56,101 nt of DNA, from IMG/VR virus record IMGVR_UViG_3300045988_126896. One strand, written 5' to 3'. This document shows, piece after piece, positions 1 to 56,101 of this stretch. A program made the position numbers and the translations under genes. The notes beneath the pieces are model-generated. The model ran no database searches. It saw only the letters and a program-made list of their open reading frames with translations, and had not been told where the DNA came from. This DNA is from a virus. Numbering within the stretch: the first letter of the stretch is position 1; every line of letters begins with the position of its first letter.

Positions 1-99
1 CTTTTTTTGTTTGGGAAGCACGAAGACGATTATTACTTTAAGAATCAGACAGCTACCCAGATTACAAAGAGCATGGCGAAAAAAATAGGGTTAAAGGTA
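1..99. repeat. Terminal overlap, identical to 56003-56101 (circular closure or terminal redundancy)
   Basis: Direct reading: the string ctttttttgtttgggaagcacgaagacg...ggttaaaggta occurs at both window ends. Confidence 0.95.
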
Positions 100-741
100 T
101 ATAAGCTGGAAAATACGAACGTTGTTATATCCTACGTTCTGTATAAGAAAGGCGCCCCGGATAAAATTATGGTAGACGTCTTAGCCAGAACGTGGAACGG
201 TGGCGGCGACAAATTCTGGTTTAGGTACGACCCGGTACATGATGGGATTTTGTTAAAGCGCCGTACCGTACCAGAAATGATATGGGCGTTTAAAACAGGC
301 GGTAACCTTATATCTGCCAGTAGAGAACGTAGCATAGAAGAAATGTATAACACGGTAAAGCTGATTAACCGGGAAACTGGAAAAACAGCCACGAAGGTTA
401 ATGCAAAAAATAAAGCCTTGTATGGTAATACCCAGTATTATGAAGAAATCAGCGACAAGGATAAAAACTTATCTAAGCTGGCAAAACAAAAGCTTAAGTC
501 TTTATCTAAGATTACTTCTACTATGAATATGTCGGGCTTAAATTCAGACGGCACTATGGGTCAGTTCTTTGTGGGCGACCCTATCTACGTAGAAGAAAAA
601 AATACCGGTATAGTCGGTGGTTACTGGGTAAGAAATGTATCGCATACATTTTTAGCCGACGACGCTATACAACTGGATTTTGACCTTACAGCTACGGAAG
701 ATATACCGGAAATACAGTACGACAACAGTAAAAAGAAGTAA
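1..741 (+). CDS. Baseplate/tail protein, XkdQ-like position (3' part of the ORF starting at 55751, continued across the circular junction)
   Basis: The frame is open from base 1. Its codon phase matches the 55751 ORF through the end overlap. PBSX-type gene order. Confidence 0.7.
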   Translation, partial: LFLFGKHEDDYYFKNQTATQITKSMAKKIGLKVYKLENTNVVISYVLYKKGAPDKIMVDVLARTWNGGGDKFWFRYDPVHDGILLKRRTVPEMIWAFKTGGNLISASRERSIEEMYNTVKLINRETGKTATKVNAKNKALYGNTQYYEEISDKDKNLSKLAKQKLKSLSKITSTMNMSGLNSDGTMGQFFVGDPIYVEEKNTGIVGGYWVRNVSHTFLADDAIQLDFDLTATEDIPEIQYDNSKKK

Positions 742-809
742 GCGGTTATTCGCATAAAGATTTTATAAAAGTAACGTCTGAGAAGGTGCCTAAAGAAAGA
801 AGGGGTAGT

Positions 810-1292
810 ATGTTAGGGTCTGTAGACGCGTTAAGTACATTAAGGGGCAACGGTCAGAAAGATAGCGTACTGGAAGGGTTACACCTTTTACAAGCGACTT
901 CCACAGAGCCGAACCCGGTAAAATTTAAACTGATAGGAACAGAACTTAACATAGACGCCGGTATGTTTGATATACCGGTTTCTGTTTATCCAATCTGTAA
1001 AGGCGATCAGTTCTTAGCGTACCCGCTGGTAGGGTCAGAACACCAGCGCTGGGGTATTGTAGCGAAAATCACAGGCAGCGGACGAACTGGTATTATGACT
1101 GGTTCTAACAGCTGTAAGGTGGACGGTGTAGCCGTGACCTATGGCGGCGGTAAGATTATGGCGCCTAAGAGCGCTAAAAGTGGTGATCGCGTAGCGGTCA
1201 TTCCTTACGGTACGCCGGATAACGTAAAATACGCCCTGGTACCTATTGATTACAGAGTATATACGGAGTGTGGTTATTATGGCGGACATTGA
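810..1292 (+). CDS. Small baseplate protein, XkdR-like position
   Basis: ATG at 810 follows RBS agaagggg. Lies between the XkdQ-like and XkdS-like genes. Confidence 0.5.
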   Translation: MLGSVDALSTLRGNGQKDSVLEGLHLLQATSTEPNPVKFKLIGTELNIDAGMFDIPVSVYPICKGDQFLAYPLVGSEHQRWGIVAKITGSGRTGIMTGSNSCKVDGVAVTYGGGKIMAPKSAKSGDRVAVIPYGTPDNVKYALVPIDYRVYTECGYYGGH

Positions 1293-1707
1293 CTTAAGGG
1301 TACCGGTATTTGACTTTGATACCGGGGAATTTGTAACGGGTCTTGACGGTACCGTAAAAACCGTAACCGGGTCAGAAGCCGTAGGTATGATCGCCGTAAA
1401 AGCAGAAGAAACCGAACGCGGCGTATTTCCTGTATACGGTGACTTTGAAAATGAAGAAGAAAACCACGTATACGGAAGCGACGTAAAAGCTTACGGTATT
1501 TGTGGCGATTATCCGAAAGACGTAAGGCTTTCGGAAGTAAAGAGAGCCGCAGAAGAAGCTATAGCCTACGACCCGTGGATAACAAGTGTAGACAGTGTTT
1601 CCGTAGAAGAAGGGGAAGATAAAAACGGAACCCCTTGTTTTATTGTAGACATTGAATTTACGGACATTTTCAGAAATTCAATTTTAGTAGAGGGGGTGGA
1701 AGTATGA
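1279..1707 (+). CDS. Baseplate protein, XkdS-like (gp25/W-like class)
   Basis: ATG at 1279 overlaps the upstream stop. The motif EETERGVFPVYGD...EEAIAYDPWI resembles the XkdS/DUF2634 pattern. Synteny supports it. Confidence 0.55.
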   Translation: MADIDLRVPVFDFDTGEFVTGLDGTVKTVTGSEAVGMIAVKAEETERGVFPVYGDFENEEENHVYGSDVKAYGICGDYPKDVRLSEVKRAAEEAIAYDPWITSVDSVSVEEGEDKNGTPCFIVDIEFTDIFRNSILVEGVEV

Positions 1708-2879
1708 CAGAAAGACCAGAATTTGTACCAGTGTTTTTACAGTCCGCGACAGATATTAAAGAGTTTCTTTTATCCCAGATACCGGATACCTGGCGTAAGG
1801 AAGTCGGTGACTTTCCCTATGATATGATTATGCCGGACGTCGCCCAGGTAATGCAGCTGGAAATAGCACAGGACAGAACTTTACAGAACGCTTTCCCGCA
1901 GTTTTGCGAAGACGAACGCATGGACGAACACATGGAAATAAGGGGACTTACCAGAATCGAAGCCACAGCAAATAAAAGGGTGCTGTCTATTGTAGCAGAC
2001 CCCGGCGTAAGAATCCCACAGGGTTACACCTTTACTTCCGTCGTTACAGACGAAGAAGGGAACCCGATAGAGTTTACCGCAGATCGTGAAACAATCTTTC
2101 TAAGTGATAAAGCTGTAGACGTTCGTATCACTTGTACACTGACTGGAAGCGAAGGTAACCTTGCTACTGGAAGTGAGTTTATCTTACAACCGCCTATAGC
2201 TGGCGTAACTTCGATCACTGATACAGGTACCGTGGTTATGGCTGCTGAACGGGAAAGCCTAGACGCTGCCTGGACAAGAATATTAGATAAGGCCGAAAAC
2301 CCGGATACAGGCGGAAACGTTCACGACTACGAACGCTGGGTAGTTGATGGTTTCTATAAAGACTATGGTGTTAAGATCGGAAAAGTTCTTGTAGATATGT
2401 GCTGGAACAAAGACAACGGACACGACGGACGCGGTACGGTTCGCGTAGTCGTCGTAGACGATACTTACGGACCGCTGGATACGTCTATAGTAAATGACAT
2501 TAAGGAATACCTGGACCCTAAAGCATATGAGGGGTACGGATACGGTAAGGCGCCTGGTGGTGCTGTAGTAACCGTGATAACGGGAACGCCTTACGACATT
2601 AACATTTCCGCCCATGTGGAATATGAAAAGAACGTAGACCGGGCGGAAGTCCTACAGCAGTTTACGGAACTTGTCACGGAATACGTGAAGTCGCGGGTAT
2701 TTAACCGAAACGACGACACGAAAGAGTTAAGCCCTATCGCTTATAAAAAGATAGCTGCTATCTTAGGTACACTGTCTGGCGTCGCAAACTACGACGACCT
2801 TACAGTAAATGGCGGAACCGCGGATATAACGATAGAGCCATACGAAATACCTACCGTAAAGAAGGTAAGTCTTACGTGA
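1704..2879 (+). CDS. Baseplate J-like protein (XkdT-like)
   Basis: 391 aa with start and stop overlapping the neighbouring genes. The N-terminal pattern and position are typical of the baseplate J/gp47 family. Confidence 0.8.
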   Translation: MTERPEFVPVFLQSATDIKEFLLSQIPDTWRKEVGDFPYDMIMPDVAQVMQLEIAQDRTLQNAFPQFCEDERMDEHMEIRGLTRIEATANKRVLSIVADPGVRIPQGYTFTSVVTDEEGNPIEFTADRETIFLSDKAVDVRITCTLTGSEGNLATGSEFILQPPIAGVTSITDTGTVVMAAERESLDAAWTRILDKAENPDTGGNVHDYERWVVDGFYKDYGVKIGKVLVDMCWNKDNGHDGRGTVRVVVVDDTYGPLDTSIVNDIKEYLDPKAYEGYGYGKAPGGAVVTVITGTPYDINISAHVEYEKNVDRAEVLQQFTELVTEYVKSRVFNRNDDTKELSPIAYKKIAAILGTLSGVANYDDLTVNGGTADITIEPYEIPTVKKVSLT

Positions 2880-3805
2880 TACCTAAAAAACAGGACATTG
2901 TAATAAGCGATCGTACCGAAGGTATGGTAGAATCTTCCGCCAGTTACTACCAGGAAAGCCAGCTATTTTTTTATATCATAAATGCAAAAGCCAGGGGGTA
3001 CGACCTGGTAAATGAAAAACAAGACGACTTAGCCCTACAGCTATCGCCACTTACGGCGACCTGGGGGCTTATTTTCTGGGAACAGTCCGTAGGCTTGACT
3101 ATGCTCCCAAACAGCGACTACGCTACGCGCCGACCTAAAGTATTAGCACGTTTGCAGAATTACGAAAACTTTGGCGCCCCTATGATACACAGAATCGCGG
3201 AAGCATACGGCGAAAAGATAAGGGTCTACATAGACCCGGCGGAATGTCTGGTTACTATCGTGTTCCAGCGCGGCGTACCTACATTCCTGGAAGAATTTAA
3301 AAAAGCTGTAGATAACATTATACACGCCCACCTGGGAACAGAGTACAAATTTGAGTACATCATAACAGGCGGCCTGGAAATGCTTACACAGTACCATGTT
3401 TACGGGTACAACGTGCCGGAAGCTGGCGCGTCTGCTATATGCGGTACCCTTCCTTTTACTGCCACAGAAGGGCGCTTATATAGTGCCAGCCTTGGTATTT
3501 CTGGAAAGGTAGATACCGTTCTTCGTGACTATGACCAAACCGGGACGATTGCCAGCGGCCCGCTACCTTTCGTGTCTACGGAAGGGCGCGTATATCGTAC
3601 CGTGATAGCGGAAGCAGTAGACGGCACTTATACCATAGAAACTTATAAACAATCCAGCGAAGTTACAGAAACCGGTACCATACCGTCGGTAACTACGGAA
3701 GGGCGTATTTACAGTGCTGTAATGTCTGTGAAAGAAAGCGACGCCGTAACAAGTACCAGATATGTACAAGCTGGGGAAATGGAAACGGGGGATAAACGCC
3801 TATGA
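2876..3805 (+). CDS. Tail protein, XkdU/YmfQ-like (DUF2313-type) with three C-terminal approx 38-aa repeats
   Basis: Directly follows the baseplate J gene. Has the LSPLTATWGLIFWEQSVGL motif and the repeats G(T/P)(L/I)P..(T/S)TEGR(L/V/I)Y. Confidence 0.65.
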   Translation: MIPKKQDIVISDRTEGMVESSASYYQESQLFFYIINAKARGYDLVNEKQDDLALQLSPLTATWGLIFWEQSVGLTMLPNSDYATRRPKVLARLQNYENFGAPMIHRIAEAYGEKIRVYIDPAECLVTIVFQRGVPTFLEEFKKAVDNIIHAHLGTEYKFEYIITGGLEMLTQYHVYGYNVPEAGASAICGTLPFTATEGRLYSASLGISGKVDTVLRDYDQTGTIASGPLPFVSTEGRVYRTVIAEAVDGTYTIETYKQSSEVTETGTIPSVTTEGRIYSAVMSVKESDAVTSTRYVQAGEMETGDKRL

Positions 3806-4101
3806 TTGAACAGAAAGGACTTGCTGTATTTAATAGAGCAGTCGCAGAAACGATTACAAGGGCAGTATGTACGATCAGTGGCAAGGATTACACACTTCCG
3901 ATCAAAAGCGTAACAGTGGAAGGCGCTACGTTTAAAGTAAACATTTATTTAGATGATACTTTATCTGGTACCGTAACAAACACGAAGCTGTACGACAAAG
4001 ACGGAAACTTACTTATCCAGCGCCAGGACGTCGTACCAAAACCAGAAGAAAAAAATCTTCTGGTAGTATTCCAACTTGAATTAAGAGAGGTGGCCTTATG
4101 A
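3802..4101 (+). CDS. Hypothetical tail-fibre-module protein
   Basis: ATGA overlap with the upstream gene. Translationally coupled chain. Confidence 0.5.
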   Translation: MIEQKGLAVFNRAVAETITRAVCTISGKDYTLPIKSVTVEGATFKVNIYLDDTLSGTVTNTKLYDKDGNLLIQRQDVVPKPEEKNLLVVFQLELREVAL

Positions 4102-4673
4102 GTGAAGAAGTAAAAAGAGAGGTACAGACCTGGGACCCGGTAGAGTGGTTAGATCGTATTATTAACGGTGAACAGACTTATACGTTACAAGAAGTACTGG
4201 GAAACAGCGGACACTACAAACTGGTTCCAGACAACGTAGAAGTTATCCAGAAGGGTACACCACTTTCACAGTCCAGGCTTAACCGTATGACTGACGGTAT
4301 CAGCTTTTCACATAACGTTATCGGTGCTATTGCTACCGAAGCGCTTAGACAGGCCGGACTTGCACACAAAAACAGACAAGTAGATTTTGAAAAACGTTTC
4401 TTACAGGGTGAAGCCACTATTACCGGAACGCCTGGGGGATATTTTTCTACTACTTATCCGTTCGTCCTGGTACCTATTCCGGCCGGTACAGAACATATAC
4501 AAACAAATACGCCACACTATGACGTTACTTTGTGTGTGACAGCTGCCGACGACATTGGAAAGGTAAACCTTGAAGTTTACGATAAAGCAAGTAACGGCTT
4601 TAAAGTAAGAAACTTAGGTAGTGCGAAGTCTGTAAGCTTTACCTGGACGATCATTAACACAAATATTCAGTAA
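4098..4673 (+). CDS. Hypothetical tail-fibre-module protein
   Basis: Overlapping start, 191 aa, located in the fibre module. Confidence 0.55.
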   Translation: MSEEVKREVQTWDPVEWLDRIINGEQTYTLQEVLGNSGHYKLVPDNVEVIQKGTPLSQSRLNRMTDGISFSHNVIGAIATEALRQAGLAHKNRQVDFEKRFLQGEATITGTPGGYFSTTYPFVLVPIPAGTEHIQTNTPHYDVTLCVTAADDIGKVNLEVYDKASNGFKVRNLGSAKSVSFTWTIINTNIQ

Positions 4674-4686
4674 GGGGGTAATAACA

Positions 4687-5061
4687 ATGAGAATACAGCA
4701 CGTAAACAGTGGTACTAAGGCGAAGTGGAGAACAAAAGGAACCATTTTACAGCTTACCGTACCGGGCGTAGAGCCTATCGAAATCGACCTTAACGAAGAA
4801 TTACAGGACGTAGCTGTAACCGTAGACGTAAGCCTTAATTCCGGTTTTACAGCACTGGAAAAGGGCGTAGGTAACTGGTATGTAGCGTCCGTAAAAATCC
4901 CGGCAAGGGAATACGATTATCAGCCGACAGGCGAAACAGACGACGAAGGCTACGACATTCTGGAAGAAGTAGCTTTAGACGTAAACATGAGGGACGTTAC
5001 TTTATGCCTGTGGGGTATCCCAGATATGACCCAGGCACAGAAAGAAAGCGAGGTAAAATAA
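4687..5061 (+). CDS. Hypothetical tail-fibre-module protein
   Basis: RBS aaggggg lies upstream. The stop abuts the start of the DGR target gene. Confidence 0.5.
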   Translation: MRIQHVNSGTKAKWRTKGTILQLTVPGVEPIEIDLNEELQDVAVTVDVSLNSGFTALEKGVGNWYVASVKIPAREYDYQPTGETDDEGYDILEEVALDVNMRDVTLCLWGIPDMTQAQKESEVK

Positions 5062-6126
5062 ATGGCTTTTACATTTTCAATTAAGGACACATACAGACAG
5101 GCTGTAGAAGCTGCCAGCGGTGGAAAGCAGACAGTATTATACGACGACAAAGGGTACCCGTCTATTATGAATATTATCCCGAAGCTGTCCTATAAGGACG
5201 TCGGTTTATCTGACAGCACAAAAGCACTTCCGGCGTTCATGGTAGACGACGCCGAAAAGCCGGAAATCTTCGTAGGTACCTTTATGGCTATGGTACATGA
5301 CGGAAGGGCGTGTAGCCTTCCTGGACAGGTGCCGAAAGTTTATACCAACATGGACCAGGCTATCGCTTATTGTCGTGCAAAAGGTCCGGGCTGGCATTGT
5401 ATGACAAACGCGGAATATGCCGCTATTGCCCTTTGGTGCAAGGCAAATGGTTACTACCCACGCGGAAATAATAACTACGGCAGCGATCACGGTTACCCGC
5501 ATGAAAAATGCAGACCTGGAACTGTAGGAAGCGACGGACGTATTAACCTGGGGCTTACTGGTAGTGGTCCGAACAGCTGGACACATGACGGAACCCCGAA
5601 CGGTATCTACGGTCTGAACGGCGATGGCTGGGAATGGGCTATCGGACTTCGTACAAATAATGGAGAAATCCATATTTTGACCGGAAACAATGCAGCAAAG
5701 AACACAGCAGACCTTACAGCTGGAAGCGCGGAGTGGAAAGCTATTTTACCAGACGGTACCCTGGTGGCACCTGGTACAGCTGGTACGCTTAAGATCGACA
5801 TTGTAAGCGGTGTTCCGAAGATCAGCACTACAGTAAAAACGACGACAAGTAGCGACCAGTGGCCGTCTACGCCGTTCAAAGATTTAGATGTAGAATCCGG
5901 TATCACAATACCGGATATTTTGAAGGCGTTAGCCGTCTTCCCTTCGGATAACAGCGATCATGGCGGGGATAGATTTTACGCAAAGAATGACGGGGAAAAA
6001 TGCTTCTTCCGCGGTGGGCTTTGGAGCAGCGCGTCATACGCTGGCGTTTTCTATCTGTATGGCAACTACCCGCGTTCTCGTTCCAATGACGGCATTGGCT
6101 TTCGCCCCGCTTACATTCTTTTGTAA
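5062..6126 (+). CDS. DGR variable (target) protein, FGE-sulfatase/C-type-lectin-fold type; probable receptor-binding tail-fibre protein
   Basis: The VR occupies its last approx 40 codons. Central motifs (GPGWHCMTNAEYAAIALWC, NGDGWEWA) resemble the SUMF1/FGE-like fold. Located at the end of the tail-fibre module. Confidence 0.9.
   Translation: MAFTFSIKDTYRQAVEAASGGKQTVLYDDKGYPSIMNIIPKLSYKDVGLSDSTKALPAFMVDDAEKPEIFVGTFMAMVHDGRACSLPGQVPKVYTNMDQAIAYCRAKGPGWHCMTNAEYAAIALWCKANGYYPRGNNNYGSDHGYPHEKCRPGTVGSDGRINLGLTGSGPNSWTHDGTPNGIYGLNGDGWEWAIGLRTNNGEIHILTGNNAAKNTADLTAGSAEWKAILPDGTLVAPGTAGTLKIDIVSGVPKISTTVKTTTSSDQWPSTPFKDLDVESGITIPDILKALAVFPSDNSDHGGDRFYAKNDGEKCFFRGGLWSSASYAGVFYLYGNYPRSRSNDGIGFRPAYILL
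6002..6114 (+). repeat. DGR variable region (VR)
   Basis: 113 nt align without gaps to 6558-6670 (offset 556). 99 of 113 positions are identical, and 13 of the 14 mismatches sit at TR adenines. Confidence 0.95.
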
Positions 6127-6178
6127 ATCTGTAGTGGCCGCGACAGCGGACACCGCCAACTAAAGGAGTGACAAAACT

Positions 6179-6529
6179 ATGGCGGATACCAGAGAACTTT
6201 ATATTAAAACGAAAGTAGAAGATATGATAGTTTACGGGAATATTTGCTTAAAACAGTTTCCGAAACATGAACGATACGCCCTTGCTTCGGAAATAAGGCT
6301 TTGTATGTACCGTATTCTGGGAATCGTCATAGAAACTAATCATAAGCACTACAAGAAAACCACGCTTACCGAACTGGACATAGAAGTAGACAAACTACGG
6401 TCTTATCTTCGTCTATCAGTGAACCCAGAACTTAAGTATTTATCTGTAGATAAGTACGGAAACTGGGCGGCCATGGTAGACGAAATCGGCCGTATGGTCG
6501 GCGGCTGGATACAGTCGGTAAGCAAATAA
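6179..6529 (+). CDS. avd: Accessory variability determinant (Avd-like four-helix-bundle protein)
   Basis: 116 aa, basic and predicted helical. Lies between the target gene and the TR. RBS aaaggag is upstream. Confidence 0.85.
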   Translation: MADTRELYIKTKVEDMIVYGNICLKQFPKHERYALASEIRLCMYRILGIVIETNHKHYKKTTLTELDIEVDKLRSYLRLSVNPELKYLSVDKYGNWAAMVDEIGRMVGGWIQSVSK

Positions 6530-6557
6530 ATACTTAGGGTACATGACATTAAATGTG

Positions 6558-6670
6558 GCTTCTTCCGCGGTGGGAATTGGAACAACACGTCTAACGCTGG
6601 CGTTTTCTATCTGAATGGCAACAACCCGCGTTCTAATTCCAATGACAACATTGGCTTTCGCCCCGCTTAA
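6558..6670 (+). repeat. DGR template region (TR), non-coding
   Basis: Invariant copy of the VR. In the VR-equivalent frame it carries ten AAY codons and ends in TAA. No ORF covers it. Confidence 0.95.
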
Positions 6671-6835
6671 CCTGGAAATCCTCTAGTCTACAGCTTAAGG
6701 GCTGTAACACGCGACCAGGTAAAGGGTTATGTATCCTTGCTGTAAAGCAGAAAATAAAGGTTAGGAACGGACGTACTCTAGTAGCTTCGGCGAACGGTGC
6801 GACACGCTGAAAAAGAAAAACGGAAGGTAGTTACA

Positions 6836-7930
6836 ATGGCAAAACGCGTAGGCAACATATATCTTCCGAACTGTAACTATACCTGTCTGTATAACGCCTA
6901 TCGGAAAGCCGCAAAGGGTAAGCGGTACCGTGGTGACGTTTTACAATTTACTGATAACCTTGAAGGAAATCTGTTAGCCCTGTTAGACGACTTAAAGAAC
7001 CACACCTATACTGTAGGCGCGTACCGGGAATTTTACGTTTATGAGCCAAAGAAAAGGCTTATTATGGCGCTTCCCTTTCGTGATCGCGTCGCCCAGTGGT
7101 GGGTGTATTCTTTGCTTTACCCTATCTTTGATAAAACTTTCATAGAAGACAGTTACGCTTGTCGGCGCGGTAAAGGTCAAAAGGCCGCCGCTGATCGTCT
7201 GCAAGATATGATAAAGCAGACGGAAGTTTTAGGCGGTAAGTGGTATTACCTTAAGCTGGACATAGCGAAATACTTCTACAGAATTTACCATGATAAGCTT
7301 ATGGAAATTCTGGAAAGAAAAATTAAAGACCCGGATATGCTGGAATTGTTAAACGTTATCGTAAAAGGTGACGGTACAAATGCTTTCGGTTTGTCTATAT
7401 GTGACAATGTAGAAGACGCCGAACGCCTTACTGATCGTGGTATGCCTATCGGTAATCTGACAAGCCAGCTTTTAGCAAATGTCTATTTGAATGAGTTAGA
7501 CCAGTTCTGTAAAAAGGTACTGGGAACAAAATTCTATATACGCTATATGGACGATGTAATAATACTTTCACAGAGTAAGGAAGAATTACACGAAATCAAA
7601 GAACGTATAAGTAAGTTCCTGGACGAAGAACTACAGCTTACTTTAAACAAAAAGACTTGCATACGTCCGGTATCTATGGGTATCCAGTTCGTAGGCTTAC
7701 ATATCTGGTCTACACACAGAACTGTAAGAAAGTCTACTTCTTTACGTATTAAACGCCGACTTAAGGCAGCTGCAAAACAGTACGTAGCAGGGAACCTTAC
7801 TTACGAAAGATATAACAGCACGTTACAGTCTTATATGGGTATGATGAAGCATAACGACTGTTACCGCTTTAAAATGCAGCTGTTAGAAGACGTAGAAACG
7901 ATAATAAATGAAAGTGGGGTAGCAGCATGA
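6836..7930 (+). CDS. DGR reverse transcriptase
   Basis: YMDD box (YIRYMDDVIIL). DGR-type motif IGNLTSQLLANVYL (LGxxxSQ class). ATG at 6836 follows RBS ggaagg. The TR lies 166 nt upstream. Confidence 0.95.
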   Translation: MAKRVGNIYLPNCNYTCLYNAYRKAAKGKRYRGDVLQFTDNLEGNLLALLDDLKNHTYTVGAYREFYVYEPKKRLIMALPFRDRVAQWWVYSLLYPIFDKTFIEDSYACRRGKGQKAAADRLQDMIKQTEVLGGKWYYLKLDIAKYFYRIYHDKLMEILERKIKDPDMLELLNVIVKGDGTNAFGLSICDNVEDAERLTDRGMPIGNLTSQLLANVYLNELDQFCKKVLGTKFYIRYMDDVIILSQSKEELHEIKERISKFLDEELQLTLNKKTCIRPVSMGIQFVGLHIWSTHRTVRKSTSLRIKRRLKAAAKQYVAGNLTYERYNSTLQSYMGMMKHNDCYRFKMQLLEDVETIINESGVAA

Positions 7931-8310
7931 CCGGAGATACAACAATGTCTTTTGCTTTACTTATTGCCCTTGTTACGATTGCCTGTACGGTATATAACAC
8001 ACTTACGGGTAAAAAATCGCAGAGCCAGAAAGACGTAGACCAACAGATTAAGGAAGCCACCCAGAAGGTGACAGCTGATACGAAGATCAGTCTTAAGCTG
8101 GACCAGATAGGGTACGACGTAAAATCAATTAAAGAAGACATTAACACGACCAAAAAAGAGGTCCGGGAACTTGATAAAAAAGTAGCCCTTTTGGACGCTT
8201 CGATACGTTCCGCGCATAAACGTATGGATAGCGCCGGTATCGGTAGGGCGGACCTTATAGAACATATTGAGCATGAGAAAATAGAAAGGAATGAACATCA
8301 TGGCGAATAA
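7927..8310 (+). CDS. Membrane-anchored coiled-coil protein in the lysis cassette (XhlA-like role possible)
   Basis: One N-terminal TM segment (FALLIALVTIACTVY) followed by a charged coiled coil. ATGA overlap with the RT stop. Directly precedes the holin. Confidence 0.55.
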   Translation: MTGDTTMSFALLIALVTIACTVYNTLTGKKSQSQKDVDQQIKEATQKVTADTKISLKLDQIGYDVKSIKEDINTTKKEVRELDKKVALLDASIRSAHKRMDSAGIGRADLIEHIEHEKIERNEHHGE

Positions 8311-8614
8311 AAAAGTACAGCAGCTTACAGCTGTGGAGAATAAGCAGAACGACAAGAGTAAAATTAACTGGAAGGTCAGAGTAAAAAATAAGGCGTTCTG
8401 GTTAGCACTTATCCCGGCGGTGCTTCTTCTTATCCAGGTTATCGCTTCGGTCTTCGGTTACACCCTTGACCTGGGCGATCTGGGTAATAAATTGCTTTCC
8501 GTCGTGGAAGCCCTGTTTATGGTTCTTTCTATCCTTGGTATCGTGGTAGACCCAACTACCGACGGTGTAGGGGATAGCAAACAGGCACTTACTTACACAG
8601 AACCGAAAAAATAA
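8291..8614 (+). CDS. Holin, phi-LC3 (Phage_holin_1) type
   Basis: Motifs WKVRVKNKAFWLALIPAVLLLIQ and GIVVDPTTDGVGDS are typical of this holin family. The true start may be ATG 8300. Confidence 0.85.
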   Translation: MNIMANKKVQQLTAVENKQNDKSKINWKVRVKNKAFWLALIPAVLLLIQVIASVFGYTLDLGDLGNKLLSVVEALFMVLSILGIVVDPTTDGVGDSKQALTYTEPKK

Positions 8615-8624
8615 TTACTGATCT

Positions 8625-8648
8625 GACGCCGCGCGGGGCGTCTTTTTC
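8625..8648 (+). terminator. Hairpin plus T-run between holin and endolysin
   Basis: gacgcc-gcgcgg-ggcgtc followed by ttttt. Confidence 0.5.
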
Positions 8649-8672
8649 TTTTAGAAGAAAGGAACTTTTAAC

Positions 8673-10295
8673 ATGAAAAAAGAAAACATTACAGTATTAC
8701 GAAAAATTCTTTACGCTGTAGAATCTGGCGGCCAGGTCTACGGAAAACAGAACTACGGCGCTTTTGCCGGTGTCGGTGCGAATACACCGAACGAAAAGGC
8801 TATTACGATTGGCGCGGGCCAGTGGTACGCCGAAGAAGCCCGTACACTTCTGCTTAATATCCAGAAGAAGTACCCAAAAGAATTTAAGAAGCTGGATACA
8901 GCCGGTATTACAGCTGACTTAAATAAAAGCTGGGGAACCTACTGGGTAACGAAGACTTCCGCGAAAGGTAAATGTATTATCGCTATCATTACTTCCGCTG
9001 GCGGTATCAAGTGCCAGGACGCTTTAATGGAAACACAGATTAAAACGTATGCCGCTTCGATCGAAAAGAAGTACGGAAGCTTAAGCGACGACGCTATGAT
9101 GGAATGTATTAACATTATCCACCAGGGCGGAAGTGGAGCGCTTACCCGTATCCTGGCAAAGACACAGAAGCCGTATACCGCGAAGACGATCTACGCGGCA
9201 CTTTGCACCGACCCGGCGGACAAGTCCAATAATAACCAGGTCGGCGACTACGTAACACGTCAGAAAGTCGTGTACGGCTTTATCACGAAATACTGTAACA
9301 AGGAAGGGGTTAATACTATGGGATATTCCAGACAGGCTGTAGCTGATCTTGTTAATTCCTGGGTAGGGAAAAATGAAGCAGACGGCAGCTATAAAACAAT
9401 CATTGAAATTTATAACGGCTACAAAGGGGATTTCCCACGCGGAACCAAAATGGATTATAGCTGGCCGTGGTGCGCTTGTACATGGTCCGCGGTGGCTATT
9501 AAGCTGGGTTATACCCCGATTATGCCTATTGAAATTTCTTGCTACTATCTGATCGAAGCAGCTAAGAAAAAAGGTATCTGGATTGAAAACGACGCACACG
9601 TACCGAAAGTCGGCGAAGGGGTTCTTTACTACTGGAAAGATGGTACGAACTTCGCTACCACTGACTGTACAGGCGTTCCAGATCATGTAGGTACTGTAAC
9701 AGAAGTTTACGAAAAAGCGGGTTACTTCGTCGTGACAGAAGGTAACTACAGCAACGCTGTTAAAAAGCGTACCTTGTTAATTAACGGTCGCTATATCCGT
9801 GGCTTTATCAGTCCGAAGTATACAGACAACACAGTTACACCGGTTACCCCGGCAGCTGGAAAAGACCTTACTACGGTAGCCCGTGAAGTGATCTTAGGCG
9901 TATGGGGAAATATGCCGGAACGTAAGACGAAACTGGAAGCCAGCGGCTACAATTTCACCGACGTACAGAACAAGGTAAATGAACTTCTTAATAAGAATGT
10001 TCCTACACCTTCTAAGCCACAGGGAACAGGTGTAACAAAAGTAGTAGCGGGTTCTGGGGCTGCAAGCTTCAACAAGGCCCTTGCTGGTTCCTACGTTACG
10101 ACGACTGGCTTGTATATGCGTCACGGTGCCGGTAAAAATAAGCGCGCTATGGTTCTTATCCCAGAAGGTACAAAAGTACAGAACTACGGATACTACACAA
10201 GCTATAATGGCACAAAATGGCTGTATATCCAGGTTACGCTTAATGGTGTACAGTACACAGGCTTTAGCAGTAAGACATATTTAAAGAAACAGTAA
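8673..10295 (+). CDS. Endolysin: N-terminal domain of unclear type, CHAP-like amidase/peptidase, C-terminal SH3b
   Basis: Cys/His motif (PWCACTWS ... PDHVGTV ... EGNYSN). C-terminal SH3b-like sequence YMRHGAGKNKRAMVLIPEGTKV. Follows the holin. Confidence 0.85.
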   Translation: MKKENITVLRKILYAVESGGQVYGKQNYGAFAGVGANTPNEKAITIGAGQWYAEEARTLLLNIQKKYPKEFKKLDTAGITADLNKSWGTYWVTKTSAKGKCIIAIITSAGGIKCQDALMETQIKTYAASIEKKYGSLSDDAMMECINIIHQGGSGALTRILAKTQKPYTAKTIYAALCTDPADKSNNNQVGDYVTRQKVVYGFITKYCNKEGVNTMGYSRQAVADLVNSWVGKNEADGSYKTIIEIYNGYKGDFPRGTKMDYSWPWCACTWSAVAIKLGYTPIMPIEISCYYLIEAAKKKGIWIENDAHVPKVGEGVLYYWKDGTNFATTDCTGVPDHVGTVTEVYEKAGYFVVTEGNYSNAVKKRTLLINGRYIRGFISPKYTDNTVTPVTPAAGKDLTTVAREVILGVWGNMPERKTKLEASGYNFTDVQNKVNELLNKNVPTPSKPQGTGVTKVVAGSGAASFNKALAGSYVTTTGLYMRHGAGKNKRAMVLIPEGTKVQNYGYYTSYNGTKWLYIQVTLNGVQYTGFSSKTYLKKQ

Positions 10296-10303
10296 GATAG
10301 ATA

Positions 10304-10334
10304 GGCGGTTACTTCGGTAGCCGCCTTCTTTTTT
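10304..10334 (+). terminator. Rho-independent terminator after the lysis module
   Basis: 9-bp stem ggcggttac/gtagccgcc, UUCG loop, then ttctttttt. Confidence 0.8.
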
Positions 10335-10353
10335 GTTGTCAGAAAGTATAAAG

Positions 10354-10368
10354 TTGTCTTATTGACAA
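10354..10368. promoter_or_regulatory. Operator, TTGTC-N5-GACAA family, site 1
   Basis: ttgtcttattgacaa, with perfect inverted half-sites. Overlaps the -35 element. Confidence 0.6.
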
Positions 10369-10390
10369 ATTGCAAAACATATCATATACT
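10362..10390 (+). promoter_or_regulatory. Sigma-70-type promoter for the 10440/integrase operon
   Basis: TTGACA, 17-nt spacer, TATACT. Confidence 0.55.
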
Positions 10391-10404
10391 TGTCTTGTAG
10401 ACAA
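10390..10404. promoter_or_regulatory. Operator, TTGTC-N5-GACAA family, site 2
   Basis: ttgtcttgtagacaa, abutting the -10 element. Confidence 0.6.
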
Positions 10405-10439
10405 AAATATACTTTAAGACAACGAAAGGAAGGTAGCCT

Positions 10440-10724
10440 ATGCAGAATAATAAGACATTCTATAAAAGATGTTCCACAAGGGAACAGGCTGTAGACTTCA
10501 CGGAAAAATCCCAGGGAACTATACAGGAAGATGGCTGTACTGTAGCCTTTGACGCGTCCTACAGCATATCTAAGGCGCTGTTTAATGTGAAGTCTGATAA
10601 GTACCGCGTATATATCAGAATCCGCCTTGCAAATGGAAACCCACTTACATATATCGTAGCTGCTAAACGTTCAAAGGACGCCTACGATATGGCAAAGAAC
10701 AGAGTGAAAGAAGGGTGGTTTTAA
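10440..10724 (+). CDS. Hypothetical protein upstream of the integrase
   Basis: RBS aaaggaagg; 94 aa; stop overlaps the integrase start. Confidence 0.6.
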   Translation: MQNNKTFYKRCSTREQAVDFTEKSQGTIQEDGCTVAFDASYSISKALFNVKSDKYRVYIRIRLANGNPLTYIVAAKRSKDAYDMAKNRVKEGWF

Positions 10725-12169
10725 TGCCAGGAAACACAAAGAAGCACAGACGCGGAAATGGGGAAGGTAGCGTATATCAGCGTAAAGACGGAACCTGGGC
10801 GGCGGTTCTTACTGTCGGCGTTAAACAAGATGGTAAGCCAGATCGAAAGTTTTTATATGGAAAGACCAGGAAAGAAGTAGCGGATAAGCTTAGAGAAGCG
10901 CAGAACAAGCTTGACGCTGGTGTTATCCCTGGGGGCGATAATGTCCTTTTTAGTACGTGGGTAATAAACTGGTTAGAGATTGTTATAAAACCCGGTATTA
11001 AAGAACGAACCTACGTAAATTACAAGGCGTCTATAGAAAAGCATATTATACCAGGTATCGGGCGATATAAGCTTAAGGACATTACAGACGACGTAATACA
11101 AAAATATCTGAACGACCAACAGGAACACGGAAACCTTAAACTTGAAATTAACGACGACACGGGAGAAGCGGCACCGTCCCACGGACCGGTAGCGGCGTCT
11201 TCTCTTATTCAGCAACGACGACTTATTATAGCTGCTTTAGAATACGCTGTAGACAAGGGACGTATAAATAGAAACCCTGGAAAAAAGACAAGGCGGCCAA
11301 AAAGTAAACCGAAGACAAATAATATACTGACAGACGAAGAAATGGAAACACTGGGTATTAAAGGAACGAAGTACCGTTATTATCCGGCGTATATGCTGAC
11401 ACTTACTACAGCTTGCAGACGGGGCGAAATACTTGGCCTTGACTGGCAGCACGTAGATATAGGGATACCCTGGACAACAGTAGACCGGTACTTTCCCTGG
11501 GGCGATATAAAGAAGCTTCCTAAGTGGGACACGAAAGCCTTAAAAACACTTCTGGAAGATCATAATATTACATTTGGGGACGGATACTTACGGCTTGTGT
11601 ATCAGATGGTAGACGACAACGGTACCCCGTTTAGGGACGAACTTAAAACTGATCTGTCCAGGCGTTCCCTTATGATTACCGAAGAAATGGTTCTGCTTCT
11701 GATTTTCTGGCGGCTGATACAGAATACAGAAAAAAGGAAAGCCACAGAAAGAGGGATAGAGTACAACCCGGACAATCTGGTATTTTGTACCAGGAAAGGG
11801 ACTTACATTTACCCTAGAAACTTTACAAAAATGTGGAGTGAAAACCTTCGATCTATGGGTATCGACCATAAGCGTTTTCACGATCTACGCCATACGGTGG
11901 CTACGGTTATGCTGGAAGACGGCGAAGCTATGAATACAGTACAGGAACAGCTGGGACACTACGACGCTGGCTTTACAGCTTCCAGATATGGACACGTTAC
12001 CGCTAAAATGAGAAATAGTGCAGCTGTAAAGCTTGGGGAACGTCTGGAAAAGGTAAGGAACCCAGAAGCAGAAGACGAAGAAGACGCCAACAGCGTAAAG
12101 AAGGAAGATACCGTTATTCCTTTCCAGGAAGGACGAAAGCTTAAGTCTGCCGCTTGTAAAATTAAATAG
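10724..12169 (+). CDS. int: Tyrosine integrase with N-terminal arm-type DNA-binding domain
   Basis: N-terminal GNGEGSVYQRKDGTWAA. Catalytic motifs ACRRGEILGLDW, HDLRHT and GHxxxxxxxxRYGHV. Confidence 0.9.
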   Translation: MPGNTKKHRRGNGEGSVYQRKDGTWAAVLTVGVKQDGKPDRKFLYGKTRKEVADKLREAQNKLDAGVIPGGDNVLFSTWVINWLEIVIKPGIKERTYVNYKASIEKHIIPGIGRYKLKDITDDVIQKYLNDQQEHGNLKLEINDDTGEAAPSHGPVAASSLIQQRRLIIAALEYAVDKGRINRNPGKKTRRPKSKPKTNNILTDEEMETLGIKGTKYRYYPAYMLTLTTACRRGEILGLDWQHVDIGIPWTTVDRYFPWGDIKKLPKWDTKALKTLLEDHNITFGDGYLRLVYQMVDDNGTPFRDELKTDLSRRSLMITEEMVLLLIFWRLIQNTEKRKATERGIEYNPDNLVFCTRKGTYIYPRNFTKMWSENLRSMGIDHKRFHDLRHTVATVMLEDGEAMNTVQEQLGHYDAGFTASRYGHVTAKMRNSAAVKLGERLEKVRNPEAEDEEDANSVKKEDTVIPFQEGRKLKSAACKIK

Positions 12170-12198
12170 TGGACAAAAACGCCGACGCTTATTATAAT
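12170..12198 (+). promoter_or_regulatory. Promoter for the 12231 operon
   Basis: TGGACA, 17-nt spacer, TATAAT. Confidence 0.5.
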
Positions 12199-12212
12199 TG
12201 TCTATAAGACAA
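12198..12212. promoter_or_regulatory. Operator, TTGTC-N5-GACAA family, site 3
   Basis: ttgtctataagacaa, starting at the last base of the -10 element. Confidence 0.6.
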
Positions 12213-12230
12213 ACGAAAGGGGTGGAAACA

Positions 12231-12575
12231 GTGATAGGCAAGAACATACAATTTTACCGCGATCTTCGTGAAATGAAGGGGAAGGACCTGGCCGCGAAGG
12301 TAGGGTGTTCCGTCGGCGCTTTGCCCCATATAGAGAAAGGAAGTAGGCAGCCCAGCGTAGATATGCTATATAAAATAGCTGACGCGCTGGACGTTTCGGT
12401 TATAAACCTGGTACTTGACGAAAAAGAAATAAACAGGTTTTATTATGACGACGCTGTAAAGGCGTTCCACCCAGGGAGCGAACAGCTTAACCGTGTCCTG
12501 GATATTCTGAAAAAGGATAACGCCGCCTGGTCGGACGCGAAGCGTATAGCGATCGTAAACTTAGACGACGTATAG
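12231..12575 (+). CDS. XRE-family HTH regulator
   Basis: GTG at 12231 follows RBS aaaggggtgg. HTH sequence KGKDLAAKVGCSVGALPHIEKGSRQPS. Confidence 0.8.
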   Translation: MIGKNIQFYRDLREMKGKDLAAKVGCSVGALPHIEKGSRQPSVDMLYKIADALDVSVINLVLDEKEINRFYYDDAVKAFHPGSEQLNRVLDILKKDNAAWSDAKRIAIVNLDDV

Positions 12576-12591
12576 AAAGAAGGTTTTGTAT

Positions 12592-12828
12592 ATGAGTGAT
12601 AGCAGTTATGTAGGCGACTACTTTTACGTAAATGAAGAAAGCATTAAGCATAGGCACGAACTGGAACGACAGAAGGGTAACCCATTTATTACCGGGAGTA
12701 TGGCCGGCGCCAGCTTCTTACAGCAGCCATACGGTGGCTTAAGCCATGCTTCTTATGGTTGGCCGTTCCCGAAATCTAAAGAAACAAACTGTAGTAAAAA
12801 CGTAGTAAAAGGAGAATCCAAACAATGA
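12592..12828 (+). CDS. Hypothetical protein
   Basis: ATG at 12592 follows RBS agaaagaagg. Confidence 0.55.
   Translation: MSDSSYVGDYFYVNEESIKHRHELERQKGNPFITGSMAGASFLQQPYGGLSHASYGWPFPKSKETNCSKNVVKGESKQ
12791..12810 (+). repeat. GTAGTAAAA cluster 1 (2 copies, 11-bp spacing)
   Basis: gtagtaaaaacgtagtaaaa, at the 3' end of the 12592 ORF. Confidence 0.8.
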
Positions 12829-12902
12829 AAAATGCTTATAATACCAGTGCTTACGGGTCCTTCGCTTACGTCTACGACATTTTCATGGATAATGTGATAT
12901 AG
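12825..12902 (+). CDS. Possible 25-aa peptide (MKNAYNTSAYGSFAYVYDIFMDNVI)
   Basis: ATGA overlap with the upstream stop. RBS aaaggag lies 11 nt upstream. The terminator follows. Confidence 0.25.
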   Translation: MKNAYNTSAYGSFAYVYDIFMDNVI

Positions 12903-12910
12903 CCATTTTA

Positions 12911-12947
12911 AAAGCCCGGAAACATAGCGTTTCTGGGCTTTTTCTCT
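12911..12947 (+). terminator. Rho-independent terminator
   Basis: Stem aaagcccggaaac/gtttctgggcttt followed by a T-run. Confidence 0.8.
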
Positions 12948-12968
12948 GTATTCTGTAAATGTTCCGTT

Positions 12969-12998
12969 GTCCTCTGTTATCCTCTGTTTACCCCTGTT
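12969..12998 (+). repeat. 10-bp phased repeat array a (3 units, RTCCTCTGTT)
   Basis: gtcctctgtt atcctctgtt tacccctgtt. Confidence 0.9.
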
Positions 12999-13010
12999 TT
13001 CCGCGGCTTT

Positions 13011-13043
13011 GTAGTAAAAACTGTAGTAAAATTCGTAGTAGAA
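13011..13043 (+). repeat. GTAGTAAAA cluster 2 (3 copies, 12-bp spacing)
   Basis: gtagtaaaaactgtagtaaaattcgtagtagaa. The first 21 nt are identical to 38664-38684. Confidence 0.85.
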
Positions 13044-13057
13044 AATCAGTAAGAAAC

Positions 13058-13264
13058 TACAGCCCAAAAGACCCTTATTATATACATATAATAACTATAT
13101 ATACATAACTATATAATAAATAAAATATATAATAAAGATTAGTATATATAATATAAAGTGTATCTATTTTTCTTTTAGGGGGTATTGTTTTTTAACTCAT
13201 TTTCCTATTCGTTTTATGAGTGGGTTTTCTATACCCCCTTCTTTAAGTTCTTTAAAAAATTTTT
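13058..13264 (+). repeat. Copy 1 of an approx 207-bp non-coding element (AT-rich core plus conserved long hairpin)
   Basis: Shares tacagcccaaaaga, the tatatacata runs, and gagtgggttttctataccccctt...aaaaattttt with 37140-37347. Hairpin arms are at 13177-13185 and 13231-13239. Confidence 0.85.
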
Positions 13265-13296
13265 GATCTTCCTTACTGCTGTAGGTCTTTTTCTTT

Positions 13297-13330
13297 ATCC
13301 TCTGTTGTCCTCTGTTATCCTTGGTTATCC
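13297..13330 (+). repeat. 10-bp phased repeat array b (3-4 units)
   Basis: atcctctgtt gtcctctgtt atccttggtt atcc. Confidence 0.85.
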
Positions 13331-13353
13331 GAAGTAAGCTAGTTTATGGCGTT

Positions 13354-13378
13354 GTCCTCTGTTATCCTCTGTTTACCC
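13354..13378 (+). repeat. 10-bp phased repeat array c
   Basis: gtcctctgtt atcctctgtt taccc. 13350-13378 is a 29-bp exact copy of 12965-12993. Confidence 0.9.
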
Positions 13379-13379
13379 T

Positions 13380-13625
13380 TTAGGCGTTCCAGGTGTGGCC
13401 GCAATTCTGGCAGATACATACGGTCTTGTTCTTAAACTTTGTCTTTTCATTTCCTTTTGACTTCTTCCATACCAGGTTAGACATACCCAGGGTACATATA
13501 GCTGTAAGTCCACGCGCGGTATTATTGATATGACCACCCAGACCGTTACCATGCTTCTTAGTCTTTCCTTCTACCTGTACCAGATCGACACTAACATTTT
13601 CGCTTTTACATTTTGGACATTTCAT
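13380..13625 (-). CDS. Zinc-ribbon protein (CPKC...CQNC), function unknown; lysogeny-region cargo
   Basis: RBS aggggga and an extended -10 element of its own. Two CxxC pairs, one at each end of the protein. Confidence 0.65.
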   Translation of the reverse strand: MKCPKCKSENVSVDLVQVEGKTKKHGNGLGGHINNTARGLTAICTLGMSNLVWKKSKGNEKTKFKNKTVCICQNCGHTWNA

Positions 13626-13654
13626 AATTTTTATCCCCCTAAGTGTTTTCTTTT

Positions 13655-13663
13655 ATTATATCA
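13655..13663 (-). promoter_or_regulatory. Extended -10 promoter (TGaTATAAT) for the 13625 gene
   Basis: The reverse complement of attatatca reads tgatataat. Sits downstream of the repressor-gene terminator. Confidence 0.45.
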
Positions 13664-13674
13664 CCCAACGACGA

Positions 13675-13709
13675 CAAAGAAAAGACCCCACAGCTTTGCA
13701 GCTGTAGGG
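13675..13709 (-). terminator. Rho-independent terminator after the repressor gene
   Basis: On the minus strand: ccctacagc-tgcaaa-gctgtgggg, then tcttttcttt. Confidence 0.7.
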
Positions 13710-13747
13710 CTTTCCTGGGTAAGTGCGTTCTTCCGAACTGTAACTTA

Positions 13748-13960
13748 TTAAACTTGTTCGCCGGTATCTCTTAGTGTAAATCCTATATCAAGATCACAGT
13801 TTAAGGCTTCTGCTATTTCTTGCAGTTCTTTTTCATTGAAATTATCCCGGCTTAACTTATTGCTTAGATTGCTTTGTGACATTCCTAAGCGCTTCGCCAG
13901 GTCTGTAACTGTAATCTTTCTTTTTACAAGAAGGATACGGACCTTTTCGGCCATAGCCAT
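13748..13960 (-). CDS. XRE-family HTH protein, CI-like repressor candidate
   Basis: HTH sequence ITVTDLAKRLGMSQSNLSNKLSRDN. Divergently transcribed from the early operon. Confidence 0.8.
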   Translation of the reverse strand: MAMAEKVRILLVKRKITVTDLAKRLGMSQSNLSNKLSRDNFNEKELQEIAEALNCDLDIGFTLRDTGEQV

Positions 13961-13990
13961 TTATGTACCCCCTTTCTATTTGATATGGTT

Positions 13991-14020
13991 ATTATATCAC
14001 TATTTAGTGATAAATGTCAA
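13991..14020 (-). promoter_or_regulatory. Leftward promoter for the repressor gene
   Basis: On the minus strand: TTGACA (14020-14015), 18-nt spacer, TATAAT (13996-13991). Confidence 0.5.
13995..14012. promoter_or_regulatory. Operator, TATCACT-N4-AGTGATA, site 1
   Basis: tatcactatttagtgata, with perfect 7-bp inverted half-sites. Lies inside the leftward promoter spacer. Confidence 0.7.
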
Positions 14021-14068
14021 TTATATAAATATATATAACGTAAATAAAATAAAAATTTAAAATAAGTG

Positions 14069-14097
14069 TTGACAAGTATTTATCTAGGGTGTATAGT
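14069..14097 (+). promoter_or_regulatory. Rightward early promoter
   Basis: TTGACA, 17-nt spacer, TATAGT. Confidence 0.65.
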
Positions 14098-14114
14098 ATC
14101 ACTATAAAGTGATA
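14097..14114. promoter_or_regulatory. Operator, TATCACT-N4-AGTGATA, site 2
   Basis: tatcactataaagtgata, starting at the last base of the -10 element. Confidence 0.7.
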
Positions 14115-14151
14115 ACAAACACGGAAACGTAATAAGAAAGGCGGTAATAAA

Positions 14152-14334
14152 ATGAAGAGAATCACAAGAATCGAAAGGCACTTATATGAAAGACCTAACC
14201 ATACAGTTAGAGAAGTATATAGGATTTTTCGTGAAGGCGATCCTTTTTGTTACACCGAAAAGTATTTTTCTGAACTGACAAAAAGAGAAAGAGAAGCTCT
14301 TAAAACTGTAAAGAAAGACGTGTTTCATTTTTAG
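14152..14334 (+). CDS. First early gene (Cro-position), function unknown
   Basis: RBS aaaggcgg; first ORF after the rightward promoter. Confidence 0.5.
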   Translation: MKRITRIERHLYERPNHTVREVYRIFREGDPFCYTEKYFSELTKREREALKTVKKDVFHF

Positions 14335-14368
14335 GGGCTTCGGCCCCTTCCAGAAAGGAAGTAAAGAT

Positions 14369-14665
14369 ATGAACAAGGACGCATGGTATCAATATTTTAC
14401 AGAGTGCGAAGCGGTAACCAATCGTAACGCCGAACTGGTGGAAGAAAAATTTAAAGAGTGCGAAGTCTACACCGAAAAGGTGTTAAAGAAAAAATACCCA
14501 GAATGTGGGGTAGTCTTTACCGGACACGTCGAAGCAATTAAGGCCGGCTACTTCACAATCTGGATAGACACTGGAAGCGTTACGCACAAAAACATAAAGC
14601 TGGAAGACTGTGGCATTAAGCCAGTAGAACTTTACGACTATCCGATAAGACCGGATTACTTTTAA
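14369..14665 (+). CDS. Hypothetical early protein
   Basis: RBS aaaggaag; 98 aa. Confidence 0.6.
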   Translation: MNKDAWYQYFTECEAVTNRNAELVEEKFKECEVYTEKVLKKKYPECGVVFTGHVEAIKAGYFTIWIDTGSVTHKNIKLEDCGIKPVELYDYPIRPDYF

Positions 14666-14677
14666 GGGGGTGACAAA

Positions 14678-15352
14678 ATGAACATTGATAGCATGATACA
14701 AGGAAATCCCCAGGCGCTTGTTACTTCGTATAACGGCGTTCTTGTAGCGGACAGCCTGGAAGTAGCGGACCGGTTCGGGAAGCGTCATACTCACGTATTA
14801 AGAAGTATCGACGACTTAATAAACCAGTTAGAAAGTCAATCGACCCAAAATTGGGCTGATTACTTTATACCGGACGATTACCAGGACAACAAGAACAGAA
14901 CACAGCGAAGATTTAAACTTACCCGCGACGGCTTTAGTCTTCTAGTAATGGGATTCACTGGACCAGCTGCTTTACACTGGAAGCTTTTGTACATTGAAGC
15001 TTTTAACAAGATGGAACAGGCACTACGAAGCAACGTAGATATACGCCAGCTGGTAACACAGATCACGACCGACGTACTTCGTACCGTTCTTCCAGACATT
15101 CGACAGGCTGTAGAGCCACCGCCGGAGATTGAAGACGGACGCGTACACAATTCCAGGCGCTTAGACTTCCTGTACGGGAACGACGAAGCCTTACCGAACT
15201 TCCTTACCGTGTATGACATACGGGACTACTTAGGAATAGGGCAAAGACAGGCTTACGAACTGGTAAAAAGCGAAGGGTTCCCGACGAAGAAGTTAGGTAA
15301 TTCCTACCGGATACCGAAAGAAGACTTCTTAGAATGGGTCAGAAAACAATAG
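14678..15352 (+). CDS. Rha-family regulatory protein/antirepressor with C-terminal HTH
   Basis: Rha-type N-terminus (VADSLEVADRFGKRHTHVLRSID ... FKLTRDGFSLLVMGFTG). C-terminal excisionase-like HTH. Confidence 0.85.
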   Translation: MNIDSMIQGNPQALVTSYNGVLVADSLEVADRFGKRHTHVLRSIDDLINQLESQSTQNWADYFIPDDYQDNKNRTQRRFKLTRDGFSLLVMGFTGPAALHWKLLYIEAFNKMEQALRSNVDIRQLVTQITTDVLRTVLPDIRQAVEPPPEIEDGRVHNSRRLDFLYGNDEALPNFLTVYDIRDYLGIGQRQAYELVKSEGFPTKKLGNSYRIPKEDFLEWVRKQ

Positions 15353-15366
15353 GGGGTGTTAAGAAA

Positions 15367-15825
15367 ATGCTTTACAGCGAGTTTTTAAAGGGTACGCGGG
15401 CGCCGGAAACGCCCGATACCTACGATCAGTTCCAGATCATAGGACAAATTTACGAAGACTGCGAAGGAATGACAAAGGAAGAAGCTTACCGTATCTGGAA
15501 GCAGACCTACGGCCGCGAACTTAAACGCCGCGAACTTCGCCAGCGGGAACGCCTGGAACTTTTAATTAACCGGGAAGACTACGATAGTGCTGATCGCCCA
15601 CACCGGGCAGCGATCTACCACGAACTTAGTACCCTTTTCTGGGCGGCATATTACAATAAAGACGGTAGCCGGTGCCGCCTTGCTACGGAAGGGCGCTGTT
15701 TTACAGACGTATACGGTATAACCTGGATACTGCGATACGACGGAAGATACCCGAACGGGAACACGATCTTTAAGTTATGTGCTGTAGTCCGTGGGCGTAT
15801 GCTGGATACCAATTTTACAAACTGA
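15367..15825 (+). CDS. Hypothetical early protein
   Basis: ATG at 15367 follows RBS aggggg. Confidence 0.6.
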   Translation: MLYSEFLKGTRAPETPDTYDQFQIIGQIYEDCEGMTKEEAYRIWKQTYGRELKRRELRQRERLELLINREDYDSADRPHRAAIYHELSTLFWAAYYNKDGSRCRLATEGRCFTDVYGITWILRYDGRYPNGNTIFKLCAVVRGRMLDTNFTN

Positions 15826-15839
15826 AAGGGGGTATTCTA

Positions 15840-15992
15840 GTGGAATGTGCAGTAGTGATAGTGGAAAACGGCTGTATCGTGATCTATAAGAGTGACGACC
15901 GTTTGAAGCTTGAAAAGGAAGTGATACGGGCGAAGAAATCCGGTTTTCCTTACGCCATAATTGTACCGCGTGACGCCGATACTACAGTTTAA
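15840..15992 (+). CDS. Hypothetical small protein
   Basis: GTG at 15840 follows RBS aaaggggg. Confidence 0.4.
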   Translation: MECAVVIVENGCIVIYKSDDRLKLEKEVIRAKKSGFPYAIIVPRDADTTV

Positions 15993-16006
15993 AAATATTT
16001 TTCTGT

Positions 16007-16036
16007 GACAGAGGTAAACAGAGGATAACAGAGGAT
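16007..16036 (-). repeat. 10-bp phased repeat array d (3 units, inverted relative to arrays a-c)
   Basis: The + strand reads gacagaggta aacagaggat aacagaggat. The reverse complement matches atcctctgtt atcctctgtt tacctctgtc. Confidence 0.9.
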
Positions 16037-16066
16037 AACGACGACACACGGCGGAAGTTATAAAAA

Positions 16067-16081
16067 TTGTCGTGTAGACAA
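16067..16081. promoter_or_regulatory. Operator, TTGTC-N5-GACAA family, site 4
   Basis: ttgtcgtgtagacaa. Confidence 0.6.
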
Positions 16082-16088
16082 GTCGTAT

Positions 16089-16117
16089 TTGTATCCTTAT
16101 ATTTTACACTGTATAAT
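16089..16117 (+). promoter_or_regulatory. Promoter for the 16183 operon
   Basis: TTGTAT, 17-nt spacer, TATAAT. Confidence 0.5.
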
Positions 16118-16131
16118 TGTCACACAGACAA
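16117..16131. promoter_or_regulatory. Operator, TTGTC-N5-GACAA family, site 5
   Basis: ttgtcacacagacaa, placed relative to the -10 element exactly as site 3 is. Confidence 0.6.
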
Positions 16132-16182
16132 ATAAACAAGTAAAACCGTCACAAGGACAACGGCAAAGGAGAGAAAAAAGCA

Positions 16183-16428
16183 ATGAACAAAGTAAAGTAT
16201 TACAGACTTATTAGTGGTCTGTTACTCAAAGACCTGTCAGAGAAAACAGGGTTATCCGTGGGGCATTTATCCCACATTGAAAACGGTAATAAGCAGCCGT
16301 CTAAGTCCGCTATGGAATCTATAGCGTTAGCTGTAGGAAGTACGGTACCAGAAGTCTTTTATACGCCACTTACGGCAGAAGAAAAAGAAGAAATGGAACA
16401 CCTGGGCGACGAGGTAGACAATGGCTAA
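16183..16428 (+). CDS. XRE-family HTH regulator
   Basis: HTH sequence LLKDLSEKTGLSVGHLSHIENGNKQPS. Confidence 0.8.
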   Translation: MNKVKYYRLISGLLLKDLSEKTGLSVGHLSHIENGNKQPSKSAMESIALAVGSTVPEVFYTPLTAEEKEEMEHLGDEVDNG

Positions 16429-16648
16429 AGCCAGAGAACCGAAAGTATTTAAAAGTATGGACGATCTGCCTTTAATGCTTACGCCATACGACTTAATGGA
16501 CTTTCTGGGAAAGGGCCAGCGACAGACCTACGAACTTATCCATAGTGAGGGCTTCCCGTATGTACAGGACGGCCCGAAGATAAAGATACCTAAGTGGCTG
16601 CTTATAGAATTTATAAATGAGAAAGTAAGGAAGGGGGAACCTTTGTAA
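16421..16648 (+). CDS. Excisionase-type (MerR/HTH_17-like) DNA-binding protein
   Basis: LTPYDLMDFLGKGQRQTYELIHSEGFP, paralogous to the C-terminus of the Rha protein. Confidence 0.7.
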   Translation: MAKAREPKVFKSMDDLPLMLTPYDLMDFLGKGQRQTYELIHSEGFPYVQDGPKIKIPKWLLIEFINEKVRKGEPL

Positions 16649-18081
16649 TGAAAATCCAGGAAGTGACGATAGAAGGCTACCAGTCACACACAAACAGTAC
16701 CTTTCGTCTTTCCCCTGGTCTGACGGTCATTACCGGACCGTCGGACGCCGGAAAGACAGCGATCATAAGAGCGTTTCGGTGGTTCGCTTTTAATGAACCG
16801 ACCGGGGAAGCGTTCTTACACACAATCCGTAACCCGGACGGGTCCGTTAAAGAAGCTGTAGACCAGGTTAAGGTATCCGTAACATTTGATAACGGTATCA
16901 CGATCACGAAGACCCGTAGAAAGGGTAAGACGACCTATACACACAGCGCTTTCCCTACAGCGTGGGAAAAGGCAGAGATACCGCCAGAGATTAAGGAAAC
17001 CATGGGACTGGTAAAACAGCAATATGGAGATTTTGAAACCTGTTTAAATTTTGCTTTCCAGCTGGACGCGCCTTTTATGCTTTCGGAAAGCGCAAGCGTA
17101 GGGGCGAAGGTCTTAGGAAAGCTGGCGGGTACAGAAATCGTAGATAAGTCGATCAGTGAGGTAAATAAAAAGACCCACCAGACACGTAATGATATTTCTT
17201 ACGCCGACAAACAGATAGGGGAAATCGACGTATCTCTTACGGAATACTTCGACCTTGACCGGTTCGACGCTGAACTTAAAATAGCGGAAGCTGCCTTTAC
17301 AAAATTAAAGGAAGATCAGAGCCGACACGTCGCGCTTACCGCCCTTATGAATAGTTATCAGCTGAACACGGAACAGCGTATTAAATATTACGACGAAGTG
17401 GAACGTCTGGCTGGTGTGGTCGTCGCTTCTGTATCGCTTGGTATCGCGGAACGCGAACAGGCGAAAAAAGAAAAGCTGGAAGACCTTAACGTAGGGTTCT
17501 GGAAAGCGGTACAAGATCAGAACGAACCTTTAAGGGTTATCCGTATTACGCGGAATCTGGAAGACTTACAGGCTGATCTTAAGGAAGTGGAAACAGCCGT
17601 AATAAGGTACGATGCACTTTTAGGCTTCCAGTATGGGTATATCAATTTACAGGAAACCATAAGAAGAACGTCGGCGCTGGTAGTGAAGTTAGACCAGGCG
17701 GTAGGGCTTTCGTTCATGCTGAATGAAGCGGAAAAAGACACACAAGCCCTGGAAGCCCTGGAACGTGCCTATAAGCGATTTAACGAAGTAAGCGAAGAAG
17801 AACGCGACTTACGGTATAAGGTATCTTCTCTGGGGAACACAGAAGCCATGGCGGACATTCTAGGAAGCATTTCTAAGCAGTACGACGAACTGGATAACCT
17901 TAAGAGGTTAAACGCGGTAAGTCAGACAAGACAGCTTTCCTATGAAGCAGCCGGAAGATATGTAGAAAAATGTAACAGAGAATTAGAGGAAGCACAGGAA
18001 GAACTACAGGCCGCCTGGGAAGCTGCCGGGGGCGTGTGTCCATTGTGCGGAAGTGAGGTAAAAGAAAATTGTACACATTAA
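16648..18081 (+). CDS. Rad50/SbcC-like ATPase, N-terminal half (Walker A, long coiled coil, CxxC hook)
   Basis: Walker A ITGPSDAGKT. About 300 aa of heptad-rich sequence. CPLCGS near the C-terminus. No Walker B or signature motif is present. Confidence 0.75.
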   Translation: MKIQEVTIEGYQSHTNSTFRLSPGLTVITGPSDAGKTAIIRAFRWFAFNEPTGEAFLHTIRNPDGSVKEAVDQVKVSVTFDNGITITKTRRKGKTTYTHSAFPTAWEKAEIPPEIKETMGLVKQQYGDFETCLNFAFQLDAPFMLSESASVGAKVLGKLAGTEIVDKSISEVNKKTHQTRNDISYADKQIGEIDVSLTEYFDLDRFDAELKIAEAAFTKLKEDQSRHVALTALMNSYQLNTEQRIKYYDEVERLAGVVVASVSLGIAEREQAKKEKLEDLNVGFWKAVQDQNEPLRVIRITRNLEDLQADLKEVETAVIRYDALLGFQYGYINLQETIRRTSALVVKLDQAVGLSFMLNEAEKDTQALEALERAYKRFNEVSEEERDLRYKVSSLGNTEAMADILGSISKQYDELDNLKRLNAVSQTRQLSYEAAGRYVEKCNRELEEAQEELQAAWEAAGGVCPLCGSEVKENCTH

Positions 18082-19013
18082 ACGACTTCTTTTGTGGTTG
18101 TGGCGGTCTTGGTCTGGGCTTCCAGAACGCCGGGTTTAAAATCGTCGGCGCCTGGGATTTTGACAAGTACGCTGTAGCCACATATAGGGAAAATGTAGGC
18201 GATCATGTGGTACAGGCAGATATACAGAAAATGCACATTGAAGATGTACCGAAAGCCGACGTCTGGGCGTTTGGGTTTCCTTGCCAGGACTTAAGCGTAG
18301 CCGGAAAACAGGCGGGTATAAAGCTGGAATGTGCCGACTGCGGTACCGTGTGGGAAGTGTCTGCGGAAACTTATAGCGAAGAAAACTTATGTCCGGGTTG
18401 TGGTGGTACGAACCATAGGGCAGCGACCAGAAGCGGTATGTTTTTTGAAATCATGCGGCTGTTGGCCGAAGCAAGAGAGAGAGAGCCGGAGAAGGTTCCG
18501 AAAGTGCTTGTAGCGGAAAACGTGAAGGCGTTAAGAAAGCTTCTGCCAGTGCTGGAAGCAGAATACGGAAAAGCTGGGTACAAGTGCCACGCACAGCTTT
18601 TTAATAGCAAATACTGGGGCGTACCCCAGAACAGGGAAAGGTATATAGTTGTCGGTACTTTGGACAGCTTACCGGATACCTATACATACCCGGAAGAACA
18701 ACACGACTACGTACCGAAGCTTTCTACAATCCTGGAAGCTGATGTAGACGACAAGTTTTACATTGCCGACGAAAAGGCCCACAAAATCATAGACCAGGCG
18801 TTACAGCGTATTTCTTCTATGGGTAAGGTACACGCTACGATTACGCCGGACAGAGTAGATAAAAGACAGAATGGGCGTAGATCGAAGGAAGACGAAGACC
18901 CTATGTTTACACTGACCGCCCAGGACTTACACGGCGTCATTGTAGACGATACTTACGGTTATCCTACAGAGAGAGAGAGAGAGAGAGTCGGAAAAGGATT
19001 TACACAGAGGTAG
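18069..19013 (+). CDS. DNA cytosine-5 methyltransferase, N-terminal fragment (motifs I-VIII plus first TRD-like core); truncated just after the (AG)10 tract
   Basis: Motifs FCGCGG (I), GFPCQDLS (IV), ENVKAL (VI), QNRERYIVVG (VIII), and FTLTAQDLHGV. The stop lies 8 codons after the (AG)10 tract. Confidence 0.85.
   Translation: MYTLNDFFCGCGGLGLGFQNAGFKIVGAWDFDKYAVATYRENVGDHVVQADIQKMHIEDVPKADVWAFGFPCQDLSVAGKQAGIKLECADCGTVWEVSAETYSEENLCPGCGGTNHRAATRSGMFFEIMRLLAEAREREPEKVPKVLVAENVKALRKLLPVLEAEYGKAGYKCHAQLFNSKYWGVPQNRERYIVVGTLDSLPDTYTYPEEQHDYVPKLSTILEADVDDKFYIADEKAHKIIDQALQRISSMGKVHATITPDRVDKRQNGRRSKEDEDPMFTLTAQDLHGVIVDDTYGYPTERERERVGKGFTQR
18474..18485 (+). repeat. (AG)6 tract, in frame (encodes ERER) within the methyltransferase N-fragment
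   Basis: Counted directly. Confidence 0.95.
18968..18987 (+). repeat. (AG)10 tract at methyltransferase break 1
   Basis: Counted directly: 20 nt. Confidence 0.95.
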
Positions 19014-19105
19014 CCCCGACACTACGGAGCAGTCGGCAAGGGGTGAAGGTGGTAGAGAATATCACGAAAAACGATACGGAAAAGACGCCCCCTTGTTCCC
19101 GATAG
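18988..19105 (+). pseudogene. TRD-like methyltransferase module in a different frame from the N-fragment (RKRIYTEVAPTLRSSRQGVKVVEN)
   Basis: Open only from the (AG)10 tract onward and has no start codon. Removing one AG unit would fuse it to the N-fragment. Confidence 0.6.
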
Positions 19106-19281
19106 CTGAAGCTACAAAGACTGGAATAGCTGTAGGGAGATATGGGGACGCCATAAATATAGCTTACCCGGAAAGTAACACTAGACGCGGACGGGTTGGA
19201 AAAGAAATAGCCCAGTCGCTGCTTACAGGGTGTTCCCAGGTGGTTATATGTGATAAGAAAGGCGGAGAAAATGACACCTAA
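19093..19281 (+). pseudogene. TRD-like methyltransferase module (EATKTGIAVGRYGDAINIAYPESNTRRGRVGKEIAQSLLTGCSQVV)
   Basis: Third reading frame, open back to the (AG)10 tract. A +1 change in the C5 run at 19088-19092 would fuse it to the previous module. Ends in TAA, with TAG two codons downstream in the same frame, just before the (AG)8 tract. Confidence 0.6.
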
Positions 19282-19285
19282 TTGT

Positions 19286-19301
19286 AGAGAGAGAGAGAGA
19301 G
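19286..19301 (+). repeat. (AG)8 tract at methyltransferase break 2
   Basis: Counted directly: 16 nt. Confidence 0.95.
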
Positions 19302-19500
19302 CCAGCGCCTACCGGCCATAGATCAGCTGATACAAGACGGCGTAATACAGGCACAGCGTAATGGGAAAGGGACTTTTATAGGGTGTTCCCCTACGTTACT
19401 GGCGTCGGACTACAAACAAGTACCGCTGGTACTGGAAAGGGTAGACGAATGTATGAATACAGAGAGAGAGAGCAACGGCCGCAAGGGCTACCAGAAATAG
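19288..19500 (+). pseudogene. TRD-like methyltransferase module (GKGTFIGCSPTLLASDYKQVPLVLE)
   Basis: Has no start codon. Begins inside the (AG)8 tract and runs through the (AG)6 tract. Removing one AG unit at 19461-19472 would fuse it to the C-terminal fragment. Confidence 0.6.
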
Positions 19501-19826
19501 AGGTGATAGGAATGTTAGAGAGTAGTGGACACGATCATAGCAGACGGGTACACGACCCGGACGGTATCAGCCCAACAGCTACAGCTGTAGCGGGTGGTAC
19601 GCATCATATTAAAATCTTCGATCACACGAAGTATAGAGTAAGAAAACTTACGCCGACGGAATACGGCAGACTACAGGCGTTTCCTATGGATAACTGGAAA
19701 CAGGTTGTAAGCAATTCACAGGCGTATAAGCAGTTCGGAAACGCGGTTACCGTAACATTGGCGGAAGGTATCGGTAAGTCTGTTATCGGTTATCTGGACA
19801 GTGTTTTAGGGGGTGCGACAGTTTGA
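19383..19826 (+). CDS. DNA cytosine-5 methyltransferase, C-terminal fragment (last TRD-like core plus motifs IX and X); start uncertain
   Basis: SRRVHDPDGISPTATAVAGG, then RKLTPTEYGRLQAFP (IX) and FGNAVTV (X). The methyltransferase-like sequence begins only after the 19461 tract. Confidence 0.7.
   Translation: MFPYVTGVGLQTSTAGTGKGRRMYEYREREQRPQGLPEIEVIGMLESSGHDHSRRVHDPDGISPTATAVAGGTHHIKIFDHTKYRVRKLTPTEYGRLQAFPMDNWKQVVSNSQAYKQFGNAVTVTLAEGIGKSVIGYLDSVLGGATV
19461..19472 (+). repeat. (AG)6 tract at methyltransferase break 3
   Basis: Counted directly: 12 nt. Confidence 0.95.
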
Positions 19827-20404
19827 AAAATGATTTTATCATACGTGGAAAGGAAGCTACGCTTTTTGTAGAAGCGCCGCCAAACGTGGGCTATGGTTCC
19901 GTGGAAGTAAAACTAGACGCTGCGGATATGGACTTAGTTAAGTCCTGGCCCGGTACATGGTTTTCCTTTATCCACAAGAGAAACGGCCAGCTTTATATAA
20001 GAGCGACCGCCCACCGTGTCGGCGGTAAGGTGGTAAATGTTTCTGGTTTTGAACAGAAGCAGCCACTTTTACACAGGGTTATAGCGAAGCCGGAACGCGG
20101 ACAGAACACAATCTTTAAGGACGGTAACAGCTTGAACCTTACCAGGGATAACCTTGTTAATCTTCCGATCGGCGAAAGCTACATACCAGTAGAGCCTACC
20201 GGACCAGAATACGCCGACATGGTTAAGGGTGTCCACTACCGGAAAGATAAACAGCGTTACGAAGTCCGGTGTTTCTACAAAGGAAAAGCCCATAACCTGG
20301 GAGTTTATAAGGACGTCGGCGTAGCGAACGAACACGCTACAGATTTTCGTAACCTGGGGCCGGACGGCTACCTTGCGAAATACGGAAAGTGGGGTACAGT
20401 CTAA
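19823..20404 (+). CDS. HNH-type homing endonuclease with AP2-like DNA-binding domain
   Basis: LLHRVIAKPERGQNTIFKDGNSLNLTRDNL (HNH_3-like, degenerate). GVHYRKDKQRYEVRCFYKGKAHNLGVY (AP2-like). TTG start follows RBS aggggg. Confidence 0.65.
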   Translation: MKNDFIIRGKEATLFVEAPPNVGYGSVEVKLDAADMDLVKSWPGTWFSFIHKRNGQLYIRATAHRVGGKVVNVSGFEQKQPLLHRVIAKPERGQNTIFKDGNSLNLTRDNLVNLPIGESYIPVEPTGPEYADMVKGVHYRKDKQRYEVRCFYKGKAHNLGVYKDVGVANEHATDFRNLGPDGYLAKYGKWGTV

Positions 20405-20598
20405 TGGCATTATACGAAGGTGGTTTATTAAAAGTAGTCCGAAAACTTGACGGAAAAGGGCGTTTACAGCTTCCGGGGGATTTTAGGGAAGCTGTAGGGT
20501 TTGCCTTAGATGAAGAAGTGGAAATAGCCGCGGTCATGCTGAAAGACAGCAAAAAGGCGGCACTTATGATAACCAGAAAGGAAGGTAATACAAAATGA
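20404..20598 (+). CDS. AbrB/SpoVT-family DNA-binding protein
   Basis: VRKLDGKGRLQLPGDFREAVGF is the swapped-hairpin motif. Confidence 0.7.
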   Translation: MALYEGGLLKVVRKLDGKGRLQLPGDFREAVGFALDEEVEIAAVMLKDSKKAALMITRKEGNTK

Positions 20599-20783
20599 CA
20601 GCAAAAGACTTAAGATCGCTACTTTATGACGTGCCAGACAATAGCGAAATTGTGATACTGAATGAAAACGCACCGATTAAAGGAGCTGTACCGGTATATC
20701 AGACTTTTACCTTTAAAGCGGACGCCGGTAGCAAAGTGGTACTTATGTATCAGAGTAAAAACGGAAAGGAAGGTACGAAGTAA
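20595..20783 (+). CDS. Hypothetical protein
   Basis: Overlapping start and stop codons within the coupled gene chain. Confidence 0.5.
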   Translation: MTAKDLRSLLYDVPDNSEIVILNENAPIKGAVPVYQTFTFKADAGSKVVLMYQSKNGKEGTK

Positions 20784-21016
20784 TGACTATTAAAGAACGT
20801 ATTGAGAAAGCAAAAGAAAGACTGGAAGCTGCTAAAAATGCAAAGACAAAGGCGGAAACACAGCTGGAAGCCGCACAGGAACAGTGTGACAAGGTTGTAG
20901 AGGAAATGAAGCAGTTAGGCGTTACACCGGATACGATCGAAGCAGAAATTACCCGTTTGTCGGAATCTGTAGAAGAAAACCTTAAGAACGTGGAAAGTAA
21001 TATACCGGAAGTTTAG
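20783..21016 (+). CDS. Small coiled-coil protein
   Basis: 77 aa, heptad-rich (KERLEAAKNAKTKAETQLEAAQEQ). Confidence 0.55.
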   Translation: MTIKERIEKAKERLEAAKNAKTKAETQLEAAQEQCDKVVEEMKQLGVTPDTIEAEITRLSESVEENLKNVESNIPEV

Positions 21017-21026
21017 GGGGTAGCTT

Positions 21027-21731
21027 ATGGGACTTATGGATTTTTTTATCCGTCCAGAGCCGGTAAGCTATGGTACTGCGAAGGGTTTAAACACCTTGCA
21101 GATTAACCGTATAGCTGCTGATCTTCGTACCGCCAGGGACAAGGTTAATAACCAGATGGCGAAACGTGAACTACTGGAAAAGCAAAGAGAAGCAACGGTA
21201 AAGGTAAAGACGGAAGCGGAAGAACAGTTAGGCGTGTTCGGACTGGTACAAATTCTTTTACAGAAGACCAGCGACTACGCCAGACAACAGGTAAAGGTAA
21301 GGATAGAAGACATAGTAAGCGAAGCGCTTAACGTGGTCTTCGGCGGGAATCATAAATTTATGATCGACCTTACCTTAAGAGGTAACCAGCCTATCGCTGA
21401 ATATTACTTAAACGACGACAGCGTTATTACGAAGTTGGAAAAGCCGGATTATGACCGCGGCGGCGGAAAGATTGATATTATCGCTCTTGCGCTTCGTCTG
21501 GCAGTCGGCGAAATGGAAGGCGTAGACGGTCCATTATTCCTGGACGAAGTAGGTAAGCACGTATCAAAAGAGTACGCGCCGTCGGTAGCGTACTTCTTAA
21601 AAGAGTACAGCGCCACTTTTGGAAGACAGATTATCCTTATCACGCATAACGCCGACCTTGCAGAAATCGGGGAAGTAAGTTTAGCTGTGAAGCGTTCCCC
21701 GAGTGGAGAAAGTGAGGTGTCCGTATTATGA
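21027..21731 (+). CDS. Rad50/SbcC-like ATPase, C-terminal half (signature-like motif, Walker B, H-loop)
   Basis: RGGGKIDIIALALRLA, PLFLDEVG and ILITHN, preceded by a short coiled coil. Confidence 0.75.
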   Translation: MGLMDFFIRPEPVSYGTAKGLNTLQINRIAADLRTARDKVNNQMAKRELLEKQREATVKVKTEAEEQLGVFGLVQILLQKTSDYARQQVKVRIEDIVSEALNVVFGGNHKFMIDLTLRGNQPIAEYYLNDDSVITKLEKPDYDRGGGKIDIIALALRLAVGEMEGVDGPLFLDEVGKHVSKEYAPSVAYFLKEYSATFGRQIILITHNADLAEIGEVSLAVKRSPSGESEVSVL

Positions 21732-21838
21732 AAAAACATTGTATAGACTGTGGGATTATCTTCTATACGGACGACCCAGACCAGGTACGGTGTGAGTGCT
21801 GCGAAGACGACCGAAAGGGGGACGAAGAAGATGGTTAA
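21728..21838 (+). CDS. 36-aa zinc-ribbon peptide (CIDC...CECC)
   Basis: ATGA overlap upstream and an ATGgttaa overlap with the SbcD-like gene start. Not in the ORF track because it is under 60 aa. Confidence 0.4.
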   Translation: MKKHCIDCGIIFYTDDPDQVRCECCEDDRKGDEEDG

Positions 21839-22829
21839 ATTTTTATTCGTGGGCGATCTACACTTACGCGGCACGAACCCCAGAAACCGTATAGACGACT
21901 ATAAGGAAGTCGCAAAACAGAAGCTTAAGGAAGTTTTTAAGATAGCTGTAGACAATGCTGTAGACGCGATCTTACAGCCTGGGGATATATTCGATCGGCC
22001 GGAAGTTGGTATAGCCGTTCTTCTGGAATTTGCAGAAGTGTTAAAGGAAAGTCCGGTAAACATTTACTGTACACTGGGTAACCATGATATTTACGGATAC
22101 AACGTAGACAGCTATTACCGTACCAGTTTAAGGCTTCTGGAAATGCTGGTACCGCAGCTTACAGTTATCAGAAGTGCCAGCGACAAGCCTATTTATCTGG
22201 CAAAGGGACACTATAAAGTGTATCTGACTGCTACACCGTACAGTAAAGATATGGATATAAACGGTTATGGCTACGGCCCGGATGTAGATTACCCGGAAGG
22301 TAACCGTATCGGGGTACATATAGCACATGGTATGTTATTAGACCACCGCCCACCGTTTGACCGATACAGTGATTTATATAAGGTGGACACGACTGCCAAT
22401 ATTATCCTTACTGGACACGATCACTTAGGCTATGGAATTTATCACAGAAGCGCCGACGACAAACTTTTTATAAATCCTGGCAGCCTGTTACGTATGTCGG
22501 CTTCCGTTAATGAAATGGAACGACAGATAAGGGTAGCACTGATTAAGATAGACGAAATCAGCGGAAAATATGAAGCAGAGTTTATACCGGTGTCATGTGC
22601 AAAGTCTGGGGAAGAAGTCTTAGATCGTAGCCGTATCGAGGAAGAAAAGGAACGACAGTACGCTATGGATAACTTTAGCGCACTTATCCAGGGTCACACC
22701 GGTAATAAGGTTCTTATGGATATTAACCAGATTATCGACCAGGTAGCAGCCGAAGAAAAGTATAGCCCGGAAGTAGTAAAGACGGCTTTACAGATCATTG
22801 ATAGACAAAGGGAGCTTGTAGCGGTATGA
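21831..22829 (+). CDS. Mre11/SbcD-like metallophosphoesterase nuclease
   Basis: Motifs FVGDLHLRG, GDIFD, GNHD and GHDH. Confidence 0.85.
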   Translation: MVKFLFVGDLHLRGTNPRNRIDDYKEVAKQKLKEVFKIAVDNAVDAILQPGDIFDRPEVGIAVLLEFAEVLKESPVNIYCTLGNHDIYGYNVDSYYRTSLRLLEMLVPQLTVIRSASDKPIYLAKGHYKVYLTATPYSKDMDINGYGYGPDVDYPEGNRIGVHIAHGMLLDHRPPFDRYSDLYKVDTTANIILTGHDHLGYGIYHRSADDKLFINPGSLLRMSASVNEMERQIRVALIKIDEISGKYEAEFIPVSCAKSGEEVLDRSRIEEEKERQYAMDNFSALIQGHTGNKVLMDINQIIDQVAAEEKYSPEVVKTALQIIDRQRELVAV

Positions 22830-23062
22830 AGGTAAAATTTTGGACTTGTGGTAACTGTGGACACGAAGAACCGATTACGGATAACGATTTACAGGAACTT
22901 AACCCGGTGGTTTCTTCCGCTGGTGCTATAAAAATCAGCTGCCCGAACTGTGGCGCCTATACGATCAGTAAACCATTTGACAGTTCTTGTATGGGTGGGT
23001 CGTTCCTGGTGGTACGCCCACATATCCGAAAGGGGGCGAAGCCGTGGCCGGTAAAAAGATAA
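22826..23062 (+). CDS. Zinc-ribbon protein (CGNC...CPNC)
   Basis: Overlapping start; two CxxC pairs. Confidence 0.55.
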   Translation: MKVKFWTCGNCGHEEPITDNDLQELNPVVSSAGAIKISCPNCGAYTISKPFDSSCMGGSFLVVRPHIRKGAKPWPVKR

Positions 23063-23331
23063 ACGCTTTCAATGAACTTTGTAAAGATATTATGATCGCA
23101 AATATGGCGGATACATTGAAAGCTTACGGCGGCTTCCCGGAACTGGAAAAACAGGTTTACGACTTAAAGGCGTGTACCGTTATGGAAGTCGCCAGCGCGG
23201 TACCTATTGTACAAAATGTCGTTATATCTGCCGTAGTTAAAACAGCTGTAGAACAGGCAAAAGCACAGGAAAAAGAACAGGAGCAGAGAAACGGTATTTT
23301 AGGCAGCTTTACAAAAACATTATGCAATTAA
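23044..23331 (+). CDS. Hypothetical protein
   Basis: GTG at 23044 follows RBS aaaggggg. Confidence 0.45.
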   Translation: MAGKKINAFNELCKDIMIANMADTLKAYGGFPELEKQVYDLKACTVMEVASAVPIVQNVVISAVVKTAVEQAKAQEKEQEQRNGILGSFTKTLCN

Positions 23332-23345
23332 GAAAGGGTAAAAAC

Positions 23346-23903
23346 ATGAAAGAAGAATTACAGAAACTTATTGAACAGTACGGCGCGGACGCTGTAGTAA
23401 AGGCGGCAGCCGAAGCCTTGAATAAGCACGTACCGACCATTAACACCCCGGTAGTGACAGACGAACAGCTGCTTAACACTATCTCACAGCTGGACGCTGC
23501 TGTTACAGATATTCTGGAAGCCGGACGTAAGAACGAAGAAACCTACCAGAATAAAGCGGCATTAGTCAGACACGCCCGACAGCTGGAAACTTCTATACAG
23601 ATTACAGAAGCAGAAGCGATTAACACGATCTGCGGAACCGGTAAGGACGCTTACGGTGTAATTAACTACCCAAACGGTACAAGTGTAAGGGTATCCGTTA
23701 CAAACGATACCCAGCGCGACGCTTTCCGTAGACACTTTAGCGCCACAGAACGTAAGGAACTGGCAAGCGTGGAAGCAGATATTAAGGCTATCGAGGTTTC
23801 CCAGTTCAAGACCAGGGAAGACCTGGACGCAAAGAAAGAAGCCTTAAGCTGTATCAGAGCGAAGGCACAGTTACAAGCCGCCGCACTTACCTACCTTGCG
23901 TAA
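23346..23903 (+). CDS. Hypothetical protein
   Basis: ATG at 23346 follows RBS aagaaaggg. Confidence 0.6.
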   Translation: MKEELQKLIEQYGADAVVKAAAEALNKHVPTINTPVVTDEQLLNTISQLDAAVTDILEAGRKNEETYQNKAALVRHARQLETSIQITEAEAINTICGTGKDAYGVINYPNGTSVRVSVTNDTQRDAFRRHFSATERKELASVEADIKAIEVSQFKTREDLDAKKEALSCIRAKAQLQAAALTYLA

Positions 23904-24405
23904 TGAGAAACAGGCGGAACGTAGGCAGCGTGGCGAAGACTTCCAGGAAGAATGTAGAAGAAGCTGGCGGCAGATACCAAACTTATGGCGGTTACGCATT
24001 ACAGACGGTGGAAACTTGGGTACACGGCCGGCGGACGAACTGGTACTTCTGGAACACGTAAATTTACTTTGTGAGGAAAAGAGAACGGACGGCGACCAGT
24101 TTAAGTTGTCAATGTTACGTACCGACCAGCTTACAGGTCTAATAAATTTTGAAAAGGCATTAGACAGAAACATAGGGCTTGTCCTGGTATCTTTCCTTAA
24201 CGAAGCTGTAGACGTTGCCTACGCTTTCCGATTGGTTCACGCTATGGCGTATATGAACCAGAAAGGACGGCGTTATATAACGCTGGAAGAACTACAGCAA
24301 GGGAAAATAGAAGCTATCAATCTTCCACGGATAGAGATAAACGGCGAACGTGGATACGATTTAAAGGGGGTGCGAGATTGCACGTATACGAAAGCAATAA
24401 CATAA
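23896..24405 (+). CDS. PD-(D/E)xK nuclease, RecU-like Holliday-junction resolvase candidate
   Basis: RGEDFQEEC ... PADELVLL ... CEEKRT ... FKLSMLRTDQ follows the RecU-type D...ExK pattern. Confidence 0.5.
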   Translation: MRNEKQAERRQRGEDFQEECRRSWRQIPNLWRLRITDGGNLGTRPADELVLLEHVNLLCEEKRTDGDQFKLSMLRTDQLTGLINFEKALDRNIGLVLVSFLNEAVDVAYAFRLVHAMAYMNQKGRRYITLEELQQGKIEAINLPRIEINGERGYDLKGVRDCTYTKAIT

Positions 24406-26048
24406 GGGTAAGTGGCTATCCGCTTCCCTTGAAACTGAAAATAGTAGACGATCTTACAATAGATAACCCGGCATACATAAAGGCGAAGTACCAGCGTCGG
24501 CCTACCTGGGGCATAGATCAGAAGTTACAGCTTTTTACTTATGACAACGACGGAAGCTTAATACTTCCCCGTGGTTATGTAGATCGTTTATACAATCTCA
24601 TTTCCGAAACAACAGTGTCCGTTAAATGGGACAAGGAACAGGTAGAAGGGAAACCGGTAGACTTCGGACCGTGGAACGAAAACTTCCAGATCAGAGATTA
24701 CCAGCACCCGCTTATAGATAGCCTGTTACGTAAAAATGGTATCGGGGTTTCCCCGGCGGGTTCCGGTAAAACTATCATGGGTATGCGATATATCTATGAA
24801 GTTGGGCGCCCGACCTTATGGCTTACCCATACCAGAGATTTAGTATATCAGACCAGGGACAGGGCGTTATCTACACTGAAAGGCGTAGGTCGTGTCGGTA
24901 TCCTTGGGGACGGTGTAGAGGACTTCGGCGACCGTAAGCTTATCATAGCGACAGTACAGACGCTTAAGGCAAAACAGCGACTTGTAGAAAAGCTGAAAGA
25001 ATTTATAGGCGTCGTCGTGATCGACGAAGCGCACCACTTCCCCAGTACCCAGTTTTTAGATACCGCCGCCCAGTTTCCGGCGAAGCGTATTATAGGACTT
25101 ACGGCCACACCGAAGCGTAAAGACGAAATGGAACAGCTTATGTATCTAGGTATTGGACCGGTACTACATGAGGTTCCACGAACCGCCCTTTACAAAGACG
25201 ATCAGCTAGTTTTACCAGAGGTAAAGTTTGTCTACACGTCCTTCACTTACGGGAATGAAGATAGCGCCGACGGAAACATAGACGCCGGGGGCGAAGACCT
25301 GGATTACCAGGACATTTTATACCGACTTTTTGAAAACGAAGACCGGTTAAACCTGGTAGCCCAAAGTATTGTAGACGCGGTTAAATACGGTCAGTCTATT
25401 ATACTTTCTGAAAGTGTAAGGTACTGCTTTAAGCTGAAAGAGAAAGTAGACAGGCTTCTTACGGAACAGGGTTACAGAGGTTGTAAGACCGCTGTAGTGC
25501 ATGGTGGACTTACCCGGTATATCTGGAAGGTAGCTAGTGGAAAACGACAGGCCGAAGCCCTGGCAGCTGATTACGGTACAGAATGTAAGTATGACGGAAA
25601 AGCCAGAAGGTGGAAAGTAAAGACGCCACAGTATACCGAAGAAGAATTTAAGAAGTGGCAAGTTACCAAAAAGAAACGACAAGAGATTTTAGACCAGTGT
25701 AGGGAAGGAAAAGTAAATATCCTTTTTGCTACACAGTTAGCCCGTGAAGGTTTGGACATACCTAGCCTTTGCGTAGGACATACAGTAACACCAAAACGTG
25801 GGGACGGAAAGAGTAACACCGGTCTTAATCTGGAACAGGAAATAGGCCGTATTATGAGAAAGGACCCACAGAACCCAGATAAAAAAGCGGTATGGTTCGA
25901 CTATGTGGACGCTTCTGTAGGCGTTCTGAAAGGTCAATACTACAGCAGAAGAAAGGTATATAAGCGTTTGGGTATTAAGTTACCATCTAAGCCGAAAAGC
26001 GCCGAAAAGGACGTTATAGACGGTTTACTGGATAGTATTAAATTCTAA
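24378..26048 (+). CDS. Superfamily-2 DEAH-box DNA helicase
   Basis: PAGSGKT (I), VIDEAHHF (II), LTATP (III), QEIGRIMR (VI). Confidence 0.85.
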   Translation: MHVYESNNIRVSGYPLPLKLKIVDDLTIDNPAYIKAKYQRRPTWGIDQKLQLFTYDNDGSLILPRGYVDRLYNLISETTVSVKWDKEQVEGKPVDFGPWNENFQIRDYQHPLIDSLLRKNGIGVSPAGSGKTIMGMRYIYEVGRPTLWLTHTRDLVYQTRDRALSTLKGVGRVGILGDGVEDFGDRKLIIATVQTLKAKQRLVEKLKEFIGVVVIDEAHHFPSTQFLDTAAQFPAKRIIGLTATPKRKDEMEQLMYLGIGPVLHEVPRTALYKDDQLVLPEVKFVYTSFTYGNEDSADGNIDAGGEDLDYQDILYRLFENEDRLNLVAQSIVDAVKYGQSIILSESVRYCFKLKEKVDRLLTEQGYRGCKTAVVHGGLTRYIWKVASGKRQAEALAADYGTECKYDGKARRWKVKTPQYTEEEFKKWQVTKKKRQEILDQCREGKVNILFATQLAREGLDIPSLCVGHTVTPKRGDGKSNTGLNLEQEIGRIMRKDPQNPDKKAVWFDYVDASVGVLKGQYYSRRKVYKRLGIKLPSKPKSAEKDVIDGLLDSIKF

Positions 26049-26069
26049 TTACGAAAGGAAGTATTTATT

Positions 26070-26834
26070 ATGAGTGAGAACACAACACAGAACATGGACG
26101 TAGCAGCAAAAAACGCCGGAACAGAAGAAGTAGCGGGTACAGCGATCGCAAAAGCAGCGGAAACAGCTGTAGCAGAGGTTAAGCCGAACGGTGCCGCATA
26201 CATTACCACACTTCTTAATAACACTTTTGAGGAGTTCCAGAAAGCAAACGACGGCTTAGACCTTGACTTTGTTTATATGGGTTCCTGGCTGACTGTGGAT
26301 AAGAAGGGGGATTTTGTGGATAAAGACGACGACAGCATTAAATATAAAGATCATATCGACGTCATTATTGGAAAAGGTGAAAAACGTTGGTCTTTATGGG
26401 GATTACAGAACAGTCCAGAAGACGGCCAGCTGATCGTAGCTTGCAGAGAGAAAGAAGACGCCGTACAGCAGCTTACAGCGTGGTTACAGGAGAACCCGGA
26501 AGCAGCGGAACGCTACAGCGTGGAAGACCTGGAACTTCGTTATATGGCTTCTGTAGTTCCTGTAGACGCCCTTTCTGAAGCCGACGGTATCCCGAAAATT
26601 TATATTATGTCCTTCGCCCCTACTGCTACGATCGCCTACGGTAAGTATGCTATGAACGTATTCCGTGGAGCGTATAAAAAGATCGGTATTCCGGCACGTA
26701 CAGGACTTACCAGCGTGGTTACCAGACTGTCTACAGAAGAACAGCGTAGCCGTACAGACGCTTCCGTATCATGGCTGGCTATCAAATTTGAAGCTATGGG
26801 AGTATTTAACCCAGAAGACTACACCACAAAGTAA
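26070..26834 (+). CDS. Hypothetical replication-module protein
   Basis: RBS aaaggaag; 254 aa. Confidence 0.6.
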   Translation: MSENTTQNMDVAAKNAGTEEVAGTAIAKAAETAVAEVKPNGAAYITTLLNNTFEEFQKANDGLDLDFVYMGSWLTVDKKGDFVDKDDDSIKYKDHIDVIIGKGEKRWSLWGLQNSPEDGQLIVACREKEDAVQQLTAWLQENPEAAERYSVEDLELRYMASVVPVDALSEADGIPKIYIMSFAPTATIAYGKYAMNVFRGAYKKIGIPARTGLTSVVTRLSTEEQRSRTDASVSWLAIKFEAMGVFNPEDYTTK

Positions 26835-26852
26835 AACAGGGGGCCTTAAGAA

Positions 26853-29800
26853 ATGGCAAAACAAAATAAAGAATATGTGTACGTGGATTGTTACCAGTGC
26901 GACGAAAACGGAAAAAGCAGCCCGTGGAAGCGTAAACACTTGGACGACGTACCGAAGTGGCAACACGAAGAAGCAAAGGACTTTAATTGTTTTGCCACGG
27001 TCCAGAAATACGCAAATGAGAAGAAGACAGAGGGGGAAGACTTCTTAGCCCCCCTGTACTTCGACCTTGACTATAGTGAAAATCCGGCAGTAGCCCAGGA
27101 AGAAGCTATTAAGCTGGTGGAGTTCTTCACCGGGGAACTTGACATACAGGAACAGGACTTACATATTTACTTTTCCGGGTCTAAGGGCTTCCATATTCTG
27201 GTAGACGAAAGAGCATTAGGCGTAGAGCCTAGAAAAGACTTACAGAGAGTATATAAGCATATTGCCGGATACCTTCGTTACAGGTTAGGAGAAGTACAGG
27301 AACAGGAAGACGAAAACGGACGACCAGTAGAGTATACAGAACCTTTAAAAGCTGTAGACCTTGTGGTTTATACCGTAAAGCGTATGTTACGTCTTCCATA
27401 TTCCAGACACCAGAAGACCGGGCTTTACAAGATCGAACTTACCTTACAGCAGCTTAAGGAACTGACATTAGACGAAATTAAGGAAAGAGCGCGTACCGGC
27501 CAGCCTATCCAGAGAGAAGAAAAGACGGTACGTAAAAGACCAAAAGCTGGGATATTCTACGCGGACAAGTTACACGAATACGAAGAAGCCGCCGCTACGG
27601 TATCTGATAAGCGAAATAAAACAGAATATGTTTTCGTTAAAGATAAACCGCCGGTATGTGTAGAAGACATTCTTAACAATGGCTGGAAGAAAGACGGTGA
27701 TCGTAATAACGCCACTGTGCAACTTTGCTGTTACTTTAAGGCAGCCGGATACAAAAAAGAAGAAGCTACAAGTATCCTGGAAGACTGGGTAGTAAAGTTT
27801 ACCAGCGCGGACAGTCGGTACAGTATCCAGCAACGTAAGGCGAACACCAGAAACGTTATAGAAAGTGTTTACGGAAGTGAAAAGGATTACCAGTTTGGGT
27901 GTGCTTTTATACGATCACTTCACGGCGAAAAGAAGAAAGGCGACAACGATTACGACAGGGTACCATGTGCCGGTGATATGTGTCCTTGTATTAAGGGTAA
28001 CACCGACGTAGCCGAAGAAGCTATAAACCTTCCGCTTGCGAAAACTTCCGACGCTTCCCTTACAGGTAAGCTGATTACGACCCGCGTAATGGTGGCCGGT
28101 AAGAAGCATACGCCTTATGTTGTCCCGAAAAAAGTAGAGTATTCATGCTGGGGACAGGAAAAATGTAAAAAGTATGGCTGTCCGCTGCTGAACATTCCTA
28201 CAGCTACGGCATATAAGGAACTGAACGCCCATAACCGTGAACTTATTCAAATGACAGAAACGGGCGACGACAATATAAAGGGAATCCTTCGGGAGATCAG
28301 CGGGATACCGTCTTGCGGAAAGTACGATACTTCCATTGTGGAAACGATCAACGTAGACGAACTTCTGGTTATTCCTATGGCAGAAGAAGACGGCGTTAAA
28401 GAAGACGATACCGGAAGCTATGTACTTCGTAAGATTTACGCTATCGGTGGTATGAAGATTGAAACGAATAAATACTATGAGATCAGCGGTTATATGTACC
28501 CACACCCGAAGAACCAGGAAAGTACCATTCTGGTAACGAACGCGACACCTTTACAGGACGTCGTAGAAAGCTTTTCCTTGACCGAAGAAGTCCGGGAAGA
28601 ACTGGACAGCCTTAGACCGGAAAGTATGACAGTGGAAAACATTGTATCGAAGCTGGGAACCATACTTAATGATCTGACTTATAACGTAACGCATATCGTA
28701 GAGCGCGACGAAGTTCTTTTAGGTCTGCTGCTGGTTTACCACAGTATTTTACGTTTCCGTGTTCCATGGGATACCGACCCTATAAGGGGGTGGGTAGAAC
28801 TTAAGATAGTCGGCGATACTGGTACCGGTAAGTCTGCTTTAGTCGAAAAAATGATGAAATATATCGGACTTGGTAACCGTGTAAATGCAGAGAGTACAAG
28901 CCGTACCGGTCTTACTTACAAAATGGAACAGGGTAACCGCGGAAGCTGGTATATCGTCTGGGGTGCCTGGCCGTTGGCAGATAAAGAGCTTATATGGGTA
29001 GACGAAGATACCGGTATAGAAAAGGACGAATACGGGGAAATGACCCTTGCAAGATCAGACGGTAAGCTGGAAGTTAAGAGAGCCGTTACAGCTGAAACGC
29101 CTTGTAGGGTAAGGGCTATTCTTTCTGGTAACGCGCCGAAAGGTAAACGTCTTTCCGATTACGCCCAGGGTGCCGAAAGCTTAAAGGACGTCTTTAACAA
29201 TGAGGATATACGACGCTTCGACTTCGCTATATTTATGAGATCGACCGACGTAGACCCGGAAAAGTATAACCGGTCGCTTCCGTCATTTCCGCGAACCATG
29301 AGCGACGACGCCTTAAAAAATAATGTGTTATTCGCGTGGAGTAGAACACCGGAACAGGTTGTATTTTTACCCGATACTGTAGACGCCATTCTGGAAACGG
29401 CTACGAAGCTATCTAAGGTATATGGAAACGCTACAGATATTCCGCTGGTATCGCCTTCCGATCAACGTAACAAGGTGGCACGTTTGGCCGTGGCCCTTGC
29501 TTCACTTACACACAGCGTAGACGAAAGTGGGGAACGAATTACCGTTTACCCGGCACACGTAAATTTTATTTATGATTATCTGGTACAGCTGTATAACGCC
29601 CCTGGTTGTGGCCTTAATTACTATGCACGACTGGCAGTATCAGAAGAAATAGTAGGGGATAAATTCGACAAGATTACAAACGAGTTAAGAAAGCTGGATA
29701 CCTTAAAGGGTGCCAGTAAGTATAACGAGTTCATAGACCTTTTCGCCAGACAGAAATACTTACGACTTGGCGACGTAGAAGCTATGTTAAGCATTGAGAA

Positions 29801-29951
29801 GGAAGAAGCAAAGGCTATTATTAACCAGTGTGTCCGCCTTCGTATGCTGACTATGACAAGCGGCGGATACAGAAAAACGCCGCGGTTTAACTCTTATATA
29901 TCAAAATGTTTTGAAATGGGATTATTCGATCACATGGAAAACGACATTTAA
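26853..29951 (+). CDS. Primase-helicase: N-terminal archaeo-eukaryotic primase (prim-pol) domain plus C-terminal P-loop helicase
   Basis: LYFDLDY and SGSKGFHILV (AEP motifs). Walker A GDTGTGKS. Walker B LIWVDED. Confidence 0.85.
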   Translation: MAKQNKEYVYVDCYQCDENGKSSPWKRKHLDDVPKWQHEEAKDFNCFATVQKYANEKKTEGEDFLAPLYFDLDYSENPAVAQEEAIKLVEFFTGELDIQEQDLHIYFSGSKGFHILVDERALGVEPRKDLQRVYKHIAGYLRYRLGEVQEQEDENGRPVEYTEPLKAVDLVVYTVKRMLRLPYSRHQKTGLYKIELTLQQLKELTLDEIKERARTGQPIQREEKTVRKRPKAGIFYADKLHEYEEAAATVSDKRNKTEYVFVKDKPPVCVEDILNNGWKKDGDRNNATVQLCCYFKAAGYKKEEATSILEDWVVKFTSADSRYSIQQRKANTRNVIESVYGSEKDYQFGCAFIRSLHGEKKKGDNDYDRVPCAGDMCPCIKGNTDVAEEAINLPLAKTSDASLTGKLITTRVMVAGKKHTPYVVPKKVEYSCWGQEKCKKYGCPLLNIPTATAYKELNAHNRELIQMTETGDDNIKGILREISGIPSCGKYDTSIVETINVDELLVIPMAEEDGVKEDDTGSYVLRKIYAIGGMKIETNKYYEISGYMYPHPKNQESTILVTNATPLQDVVESFSLTEEVREELDSLRPESMTVENIVSKLGTILNDLTYNVTHIVERDEVLLGLLLVYHSILRFRVPWDTDPIRGWVELKIVGDTGTGKSALVEKMMKYIGLGNRVNAESTSRTGLTYKMEQGNRGSWYIVWGAWPLADKELIWVDEDTGIEKDEYGEMTLARSDGKLEVKRAVTAETPCRVRAILSGNAPKGKRLSDYAQGAESLKDVFNNEDIRRFDFAIFMRSTDVDPEKYNRSLPSFPRTMSDDALKNNVLFAWSRTPEQVVFLPDTVDAILETATKLSKVYGNATDIPLVSPSDQRNKVARLAVALASLTHSVDESGERITVYPAHVNFIYDYLVQLYNAPGCGLNYYARLAVSEEIVGDKFDKITNELRKLDTLKGASKYNEFIDLFARQKYLRLGDVEAMLSIEKEEAKAIINQCVRLRMLTMTSGGYRKTPRFNSYISKCFEMGLFDHMENDI

Positions 29952-29967
29952 AGAAGGGGGTTCTATA

Positions 29968-32490
29968 TTGAATTTAAGTAATATGTTCCCAGCTTCCGGC
30001 GGTCTTGCAGCGCAGATTAAAAAGCCAGTCGCTGCGGCAGTAGCAAAACCTACAGACAATAAAGCTGTAGGTTCTTCCCTGGCGGACTGTATGCAGACAA
30101 GAAAACGTCCGGGAGAATGGGCGATCAAATGGCCGAAACTTCGTAAGCAAGGTTTTAAAGACTACAGACCGCTTCTTACCATACAGGAAGTTATTGATTA
30201 CTGTAACCGTTGTGAGGAAACCGGATTAGGTGGTTTCGACTACGAAACAAGTGGAGATAAAGACCACAGGATACCGCCGACAGACGAAGACGGTAATACA
30301 GTAACAGGAAAAGCCTTAGACAGCTGGACGCGTGACGTCAACCTTGACCCGTGGAAAGCGGAAGTGTGCGCTATGTCTTTATCGGCAGCGTGTGACGAAG
30401 CGAGGGCTATCTTTATTGACAATCCGGGGGCTAATCAGTTTGAGCCTGGTTTATCCAGAAGCGAAGCCAGAAAACGACTTTTTGATACCTTAGAACAGCA
30501 TTTCTTTACTAATCATAAGATCGTAAAGATTGCCGTAAATATGAACTTTGAAACAAAATTCACGGCGAAATACGGAAAATATATTCTTATGCCATGTGCT
30601 GACCCGTTCATAGCATGGATAAGGCTGTCACAGCTGCTATTACCAAACAAGATAAAAAATCCGAAACGCCCTTACGTTGGTAAAGGTCTTAAGCCTATGA
30701 CGAAGGAAGTCTTCGGCGTACAGATGTCAGAATTTACTTCTGTCCTGGAACGTAACCAGGCGTTATTTTTCGACCAGGTACCAAACGACGAACACGACGC
30801 CTTAAGCTACTGCTGTGAGGATAGCGACTACGCCGTACAGCATTACCTTTACTGGGACGAAGTAGCGAAACAGATAAGTAATGATAACGAAGTGTACCCG
30901 ACCTATTCCGACTGGTTAAAAAATATCGAAATGCCTTTTACAAGGGTTACCGGAATTATGGAATACTGGGGTATGAAATGGGACAGCGACATAGCCCAGG
31001 TTAAAAGGGAAGAAGCAAAGAACGCGATCGAGATAGCCGCCCAGACTATGAAGGACCTGGCCGCAAGCGTCGGCATAAAAGACCTTAATGTAGGTGTTGG
31101 CGGTAAAACGAAAGACGTTAAATCTTTTGTATTTGATACGCTTAAGCTTCCGGCGGCTGCCTGGTCTGACAAAACAAAAGACCCTAGCCTGGACAGTAAC
31201 GCCCTTATGGATATGATCTTTATGTTAGAAAACAAGCTGGAAGACCCAGACGAAGAAAAGTACCTGGAAACACCTTTACCGGAAGAATGGGAAATGGTAG
31301 ACCCGGACTTATCTTATCAAGATCAGCGTCTTTTATGGCCGCGCGAATATGCTACAGCAGAAGTTAAGCGTATCAGAATCGCGCGTAGGGAAGAACACCC
31401 ATATAAAGACATCGGCGTTAAATTTTTAAAGAGTATGCAAACCATACAGAAGTACGCTACCTTGTTATCCTCTCACGTAGAAGGTCGTGAAAAATACGTA
31501 AATCCTGTTACCGGAAGAATCCACGCAAAGTATGAACCATGGACAGAAACGGCCCGCCTTGCGTCCAACAGTCCGAACGGTCAGAACGTGCCGCGCCCGG
31601 ATAATGACGAACTGGGGGTACGAAACTTCTATAAGGCAGCACCCGGTAAAGTATTCCTTCTGGAAGACGAAAGCGGCTTTGAACTTCGTTTAACTGCCTG
31701 GAAGTCCGGGTGTGAAGTTATGCGTAAGGCTTTCAGAGATCACGAAGACTTACACAGAAAAACAGCGGCTACTATGACGGGTAAACCGGAAGCAGAGGTT
31801 ACGAAGCATGAACGTAGTGGAGCGAAAGCCGGAAACTTCGGTTCTGTTTACGGTGGTACAGAACACGCCTTACAGAAAACCTTTAAAAAAATGGGGCTTC
31901 GTAAGAGCCTTCCAGAGTGTAAGAAGATCGTAGACGCCGTTATGAAGACTTACCCAGGTATCCCACGTATGCAAGTAAACGCCAAAGTAAAAGCTAGGGA
32001 AACGGGATACGCGGAAACCATTTACGGCTATAAGCGTCTGCTTCCGGCGATTAACAGCAGTAACCGTTACACAAGGTCAGAGGACGAACGACGGGCAGCG
32101 AATACACCGGTACAGGGTTCCGCCGCCGATATTATGAAACGCGCCCAGAATACCGTATACGAAAAATGTGGTATGGATACAGCAAGCCATAACGGTATAG
32201 CTGTAGAACCGTGGGACGGCTACGCTACAGAAACAAAAGAACTGTTAAGCTGTAAGCCTTTCATGTTACATGGACATACCGATATGGTAGCCCAGATACA
32301 TGATGAAATCATAGTAGAACTGGACGACGATACCACGCTTGTAGATACTTACGCAAAATGGCAGAAAGCCGTTATGGAAGTTCCGCCACTTAAGGACTTT
32401 CCTGTACAGCTGGAAGTAGAAGCCAGCGTAGCCTACAGCTGGGGTAATAAAATGAGCCTGGAAGACTGGGAGAAAGCGAGGGGGTTATAA
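29968..32490 (+). CDS. Family A DNA polymerase with 3'-5' exonuclease domain
   Basis: FDYETSG (Exo I), RRAANTPVQGSAADIMK (motif B), QIHDEIIVE (motif C). TTG at 29968 lies 8 nt after RBS gaaggggg; the alternative start is ATG 29983. Confidence 0.9.
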   Translation: MNLSNMFPASGGLAAQIKKPVAAAVAKPTDNKAVGSSLADCMQTRKRPGEWAIKWPKLRKQGFKDYRPLLTIQEVIDYCNRCEETGLGGFDYETSGDKDHRIPPTDEDGNTVTGKALDSWTRDVNLDPWKAEVCAMSLSAACDEARAIFIDNPGANQFEPGLSRSEARKRLFDTLEQHFFTNHKIVKIAVNMNFETKFTAKYGKYILMPCADPFIAWIRLSQLLLPNKIKNPKRPYVGKGLKPMTKEVFGVQMSEFTSVLERNQALFFDQVPNDEHDALSYCCEDSDYAVQHYLYWDEVAKQISNDNEVYPTYSDWLKNIEMPFTRVTGIMEYWGMKWDSDIAQVKREEAKNAIEIAAQTMKDLAASVGIKDLNVGVGGKTKDVKSFVFDTLKLPAAAWSDKTKDPSLDSNALMDMIFMLENKLEDPDEEKYLETPLPEEWEMVDPDLSYQDQRLLWPREYATAEVKRIRIARREEHPYKDIGVKFLKSMQTIQKYATLLSSHVEGREKYVNPVTGRIHAKYEPWTETARLASNSPNGQNVPRPDNDELGVRNFYKAAPGKVFLLEDESGFELRLTAWKSGCEVMRKAFRDHEDLHRKTAATMTGKPEAEVTKHERSGAKAGNFGSVYGGTEHALQKTFKKMGLRKSLPECKKIVDAVMKTYPGIPRMQVNAKVKARETGYAETIYGYKRLLPAINSSNRYTRSEDERRAANTPVQGSAADIMKRAQNTVYEKCGMDTASHNGIAVEPWDGYATETKELLSCKPFMLHGHTDMVAQIHDEIIVELDDDTTLVDTYAKWQKAVMEVPPLKDFPVQLEVEASVAYSWGNKMSLEDWEKARGL

Positions 32491-32491
32491 A

Positions 32492-32797
32492 ATGGGAAAA
32501 CCATATAAGCAGCCGCAAAAGCGCGAAGTTATGGCCGGTAGCAAACTGGAAATTGAAATGCTACAGTATTCGCTTAATGAAGCGAACCAGAAGCTTGCTA
32601 AGAAATCCGCTGATCTGAATACCGTAACACGTATTATGGAACAGACTACAAAAGTGGCAGATCAGCGAAAAGAGAAGGTAGAAAACCTTATTAAATTAAC
32701 GACGACCTTAACGAAGCGTGTTACTTATTGGAAAGTGGCGGCGATTATTGAAGCCGGTATTATTATCGGTCAGATTTTATTAAAGGTGGTGGCATGA
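32492..32797 (+). CDS. Coiled-coil protein with C-terminal TM segment
   Basis: C-terminal sequence WKVAAIIEAGIIIGQILLKVV. Confidence 0.5.
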   Translation: MGKPYKQPQKREVMAGSKLEIEMLQYSLNEANQKLAKKSADLNTVTRIMEQTTKVADQRKEKVENLIKLTTTLTKRVTYWKVAAIIEAGIIIGQILLKVVA

Positions 32798-33420
32798 TGT
32801 ACAGAATGATAATTGTAACAGCGCTGGGTAATTATGTGGTAGAAATGGTACCGGAAAAGGAAGAACCTACCGCCGACGAACTTATGAAAATGTTTCTTGA
32901 AACAAAGGCGGACGTAGAAAGTGGCTGTTTTATGGAAGGCTGGACACCTACAGACGGCTTAAGCGGGGCGCCCGGTGTATTCGCTATCGGTAAAGGCTTG
33001 GAAATTTTAGCGTACCACGTAGAGCGTCGCCCGGAATTTGACTTACCGCCCATAAACCCAGATAACGTTAATACACGTCGCCCGCTTTCGCTTAAGTTTA
33101 GCTACCTAGGTAATGAAATGATCGCGAAGTGCATACAGGACGATATAGGAAGCGTAGCCGTGATCTTCTGCTATGCGGTAAACGGAGAACCGCCGACAGA
33201 TGTATTAAATACTAAGAAGCTTTCCGAAAGCCTTTGTAGCTGTATCCGGCACCACTTAAACTACGCCGACGACGAATACCTTTTACAGATTGCCGAAGAC
33301 GGGATTGTAAGAAACTATTCACAGGCGGAAGAAGTTGTAAAACAGCTGGAAGACCAGTTTAACACCCTTCACAGTAATAAGACAGGTAAAGCCTGGAACG
33401 GCTGGAAAGGGGAAAGCTGA
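32794..33420 (+). CDS. Hypothetical protein
   Basis: Coupled start; 208 aa. Confidence 0.55.
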   Translation: MMYRMIIVTALGNYVVEMVPEKEEPTADELMKMFLETKADVESGCFMEGWTPTDGLSGAPGVFAIGKGLEILAYHVERRPEFDLPPINPDNVNTRRPLSLKFSYLGNEMIAKCIQDDIGSVAVIFCYAVNGEPPTDVLNTKKLSESLCSCIRHHLNYADDEYLLQIAEDGIVRNYSQAEEVVKQLEDQFNTLHSNKTGKAWNGWKGES

Positions 33421-33629
33421 TGGCAGCCAGGAAACTTACCAGAAGCCCAGAAGGGGAAGTAGTAACCTTTTCTACGAAACGCGGAAAACCGGATACCTGT
33501 AGCGAAACGTGTGGCGGTATTTATCGTTTCAAAGGGGAACTGTACTGTAAATATTTCCATAACGTTGTCGGTAAGCGTGATGAAGAATGTATAAAGAATG
33601 AGGTAAAAGGTGGTGGGCGGCATGGATAA
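33420..33629 (+). CDS. Small Cys-containing protein
   Basis: ATGA-type coupling. Confidence 0.45.
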   Translation: MAARKLTRSPEGEVVTFSTKRGKPDTCSETCGGIYRFKGELYCKYFHNVVGKRDEECIKNEVKGGGRHG

Positions 33630-33810
33630 AGACCTTATGGAAGAACTTGGACTTATGGCGACAGATAGCCAGTTAGACTACATAGACACGCTGTTAGACC
33701 AGGCGGGCGGCGTCCTGGAAGACTACACGGATACACCGCTAGAAGAACTGTCTAAGGACGAAGCCAGCGACATTATAGACGAACTGAAAGGGGAACTAGG
33801 CTATGACTGA
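33622..33810 (+). CDS. Small, highly acidic protein
   Basis: ATG at 33622. D/E-rich 62 aa (DSQLDYIDTLLDQ...LSKDEASDIIDEL). Confidence 0.5.
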   Translation: MDKDLMEELGLMATDSQLDYIDTLLDQAGGVLEDYTDTPLEELSKDEASDIIDELKGELGYD

Positions 33811-34399
33811 ATTACCGAAGAAGATTATAGTAAATCGGATACCCTACAGCGTTTGTAATTCAAATGACCCGTACAGTTATGAAGCAGACCCAGGGGTACA
33901 AGAAATCCGGGTTGCACAGGAAGCAGCACCGGCAAGAAAGCGCCAGTATTTCATGTGGGAAGTAGCACACCTTTTACTGGTGTCGGCCGGTATGTCACAG
34001 AAAGAAGCAGACAGGTACCACGCTGGCGTAGGAAGTGTCCCTAACCGCCTGGTTATTGACAATGATATGGATTTTGTGAAGGGGCGTAAGCCAGTCCCTT
34101 CCATGATCTGGATAAACGGACTTCCCTATACTATCCAGCAAGGTATCTTTAAAGAATTACAAGACGAAGACCTGGGCGGGCGTGTTACATACGACACCTT
34201 ATACATACAGATCATGGAAGACCTTAAGCCAGAGATTAAAAGCTATGTAGTCGTCCATGAGATTACCCACGCGGTACTATTCGAAGCAAACGCTGGAAAT
34301 TACGACAGTAAGGAAACGTTTGTAGAAGCCCTGGCGTGGCAGTTGCTTTATTTTTTACAGGATAACGATTTATCAATATTAAAACCAGAAGGAGAGTAA
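33803..34399 (+). CDS. HExxH zinc-metallopeptidase-like protein
   Basis: VVVHEITHAVLFE motif. Confidence 0.55.
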   Translation: MTELPKKIIVNRIPYSVCNSNDPYSYEADPGVQEIRVAQEAAPARKRQYFMWEVAHLLLVSAGMSQKEADRYHAGVGSVPNRLVIDNDMDFVKGRKPVPSMIWINGLPYTIQQGIFKELQDEDLGGRVTYDTLYIQIMEDLKPEIKSYVVVHEITHAVLFEANAGNYDSKETFVEALAWQLLYFLQDNDLSILKPEGE

Positions 34400-34403
34400 G
34401 AAC

Positions 34404-34772
34404 ATGACAAAATCAGAATTTTTAGCACAGGAAAACGTACCAGAATTTATTAAGGAAATCGTGGCGAGTATCCCGGACGACGCCGACGTAGATATTGAAG
34501 GCTTTAAGCTTGGCAGACCACCGAAAAAAGAAGGCTGTAGCTGTGGTCGTGTCCATGAAGACGGCGTAGACATTTCCCCTTACCTTGAAGGTATCGCGGA
34601 CCGCCTGGTATCATTGGTAAACCTTACAGACTGCAAAGGTCATATTGCAAGAAATGATTTAGATAAAGCTGTAGGACAAGTAGACGTCATTTCTGGAACC
34701 GTAAGCCAGTTCTATAACTTCCTTGCGAATGAACCGAAAGAGGGTAAAGGAATATGCTTACCGAAAGACTGA
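34404..34772 (+). CDS. Hypothetical protein
   Basis: RBS aaggagag; 122 aa. Confidence 0.55.
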   Translation: MTKSEFLAQENVPEFIKEIVASIPDDADVDIEGFKLGRPPKKEGCSCGRVHEDGVDISPYLEGIADRLVSLVNLTDCKGHIARNDLDKAVGQVDVISGTVSQFYNFLANEPKEGKGICLPKD

Positions 34773-34891
34773 TAGCATTACTCATTATATGTATAACCGT
34801 TGTACTAATCTGCTTAATCGGTAGTGTGTGCGACGTAATAAAGCAGAAAGGAAGTAAAGACAATGAGCGTAAAAACGACGACAGTTTATAA
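34754..34891 (+). CDS. Possible 45-aa membrane peptide
   Basis: TM-like sequence LIALLIICITVVLICLIGSV. Overlaps both neighbouring genes. Not in the ORF track. Confidence 0.3.
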   Translation: MLTERLIALLIICITVVLICLIGSVCDVIKQKGSKDNERKNDDSL

Positions 34892-35186
34892 CTGTGACTA
34901 TTGCCAGAAGCAGCTACCGGACGATTACGCCACCACGAACGGCGAAGGTAAAGGCTACTATGTAAAGAAAGCCCACGACACTATCCCACTGGATACACCC
35001 ATAGCCGGGTGTACCGGTATCGTGGTAGAGGTAACTTTAGGAACCCCGAAGGACGACCACCACTTTACAGACCTTTGCGACGACTGCCGCCTTAAATTCC
35101 TTAAGATGGCTGTAGAACACCTGGAACGTAAAGTAGCCGCAGAGAAAGAAGGTCTTAACAATGATGGCGAAGAAACCGACGTATAA
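34863..35186 (+). CDS. Zinc-finger protein (CDYC...CDDC)
   Basis: RBS aaaggaag; two CxxC pairs. Confidence 0.6.
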   Translation: MSVKTTTVYNCDYCQKQLPDDYATTNGEGKGYYVKKAHDTIPLDTPIAGCTGIVVEVTLGTPKDDHHFTDLCDDCRLKFLKMAVEHLERKVAAEKEGLNNDGEETDV

Positions 35187-35322
35187 TCAGAAGAAATTTT
35201 TAAAGGCGAACCGACTGGACCCCCTTAACTGGTTAGTACAGAAAGATACCCCGGAGTTTATGCAGATCATTCATAAGTATTCTGGCACCGTCCGCAAGAT
35301 TAAAAAGAAGGTGGCTGTATGA
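35161..35322 (+). CDS. 53-aa protein resembling the DUF6906-type small phage/ICE proteins
   Basis: KKFLKANRLDPLNWLVQKDTPEFMQIIHKYSGTVRKI pattern. Not in the ORF track because it is under 60 aa. Confidence 0.45.
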   Translation: MMAKKPTYNQKKFLKANRLDPLNWLVQKDTPEFMQIIHKYSGTVRKIKKKVAV

Positions 35323-35489
35323 CATTATTTGAGCTTTTCAGTATTGTGCTTATGGGGATTATTGCGTTATTCGGAATTTGTATAATTTTGGGTCTTATCC
35401 TGGTCGGCGTTATCATTATCAATTATTTCAGATGGCGACACCAGGAGAAAAAGGCAGCCAGAAAGCGGGGGCAGAATGGGGAAACGTAA
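35319..35489 (+). CDS. 56-aa membrane protein
   Basis: ATGA overlap. One long TM segment, then a basic tail. Confidence 0.45.
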   Translation: MTLFELFSIVLMGIIALFGICIILGLILVGVIIINYFRWRHQEKKAARKRGQNGET

Positions 35490-35862
35490 GTATTATTTTC
35501 CACCTAAGGCAGAAAAGAAGCCTATCACGATAAGCGACGACGTAAAAGAGGAACTAAAGAAACTGGCGGATAAGTACGCCGACGACGCTATAAAGGAACG
35601 GCAGACCGAAGACTTGGACAACTACATAGCGTTTACACTGGAAGCCTTAAGACGCCTGGGGTGGACCGGAAAAGTACGCCTTAACCGCTTTCTATCGGTA
35701 CTTACCACGGTAAGCGAAGAAGCCGCAAACGCCGACGACCCACCGGCATACGCGAACCAGATAAAGGAACGTTTTAAGAAGATCGGCGTTAAAGCGTTCA
35801 CTAAAAACGACGACGCAACCCCACAGCTGGAAGACCACGTAGAAAGGAACGACGACAAATGA
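35476..35862 (+). CDS. Hypothetical protein
   Basis: 128 aa, coupled chain. Confidence 0.6.
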   Translation: MGKRKYYFPPKAEKKPITISDDVKEELKKLADKYADDAIKERQTEDLDNYIAFTLEALRRLGWTGKVRLNRFLSVLTTVSEEAANADDPPAYANQIKERFKKIGVKAFTKNDDATPQLEDHVERNDDK

Positions 35863-36191
35863 AGCTGTATGTATTTTATTTTTCAAGAGTAACGAAGGAA
35901 GTAGTAAGGGACGAAGTAGAGGTAGAAGACAAGCCGAAGTCTTACAAGACGCCAGCCGGGTACTGCTTACCGTACTTAGAGGTATCGAAGTTCTTAAAGG
36001 CGGATACCGATAAAATTTACCACGACGCCTACGTTTCAGAGAACAGCGACTTTAAAAAGGCGGTAGTCGCTTTCCGTAAATACTTCGCAGAGAAGCATAG
36101 AAAAGCGAAAGCCGAAATGGAGAAGTACGACGACTTTTACCGTAGCTGCTTTAAGTATACTACGCCGACAGGTACCGTTATGGTTCCGTAA
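35859..36191 (+). CDS. Hypothetical protein
   Basis: ATGA overlap. Confidence 0.55.
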   Translation: MKLYVFYFSRVTKEVVRDEVEVEDKPKSYKTPAGYCLPYLEVSKFLKADTDKIYHDAYVSENSDFKKAVVAFRKYFAEKHRKAKAEMEKYDDFYRSCFKYTTPTGTVMVP

Positions 36192-36203
36192 GAGGTGGAA
36201 AGC

Positions 36204-36404
36204 ATGAGTAAAGAAGAATTTATAGCCCTTATCGGGCAAGACGTTGTAGTAGACTATAATTTTTGTGGAGAACTGCAACAGTGGAGCATGAAAAACTTTA
36301 GTATCAAAGATGGAGTTATCCGACATAACAGACTGCCGCTTATCATGGACGTTTTCATAAAGGGCGCCCATAACCCACATAAGGGAGAAGCGACACACGG
36401 GTAA
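36204..36404 (+). CDS. Hypothetical protein
   Basis: ATG at 36204 follows RBS aagaggtgg. Confidence 0.5.
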   Translation: MSKEEFIALIGQDVVVDYNFCGELQQWSMKNFSIKDGVIRHNRLPLIMDVFIKGAHNPHKGEATHG

Positions 36405-36427
36405 CCGATCGGAAAGGAACCGGTAAT

Positions 36428-36793
36428 ATGAAAGCAAAAGAAAACCCGTTAAACCAGAGCGTAACAGGTAACCCGTATTATGATTATCTGATACACGAAG
36501 TCCAGGTAGTATGTAACTGTCCGACAGATAAGGCTATGGCGATCGTAAGCTATGTAAATAGTCTGGGTAGTAGTCCGATTGACTTTATAAGAAAGCTGCC
36601 GGACTACGTAGGTAATCCCCACCCGGACGCCGACGAAGTGCTACAGGCGTTAGAGAATATCAGAGAAGACCACGGCGTACAAAGATATGGTATCTGTTTC
36701 CCGGAAGGTTATGCAAACCGAAAGGAAAGACGCCGCCAGGAAAAGGAAGCACGTAGACAGGCCAGAAAGGAACTGTTGCAGTATGGAAGATAA
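36428..36793 (+). CDS. Hypothetical protein
   Basis: RBS aaaggaac; 121 aa. Confidence 0.55.
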   Translation: MKAKENPLNQSVTGNPYYDYLIHEVQVVCNCPTDKAMAIVSYVNSLGSSPIDFIRKLPDYVGNPHPDADEVLQALENIREDHGVQRYGICFPEGYANRKERRRQEKEARRQARKELLQYGR

Positions 36794-37049
36794 CACACGC
36801 AAGGTAGAAGCTGTAATTAAAGGTGTTACCGCAGATCGTAAGCAGCTGATCTTAAGTATCGGTAATGTGGAAATGACCGCGACCCGAAACTTTACCGGTC
36901 TGTTTACGGCTACTGACCTTCGTAGCATTGTGGGGGAACCAGACAAAGAAGTAAAGATACCCGTGTTAAGTCTTTCGACCCAGGAAGTCAAGGGCTTTAA
37001 GGTTCCGGCGTTCGTGCAGAGTGATACGCTGAAAATCACGAAGCTGTAG
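36783..37049 (+). CDS. Hypothetical protein
   Basis: ATG at 36783 overlaps the upstream gene end. The upstream part of the track ORF (from 36687) overlaps that gene out of frame. Confidence 0.5.
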   Translation: MEDNTRKVEAVIKGVTADRKQLILSIGNVEMTATRNFTGLFTATDLRSIVGEPDKEVKIPVLSLSTQEVKGFKVPAFVQSDTLKITKL

Positions 37050-37139
37050 GTACAGCGAAGAACGTAGAAGGCAGAGCGTAGAGCGAAGACCAGAGAACGT
37101 AACAGGTAAGGCGCGGTTCGTAAACGAATGGGAAGGGAA

Positions 37140-37347
37140 TACAGCCCAAAAGAAAAGAATTGTCTAATATTACTATATTATATACATACTACTATATACA
37201 TAATTATATATAATATCTAATATAATAGTTATTATATAATATATACAGTATTTATTTTTCTTTGGGGGTACTTGTTTTTCTTACTCATTTTACCATTCAT
37301 TTTTGAGTGGGTTTTCTATACCCCCTTATTATAATTTAAAAATTTTT
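37140..37347 (+). repeat. Copy 2 of the approx 207-bp non-coding element
   Basis: See 13058-13264. Hairpin arms gggggta (37264-37270) and taccccc (37319-37325). Lies directly upstream of the late-regulator gene. Confidence 0.85.
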
Positions 37348-37376
37348 ATTATATATTTTTCAGATAGGTACAAGCT

Positions 37377-37718
37377 ATGGGACAGGAAATTATAGGTAGG
37401 CGGACTATCCGCCGTTGGTTAGATAACTGGGAGCATATACAAAGGCGTGAGCCTATGGAAGACCAGGTAAAGGTTAATAGTGGCTGTAAGCCCGCGGACG
37501 GAATTACAAACGGTATGCTTAACAAGATCATGCTGGAAATGGCTTACGACCGCTTACCCCTTGAACTTAGGCGGGTTGCTTACTATCGCTGGGTTATCAA
37601 AGGACAGTACAGTTTATTGCAGACGTTGACTATCTTAGGTCTTACAAAAGACCAGTATTACTACCGTTGCGATCAAGTGGTTAATTCTGTTTTTGAGTTT
37701 GTCAATGGGTATAAATAA
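37377..37718 (+). CDS. Late-gene transcriptional activator, sigma-70 region-4-like (ArpU/RinA class)
   Basis: C-terminal sequence LPLELRRVAYYRWVIKGQYSLLQTLTILGLTKDQYYYRCDQVV. Positioned just before the packaging genes. Confidence 0.65.
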   Translation: MGQEIIGRRTIRRWLDNWEHIQRREPMEDQVKVNSGCKPADGITNGMLNKIMLEMAYDRLPLELRRVAYYRWVIKGQYSLLQTLTILGLTKDQYYYRCDQVVNSVFEFVNGYK

Positions 37719-37772
37719 TTTCAGTAGTTTTCTGTAAGACAAAACTAGGCTTGTATTTATTCCGAAAATCTT

Positions 37773-37798
37773 ATATAATAGCATTACAATGCTATTAT
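37773..37798. promoter_or_regulatory. 26-bp perfect palindrome tataatagcatt-ac-aatgctattata
   Basis: Read directly. Lies in the intergenic region between the late regulator and the terS-position gene. Confidence 0.8.
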
Positions 37799-37809
37799 AA
37801 TGTACAAAT

Positions 37810-37853
37810 TAAGGGATAGGGAAACCCGGATTTTCTGGGACCTGTCCCTTTTT
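37810..37853 (+). terminator. Terminator-like hairpin upstream of the packaging genes
   Basis: aagggatag...ctgtccctt with an inner cccgg/ctggg stem, then ttttt. Confidence 0.5.
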
Positions 37854-37908
37854 CTCACGCTGAAACGTCGATTTTCCGAACGACGACACAAAAAAGGGGG
37901 TAAAGTCA

Positions 37909-38667
37909 GTGGCAACTACAAAAAAAGTGCAGTTACCGGAAGGCTTCGACCCTTACGATATGCGTCTTAAACGCCAGTTTTCAGACCAGGCGGATAAAAT
38001 GAACGTAATAGCTTTGTCCAGGAAAAACTATAACCTTTGTTGCGGCGCCATGCACAACGGACAGCCTTGTAAGAATCCGGCGGGCATGGGAACACCACAT
38101 AAAGGCTATGGCCGGTGTAAGATACACGGCGGGCTTGCTACAGGTCCGAAGACAGCGGAAGGACGCGCCAGACAAATAGCAGCTTCCACAAAACACGGTC
38201 TTTTTTCTAAGGTACTGCTTCCAGAGGAAGAAAGCATTTTAGAAAGCATTAACCAGGAAGAAGAATTTAACGCCCTGGATATGATGATAAAAGTACAGAC
38301 CGTTAAGATCGTAAGCTATCTACAGAAGCATAAAGACCGGTTTGTAAAAGACCGTGATCTGGAAGGCGAAGAAGTGGCTTACAGAAAATCTAGGGTTATA
38401 TGTCGTGAAGGTGACGGTATGAAGACTTTCTACCATGCCGGAACGATTGAAGATAACGCCTTAGATCGTGCTATGAACACCTTACGGCGTCTGATCGGAC
38501 AGAAACACCTTATAGAAGGCAAGGACGACGGACCAGACGACATTATGGCTTCTCTTAATGCAGAGTTAAGAGCAGCGTCTAAAGGTGAAGTCTACGTGTC
38601 CTGGGGTGGACAAGCGCAAAGTAAGGGAAATAACGAAGATCATACACAAAAAGAACAGGAAACGTAG
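37909..38667 (+). CDS. Putative terminase small subunit
   Basis: Position upstream of terL. Cys-rich motif CKNPAGMGTPHKGYGRCKIHGGLATGPKTAEG. GTG start follows RBS aaaaggggg. Confidence 0.5.
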   Translation: MATTKKVQLPEGFDPYDMRLKRQFSDQADKMNVIALSRKNYNLCCGAMHNGQPCKNPAGMGTPHKGYGRCKIHGGLATGPKTAEGRARQIAASTKHGLFSKVLLPEEESILESINQEEEFNALDMMIKVQTVKIVSYLQKHKDRFVKDRDLEGEEVAYRKSRVICREGDGMKTFYHAGTIEDNALDRAMNTLRRLIGQKHLIEGKDDGPDDIMASLNAELRAASKGEVYVSWGGQAQSKGNNEDHTQKEQET

Positions 38668-38684
38668 TAAAAACTGTAGTAAAA
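38664..38684 (+). repeat. GTAGTAAAA cluster 3 (2 copies)
   Basis: gtagtaaaaactgtagtaaaa, identical to 13011-13031. Overlaps the stop of the 37909 ORF. Confidence 0.9.
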
Positions 38685-38740
38685 AGCCTTGTTACAGGTT
38701 TTCTGATAACCAGAAACCATGTAAACACAGGGCTTTTTCT
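38683..38740 (+). terminator. Long imperfect hairpin plus T-run
   Basis: aaagccttgt...acagggcttt with an inner ggtttctg/cagaaacc stem, then tttttct. Confidence 0.45.
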
Positions 38741-38793
38741 TGTATTTATGAGAAACTACGACTTTTTTACTTAGAATATGGGGTGTAAATATT

Positions 38794-38988
38794 ATGGCAG
38801 AAGAGAATAAAAGCTGTAGGGGTTGCGTCTGTTTGACTTGCCAGTACAGCGAACAGAACGGGGACTTTAACCGGTGTCCGTTTAAGTCGTGTCGCTTATG
38901 TACAGATACAGTACATCATATCCGTAGCATATGCGATAAAGGCGTACAGCTGCCTAAGAAAGCAGATTACGCGGACTTCGTGCTATGA
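38794..38988 (+). CDS. Cys-rich small protein
   Basis: Ten Cys in 64 aa (CRGCVCLTCQ...CPFKSCRLC). Stop overlaps the terL start. Confidence 0.5.
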   Translation: MAEENKSCRGCVCLTCQYSEQNGDFNRCPFKSCRLCTDTVHHIRSICDKGVQLPKKADYADFVL

Positions 38989-40691
38989 CATACGAATATC
39001 AGACAGAATTTACTTACGTGGCAGACACGGACCCCTTGACCGGCGCCCCAGTAATGACGGCGATACCCCAGACCGTCCGGGCAGCGAAACAAGGGATACC
39101 ATACAACGTACTTAGTAACTTCGGTGATCTGTTTAAGAGGGAGAACCTACGGGAAGCGTGGCGGCTTCTTCGTAAAAATGACCCTTTCGACTACCAGATA
39201 CAGGTAGCCGACGCTATTCTTTATAGCTGCTTAAATGGGTTGGGCTGGTACTTCGTGGTACAGATCACACGACAGGCTGGTAAGAATGAGATTAGCGCCT
39301 TCTTACAACACTATTTACTGCTGTATGGCTGGTACTTCGGTGTACCTGTATCGGGCGTAAAATTCGCCCCGGTATACAAGCCACAGATACAAGCGTCTAT
39401 GGACCGTCTGGAAGGCGCCCCAACGCTGGACAGTGGCGGGCTTGCCGGTAGCGTGATAACGTCCGGTCAAGCGAAGGTGGACGGCCAGCCTTGCAAGTAC
39501 AGTAAATCAGATGGCTATAAATTCCATATCGGACCGCCCCGCGATAGTAATAAATGGGCGTTCCTGTCCATTAACCCTACAGCTAACGTTGCGTCCCAGA
39601 CAGCCTATACACTACTGGAAGGCGACGAAAGCCAGGACATAGACGCCGATAAGTGGGAGCGTGACGCCCAGCCTATGGGTTCGTTTAACAATGCTACTAC
39701 GGTGCTGTGGGGTGTAGCCTGGACAAAGGACAGCTTTATCTATCGTGGCGAACTGATGGCCCACGATATGGAAGATCGCTTAGAAAAGGAACTGGGGTAC
39801 CGGCCGAAGTTGGTATTTAAGATAGACGCCTACGCGGTTATCGCTTCCGGTAATACGAACTACAAGAAAGCGTTTGATAACCAGGTAGCCCGTCTGGGAA
39901 TGGACCACATAGCCATACAGACACAGTACCTTCTTAAAGCTGTAGACGCTATTGGTCGTTTCTTTTCCGCGGAAGGCGTAGCCCGTATGTATTCCGGCGG
40001 TTTTGAAATGCAAGTAGAACCAGTTAAGGGACATAAGTACATATGGGCGTGTGACGTAGCCGGACAGGAGGAAGAAACCACGGACGTAGAAGCGTCTGTA
40101 GGTATTCATAAGCGCGACGCCCTTACGTTTATCGTCGGCGACCTTTTACGGGACGGTACAGTAGTTCCGATCTGCTTGTATCAGTGGGTCGGAAAACAGC
40201 ACAGCAAAGTAAGGGATATGTTACCGAAAATCATACGTTACTGGGGTGCTATTGGTGGGGTATGTGACGGTACCGGAATCGGTGAACCGTTGGCGTACCA
40301 CCTTAAAGAGTTATTCGACAGGAATAACGACGGACTGGTAGAAGCCTATAAGTTTAAGGCAGCCGGTGACGAAAGTAAATCTAAGCTGGGTTATCTGGCT
40401 TACGATTTTAACCATAACGATTTAATCAAAGTTCCGAAGGCACCGGAAGACCCGGACCAGCTGGAACTATGGAAGGAACTACGGTGGCAAGTGGAACACC
40501 TTACAAGGGAAGCCAAACGTCAGCAAACAATAAATTTTTATGTCCCAGCGAACGCCGAACCACGTAAACCGGGACACGTTCCACACGACGACTTAGTAAT
40601 GGCCCTATTCTTGCTTATGAGGGCCGCACGAAACATAGACCCGAACACTGGCAAGGCTACAGCCTTTGACCGTGAAAAGTCGGGAGTATAG
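38985..40691 (+). CDS. terL: Terminase large subunit
   Basis: 568 aa, directly upstream of the portal gene. Walker-A-like QITRQAGKNE, acidic LLEGDESQD, and a C-terminal nuclease-like region. Confidence 0.75.
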   Translation: MTYEYQTEFTYVADTDPLTGAPVMTAIPQTVRAAKQGIPYNVLSNFGDLFKRENLREAWRLLRKNDPFDYQIQVADAILYSCLNGLGWYFVVQITRQAGKNEISAFLQHYLLLYGWYFGVPVSGVKFAPVYKPQIQASMDRLEGAPTLDSGGLAGSVITSGQAKVDGQPCKYSKSDGYKFHIGPPRDSNKWAFLSINPTANVASQTAYTLLEGDESQDIDADKWERDAQPMGSFNNATTVLWGVAWTKDSFIYRGELMAHDMEDRLEKELGYRPKLVFKIDAYAVIASGNTNYKKAFDNQVARLGMDHIAIQTQYLLKAVDAIGRFFSAEGVARMYSGGFEMQVEPVKGHKYIWACDVAGQEEETTDVEASVGIHKRDALTFIVGDLLRDGTVVPICLYQWVGKQHSKVRDMLPKIIRYWGAIGGVCDGTGIGEPLAYHLKELFDRNNDGLVEAYKFKAAGDESKSKLGYLAYDFNHNDLIKVPKAPEDPDQLELWKELRWQVEHLTREAKRQQTINFYVPANAEPRKPGHVPHDDLVMALFLLMRAARNIDPNTGKATAFDREKSGV

Positions 40692-40706
40692 AAAGGGGGT
40701 AATAGC

Positions 40707-42338
40707 ATGGCGGTATCTTCGTACATTCCGCAGACATTGGCAGAAATGAAAAAAGTAAACCAGGTGACCGCGGAACGTTGGATTAAAGATAACGCTTCCT
40801 GGGTCGCGGCTATGGTGGCAAAACATGACAGCTGGATAAAGGATAACGCTGTAGACTTGTACCAGGCAGCCTATGACGGTGAACTGGACGAAATCGAACA
40901 GCGCGACAAGGCTAGGGACGGCGGTACAGAAAATAAGCTGGTTTCTAACTATGTCCAGATTATCATAGATACGCTTGTGGACTATATGCTAGGTAAGTCC
41001 CCTATCTATACAGTCGAAGACCCGGACCAGGACGACGAAGAAATAGAAGAACGTGAGATTATCACGGAATACCGTAAAAAAGTTATGAAGCTGCTAAAGG
41101 ATAAGGCACAAGGGGAGTTTTCCGACTTGTTACGCGATATGTGTATAGGTGGCTTCGGTTCTATTATCGTATGGGTAGACGAAAAAGGTAATATTGATTA
41201 CAGCGAATACCCGATACAGGAGATCATACCGATTTACGACGGCAGAAAGAGGTTAAGGCTTCTTTTTCGGCGTTATGAAGTAGGAGTATGGGAAAATGGT
41301 AGCGAAACCACGAAAACAAAAGTAGAGGTTTACGACGATCGTTACGTTACTTACTATACCGGTGACAGTATGGAAAGCCTACACCTGGACGAAGCCGAAG
41401 CGAAGACCGGGAACCCGATAGAGCATAAGGCCGGCCGTATCCCGGTTGTGGTCTGCCAGAACCAGCTACCGGCGAAATACAGCGAACGTGTGAAGGGATA
41501 CGGTAAGTCTGATCTTGCCTACGGTGTCGTTCCACTTGCTGTAGCTTACTGCCACGGTTTAAGCGATAAAGCGAACCTTATGGAGTACCTACAAGATCAG
41601 TATTTATGCTTAACTGGTGTAGATGTAGATGAAAACGAAGTTCTGAAAATGCGAAAGGCCCGCGCCCTGGCACTTAAGGACAAGGATAGTAAGGCCAGCT
41701 TTATAGCCCAGTCACAGGACGACAACGCCGTAGAAAATGGTCTTACTAGAACGAAAAACGACATTATGGACACGACCAACACCCCACGACTGGCAGAGTT
41801 AAACGGGGCGACGGCTACAGAAATCAAAATGAAATACGCCGGTCTTGATATTAAGGCCGGTAAGAAGGAACCGCTTCTTATACAGGCGTTCCGTAGCTTC
41901 TTCGCGATCATTACGGACCTTTTGAATGTTCAAAAGCTGTATGCTGCCGGTACGGTTTCTGGTGTGTATGAAACAATCACTACCCCGGAACTGATCGAAG
42001 CCAGGGACGACCTGTACCAGTCTGAATGGCTGGAAGTTACGATAAGCCGGAATCTTCCACAGAATAACAAAGAGATCGCCGACATTGTGGCAGAACTAGC
42101 GGACATTGTGCCAGATAGTTATTTGTATGAACTGTTATGGTTTATCGACGACCCACAGAAAGCACTTGAAGAAATGAGAGCGCAGAAAGAGGAAAGCCAA
42201 CAGACAAGCCTTACAAATAGTCTTGCAGCTATTGGATATGGGGCGGATAACCTGGGGGATACCGGCGGCGACCCGGATAACCCAGACGATCAGCAGAACA
42301 GCGCTACAGGTTCCACGATCACACAGCCGCCAGAATAG
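40707..42338 (+). CDS. Portal protein (SPP1 gp6-like class)
   Basis: 543 aa, between terL and the MuF-like gene. Acidic C-terminus. Confidence 0.75.
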   Translation: MAVSSYIPQTLAEMKKVNQVTAERWIKDNASWVAAMVAKHDSWIKDNAVDLYQAAYDGELDEIEQRDKARDGGTENKLVSNYVQIIIDTLVDYMLGKSPIYTVEDPDQDDEEIEEREIITEYRKKVMKLLKDKAQGEFSDLLRDMCIGGFGSIIVWVDEKGNIDYSEYPIQEIIPIYDGRKRLRLLFRRYEVGVWENGSETTKTKVEVYDDRYVTYYTGDSMESLHLDEAEAKTGNPIEHKAGRIPVVVCQNQLPAKYSERVKGYGKSDLAYGVVPLAVAYCHGLSDKANLMEYLQDQYLCLTGVDVDENEVLKMRKARALALKDKDSKASFIAQSQDDNAVENGLTRTKNDIMDTTNTPRLAELNGATATEIKMKYAGLDIKAGKKEPLLIQAFRSFFAIITDLLNVQKLYAAGTVSGVYETITTPELIEARDDLYQSEWLEVTISRNLPQNNKEIADIVAELADIVPDSYLYELLWFIDDPQKALEEMRAQKEESQQTSLTNSLAAIGYGADNLGDTGGDPDNPDDQQNSATGSTITQPPE

Positions 42339-42348
42339 GGGGTAGCGT

Positions 42349-43452
42349 ATGGCGTGGATAAGTGAAGCCCAAAAGCACTACGAAGAATACGTAGACTACT
42401 ACGCTTCCCTTTTGGAAGATTACGTAGACAATCACATTCTTGAACTTGCCCCGGCATACGGGCAGTTACAGGAAGCAGCTGTAGCTTATCTGGAAGAAGT
42501 CACTAAAAAATATGTAAATGAACAGAACCCGGACTTCGTGCCTACCAGACGGTGGGCGAAAAAGATACAGGAAGAATACCTTACGAAGATTATACCGGAA
42601 TTGAATTTACTAAACGCAAAACTACAGCCGTTTGCTACGTCTGTGATATGCGGAACTGTTTTTTATGGGGCAAATACTACAGCGTATATTTTGGAACAGG
42701 CCGCGAAGTGTGCGGTAACTGTACCGAACCTTACGGCTTCTGGCGTATTGGGTATTATAGCTAACCCGTGGTTACCGGATAAAAAAACCTATAGCGATCG
42801 TATACGTACCAGCGTTTCCCTTGTGGCTTCTAAGAGCGAAGAAGTCGTAAAAGAACTGGTTACAAAGAAAATGCAGTATAGCGACGCCGCTAAGAAACTT
42901 TCACAGGGAATACAGGAAAGCTACTACAATGCTTCCCGTATTATCCGTACAGAAATGACTAGGGCGAACGCTTTAGGAACTTCCTACAGCCTTATGGAAA
43001 ATGCGGATATTGTAGACGGTAAGTATAGGGACGCCACTTTTGATAGTAAGACGTCTGCTTATTGTGCAGCAGACGCCGACTACAGTAAAAGAAACCCCTA
43101 TGATCTGGATTATGATACACCTATGAACCCAGGGTTACCCGGAAGACGTATACCGAACCACCCACATTGTCGCTGTAGATGGGTGGCTATCCTTTCCGGT
43201 TTAGGCATTAAGTACAGACAGAAAGCCGCTTTAGATCAATACGGCGACCTCTATTACACGAAAGCCACCAGTTATGACGAATACGCGAAAGAAGTAGGGC
43301 TTCCGTCGGTAAAAGACATGGTAAACGCGGATAATCCGAAGAAATACTTAAGACCAGGGGAAACGCTGGCAGACCTTAACCGACAGGTAGTACGGAAACG
43401 CTTTAACGGGCAGATCATAACCGTACCTTTAGGTCTTGATATTCATAATTGA
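42349..43452 (+). CDS. Minor head protein, Mu F / SPP1 gp7 family
   Basis: RIIRTEMTRANALG and NHPHCRCRW motifs. Confidence 0.8.
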   Translation: MAWISEAQKHYEEYVDYYASLLEDYVDNHILELAPAYGQLQEAAVAYLEEVTKKYVNEQNPDFVPTRRWAKKIQEEYLTKIIPELNLLNAKLQPFATSVICGTVFYGANTTAYILEQAAKCAVTVPNLTASGVLGIIANPWLPDKKTYSDRIRTSVSLVASKSEEVVKELVTKKMQYSDAAKKLSQGIQESYYNASRIIRTEMTRANALGTSYSLMENADIVDGKYRDATFDSKTSAYCAADADYSKRNPYDLDYDTPMNPGLPGRRIPNHPHCRCRWVAILSGLGIKYRQKAALDQYGDLYYTKATSYDEYAKEVGLPSVKDMVNADNPKKYLRPGETLADLNRQVVRKRFNGQIITVPLGLDIHN

Positions 43453-43503
43453 TTATAGGGCGTAAGCCTTTATAATACCGACGCGGCGGATACCGCGGAT
43501 ATG

Positions 43504-43527
43504 ACACGCTTGTAAGGCGTGTTTTTT
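43504..43527 (+). terminator. Rho-independent terminator
   Basis: acacgc(tt)-gtaa-(gg)cgtgt followed by tttttt. Confidence 0.65.
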
Positions 43528-43629
43528 ATTGCCGTAACATAGCCAGGGCGTCAAATACTGGCCGTGGAACCCGACAGCGCGGAACGCTGGATATAGCCGA
43601 CGGGCTTAATACGGAAAGGAGTTTTTAAG

Positions 43630-44403
43630 ATGGGAAAACTTAGAAAATTACAGGAACGCTACTTAAAAGGAGAACTTACAAAGGCACAGTATGAAGCAGA
43701 GTGTAAGAAGCTTCTGGACGACGAAATTTTAGACCAGGACGCTTACGACGACGCTTTAGATTATGACCCGGACTACGAAAGACCTAAGTACAGCCAGGCC
43801 GACGTAGACAGCACCGTAGCAAAGAAAGCCGTAAAAATGGTTCGTAAAGCACTTAAGGACGCTGGGGTAACGGTCGAAGCGGACGATAAGACCTTACTTA
43901 GCAAAGTGGCAGAAACCATTAAAAACGGTTCTTCTGGTAAAGGCGACGGCGAAGGGGGAAGCGGTTCTTCTATCGACGAAACAGAATTATCTAATCTTAA
44001 GACTAAGGCAGCGAAAGTGGACGATCTTACAGCACAGTGTAAGAAGCTGCTTATCGAAAACGCGGTTCTTAAGGAAGCCGGTAAGTATAATCCTGTAAAT
44101 CCCGCACAGGTAGTAAGGGCGATCAGCGCTGACTACCTGGACAGTATCGAGTTTGACGAAGAAAACGGAACAGCGGACGCAAAGAGTATTGCCCGCGCTA
44201 TCCGTAAGGTACACGACGCCGAACCGAACTTATTTAAACCGGCTGGGGACGACGGCGACGACGGTAACGGCGCTGGTGGTTCTGGTAATGGTTTCCGCGG
44301 TAAAGGTCCTGGCGGTGCTGGTAGCACTAAAAACGGCGAACTGGAAGCAAAGAAAGCGGAAGCTTTAGAAATGCTGGGTATTAAGAAAGACGATAAAAAG
44401 TAG
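43630..44403 (+). CDS. Scaffolding protein
   Basis: Helical, charged, with a Gly-rich C-terminal part. Lies upstream of the capsid gene. Confidence 0.7.
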   Translation: MGKLRKLQERYLKGELTKAQYEAECKKLLDDEILDQDAYDDALDYDPDYERPKYSQADVDSTVAKKAVKMVRKALKDAGVTVEADDKTLLSKVAETIKNGSSGKGDGEGGSGSSIDETELSNLKTKAAKVDDLTAQCKKLLIENAVLKEAGKYNPVNPAQVVRAISADYLDSIEFDEENGTADAKSIARAIRKVHDAEPNLFKPAGDDGDDGNGAGGSGNGFRGKGPGGAGSTKNGELEAKKAEALEMLGIKKDDKK

Positions 44404-44420
44404 AAAGGTAGGTTTTTGTT

Positions 44421-44816
44421 ATGCAGAATAACGACGTAACAGTTAGACGAAAATCCTACGCAGCGGCTAAAGAGATCAAGGCCAGCGCCCATTATGCGTA
44501 TGTCGTAAATGGTATCACGCTGGACGGTTCTAAGTTTGAAACTGGCGGCTTCGTAGAAGAAGGTACTTGTCTTGTAAAAGACGACACCACAGGCAAATAC
44601 GAACCGTACAAGGATGCAGCAAGTGATTTTCCGACCGGAAAAAGTGACCCGGTTATCCTTGACGAAAGTATCAAATTCACAGTTGACGACAAGGGTAAAA
44701 ACCCGGATGTTACCGCCGGACAGGTTCTTGTACATGGTGCGGTATATGAAAGTCTTCTGGTAGGCTGTACCGCAGCATTTAAAAAAGCTGTAGGCGCTGC
44801 TATCAGATTCGTGTAA
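44421..44816 (+). CDS. Head-associated protein (decoration-like candidate)
   Basis: 131 aa, between the scaffold and major capsid genes. Confidence 0.45.
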   Translation: MQNNDVTVRRKSYAAAKEIKASAHYAYVVNGITLDGSKFETGGFVEEGTCLVKDDTTGKYEPYKDAASDFPTGKSDPVILDESIKFTVDDKGKNPDVTAGQVLVHGAVYESLLVGCTAAFKKAVGAAIRFV

Positions 44817-44834
44817 AGAAAGGGGTAAATAAAA

Positions 44835-45848
44835 ATGGCTGGATTAGCAAATTTAAGCGAGTTCTTTGAGAACCCGTTATTTACCGAAACTATCCGCGAG
44901 GTTCCAGTGGAAACCGGATATATCGGTAGCCGTTTCCTTCCTTCCGAAAACACATATGATATGGAGTGGAACGAAACAGTAATTGAAAGACAGGCAGATA
45001 TGGCCGACCTGGTAGACGCTGGGGCGGAACTGCCTTTAACAGATCGTGACCCAGTAAGACGTGTAAGTGGTTCTATCGCAGATATGGGACAGTCCTATAT
45101 TCTGACAAAGAAAGAACTTGCTGCTATGTCTGACAAGGGTAACGAAGGTCGCCGTAAGATGGCTGTACAGCAGGTCCTTAAGAAGACCGCACAGCTTAAG
45201 TCTAACATTGACGCCCGTGTAGAATGGCTTCGTTGGCAAGCGCTGGGTAACGGTGCTATGATCTATGATAAATCCGGTATTAAACTGGGTGTAGATTTTG
45301 GTGTACCAGAAGCCAACAAAGTAACCGCTGCTACAGCGTGGGGGGCTGACGGTGCTACTATCCTGGCAAACTATGAGCGCTGGGTACAGGATTATATCGA
45401 CGGAAACGACAACGGCTACGCGCCGGACGTATTCGTTACCGGTATCGAAAATATCCGTATCGTACTGAATGACGTAGCAATCAGAAAGGCAATTACAGGA
45501 TACAGCGATAAGCTTCTTACCCTGGACGAACTTAATACTTTCCTTCGTGGTCGCGAACTTCCACCTATGGAAGTGTTCGACGCAAAGGTTACTTACCGTG
45601 ACCCTACAAACGGTGGTAAGAGAACTACCGCCCGCCTTTTGGACAGCAAGAAGGGCGTGTTCCTTATGGAAGGTGATAAGATCGGTAACGTACAGATGGG
45701 TCCGACTTATGAGAATAACATGGAACCTGGCATTTTTGCTCGTACTTTCACTATGGAGCGTCCGCTTCGTGAGGTCGTAGAGGTTGTAGCTGCTGGTTTC
45801 CCTAAGATCATGTACCCGGAACTTATTAAAATCTGTACTGTACGATAA
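44835..45848 (+). CDS. Major capsid protein (lambda gpE-like family)
   Basis: 337 aa. The N-terminal pattern LSEFFENPLFTE...GYIGSRFLP resembles Phage_cap_E. Position supports it. Confidence 0.8.
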   Translation: MAGLANLSEFFENPLFTETIREVPVETGYIGSRFLPSENTYDMEWNETVIERQADMADLVDAGAELPLTDRDPVRRVSGSIADMGQSYILTKKELAAMSDKGNEGRRKMAVQQVLKKTAQLKSNIDARVEWLRWQALGNGAMIYDKSGIKLGVDFGVPEANKVTAATAWGADGATILANYERWVQDYIDGNDNGYAPDVFVTGIENIRIVLNDVAIRKAITGYSDKLLTLDELNTFLRGRELPPMEVFDAKVTYRDPTNGGKRTTARLLDSKKGVFLMEGDKIGNVQMGPTYENNMEPGIFARTFTMERPLREVVEVVAAGFPKIMYPELIKICTVR

Positions 45849-45859
45849 GGGGGTAAACC

Positions 45860-46105
45860 ATGAAGGTAAAAGTATTAAAAACCGGAGTAACAGTGGAAAA
45901 CGCCGTTCTTGACGTAGGCGCCGTGGTAGATATGTCCGAAAAGGACGCTACCCGCCTTTCTGGTTATGGACTGGTGGAAGTCGTAGACGAACCAGAGCCG
46001 GAACCAGAGCCGGAACCAGAGCCGGAACCAGAGCCGGAACAGGAAGCGCCTACCGAAGATCAGCCAGAGCCTAAAAAGGCTACACGTACAAAGAAAACAG
46101 AGTAA
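45860..46105 (+). CDS. Small protein with (EP)n linker
   Basis: Contains DEPEPEPEPEPEPEPEPEQE, encoded by the 12-bp tandem repeat. Confidence 0.6.
   Translation: MKVKVLKTGVTVENAVLDVGAVVDMSEKDATRLSGYGLVEVVDEPEPEPEPEPEPEPEPEQEAPTEDQPEPKKATRTKKTE
45989..46040 (+). repeat. Tandem repeat, 12-bp unit gaaccagagccg, 4.3 copies
   Basis: Counted directly. Confidence 0.95.
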
Positions 46106-46117
46106 GGGGGTGACGGT

Positions 46118-46516
46118 ATGCTGCTGAATAAAGCCGAACTTCTGGAAAAGTATTATACGCGGGGAAATCCTATAGACGACGCCGACGTAGACCTTTACCT
46201 TTCCAGGGCAAATACCTGGTGTATTGGATATATCGGCGGTGTGCCGCCTTTGCTTCCAGGAGAACCACAGGACCGCCCAGGACTTAAAATAGCTGTAGCT
46301 ACGTGCTTTGAAATCATGGCGCGAGGGGAAACCAAACAGATAAACCCGGATACCGGTAATATCACAGAGGTAGCCCCGCCAACAGGTGCGGTAAAAACGT
46401 CTACCCAGTATAAAGCTTTCGACCAGTTTGTTATTGTTAGGGAAATGCTTCGGGCGTATAAAATCGCCTTTGAAGATCAGACCAGCAAAACAGACAGAGG
46501 GGTAAAGTTTTTATGA
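46118..46516 (+). CDS. Head-tail connector (gp6-like class)
   Basis: Position and size; coupled to the next gene. Confidence 0.55.
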   Translation: MLLNKAELLEKYYTRGNPIDDADVDLYLSRANTWCIGYIGGVPPLLPGEPQDRPGLKIAVATCFEIMARGETKQINPDTGNITEVAPPTGAVKTSTQYKAFDQFVIVREMLRAYKIAFEDQTSKTDRGVKFL

Positions 46517-47031
46517 TTATAAAAATTGAGTTAGACGGTGGCCTTGATAAATTTATCAGCGGTGCGAACAGTGCCGCCGCAGCTGTAGACAGCATGGAAG
46601 AACGCATAGTTAGGCAAGCTGGTATAGCTGGCTTGGAAAATGTAGCGGCAAATATTCACAGCCGATCTGGAAGACTTGCACAAAGTTATACAGTCGGCGG
46701 GAATGAAAATATATTTGACGTACAAGCTGGCGGCGGTAGCGCGTCGGTGCGGTACGGTTCTAACTGTCCATATGCTGTACCAGCGGAAGAAGGCTATAAC
46801 CAGTCTAACCGTGTAAGTAAGTCTACTGGACGAAAGCCGTCTTTATGGGTACCGGGTTCCGGTTCTGGTAGTAACTTTAGTTATAATCCTGGGGCTAAAA
46901 CAGGAATGAAGCTTTCCGGTAGATTCGTTCCTGGTCAACATATGTTTGAAAAGTCTTTACCGGATACAAAGGAAGACTTAAGAAAGATAACAAAGTCAGA
47001 AGTAGAGCGCCTTTTTAGGGCGCTTTTTTAG
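46513..47031 (+). CDS. HK97 gp10-like head-tail joining protein
   Basis: Motif pattern NCPYAVPAEEGY ... FVPGQHMFEKSL. Confidence 0.65.
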   Translation: MIIKIELDGGLDKFISGANSAAAAVDSMEERIVRQAGIAGLENVAANIHSRSGRLAQSYTVGGNENIFDVQAGGGSASVRYGSNCPYAVPAEEGYNQSNRVSKSTGRKPSLWVPGSGSGSNFSYNPGAKTGMKLSGRFVPGQHMFEKSLPDTKEDLRKITKSEVERLFRALF

Positions 47032-47043
47032 TGGGGTGGTAAT

Positions 47044-47502
47044 GTGGAGTATTCAAAAGAACTTACAGCTATACAAATGTGGCTTAAGTCTACAGCTGGG
47101 CTTAATTCTTTTAAGCGTGGTACAAGTGTGAACCTTTCCCGCCCTGTAGTGCTTTTTGACGTTCCGGGACGCGGACGGGCTAGACACCTTACCAGGTATG
47201 CTTACGTACAGACGGTAACGTGGCCCTGTACGTTGTATGTGGACACACTGGACGAAGCTGTAAGGTACCAGGAAGCGCTTGTAAGTGATCTGGAAGATCG
47301 CTGTAACGTTCTGGAAATAAAAGAAGATGGAAAACACGTAGGCTGGTTAAAAAACGTCGTCGCCAGATTTAACAATGGCGAAAGCTTAGACGCTACTTTT
47401 ACACTTACGTATGAAGTAGCTTATAAGCGTAAGGGCTGGGACGCAGGTACGCCGGCCGCCGACGTTATGTATACCAGACTGGACGTAAAACCAGAAAAAT
47501 AG
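47044..47502 (+). CDS. Tail completion/terminator candidate
   Basis: Position between the connector genes and the sheath gene. Confidence 0.45.
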   Translation: MEYSKELTAIQMWLKSTAGLNSFKRGTSVNLSRPVVLFDVPGRGRARHLTRYAYVQTVTWPCTLYVDTLDEAVRYQEALVSDLEDRCNVLEIKEDGKHVGWLKNVVARFNNGESLDATFTLTYEVAYKRKGWDAGTPAADVMYTRLDVKPEK

Positions 47503-47517
47503 AAAGGAAGCGAAAGT

Positions 47518-47736
47518 ATGGCAGCTAAAGAAACCGGGAACGCACAGGCGGAAAAAGTTACCGCTTCTACGTTCTCAAAAAATGATTTAATCGCGTCTGC
47601 CGCCGTATTTAACACAACGCCCGCCATTATGACAGGTGCGTTGTACGGCGTAAAAAAAGACGAACTTACAAAACAGGAAGCCGCGGACGCTTTGGCCGCG
47701 TTCCTCAAGAAACCTGTACACAAGGGGGTAAAGTAA
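47518..47736 (+). CDS. Hypothetical small structural-module protein
   Basis: RBS aaaggaag; 72 aa. Confidence 0.5.
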   Translation: MAAKETGNAQAEKVTASTFSKNDLIASAAVFNTTPAIMTGALYGVKKDELTKQEAADALAAFLKKPVHKGVK

Positions 47737-47737
47737 A

Positions 47738-49120
47738 ATGGCTGGATTGTACACAGAAGGCGAAAGCAAGATTTTAAGTGGTGTATATTCCCTTATCCTT
47801 GCTATTTCAACTTCTATAACAAGTGGCGGTCGTGGTATCGTAGCATACCCGTTTACCGCTGACTGGGGACCGGTAAACGAACTTACGGCCGGAAACCTTA
47901 GAGAATTAAGGGACAACTACAACGCGGTGGGTTCTTCCCTTTCCGTAGGAAAGATTTATACCCACGCGTCAAACGGAGAGCCTAAAAAGGTGCTGGGTTA
48001 CCGTATGGCTACAGCAGAAGCTAAAGTAGCAGCTGCTACCGTTGATACCTGGGTATTTGAAACTGTCTACCCAACTACAAGACCTTTTGTGCTTGTGGTA
48101 AAAGACGGTGTAGAGGACGGTTCTATTAAGATCAGTCTGGTAGAAAATGCTGTAGAGCTTACTTCGTTCCTGGTATCTGATGTAGATAGCCTGGTAACTA
48201 TGGTAAATGCTTCTGACTATATCCGTGTAAAGACGAAGGGTACCACGCTTCCGAAAGCAAACGCGGGCGTAGAGTTTAAGGGCGGAAATAACGGCGACGC
48301 CGTTACTGTGACAAACTACACAGCGTTCCTGGACGAGATCGAAGCAGACGGAACCGCTAACGCTTTTTCCTTAGACGGTGTATCTGACGAAAGTATTATT
48401 TCTACAGTGATCGCCTGGGTAAAAGATGTACGACAGGAAGGTTTCTACGTGTCCTTCGTAACAGGTGGTCCGAAAGCCTGGGATTCTGCTACGGATACCG
48501 CTAACGCGAAGTCAAGGGAAATCAATTACAGACCTGTAATTAACGTGGGTAATGGTTGTGACGGGTATACAGCGGCAGAAATGGCGATCTTTGTAGCTGC
48601 AAGAGTGGCAGCGGTAGCCCTTAACAGTTCCCTTACAGACGAAACCGTACCATACCAGGCGGTTAATGTACGTCTGAAAAAGAGTATCAGAGAACGCGCA
48701 AAGAAAGCCGGTACCATTATCTTTGTAGCGAAGGGCGACACAGTAGAGATCGACGAAGGGGTAAATACCCTTACTTCCCCGAAATCGGGAGAGGTTAAAG
48801 AAATGGGGTCTATCCGTGTTTCTTCCACGATCGACTACGTGGTACATGATCTGGAACTTTTCGGCGAGGAATACAAGAAAGCGAAGTCTAATACAGATTC
48901 TTTCCGCGCAACCTATGCGACTACGGTACAGCAGCAGTACCTTGACCCATTGGTAGCACAGGAAATTCTTAAAGAAGGCGCTTCCTATGAGCCAGACCCG
49001 GACTACTACGGGGAGAACGCCACAAAGAAGGCTAAGGCAAATGAAGCCTTTTTCGTAGGCGACATCACACCGAACGAAAGCCCAGAAAAAATTTATCAGA
49101 AGCTTAGTACGGTATTTTAA
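47738..49120 (+). CDS. Tail sheath protein (XkdK-like)
   Basis: 460 aa, directly upstream of the tube gene. PBSX-type order. Confidence 0.8.
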   Translation: MAGLYTEGESKILSGVYSLILAISTSITSGGRGIVAYPFTADWGPVNELTAGNLRELRDNYNAVGSSLSVGKIYTHASNGEPKKVLGYRMATAEAKVAAATVDTWVFETVYPTTRPFVLVVKDGVEDGSIKISLVENAVELTSFLVSDVDSLVTMVNASDYIRVKTKGTTLPKANAGVEFKGGNNGDAVTVTNYTAFLDEIEADGTANAFSLDGVSDESIISTVIAWVKDVRQEGFYVSFVTGGPKAWDSATDTANAKSREINYRPVINVGNGCDGYTAAEMAIFVAARVAAVALNSSLTDETVPYQAVNVRLKKSIRERAKKAGTIIFVAKGDTVEIDEGVNTLTSPKSGEVKEMGSIRVSSTIDYVVHDLELFGEEYKKAKSNTDSFRATYATTVQQQYLDPLVAQEILKEGASYEPDPDYYGENATKKAKANEAFFVGDITPNESPEKIYQKLSTVF

Positions 49121-49136
49121 TAAGGGGGTGTAAAGA

Positions 49137-49553
49137 ATGTTTGATGCTAACGAAGTAATTAACGGTTTGTATGGCTTTGTTTATGATGAAAACGGTAAAC
49201 AGATGCAGGAAACAAAAGCTTTTGAAGCGAACGTAGATTATGACAAAGAAGAAGTCTTACAGGCTGGTAAACTTATGAAAGGGCATAAGGTAATCGCTGC
49301 TTCTGGTGCTGGAACCATTACAGCGCACAAGATCGACAGTAGACTTCAACGTAAAGCGGCGGATAATCCACACGCGAAATACAACTTTTCCGCGAAGCTG
49401 AAAGACCCTACGTCTAAGGGCGAAGAATATATTATGTTTATCGGTGTATCCTTCGACAGCGCCCAGCTTATGAGCTTTGAACTTGGGGAACTTGGAGAAA
49501 TCGAAATGGACTTTACTTTTGACGACTACAAGTATCTGAAATCTATTAACTAA
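49137..49553 (+). CDS. Tail tube protein (XkdM-like)
   Basis: 138 aa. N-terminal pattern VINGLYGFVY...KAFEANVDY is typical of the XkdM family. Confidence 0.8.
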   Translation: MFDANEVINGLYGFVYDENGKQMQETKAFEANVDYDKEEVLQAGKLMKGHKVIAASGAGTITAHKIDSRLQRKAADNPHAKYNFSAKLKDPTSKGEEYIMFIGVSFDSAQLMSFELGELGEIEMDFTFDDYKYLKSIN

Positions 49554-49559
49554 TTATCT

Positions 49560-49584
49560 GGGGCGTGAAAAACGCCCCTTTTTT
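49560..49584 (+). terminator. Rho-independent terminator after the tube gene
   Basis: ggggcgt-gaaaa-acgcccc followed by tttttt. Confidence 0.85.
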
Positions 49585-49605
49585 AAGAAAGGTAGGAAAA
49601 TAAAA

Positions 49606-50211
49606 ATGGCAGATATTACAGTAATGAACAAACAGGAACAGGAAATTAACACAGGTGCTACACAGGAAAATACAGCTACACAGCCGTTACCAGTAGAGCC
49701 GGTAACACCGGTACCGTCCTATGTGGAAGGTCTGACAGAAGACGAAGCAGACCAGGAAGCAGTAACTACAGAAGAACCGAAGTTCTTAAGCCTGGAAGAA
49801 ATCTTAGGCATGGACACAGCAGACCTTACAGCAGAAAAACAGGGCTTCTTCCATTCTGAAAAGTTAGGGGATATTCCTTACACAGCTATTTCTTACGACG
49901 ACTATAAACAGGCTAAGAAAGACTGTGTAACATACGACCAGGACGAAAACGGCGTTATCCAGACAAAGGTAGACGACGACAAGCTTATGACGAAGATCGT
50001 TATTTTAGCTGTAGACAAAGACCAGCGTAGCAACTTTACTTTTGCAAACGGTGCGTTGCTTAAAAAATTAGGTGTTCATACAGCGGAAGGCGCTTTATCT
50101 ACACTTCTTCCACCTGGCGAAATCGTAAACTTCGCCGTAGCTGTACAGAACGCTTCTGGCTTTGGAAATAAGGCAAAGAAAAAGGTTAAAGACTCTGTAA
50201 AAAACTCTTAA
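49606..50211 (+). CDS. Tail assembly chaperone (XkdN-like), short form
   Basis: Lies upstream of the tape measure gene. Acidic N-terminal region. Confidence 0.75.
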   Translation: MADITVMNKQEQEINTGATQENTATQPLPVEPVTPVPSYVEGLTEDEADQEAVTTEEPKFLSLEEILGMDTADLTAEKQGFFHSEKLGDIPYTAISYDDYKQAKKDCVTYDQDENGVIQTKVDDDKLMTKIVILAVDKDQRSNFTFANGALLKKLGVHTAEGALSTLLPPGEIVNFAVAVQNASGFGNKAKKKVKDSVKNS

Positions 50212-50381
50212 AGTCGGACAGGGAAGCGAAGCTTCTGGCCTATATCTGGAACACCCAGGGCATAACGCCGGGTCAGATATATAACCTTCCCTATTCCGAA
50301 AAAGAATTTGTTTATCAAGCCACTTTGCTTAAGATAAAAGAAGAACAGCGCGCAGCAAAAGCAAGACAGAAAAAGAGGTAA
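49606..50381 (+). CDS. Tail assembly chaperone, -1 frameshifted long form (G/GT analogue)
   Basis: The -1 frame adds ...KKLLKSDREAKLLAYIWNTQGITPGQIYNLPYSEKEFVYQATLLKIKEEQRAAKARQKKR, ending 5 nt before the tape measure ATG. Confidence 0.6.
50199..50205 (+). promoter_or_regulatory. -1 programmed ribosomal frameshift slippery heptamer A_AAA_AAC
   Basis: Zero-frame codons are AAA (50200) and AAC (50203). The -1 frame is open from 50190 to the stop at 50379-50381. Confidence 0.7.
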
Positions 50382-50386
50382 TATAA

Positions 50387-53300
50387 ATGTCCGATTTTAC
50401 AATGGGGGCAACCCTTACATTAACGGATAATTTTAGTAGTACCTTGACCGCCGCCGGACATAATGCGGAAGCTTTCAAAAGCCAGATTACGGGTATTTCT
50501 TCCGCTATGTCTTCTTCCACAGCTTCTATGGCAGAAACAGCAAGCGCCGCGAACGGGTTAGGTTCCGGGCTACAGAATGTCGGTTCTATCGCCGACAATA
50601 TGGGTAGCAGTATGACCGACGCCGTAAGTGGTGCTGAAAGTATGGCCGATACCATACAGGAGATAGGGAGCGCCGCACAGGAAAGTCAAGCGCCTATCCA
50701 GCAGTCTACAGAAAGTACAAACCGCTGGAAAGCTGCTATGGACCAGTTCGACGCTGGAACCCAACACCTTAAACAATTACCTGGAACTTTAAAACAGATC
50801 GCTTCCCAGAAATTAACCGGGCTTGTGGAATCCATGAAGAACGGGGTTACGTCGGCGAAAGACTTGGCGACGAACCTTAAGACAATGGCACAGCAGAAGG
50901 TTACCAGTCTGGTAGCCAGTTTTAGAGAGTTCAAGTCTACCATACAGGAAGGGCGTACCGGTGTCGTTGGCTTCGTAAACGCGCTTAAAAATATCGGGAA
51001 GATAAGCGTTACAGGTGCCGTTAATGGCGTGAAAAGTTTAGCTTCCAACATGAAGACGTTTGCGGCTACTAAAGTATCTGGTATCGTAAACAGTTTAAGT
51101 AATATAAAGAATAAGGCGACGGACGGTAAATCTGGCGTAGAGGGGTTAAAAACCGCTTTACAAAAGGTAGCCAGTACGTCGCTTTCTGCTTTACATTCCG
51201 GCTTATCAAAAGTCGGAAGTTTGGCAAAGTCCGCCGGTTCTGCTGTACTTAGTGGACTGGGTAAAGGTATAACCGCGATCACGAAAGGCGTGGCGGCTGG
51301 TGTCACAGCTGCCGGAACTGCTGTAGCTGGGGCTACGGCGGCCGCCGTAAAAGTGGGGTCTAGTTTTGAAGCCGCTATGTCGTCGGTAGCGTCTATTTCT
51401 GGTGCTACTGGGTCAGACTTTACAGCTTTGGAAACAAAGGCTAAACAGATGGGCGCGACTACTGCCTTTTCCGCCACCGAAGCCGCGAACGCTATGGAAT
51501 ACATGGCTATGGCCGGTTGGAAAACTACGGATATGGTATCCGGTATCGACGGTATTATGAGCCTTGCCGCCGCGTCCGGTGCTGATCTGGCCCAGACGTC
51601 CGATATTGTTACCGACGGTTTAACAGCTTTCGGTATGAAAGCAAGCGAAAGCGGACGGTTCGCCGACGTTATGGCGGCGGCTTCTGCCAATGCAAATACT
51701 AACGTCGAAATGATGGGCGAAACCTTTAAGTATGTAGGTGCCGCCGCTGGTGCTATGGGTTATTCCATTGAGGATATGGCTGTAGCTACTGGCCTTATGG
51801 CGAACGCTGGTATTAAAGGTTCCCAGGCTGGTACCGCCTTAAGAAGTACCATTACACGACTTGCAAAACCTACAAAAGAAGCCCAGACAGCTATGGACGC
51901 GTTGGGACTTACCGTTACAAATAGTGACGGTAGTATGAAGTCCTTCGGTACTATTATGGGCGATATGCGTAAAGGTATGCAAGGAATGACGGAAGATCAG
52001 AAAGCCGCTTATGCCGCTATGCTTGGCGGACAGGAAGCTATGTCGGGTCTTCTGGCGATCGCAAACGCAAGCGACGAAGACTTTAATAAGTTGACGTCTG
52101 CTATACAGGATTCTTCCGGCGCCGCCCAGGAAATGGCAGCTATTAAGCTGGATAACTTACAGGGTGACGTAACCATACTTAAGTCTGGTCTGGAAGGTTT
52201 AGGTATTGCGATTTACGATAATATTAAAGGTCCATTACGAAGCGTTACACAAACAGCTACCGAAATGGTGGGTAGTCTTTCCGACGCACTCACGAACGGC
52301 GGTTTTTCTGCTTTCGTAGCACAGCTGGGTAATGTTTTAGGGCAAGCTGTAACCATGATAGCAAGCTACGCGCCACAAGTGGTAAGTATGGGCGTACAGC
52401 TTATACAGGGCTTCTTATCTGGAATACAGGCAAATTCCGGGGCGATTGCTTCCGGTGCGGCTTCCACGATCGCCGCGTTTATTAACGGGTTACTTGTGTT
52501 AATCCCACAGGTAATTATGATCGGCGGACAGCTGATCTTACAATTTGTCCAGGGTATGATACCGCAGATACCGCAACTTTTAACGGCTGCTACACAGGCT
52601 ATAAATACGCTGGTACAGGGATTTATAAGTGGTCTGCCTATGATTTTACAGACAGCGACCCAGCTTATAATGTCACTGGTTCAAGGTATCGTACAAAATG
52701 CCCCTACGCTGATCGCTTCCGCGGTACAGGCTATTACGGCGTTTTTATCTGGAATTTTACAAATGTTACCTGTAATTTTACAGGCTGGTGTACAGCTGAT
52801 CTTAGGACTAGCACAGGGTATTATTTCTAATATCCCACTTATCCTACAGTCGGCGGTTCTTTTAATCCAGCAGTTTGTTACGGGCTTAACTCAAATGCTG
52901 CCAACTATCATACAGGGCGGTATACAGCTTGTTATTTCTCTGATACAGGGAATTATTTCAAACCTTGGCACTATTGCACAAGCGGGCGTTCAAATTATCG
53001 TTTCGCTGGTTACCGGTTTGATACAGGCTATCCCTATGATTATCGCGGCAATTCCGCAGTTAATTTCTGCTATCATAGACACGATCTTTAATACAGACTG
53101 GATAGCTGTAGGTGGCGAAATTATAGACGGAATTAAAGACGGTTTTATGTCTGGTTTTACCAGCCTGGTAGACAGTGTAAAGGGCTTGTGGAGTGACTTT
53201 ACAGGTTGGTTGTTTGGCGACGGCGAAGAAGCCGGAAGCGCAGCCGGTGACGGTGTGGCGTCTGGTGTAACTTCGTCCAGTGGTAATGTGGCGTCTGCCG

Positions 53301-55015
53301 CTTCTCAAACCACGCAGACAGCTACCCAGAATTTCCAGTTTGACTACGGTGTACTGGAAGGTTACGGACAGCAAGCGACGAACAGCGTAGCCAATGGGCT
53401 TAACACGGGTTCTGGAACACTTAATTATAGTGCTACAGCAGTCGGAACGAACACAAGTAATAGTATTCTTTCCGGTATGCAGACTGTAGACCTTGCTTCT
53501 GGTGGAACACAGGCTACGAACAGTATTTTAGCCGGTCTTAATACTGGTGGCGTCCAGCTTACTACAACGGCTACGACCCTGGGAACAGAAACGGCGACAA
53601 ACTTAAACAACAGCCTTCTTACAGGCGGTGCCGGTCTGCAAGCTACGGCTTCGCAGTTAGGTACGGACACTATTAACAGCTTAAGCACAAGTTTTAATAA
53701 TGGTGCTTCTACACTTGATCTGTCGGCGTTACAGCTTGGTACCAACACTACCAGCAACCTTACCACAGGTCTTACAAATGGAACCGCTACGGCAACGTCG
53801 GCGGCTACGAATGTGGGTACCCAGGTAGGAACCAGTCTTACTACCGGACTGGATACAGCAAACGCCCAGGTAGCAGCTTCTACACAGCAGCTATCGCAAA
53901 CACTTTCGATAGGTCTTACGACGTCAATAACGGACGCTTCCACACAGGCGACGACCGCTATTAACGAAATGGGTACAAATATCGGAACAGCACTTACAAG
54001 CGCTGTAGACCAGGCTTCAACACAAGCGACCACAGCAGTATCTACCCTAGGTACTAATCTGGGAACTGCCTTAACTGAAAGTCTTACGACAGCAGCGACG
54101 GGAGCCGGTGAAGCCGCTAACAATATCGGTACCCAGGTAGGAACAAGCCTTACACAAGGTTTATCTTCGATCAGCGCGAGCGCTTCCACGGCGGCTACGA
54201 CTGTCGGTACTTCTGTACAGACAGCGCTTACTACAAGTATAGCAGCGGCCGGTACAGCAGCTTCCGCGACAGCACTTACGGCCGGTACGACTATGATACA
54301 GTCTTTGGTATCTGGTATTACTGGTATGACACCTACCGCCGTATCTACAGCAAACAGTACAGGTCTTAAGACGGTACAGGGGTTAGCCCTTGGTATCCTT
54401 GCCGGAACCAGTACAACGGTATCCGCCGCACAGACTGTGGTAAATGCTGTAACTGCAACCTTTAACAGTATTAACCTTCATAGTGCCGGTTATAACGCCG
54501 CCGCTGGTTTTGCTTCTGGCCTTGCTTCTGGTGCTGGTGCGATCTACGCACAGGCCCAGGCGATCGCGTCTACTGTACGTTCTACTATACAGTCGGCGTT
54601 ACAAATTCATTCACCGTCAAGGGTAATGATGAAAATAGGACAGTATACCGGCGAAGGTATGGCTATCGGTATTGAAAAGATGGTAGGACAGGTACAAAGT
54701 GCTTCCGAACAGCTGGCTAACGGTATAACCGCACCAGTAACGTACAATTCGGGAAACAGCCCGGTACAGGAAGTACAGAGTACGTTATCAGATGTTCCGG
54801 CTTTAGCTGGAAATATCCCGGTAAGTCCGACAGGTAGCAGTAAAGCAGAAACGCTGAAAAAAGAAATTAAGCTGGTAATTGAAAAGATCATTCTTAACGA
54901 TACCGGCGACAAGGACAAAAAGCAGCTTGTAAAAGAGTTACTGGAAGAACTTATAGAGGAACTGAAAGGCGCTGACGAAGTAATAAGTAGCGCAGACCTG
55001 GGGGTATTGTTATAA
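50387..55015 (+). CDS. Tail tape measure protein
   Basis: 1542 aa, A/S/T/G/Q-rich with internal repeats. Canonical position. Confidence 0.9.
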   Translation: MSDFTMGATLTLTDNFSSTLTAAGHNAEAFKSQITGISSAMSSSTASMAETASAANGLGSGLQNVGSIADNMGSSMTDAVSGAESMADTIQEIGSAAQESQAPIQQSTESTNRWKAAMDQFDAGTQHLKQLPGTLKQIASQKLTGLVESMKNGVTSAKDLATNLKTMAQQKVTSLVASFREFKSTIQEGRTGVVGFVNALKNIGKISVTGAVNGVKSLASNMKTFAATKVSGIVNSLSNIKNKATDGKSGVEGLKTALQKVASTSLSALHSGLSKVGSLAKSAGSAVLSGLGKGITAITKGVAAGVTAAGTAVAGATAAAVKVGSSFEAAMSSVASISGATGSDFTALETKAKQMGATTAFSATEAANAMEYMAMAGWKTTDMVSGIDGIMSLAAASGADLAQTSDIVTDGLTAFGMKASESGRFADVMAAASANANTNVEMMGETFKYVGAAAGAMGYSIEDMAVATGLMANAGIKGSQAGTALRSTITRLAKPTKEAQTAMDALGLTVTNSDGSMKSFGTIMGDMRKGMQGMTEDQKAAYAAMLGGQEAMSGLLAIANASDEDFNKLTSAIQDSSGAAQEMAAIKLDNLQGDVTILKSGLEGLGIAIYDNIKGPLRSVTQTATEMVGSLSDALTNGGFSAFVAQLGNVLGQAVTMIASYAPQVVSMGVQLIQGFLSGIQANSGAIASGAASTIAAFINGLLVLIPQVIMIGGQLILQFVQGMIPQIPQLLTAATQAINTLVQGFISGLPMILQTATQLIMSLVQGIVQNAPTLIASAVQAITAFLSGILQMLPVILQAGVQLILGLAQGIISNIPLILQSAVLLIQQFVTGLTQMLPTIIQGGIQLVISLIQGIISNLGTIAQAGVQIIVSLVTGLIQAIPMIIAAIPQLISAIIDTIFNTDWIAVGGEIIDGIKDGFMSGFTSLVDSVKGLWSDFTGWLFGDGEEAGSAAGDGVASGVTSSSGNVASAASQTTQTATQNFQFDYGVLEGYGQQATNSVANGLNTGSGTLNYSATAVGTNTSNSILSGMQTVDLASGGTQATNSILAGLNTGGVQLTTTATTLGTETATNLNNSLLTGGAGLQATASQLGTDTINSLSTSFNNGASTLDLSALQLGTNTTSNLTTGLTNGTATATSAATNVGTQVGTSLTTGLDTANAQVAASTQQLSQTLSIGLTTSITDASTQATTAINEMGTNIGTALTSAVDQASTQATTAVSTLGTNLGTALTESLTTAATGAGEAANNIGTQVGTSLTQGLSSISASASTAATTVGTSVQTALTTSIAAAGTAASATALTAGTTMIQSLVSGITGMTPTAVSTANSTGLKTVQGLALGILAGTSTTVSAAQTVVNAVTATFNSINLHSAGYNAAAGFASGLASGAGAIYAQAQAIASTVRSTIQSALQIHSPSRVMMKIGQYTGEGMAIGIEKMVGQVQSASEQLANGITAPVTYNSGNSPVQEVQSTLSDVPALAGNIPVSPTGSSKAETLKKEIKLVIEKIILNDTGDKDKKQLVKELLEELIEELKGADEVISSADLGVLL

Positions 55016-55735
55016 ATGAAAGGTGATAAGACAGTTAATATAACTATCAAAGGTGGCGGCGTAATACTGAATATTCCAGTTATACCGCCAAAAGTCAACG
55101 TATCAGATGGTAGCAGTACGCCGAAAACAGTAACCATATGGAGAAAGGGAGAAGTCGATTTTAACGACGGTAAAAGCTTGGACGGCCTTAGCTGGTCGTC
55201 CTTCTTCCCTTCTCGTTATGACGCTTCATACTGCAATAGCAAGAATTTGAAAACAGTACAATGGTATATCAATACTATAAACAAATGGAAGAACGCCGGA
55301 ACTGTTGTACAAGTTATTATACCGGCTATGAATATCAATAGGTCCATGAAGATTAAAACCTTCCAGGGGGACTATGAAGGACAAGAGTTAGATTACTACT
55401 ACGATCTGGAATTTAAAGAGTATATAAAACTTCCACAAGTGAAAGTAAAAGCGAAGAAATATATCACGGTAAAGAAAAGGGACCCGAAACCAGTATCTAA
55501 ACCTTCGACTTCCAAAAACAAGAAAAAGACCGCGATCAAGAAAGGCGACAAGGTACAGTTCAAGGGCGGACCCGTTTACATTTCTTCGGACGCTTCCAGA
55601 CCAGCTGTAACACGCGGAAAAGCAAAATGTAATTGTACGATCGTAAACAGCAATAAACACCCATACCACCTTATACATTATAGCGGTGCTATGGTGTACG
55701 GTTGGGTTAATGCTTCTGATTGTGAGAAAATATAA
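55016..55735 (+). CDS. Tail protein at the XkdP position
   Basis: Starts at the base after the tape measure stop. 239 aa, with a Lys-rich linker and a C-terminal beta-rich domain. Confidence 0.6.
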   Translation: MKGDKTVNITIKGGGVILNIPVIPPKVNVSDGSSTPKTVTIWRKGEVDFNDGKSLDGLSWSSFFPSRYDASYCNSKNLKTVQWYINTINKWKNAGTVVQVIIPAMNINRSMKIKTFQGDYEGQELDYYYDLEFKEYIKLPQVKVKAKKYITVKKRDPKPVSKPSTSKNKKKTAIKKGDKVQFKGGPVYISSDASRPAVTRGKAKCNCTIVNSNKHPYHLIHYSGAMVYGWVNASDCEKI

Positions 55736-55750
55736 AGGTAGGCTACATCA

Positions 55751-56101
55751 ATGGGAAAACTACAGCTTAAAATAGATGGAAACGACTTTACGGGTGTCCT
55801 TGCTGATAACCCAGTTATTAAAGATCAGCTTAACGCTTGCTGCCGTACCTTGACTTTTAAGCTGTCTTTATATGGGAACCGCTTGGACCTCTTAGCCCAT
55901 AAAGTAGAACTTTTCTATAAAGGGAAACGCTGGTTTATCGGTGAGATAAAAAAACAGAAAGAGGAACACGACGGCACCAACAGTATAACCGTATACGACC
56001 CGCTTTTTTTGTTTGGGAAGCACGAAGACGATTATTACTTTAAGAATCAGACAGCTACCCAGATTACAAAGAGCATGGCGAAAAAAATAGGGTTAAAGGT
56101 A
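55751..56101 (+). CDS. XkdQ-like tail/baseplate protein, 5' part (continues at base 1 of the circle)
   Basis: ATG at 55751. Open to the window end and in phase with 1-741. Confidence 0.7.
   Translation, partial: MGKLQLKIDGNDFTGVLADNPVIKDQLNACCRTLTFKLSLYGNRLDLLAHKVELFYKGKRWFIGEIKKQKEEHDGTNSITVYDPLFLFGKHEDDYYFKNQTATQITKSMAKKIGLKV
56003..56101. repeat. Terminal overlap, identical to 1-99
   Basis: Direct comparison of the two ends. Confidence 0.95.

Follow-up and report, generated by a model that had tools for sequence, protein, structure and literature searches.

Genomic organization of the locus

The window analyzed here, which is the whole 56,101-nt stretch of viral DNA (IMG/VR record IMGVR_UViG_3300045988_126896), carries between positions 5062 and 7930 a target gene, avd, a non-coding repeat (TR) and a reverse transcriptase (RT) gene, with the second copy of the repeat (VR) at the end of the target gene and several short elements around the two copies (Table 1). 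The cassette lies between the tail and lysis modules, with baseplate and tail proteins upstream and a holin and an endolysin downstream. An earlier description made from the letters alone (hereafter the sequence-only reading) had placed it there and had called the phage contractile-tailed and temperate; the first is borne out by sheath, tape-measure and baseplate genes, and the second by the presence of a tyrosine integrase and of copies embedded within contigs of 200–420 kb. The host of this ~56-kb phage is a Blautia-like member of the Lachnospiraceae of the human gut, where the prophage is very common. A tRNA scan found none, and a distant blastn search of positions 4600–8400 against INPHARED (a collection of phage GenBank entries) returned two short RT-domain matches only, hence no described close relative.

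Table 1 Features of the retroelement, with positions in the window.
Feature	Position	Strand	Description
Target (variable-protein) gene, 354 aa	5062–6126	+	Single-domain C-type-lectin/FGE-type fold; TaqVP homolog
VR	6002–6113	+	Target C-terminus, residues 314–351; ungapped repeat of TR, A-biased mismatches, hypervariable in near-identical phages
Invariant VR 3' end, TTGGCTTTCGCCCCGCTTA	6095–6113	+	Identical to TR 6651–6669; IMH-like, beyond the last mutable adenine
(A/T)TCTG heptad motif, single copy	6127–6131	+	Forms arrays after VR in related DGRs
GC-rich inverted repeat, GTGGCCGC-GACA-GCGGACAC	6134–6153	+	Predicted hairpin/cruciform, 4-nt GRNA loop, 20 nt past VR
avd (accessory variability determinant), 116 aa, pI 8.8	6179–6529	+	NCBIfam, Pfam and PHROG matches
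TR	6558–6669	+	Non-coding; 25 adenines, ten AAY codons in VR frame
Structured spacer RNA between TR and RT	6666–6806	+	Counterpart of BPP-1 'Sp'; RT-14 match, covariation
DGR reverse transcriptase, 364 aa	6836–7930	+	Brt homolog; IGNLTSQ 7448–7468, YMDD 7544–7555

Target protein, Avd and reverse transcriptase

Structurally, the target protein aligns over residues 3–353 with PDB 5vf4_A (E = 1.7e-74), which is TaqVP of Thermus aquaticus, a variable protein of a diversity-generating retroelement (DGR) with a CLec fold, and it also matches PHROG 2889 (E = 1e-125). Its fold was assigned from this PDB sequence homology and not from Pfam or NCBIfam, searches of which gave no significant family and only a faint Pfam FGE-sulfatase match (E = 0.29). 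The VR thus occupies the 3' end of a CLec-type variable-protein ORF, as in other DGRs, and the position of the gene after the baseplate genes, together with analogy, suggests that its product is a probable receptor-binding protein.

The accessory protein Avd is part of most DGRs, although not of every one. Here the ORF between the two repeats, for which the sequence-only reading had proposed this identity, scores above the cutoffs of the NCBIfam equivalog NF033474 DivGenRetAVD (111 bits, cutoff 80) and of Pfam bAvd (93 bits, cutoff 40), matches PHROG 3206 ('Avd protein of DGR'), and is present in NCBI as an exact sequence from Blautia annotated as DGR protein Avd; a PDB sequence search with it gave no match.

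For the RT, the start was moved from GTG 6797, as first read, to ATG 6836 (GGAAGG 8 nt upstream), because the alignment to Brt of Bordetella phage BPP-1 begins at residue 3 of both proteins and because 364 aa is also the length predicted by gene callers and listed by NCBI. Both of the motifs that had been noticed, IGNLTSQ and YMDD, were located in the protein, and all ORFs of the element are intact with their catalytic motifs kept. Among PDB entries, 8ub7_A matches best (E = 2.3e-49), and tblastn against BPP-1 identified it as Brt (a literature search on the PDB code 8UB7 found no paper), whereas the next class reaches 2e-21 and group II and 'retron-type' RTs match at about 1e-21 or worse; Pfam RVT_1 scores 92 bits, and the NCBIfam models of group II, retron, Drt and Abi RTs all score the protein under their cutoffs. 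Clustering with group II intron or retron RTs, which the sequence-only reading had named as an outcome that would count against a DGR, was thus not what we found: by sequence comparison the protein appears to be a DGR-clade RT (motif 4 [I/L]GxxxSQ, YxDD), nearer to Brt than to any of these.

The VR/TR repeat and its mismatches

VR and TR form an ungapped repeat of 112 nt with 99 identical positions. The sequence-only reading had aligned 6002–6114 with 6558–6670, and recomputation reproduced its ungapped 99 of 113 identities, but the last pair (6114/6670, with A in the TR) is the first base beyond the homology, which shortens the repeat from 113 to 112 nt. Its twelve internal mismatches at TR adenines (6575, 6576, 6582, 6585, 6587, 6593, 6614, 6623, 6635, 6636, 6647 and 6648) are positionally exact, and the ten AAY codons of the TR in the VR frame were likewise recovered; the twelve sites and the A at 6670 stand, but since 113 − 99 leaves 14 differences, one had been overlooked, namely T6592/A6036. 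Tabulated by TR base, as had been suggested, the 13 mismatches of the 112-nt repeat fall at 12 adenines and one thymine, that is, at 12 of 25 TR adenines versus 1 of the 87 other TR positions (Fisher one-sided p = 1.3e-8), and this A bias is far from chance. The sole non-A difference, TR T6592 versus VR A6036, is synonymous (TCT to TCA, Ser). A half-TR pattern matches only the VR and the TR in the window, where shuffles predict 0 matches, and a repeat search found no second VR elsewhere in the 56 kb.

Functionally, 14 codons are open to randomization (the ten AAY codons plus ACG, TAT, GAC and ATT), which would allow ~1.5e14 protein variants and makes a stop codon impossible, and the hypervariable columns among 15 members of the target cluster are exactly these 14 A-containing TR codons. 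This variability is reflected in the numbers of distinct sequences in the clusters at 90% identity (9721 for the target, 487 for Avd and 2707 for the RT) and in the distribution of the exact sequences of the window, with the target on 3 contigs and Avd and the RT on at least 1000 each.

Population variation and alternative explanations

Among six IMG/VR relatives with 97–99% nucleotide identity, 22 of the 25 TR-A columns are variable in the VR. More strikingly, 11 contigs whose RT proteins are 100% identical carry 11 different VRs, with variation in 24 of 25 TR-A columns, while their target genes are 97–99% identical outside the VR; the VR therefore diversifies faster than ordinary divergence proceeds. 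Across relatives the TR is almost invariant and its few non-A variants recur in the cognate VR: inside the repeat, each non-A polymorphic VR column mirrors a change in the TR of the same contig, the exceptions being window position 6036 and, in one relative (L009), three columns at the repeat's 5' edge. With these aside, VR differences among the contigs of relatives are confined to TR-adenine sites, the pattern that the sequence-only reading had expected of populations. Judged from these comparisons, information appears to pass one way, from TR to VR, with adenine mutagenesis in natural populations, and the DGR is evidently active, which for this genome we infer from differences between samples.

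Taken together, all defining parts of a target-Avd-TR-RT element were identified, and each of the refuting tests put forward in the sequence-only reading came out in favor of a DGR. We are highly confident that the locus is a complete, functional, canonical DGR, carried by a temperate phage of Blautia-like Lachnospiraceae that has a contractile tail and a genome of ~56 kb. An alternative that we consider very improbable is that the DGR is genuine and has become inactive in this lineage, with a frozen VR and with VR/TR differences and between-sample diversity that are historical. Such a history would fit the one non-A difference (6592), as a point mutation after the last homing, and RT-less derivatives are known (L019), but the ORFs are all intact with catalytic motifs present, recent point changes of the TR are already present in the VR, and the VRs differ in 11 of 11 contigs with identical RTs and a nearly identical target gene around them. 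Weaker still, and with practically no chance of being correct, is a group II intron, retron or defense-type RT beside an unrelated 112-nt duplication whose copies drifted apart through ordinary mutation or gene conversion. In its favor, group_II_RT_mat heads the NCBIfam scores (141 bits), DRT and UG models are numerous in the PADLOC output, and NCBI and IMG use the names 'reverse transcriptase/maturase family' or 'retron-type'. That score, however, lies far under the 300-bit cutoff, as all other RT models lie under theirs, Brt leads the structural relatives by an E-value margin of 28 orders of magnitude, the mismatches carry the adenine bias, Avd is present, and an A-biased repeat pair of their own lies beside most homologs (to ~25% identity) that came with sufficient flanking sequence.

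Several specific candidates were rejected. For a group II intron, TIGR04416 reaches 141.5 bits (cutoff 300) and Rfam shows no intron RNA in the window; for a retron, Drt, Abi or UG RT, the NCBIfam retron, Drt and AbiA models score far under their cutoffs and Rfam shows no retron RNA in the window; and the PADLOC matches are generic RT-domain similarity. Chance duplication was ruled out along with the group II and retron readings by the A bias, the Brt and Avd matches and the RNA search.

Cis elements at the target site

Returning to the canonical DGR, the last variable VR column corresponds to TR A6650, and beyond it every VR among 17 relatives keeps identity to its own TR over 6095–6113, a segment that, by analogy with BPP-1 and TaqVP, would function as an IMH. 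Past the VR, the hairpin is predicted by folding to have 7 pairs and a GACA loop, in agreement with the published DGR hairpin consensus of a 7–10 bp GC-rich stem and a GRNA loop located 4–34 bp from the VR. Its stem is constant in relatives, where only the N of the GRNA loop changes (GACA to GATA), and it lacks covariation because it never varies; its folding energy alone is unexceptional (z = −1.19). We presume, by comparison with other DGRs, that this hairpin is the target-site recognition element. Both kinds of cis element of a DGR, an invariant IMH-like 3' end and a GRNA hairpin 4–34 bp downstream, are thus present.

In 10 related DGRs, the (A/T)TCTG motif occurs 23 times within 60 nt downstream of the VR versus 1.4 expected, and never after the TRs; the single copy in the window is unchanged in close relatives. 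The DGR literature searched yielded nothing on a repeat motif downstream of the VR.

A structured RNA between TR and RT

The spacer between TR and RT folds into helices that pair 6671–6675 with 6715–6719, 6690–6694 with 6701–6705 and 6738–6741 with 6746–6749 (GTAA loop), among others, and a consensus fold of five relatives has compensatory changes in 14 of 40 pairs. This covariation was seen with that closer set, whereas MAFFT/alifold on ten distant spacers gave just 3 pairs and a single-sequence fold of 6530–6840 was no better than shuffles (z = −0.45). At gathering thresholds, Rfam found nothing in the whole window; a relaxed search brought up RF02921 (RT-14), to whose whole 144-nt model 6666–6806 aligns at 35.7 bits (E = 0.002), and as this is below the gathering score of 48.1, the spacer is not an RT-14 member by Rfam's rule. 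The two share helices and the strings UAAGG, AAAGGG, UCCUU, UAGUAGC and GCGAA, and the matches in two relatives, one passing at 63.4 bits (L041) and one failing at 38.5 bits (L036), are placed alike, starting at the TR 3' end. On this sequence evidence, the spacer element is probably homologous to RT-14 and probably works like it. In the part of Weinberg et al. 2017 that we draw on, a DGR link is given for RT-10 only among the 'RT motifs', with the others speculative. A promoter scan gave no convincing promoter for a TR RNA, and terminator-like matches inside VR and TR were rejected as consensus noise.

Proposed mechanism

Mechanistically, the steps envisaged here were demonstrated in BPP-1 and are carried over to this phage. 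An RNA over the 3' end of avd, the TR and the structured spacer would be bound by a complex of RT and Avd, and the RT would copy the TR into cDNA, with the priming chemistry and the part played by the spacer as in BPP-1 biochemistry and with misincorporation specific to template adenines. The cDNA would then take the place of the VR in the 3'-terminal part of the TaqVP-like C-type-lectin gene, and the invariant 3' segment (6095–6113) and the GRNA-loop hairpin (6134–6153) would guide this exchange if they have the roles known from BPP-1. The outcome would be 14 randomized codons on the ligand-binding face of the presumed receptor-binding protein, whose binding of a receptor is likewise modeled on BPP-1.

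The element belongs to a DGR clade (RTs at least ~40% identical) that spans Lachnospiraceae phages, Nitrospinota, Calditrichota, Gracilinema and Woesearchaeota. We tentatively raise the possibility, which we ourselves regard as doubtful, that this clade uses two cis elements, a heptad array at the recipient site and RT-14 as a TR-adjacent priming or spacer RNA. The array would be a non-coding run of (A/T)TCTG at 7–8-nt spacing directly past the target stop codon, marking the VR and never the TR, and could act as a recipient-site determinant beside or in place of the hairpin; as part of the same speculative proposal, the window, with one heptad and a hairpin, might be a reduced version of it. 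No description of the heptad array and RT-14 as DGR cis elements was found in the literature searched, and the arrays after the VR, with the link between RT-14 and the spacer, could refine DGR target-site and template-RNA recognition beyond the Bordetella model.

Comparison with known systems

Evolutionarily, the element shares with BPP-1 (mtd-avd-TR-brt) the gene order target-avd-TR-RT, an RT homologous to Brt with IG(N/S)LTSQ and YMDD, an Avd of the bAvd family, a VR at the 3' end of a CLec-fold target and a GC-rich GRNA-loop hairpin after the VR. It differs in that its spacer resembles Rfam RT-14, whereas BPP-1 carries RT-10; in that its VR/TR homology ends sharply after GCTTA, whereas BPP-1 has a 35-bp IMH/IMH* pair with a few mismatches; and in a ~20-aa insertion in the RT (residues ~186–205) relative to Brt. 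Moreover, its phage is a temperate myovirus type of Firmicutes, whereas BPP-1 is a podovirus of Bordetella. With the Thermus aquaticus prophage DGR it has in common a prophage-borne target-avd-TR-RT layout and a target that is homologous to TaqVP over almost its full length and bears the VR at its very C-terminus, although the protein in the window falls short of TaqVP by 31 aa, the gaps lying at TaqVP inserts, and the host, human-gut Lachnospiraceae, is of another phylum and environment from the thermophile Thermus.

As to novelty, the outcome is negative. This is a well-known, already annotated kind of DGR whose exact Avd and RT are in RefSeq, and since these exact sequences are in NCBI and each occurs on at least 1000 contigs, the element is ordinary and already known, a textbook DGR whose Avd and RT sequences recur on thousands of gut metagenome contigs. 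Its value lies instead in being a clean natural example, an extremely widespread Blautia/Lachnospiraceae prophage whose RT can be 100% identical while each sampled VR differs, and it is well suited as a model of how DGRs drive host-range evolution in gut Firmicutes. Cultured lysogens appear to exist, among them Blautia glucerasea and Blautia producta strains with the Avd accessions MCB6368145.1 or WP_343084277.1, and Ruminococcus sp. AF17-12 with WP_118608340.1.

[quoted passage not shown] One contig here (L067) carries a "mutated TR", changed at adenines, which may stem from self-homing of the TR or from a chimeric assembly. Loss of the RT in some epsilon crAss-like relatives has been published and may be compared with another contig here (L019), which has lost its RT.

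Anatomy of the retroelement

The element carries every defining feature tested of a diversity-generating retroelement (DGR). The variable repeat (VR), at the 3' end of the target gene, and the template repeat (TR) that donates to it align over 112 nt without gaps and with 99 identities, both by direct comparison and with a repeat finder, and no further copy was found in the 56-kb window. The sequence-only reading had counted 113 nt; the ungapped homology stands, and 6114/6670 is the first base outside it. Tabulated by TR base, as that reading proposed, mismatches occur at 12 of the 25 TR adenines versus 1 of the 87 other positions (Fisher one-sided p = 1.3e-8), so the adenine bias is confirmed. 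All twelve adenine mismatches, and the ten AAY codons that the TR holds when read in the VR frame, are where they had been reported, but the list had missed the sole non-adenine difference, TR T6592 versus VR A6036, which is synonymous (TCT to TCA). Past the last mutable adenine, the end of the VR is identical to the TR and, by analogy with the Bordetella phage BPP-1, would be the expected equivalent of the invariant IMH segment.

Coordinates of the DGR features in the window
Feature	Position	Strand	Detail
Target ORF	5062-6126	+	354 aa
VR	6002-6113		112 nt
IMH-like segment	6095-6113		last 19 nt of the VR
Heptad, single copy	6127-6131		(A/T)TCTG
Hairpin GTGGCCGC-GACA-GCGGACAC	6134-6153	+	7-pair GC-rich stem, 4-nt GACA loop; 20 nt past the VR
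avd ORF	6179-6529	+	116 aa; followed by a non-coding stretch up to the RT ORF
TR	6558-6669		112 nt
Spacer match to RT-14	6666-6806		below gathering score
RT ORF	6836-7930	+	364 aa
RT insertion	7389-7450		residues ~186-205
IGNLTSQ motif	7448-7468		DGR-type
YMDD motif	7544-7555

The hairpin downstream of the VR fits the target-site consensus that Guo et al. 2011 give for phage DGRs, which comprises GC-rich stems of 7-10 bp, a 5'-GRNA loop and a site 4-34 bp away from the VR. Its stem is invariant in relatives, where the sole change, GACA to GATA, falls on the N position of the loop; its folding energy is unremarkable alone (z = -1.19).

The ORF proposed as Avd scores above both curated cutoffs, with 111 bits against NCBIfam DivGenRetAVD (cutoff 80) and 93 against Pfam bAvd (cutoff 40), and matches the PHROG family 'Avd protein of DGR'. 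The reverse transcriptase (RT) carries Pfam RVT_1, and its true start is ATG 6836; GGAAGG lies 8 nt upstream, and the alignment with BPP-1 Brt runs from residue 3 of both proteins. Kinship with group II intron or retron RTs, raised beforehand as a finding that would speak against a DGR, fares poorly: the closest solved structure is 8ub7_A (E 2.3e-49), a chain 100% identical to brt of BPP-1 by tblastn, versus 2e-21 or worse for the next-ranked group II and 'retron-type' RTs. Relatives of the RT down to ~25% identity mostly have an A-biased VR/TR pair of their own, where enough flank was retrieved. None of the NCBIfam models for group II, retron, Drt or AbiA RTs reaches its cutoff on the RT, and the element fails the tests for membership of the group II introns and of the retrons or defence RTs. 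Relative to BPP-1 Brt, ~20 extra residues, NAFGLSICDNVEDAERLTDR, stand in the RT just ahead of IGNLTSQ.

Variation among related contigs

Among IMG/VR contigs 97-99% identical to the region, TRs are nearly invariant and VRs differ at 22 of the 25 TR-adenine columns. Non-adenine VR polymorphisms within the repeat are mirrored in the TR of the same contig, and information therefore flows from TR to VR; the exceptions are window position 6036 and, in one related contig, L009, three columns at the repeat's 5' edge, where homology begins a few bases later. In a second set, ten further contigs whose RT matches the window's with 100% identity, plus the window (n = 11), all 11 VRs are distinct and 24 of the 25 adenine columns are polymorphic, the 25th being the A that closes the invariant segment; the sole unmirrored non-A difference is the window's 6036. 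The predicted confinement of differences to TR-adenine sites thus holds among related contigs, with few exceptions.

The same pattern is seen at the protein level. Clusters at 90% identity hold 9721 distinct target sequences, 2707 RT sequences and 487 Avd sequences, and the exact window target is found on 3 contigs, versus at least 1000 each for the exact Avd and RT. Hypervariability in 15 sampled target sequences falls on precisely the 14 TR codons that contain an adenine (residues 320, 322-324, 326, 331, 333, 335, 336, 340 and 342-345), where a column holds as many as 10 residues.

Two related contigs depart from the usual arrangement. L067 (Logan SRR16279997), one of the ten further contigs, has at 2723-2834 a TR-position copy with normal TR flanks and ten substitutions, all at adenines, because of which its VR/TR comparison looks non-A-specific; either cDNA has homed into this TR, or the assembly has joined VR and TR sequence into a chimera. 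L019 (IMGVR_UViG_3300008705_000151, 600-670) keeps the TR and its flanks and lacks window 6751-7768, ~1 kb that make up most of the RT, with an imperfect 12-nt microhomology at the junction (GCTGTAAAGCAG / GCTGCAAAACAG, window 6739-6750 and 7769-7780). L019 may have lost its RT naturally or may owe the gap to faulty assembly; its target gene is not covered, since the contig begins at the match to window 6113.

Target protein, proposed mechanism and known systems

By sequence, the target aligns near end-to-end with PDB 5VF4 (E 1.7e-74); Pfam and NCBIfam searches with the protein gave no significant family. The structure is that of TaqVP, a variable protein with a C-type-lectin fold that belongs to a prophage DGR of Thermus aquaticus; in TaqVP, as in the window target, the VR lies at the very C-terminus. 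By this likeness, the 14 randomised codons would map to the ligand-binding face of the lectin fold. Together they allow ~1.5e14 possible proteins from 1.1e15 DNA sequences, with no stop codon attainable.

Both the anatomy and the population data speak for ordinary mutagenic retrohoming of the DGR kind, adenine-specific and directed into the VR, as the sequence-only reading had it. RNA of the TR and spacer would be bound by RT-Avd, which would make an adenine-mutagenised cDNA that would then take the VR's place, randomising the 14 codons. Of this scheme, the sequences themselves show the component parts, the A-specificity, the TR-to-VR direction and the hypervariation. Work on BPP-1 and TaqVP is the source for the inferred priming chemistry, for what the hairpin, IMH and spacer would do, and for a presumed receptor-binding function of the target.

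The window DGR differs from that of BPP-1 in its target, which is monomeric and TaqVP-like rather than a trimeric Mtd, in its spacer RNA, RT-14-like rather than RT-10, and in the abrupt end of its VR/TR homology. It is real and already known in kind, since TaqVP-like targets have been described in gut phages, reports of DGRs in gut prophages are common and NCBI names the exact window Avd a DGR protein.

Phage genome and host

The exact 99-bp terminal direct repeat (window 1-99 and 56003-56101) marks the window as a complete, circular or circularly permuted genome of ~56.0 kb, with 45% GC and all large ORFs on the + strand. Baseplate and tail protein genes lie directly upstream of the DGR, and a small membrane/coiled-coil protein, a Phage_holin_1 holin and a CW_7 endolysin directly downstream. 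The phage also encodes a portal, tail sheath and tape measure and, within 10715-12169 and 26853-32490, a tyrosine integrase (Phage_integrase), a primase-helicase (1032 aa) and a family-A-like DNA polymerase (859 aa). Copies sit within contigs of 200-420 kb. Gene content and contig context therefore support the earlier description of a temperate, contractile-tailed phage with its DGR between the tail and lysis modules. Contigs of up to 422 kb with an identical RT fit a prophage integrated in Blautia-like Lachnospiraceae; the nearest genome bins are Lachnospiraceae, and in NCBI records Blautia glucerasea has the exact Avd, Blautia producta one nearly identical to it, and Ruminococcus sp. AF17-12 the exact RT. 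No close relative was found in the GenBank phage collection. Immediately before the portal gene, where the large terminase would be expected, lies a 568-aa ORF (38985-40691) without a PHROG match at E <= 1e-5.

Spacer RNA and heptad arrays

In this DGR clade the spacer between TR and RT coincides with an orphan motif of Rfam, RT-14 (RF02921). With 35.7 bits (E 0.002) the window's spacer stays under the gathering score of 48.1, and two distant relatives match at the equivalent site, beginning at the TR 3' end: L041 (2227-2366, 63.4 bits) above threshold and L036 (3439-3595, 38.5 bits) below it. The consensus fold of five related spacers has 40 pairs, 14 with compensatory changes; examples include CCTGG/CCAGG to CCCGG/CCGGG, ACAGC/GCTGT to GTTTC/GAAAC and a small hairpin that most relatives cap with a GNRA tetraloop. 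In the available part of the paper defining the RT motifs, only RT-10 is linked to the BPP-1 DGR and the others are speculated to be DGR-associated.

Where the RT is at least ~40% identical to the window's, the non-coding DNA directly 3' of the target stop codon carries (A/T)TCTG heptads, with one copy in the window and others in L007, L008, L010, L011, L036, L037, L039, L040 and L041. Across ten non-redundant clade DGRs, 23 copies fall within 60 nt past the VR versus ~1.4 expected (p ~2e-20), spaced at multiples of 7-8 nt and all past the stop codon; none follows their TRs. Triple heptads occur at no fewer than 120 sites in IMG/VR, and 8 among 120 listed lie -3 to +14 nt after an A-biased VR (L098, L107, L114, L122, L153, L154, L161 and L176). 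We found no description of the array in the DGR literature consulted; strongly enriched at DGR targets and not exclusive to them, it may be a recipient-site element.
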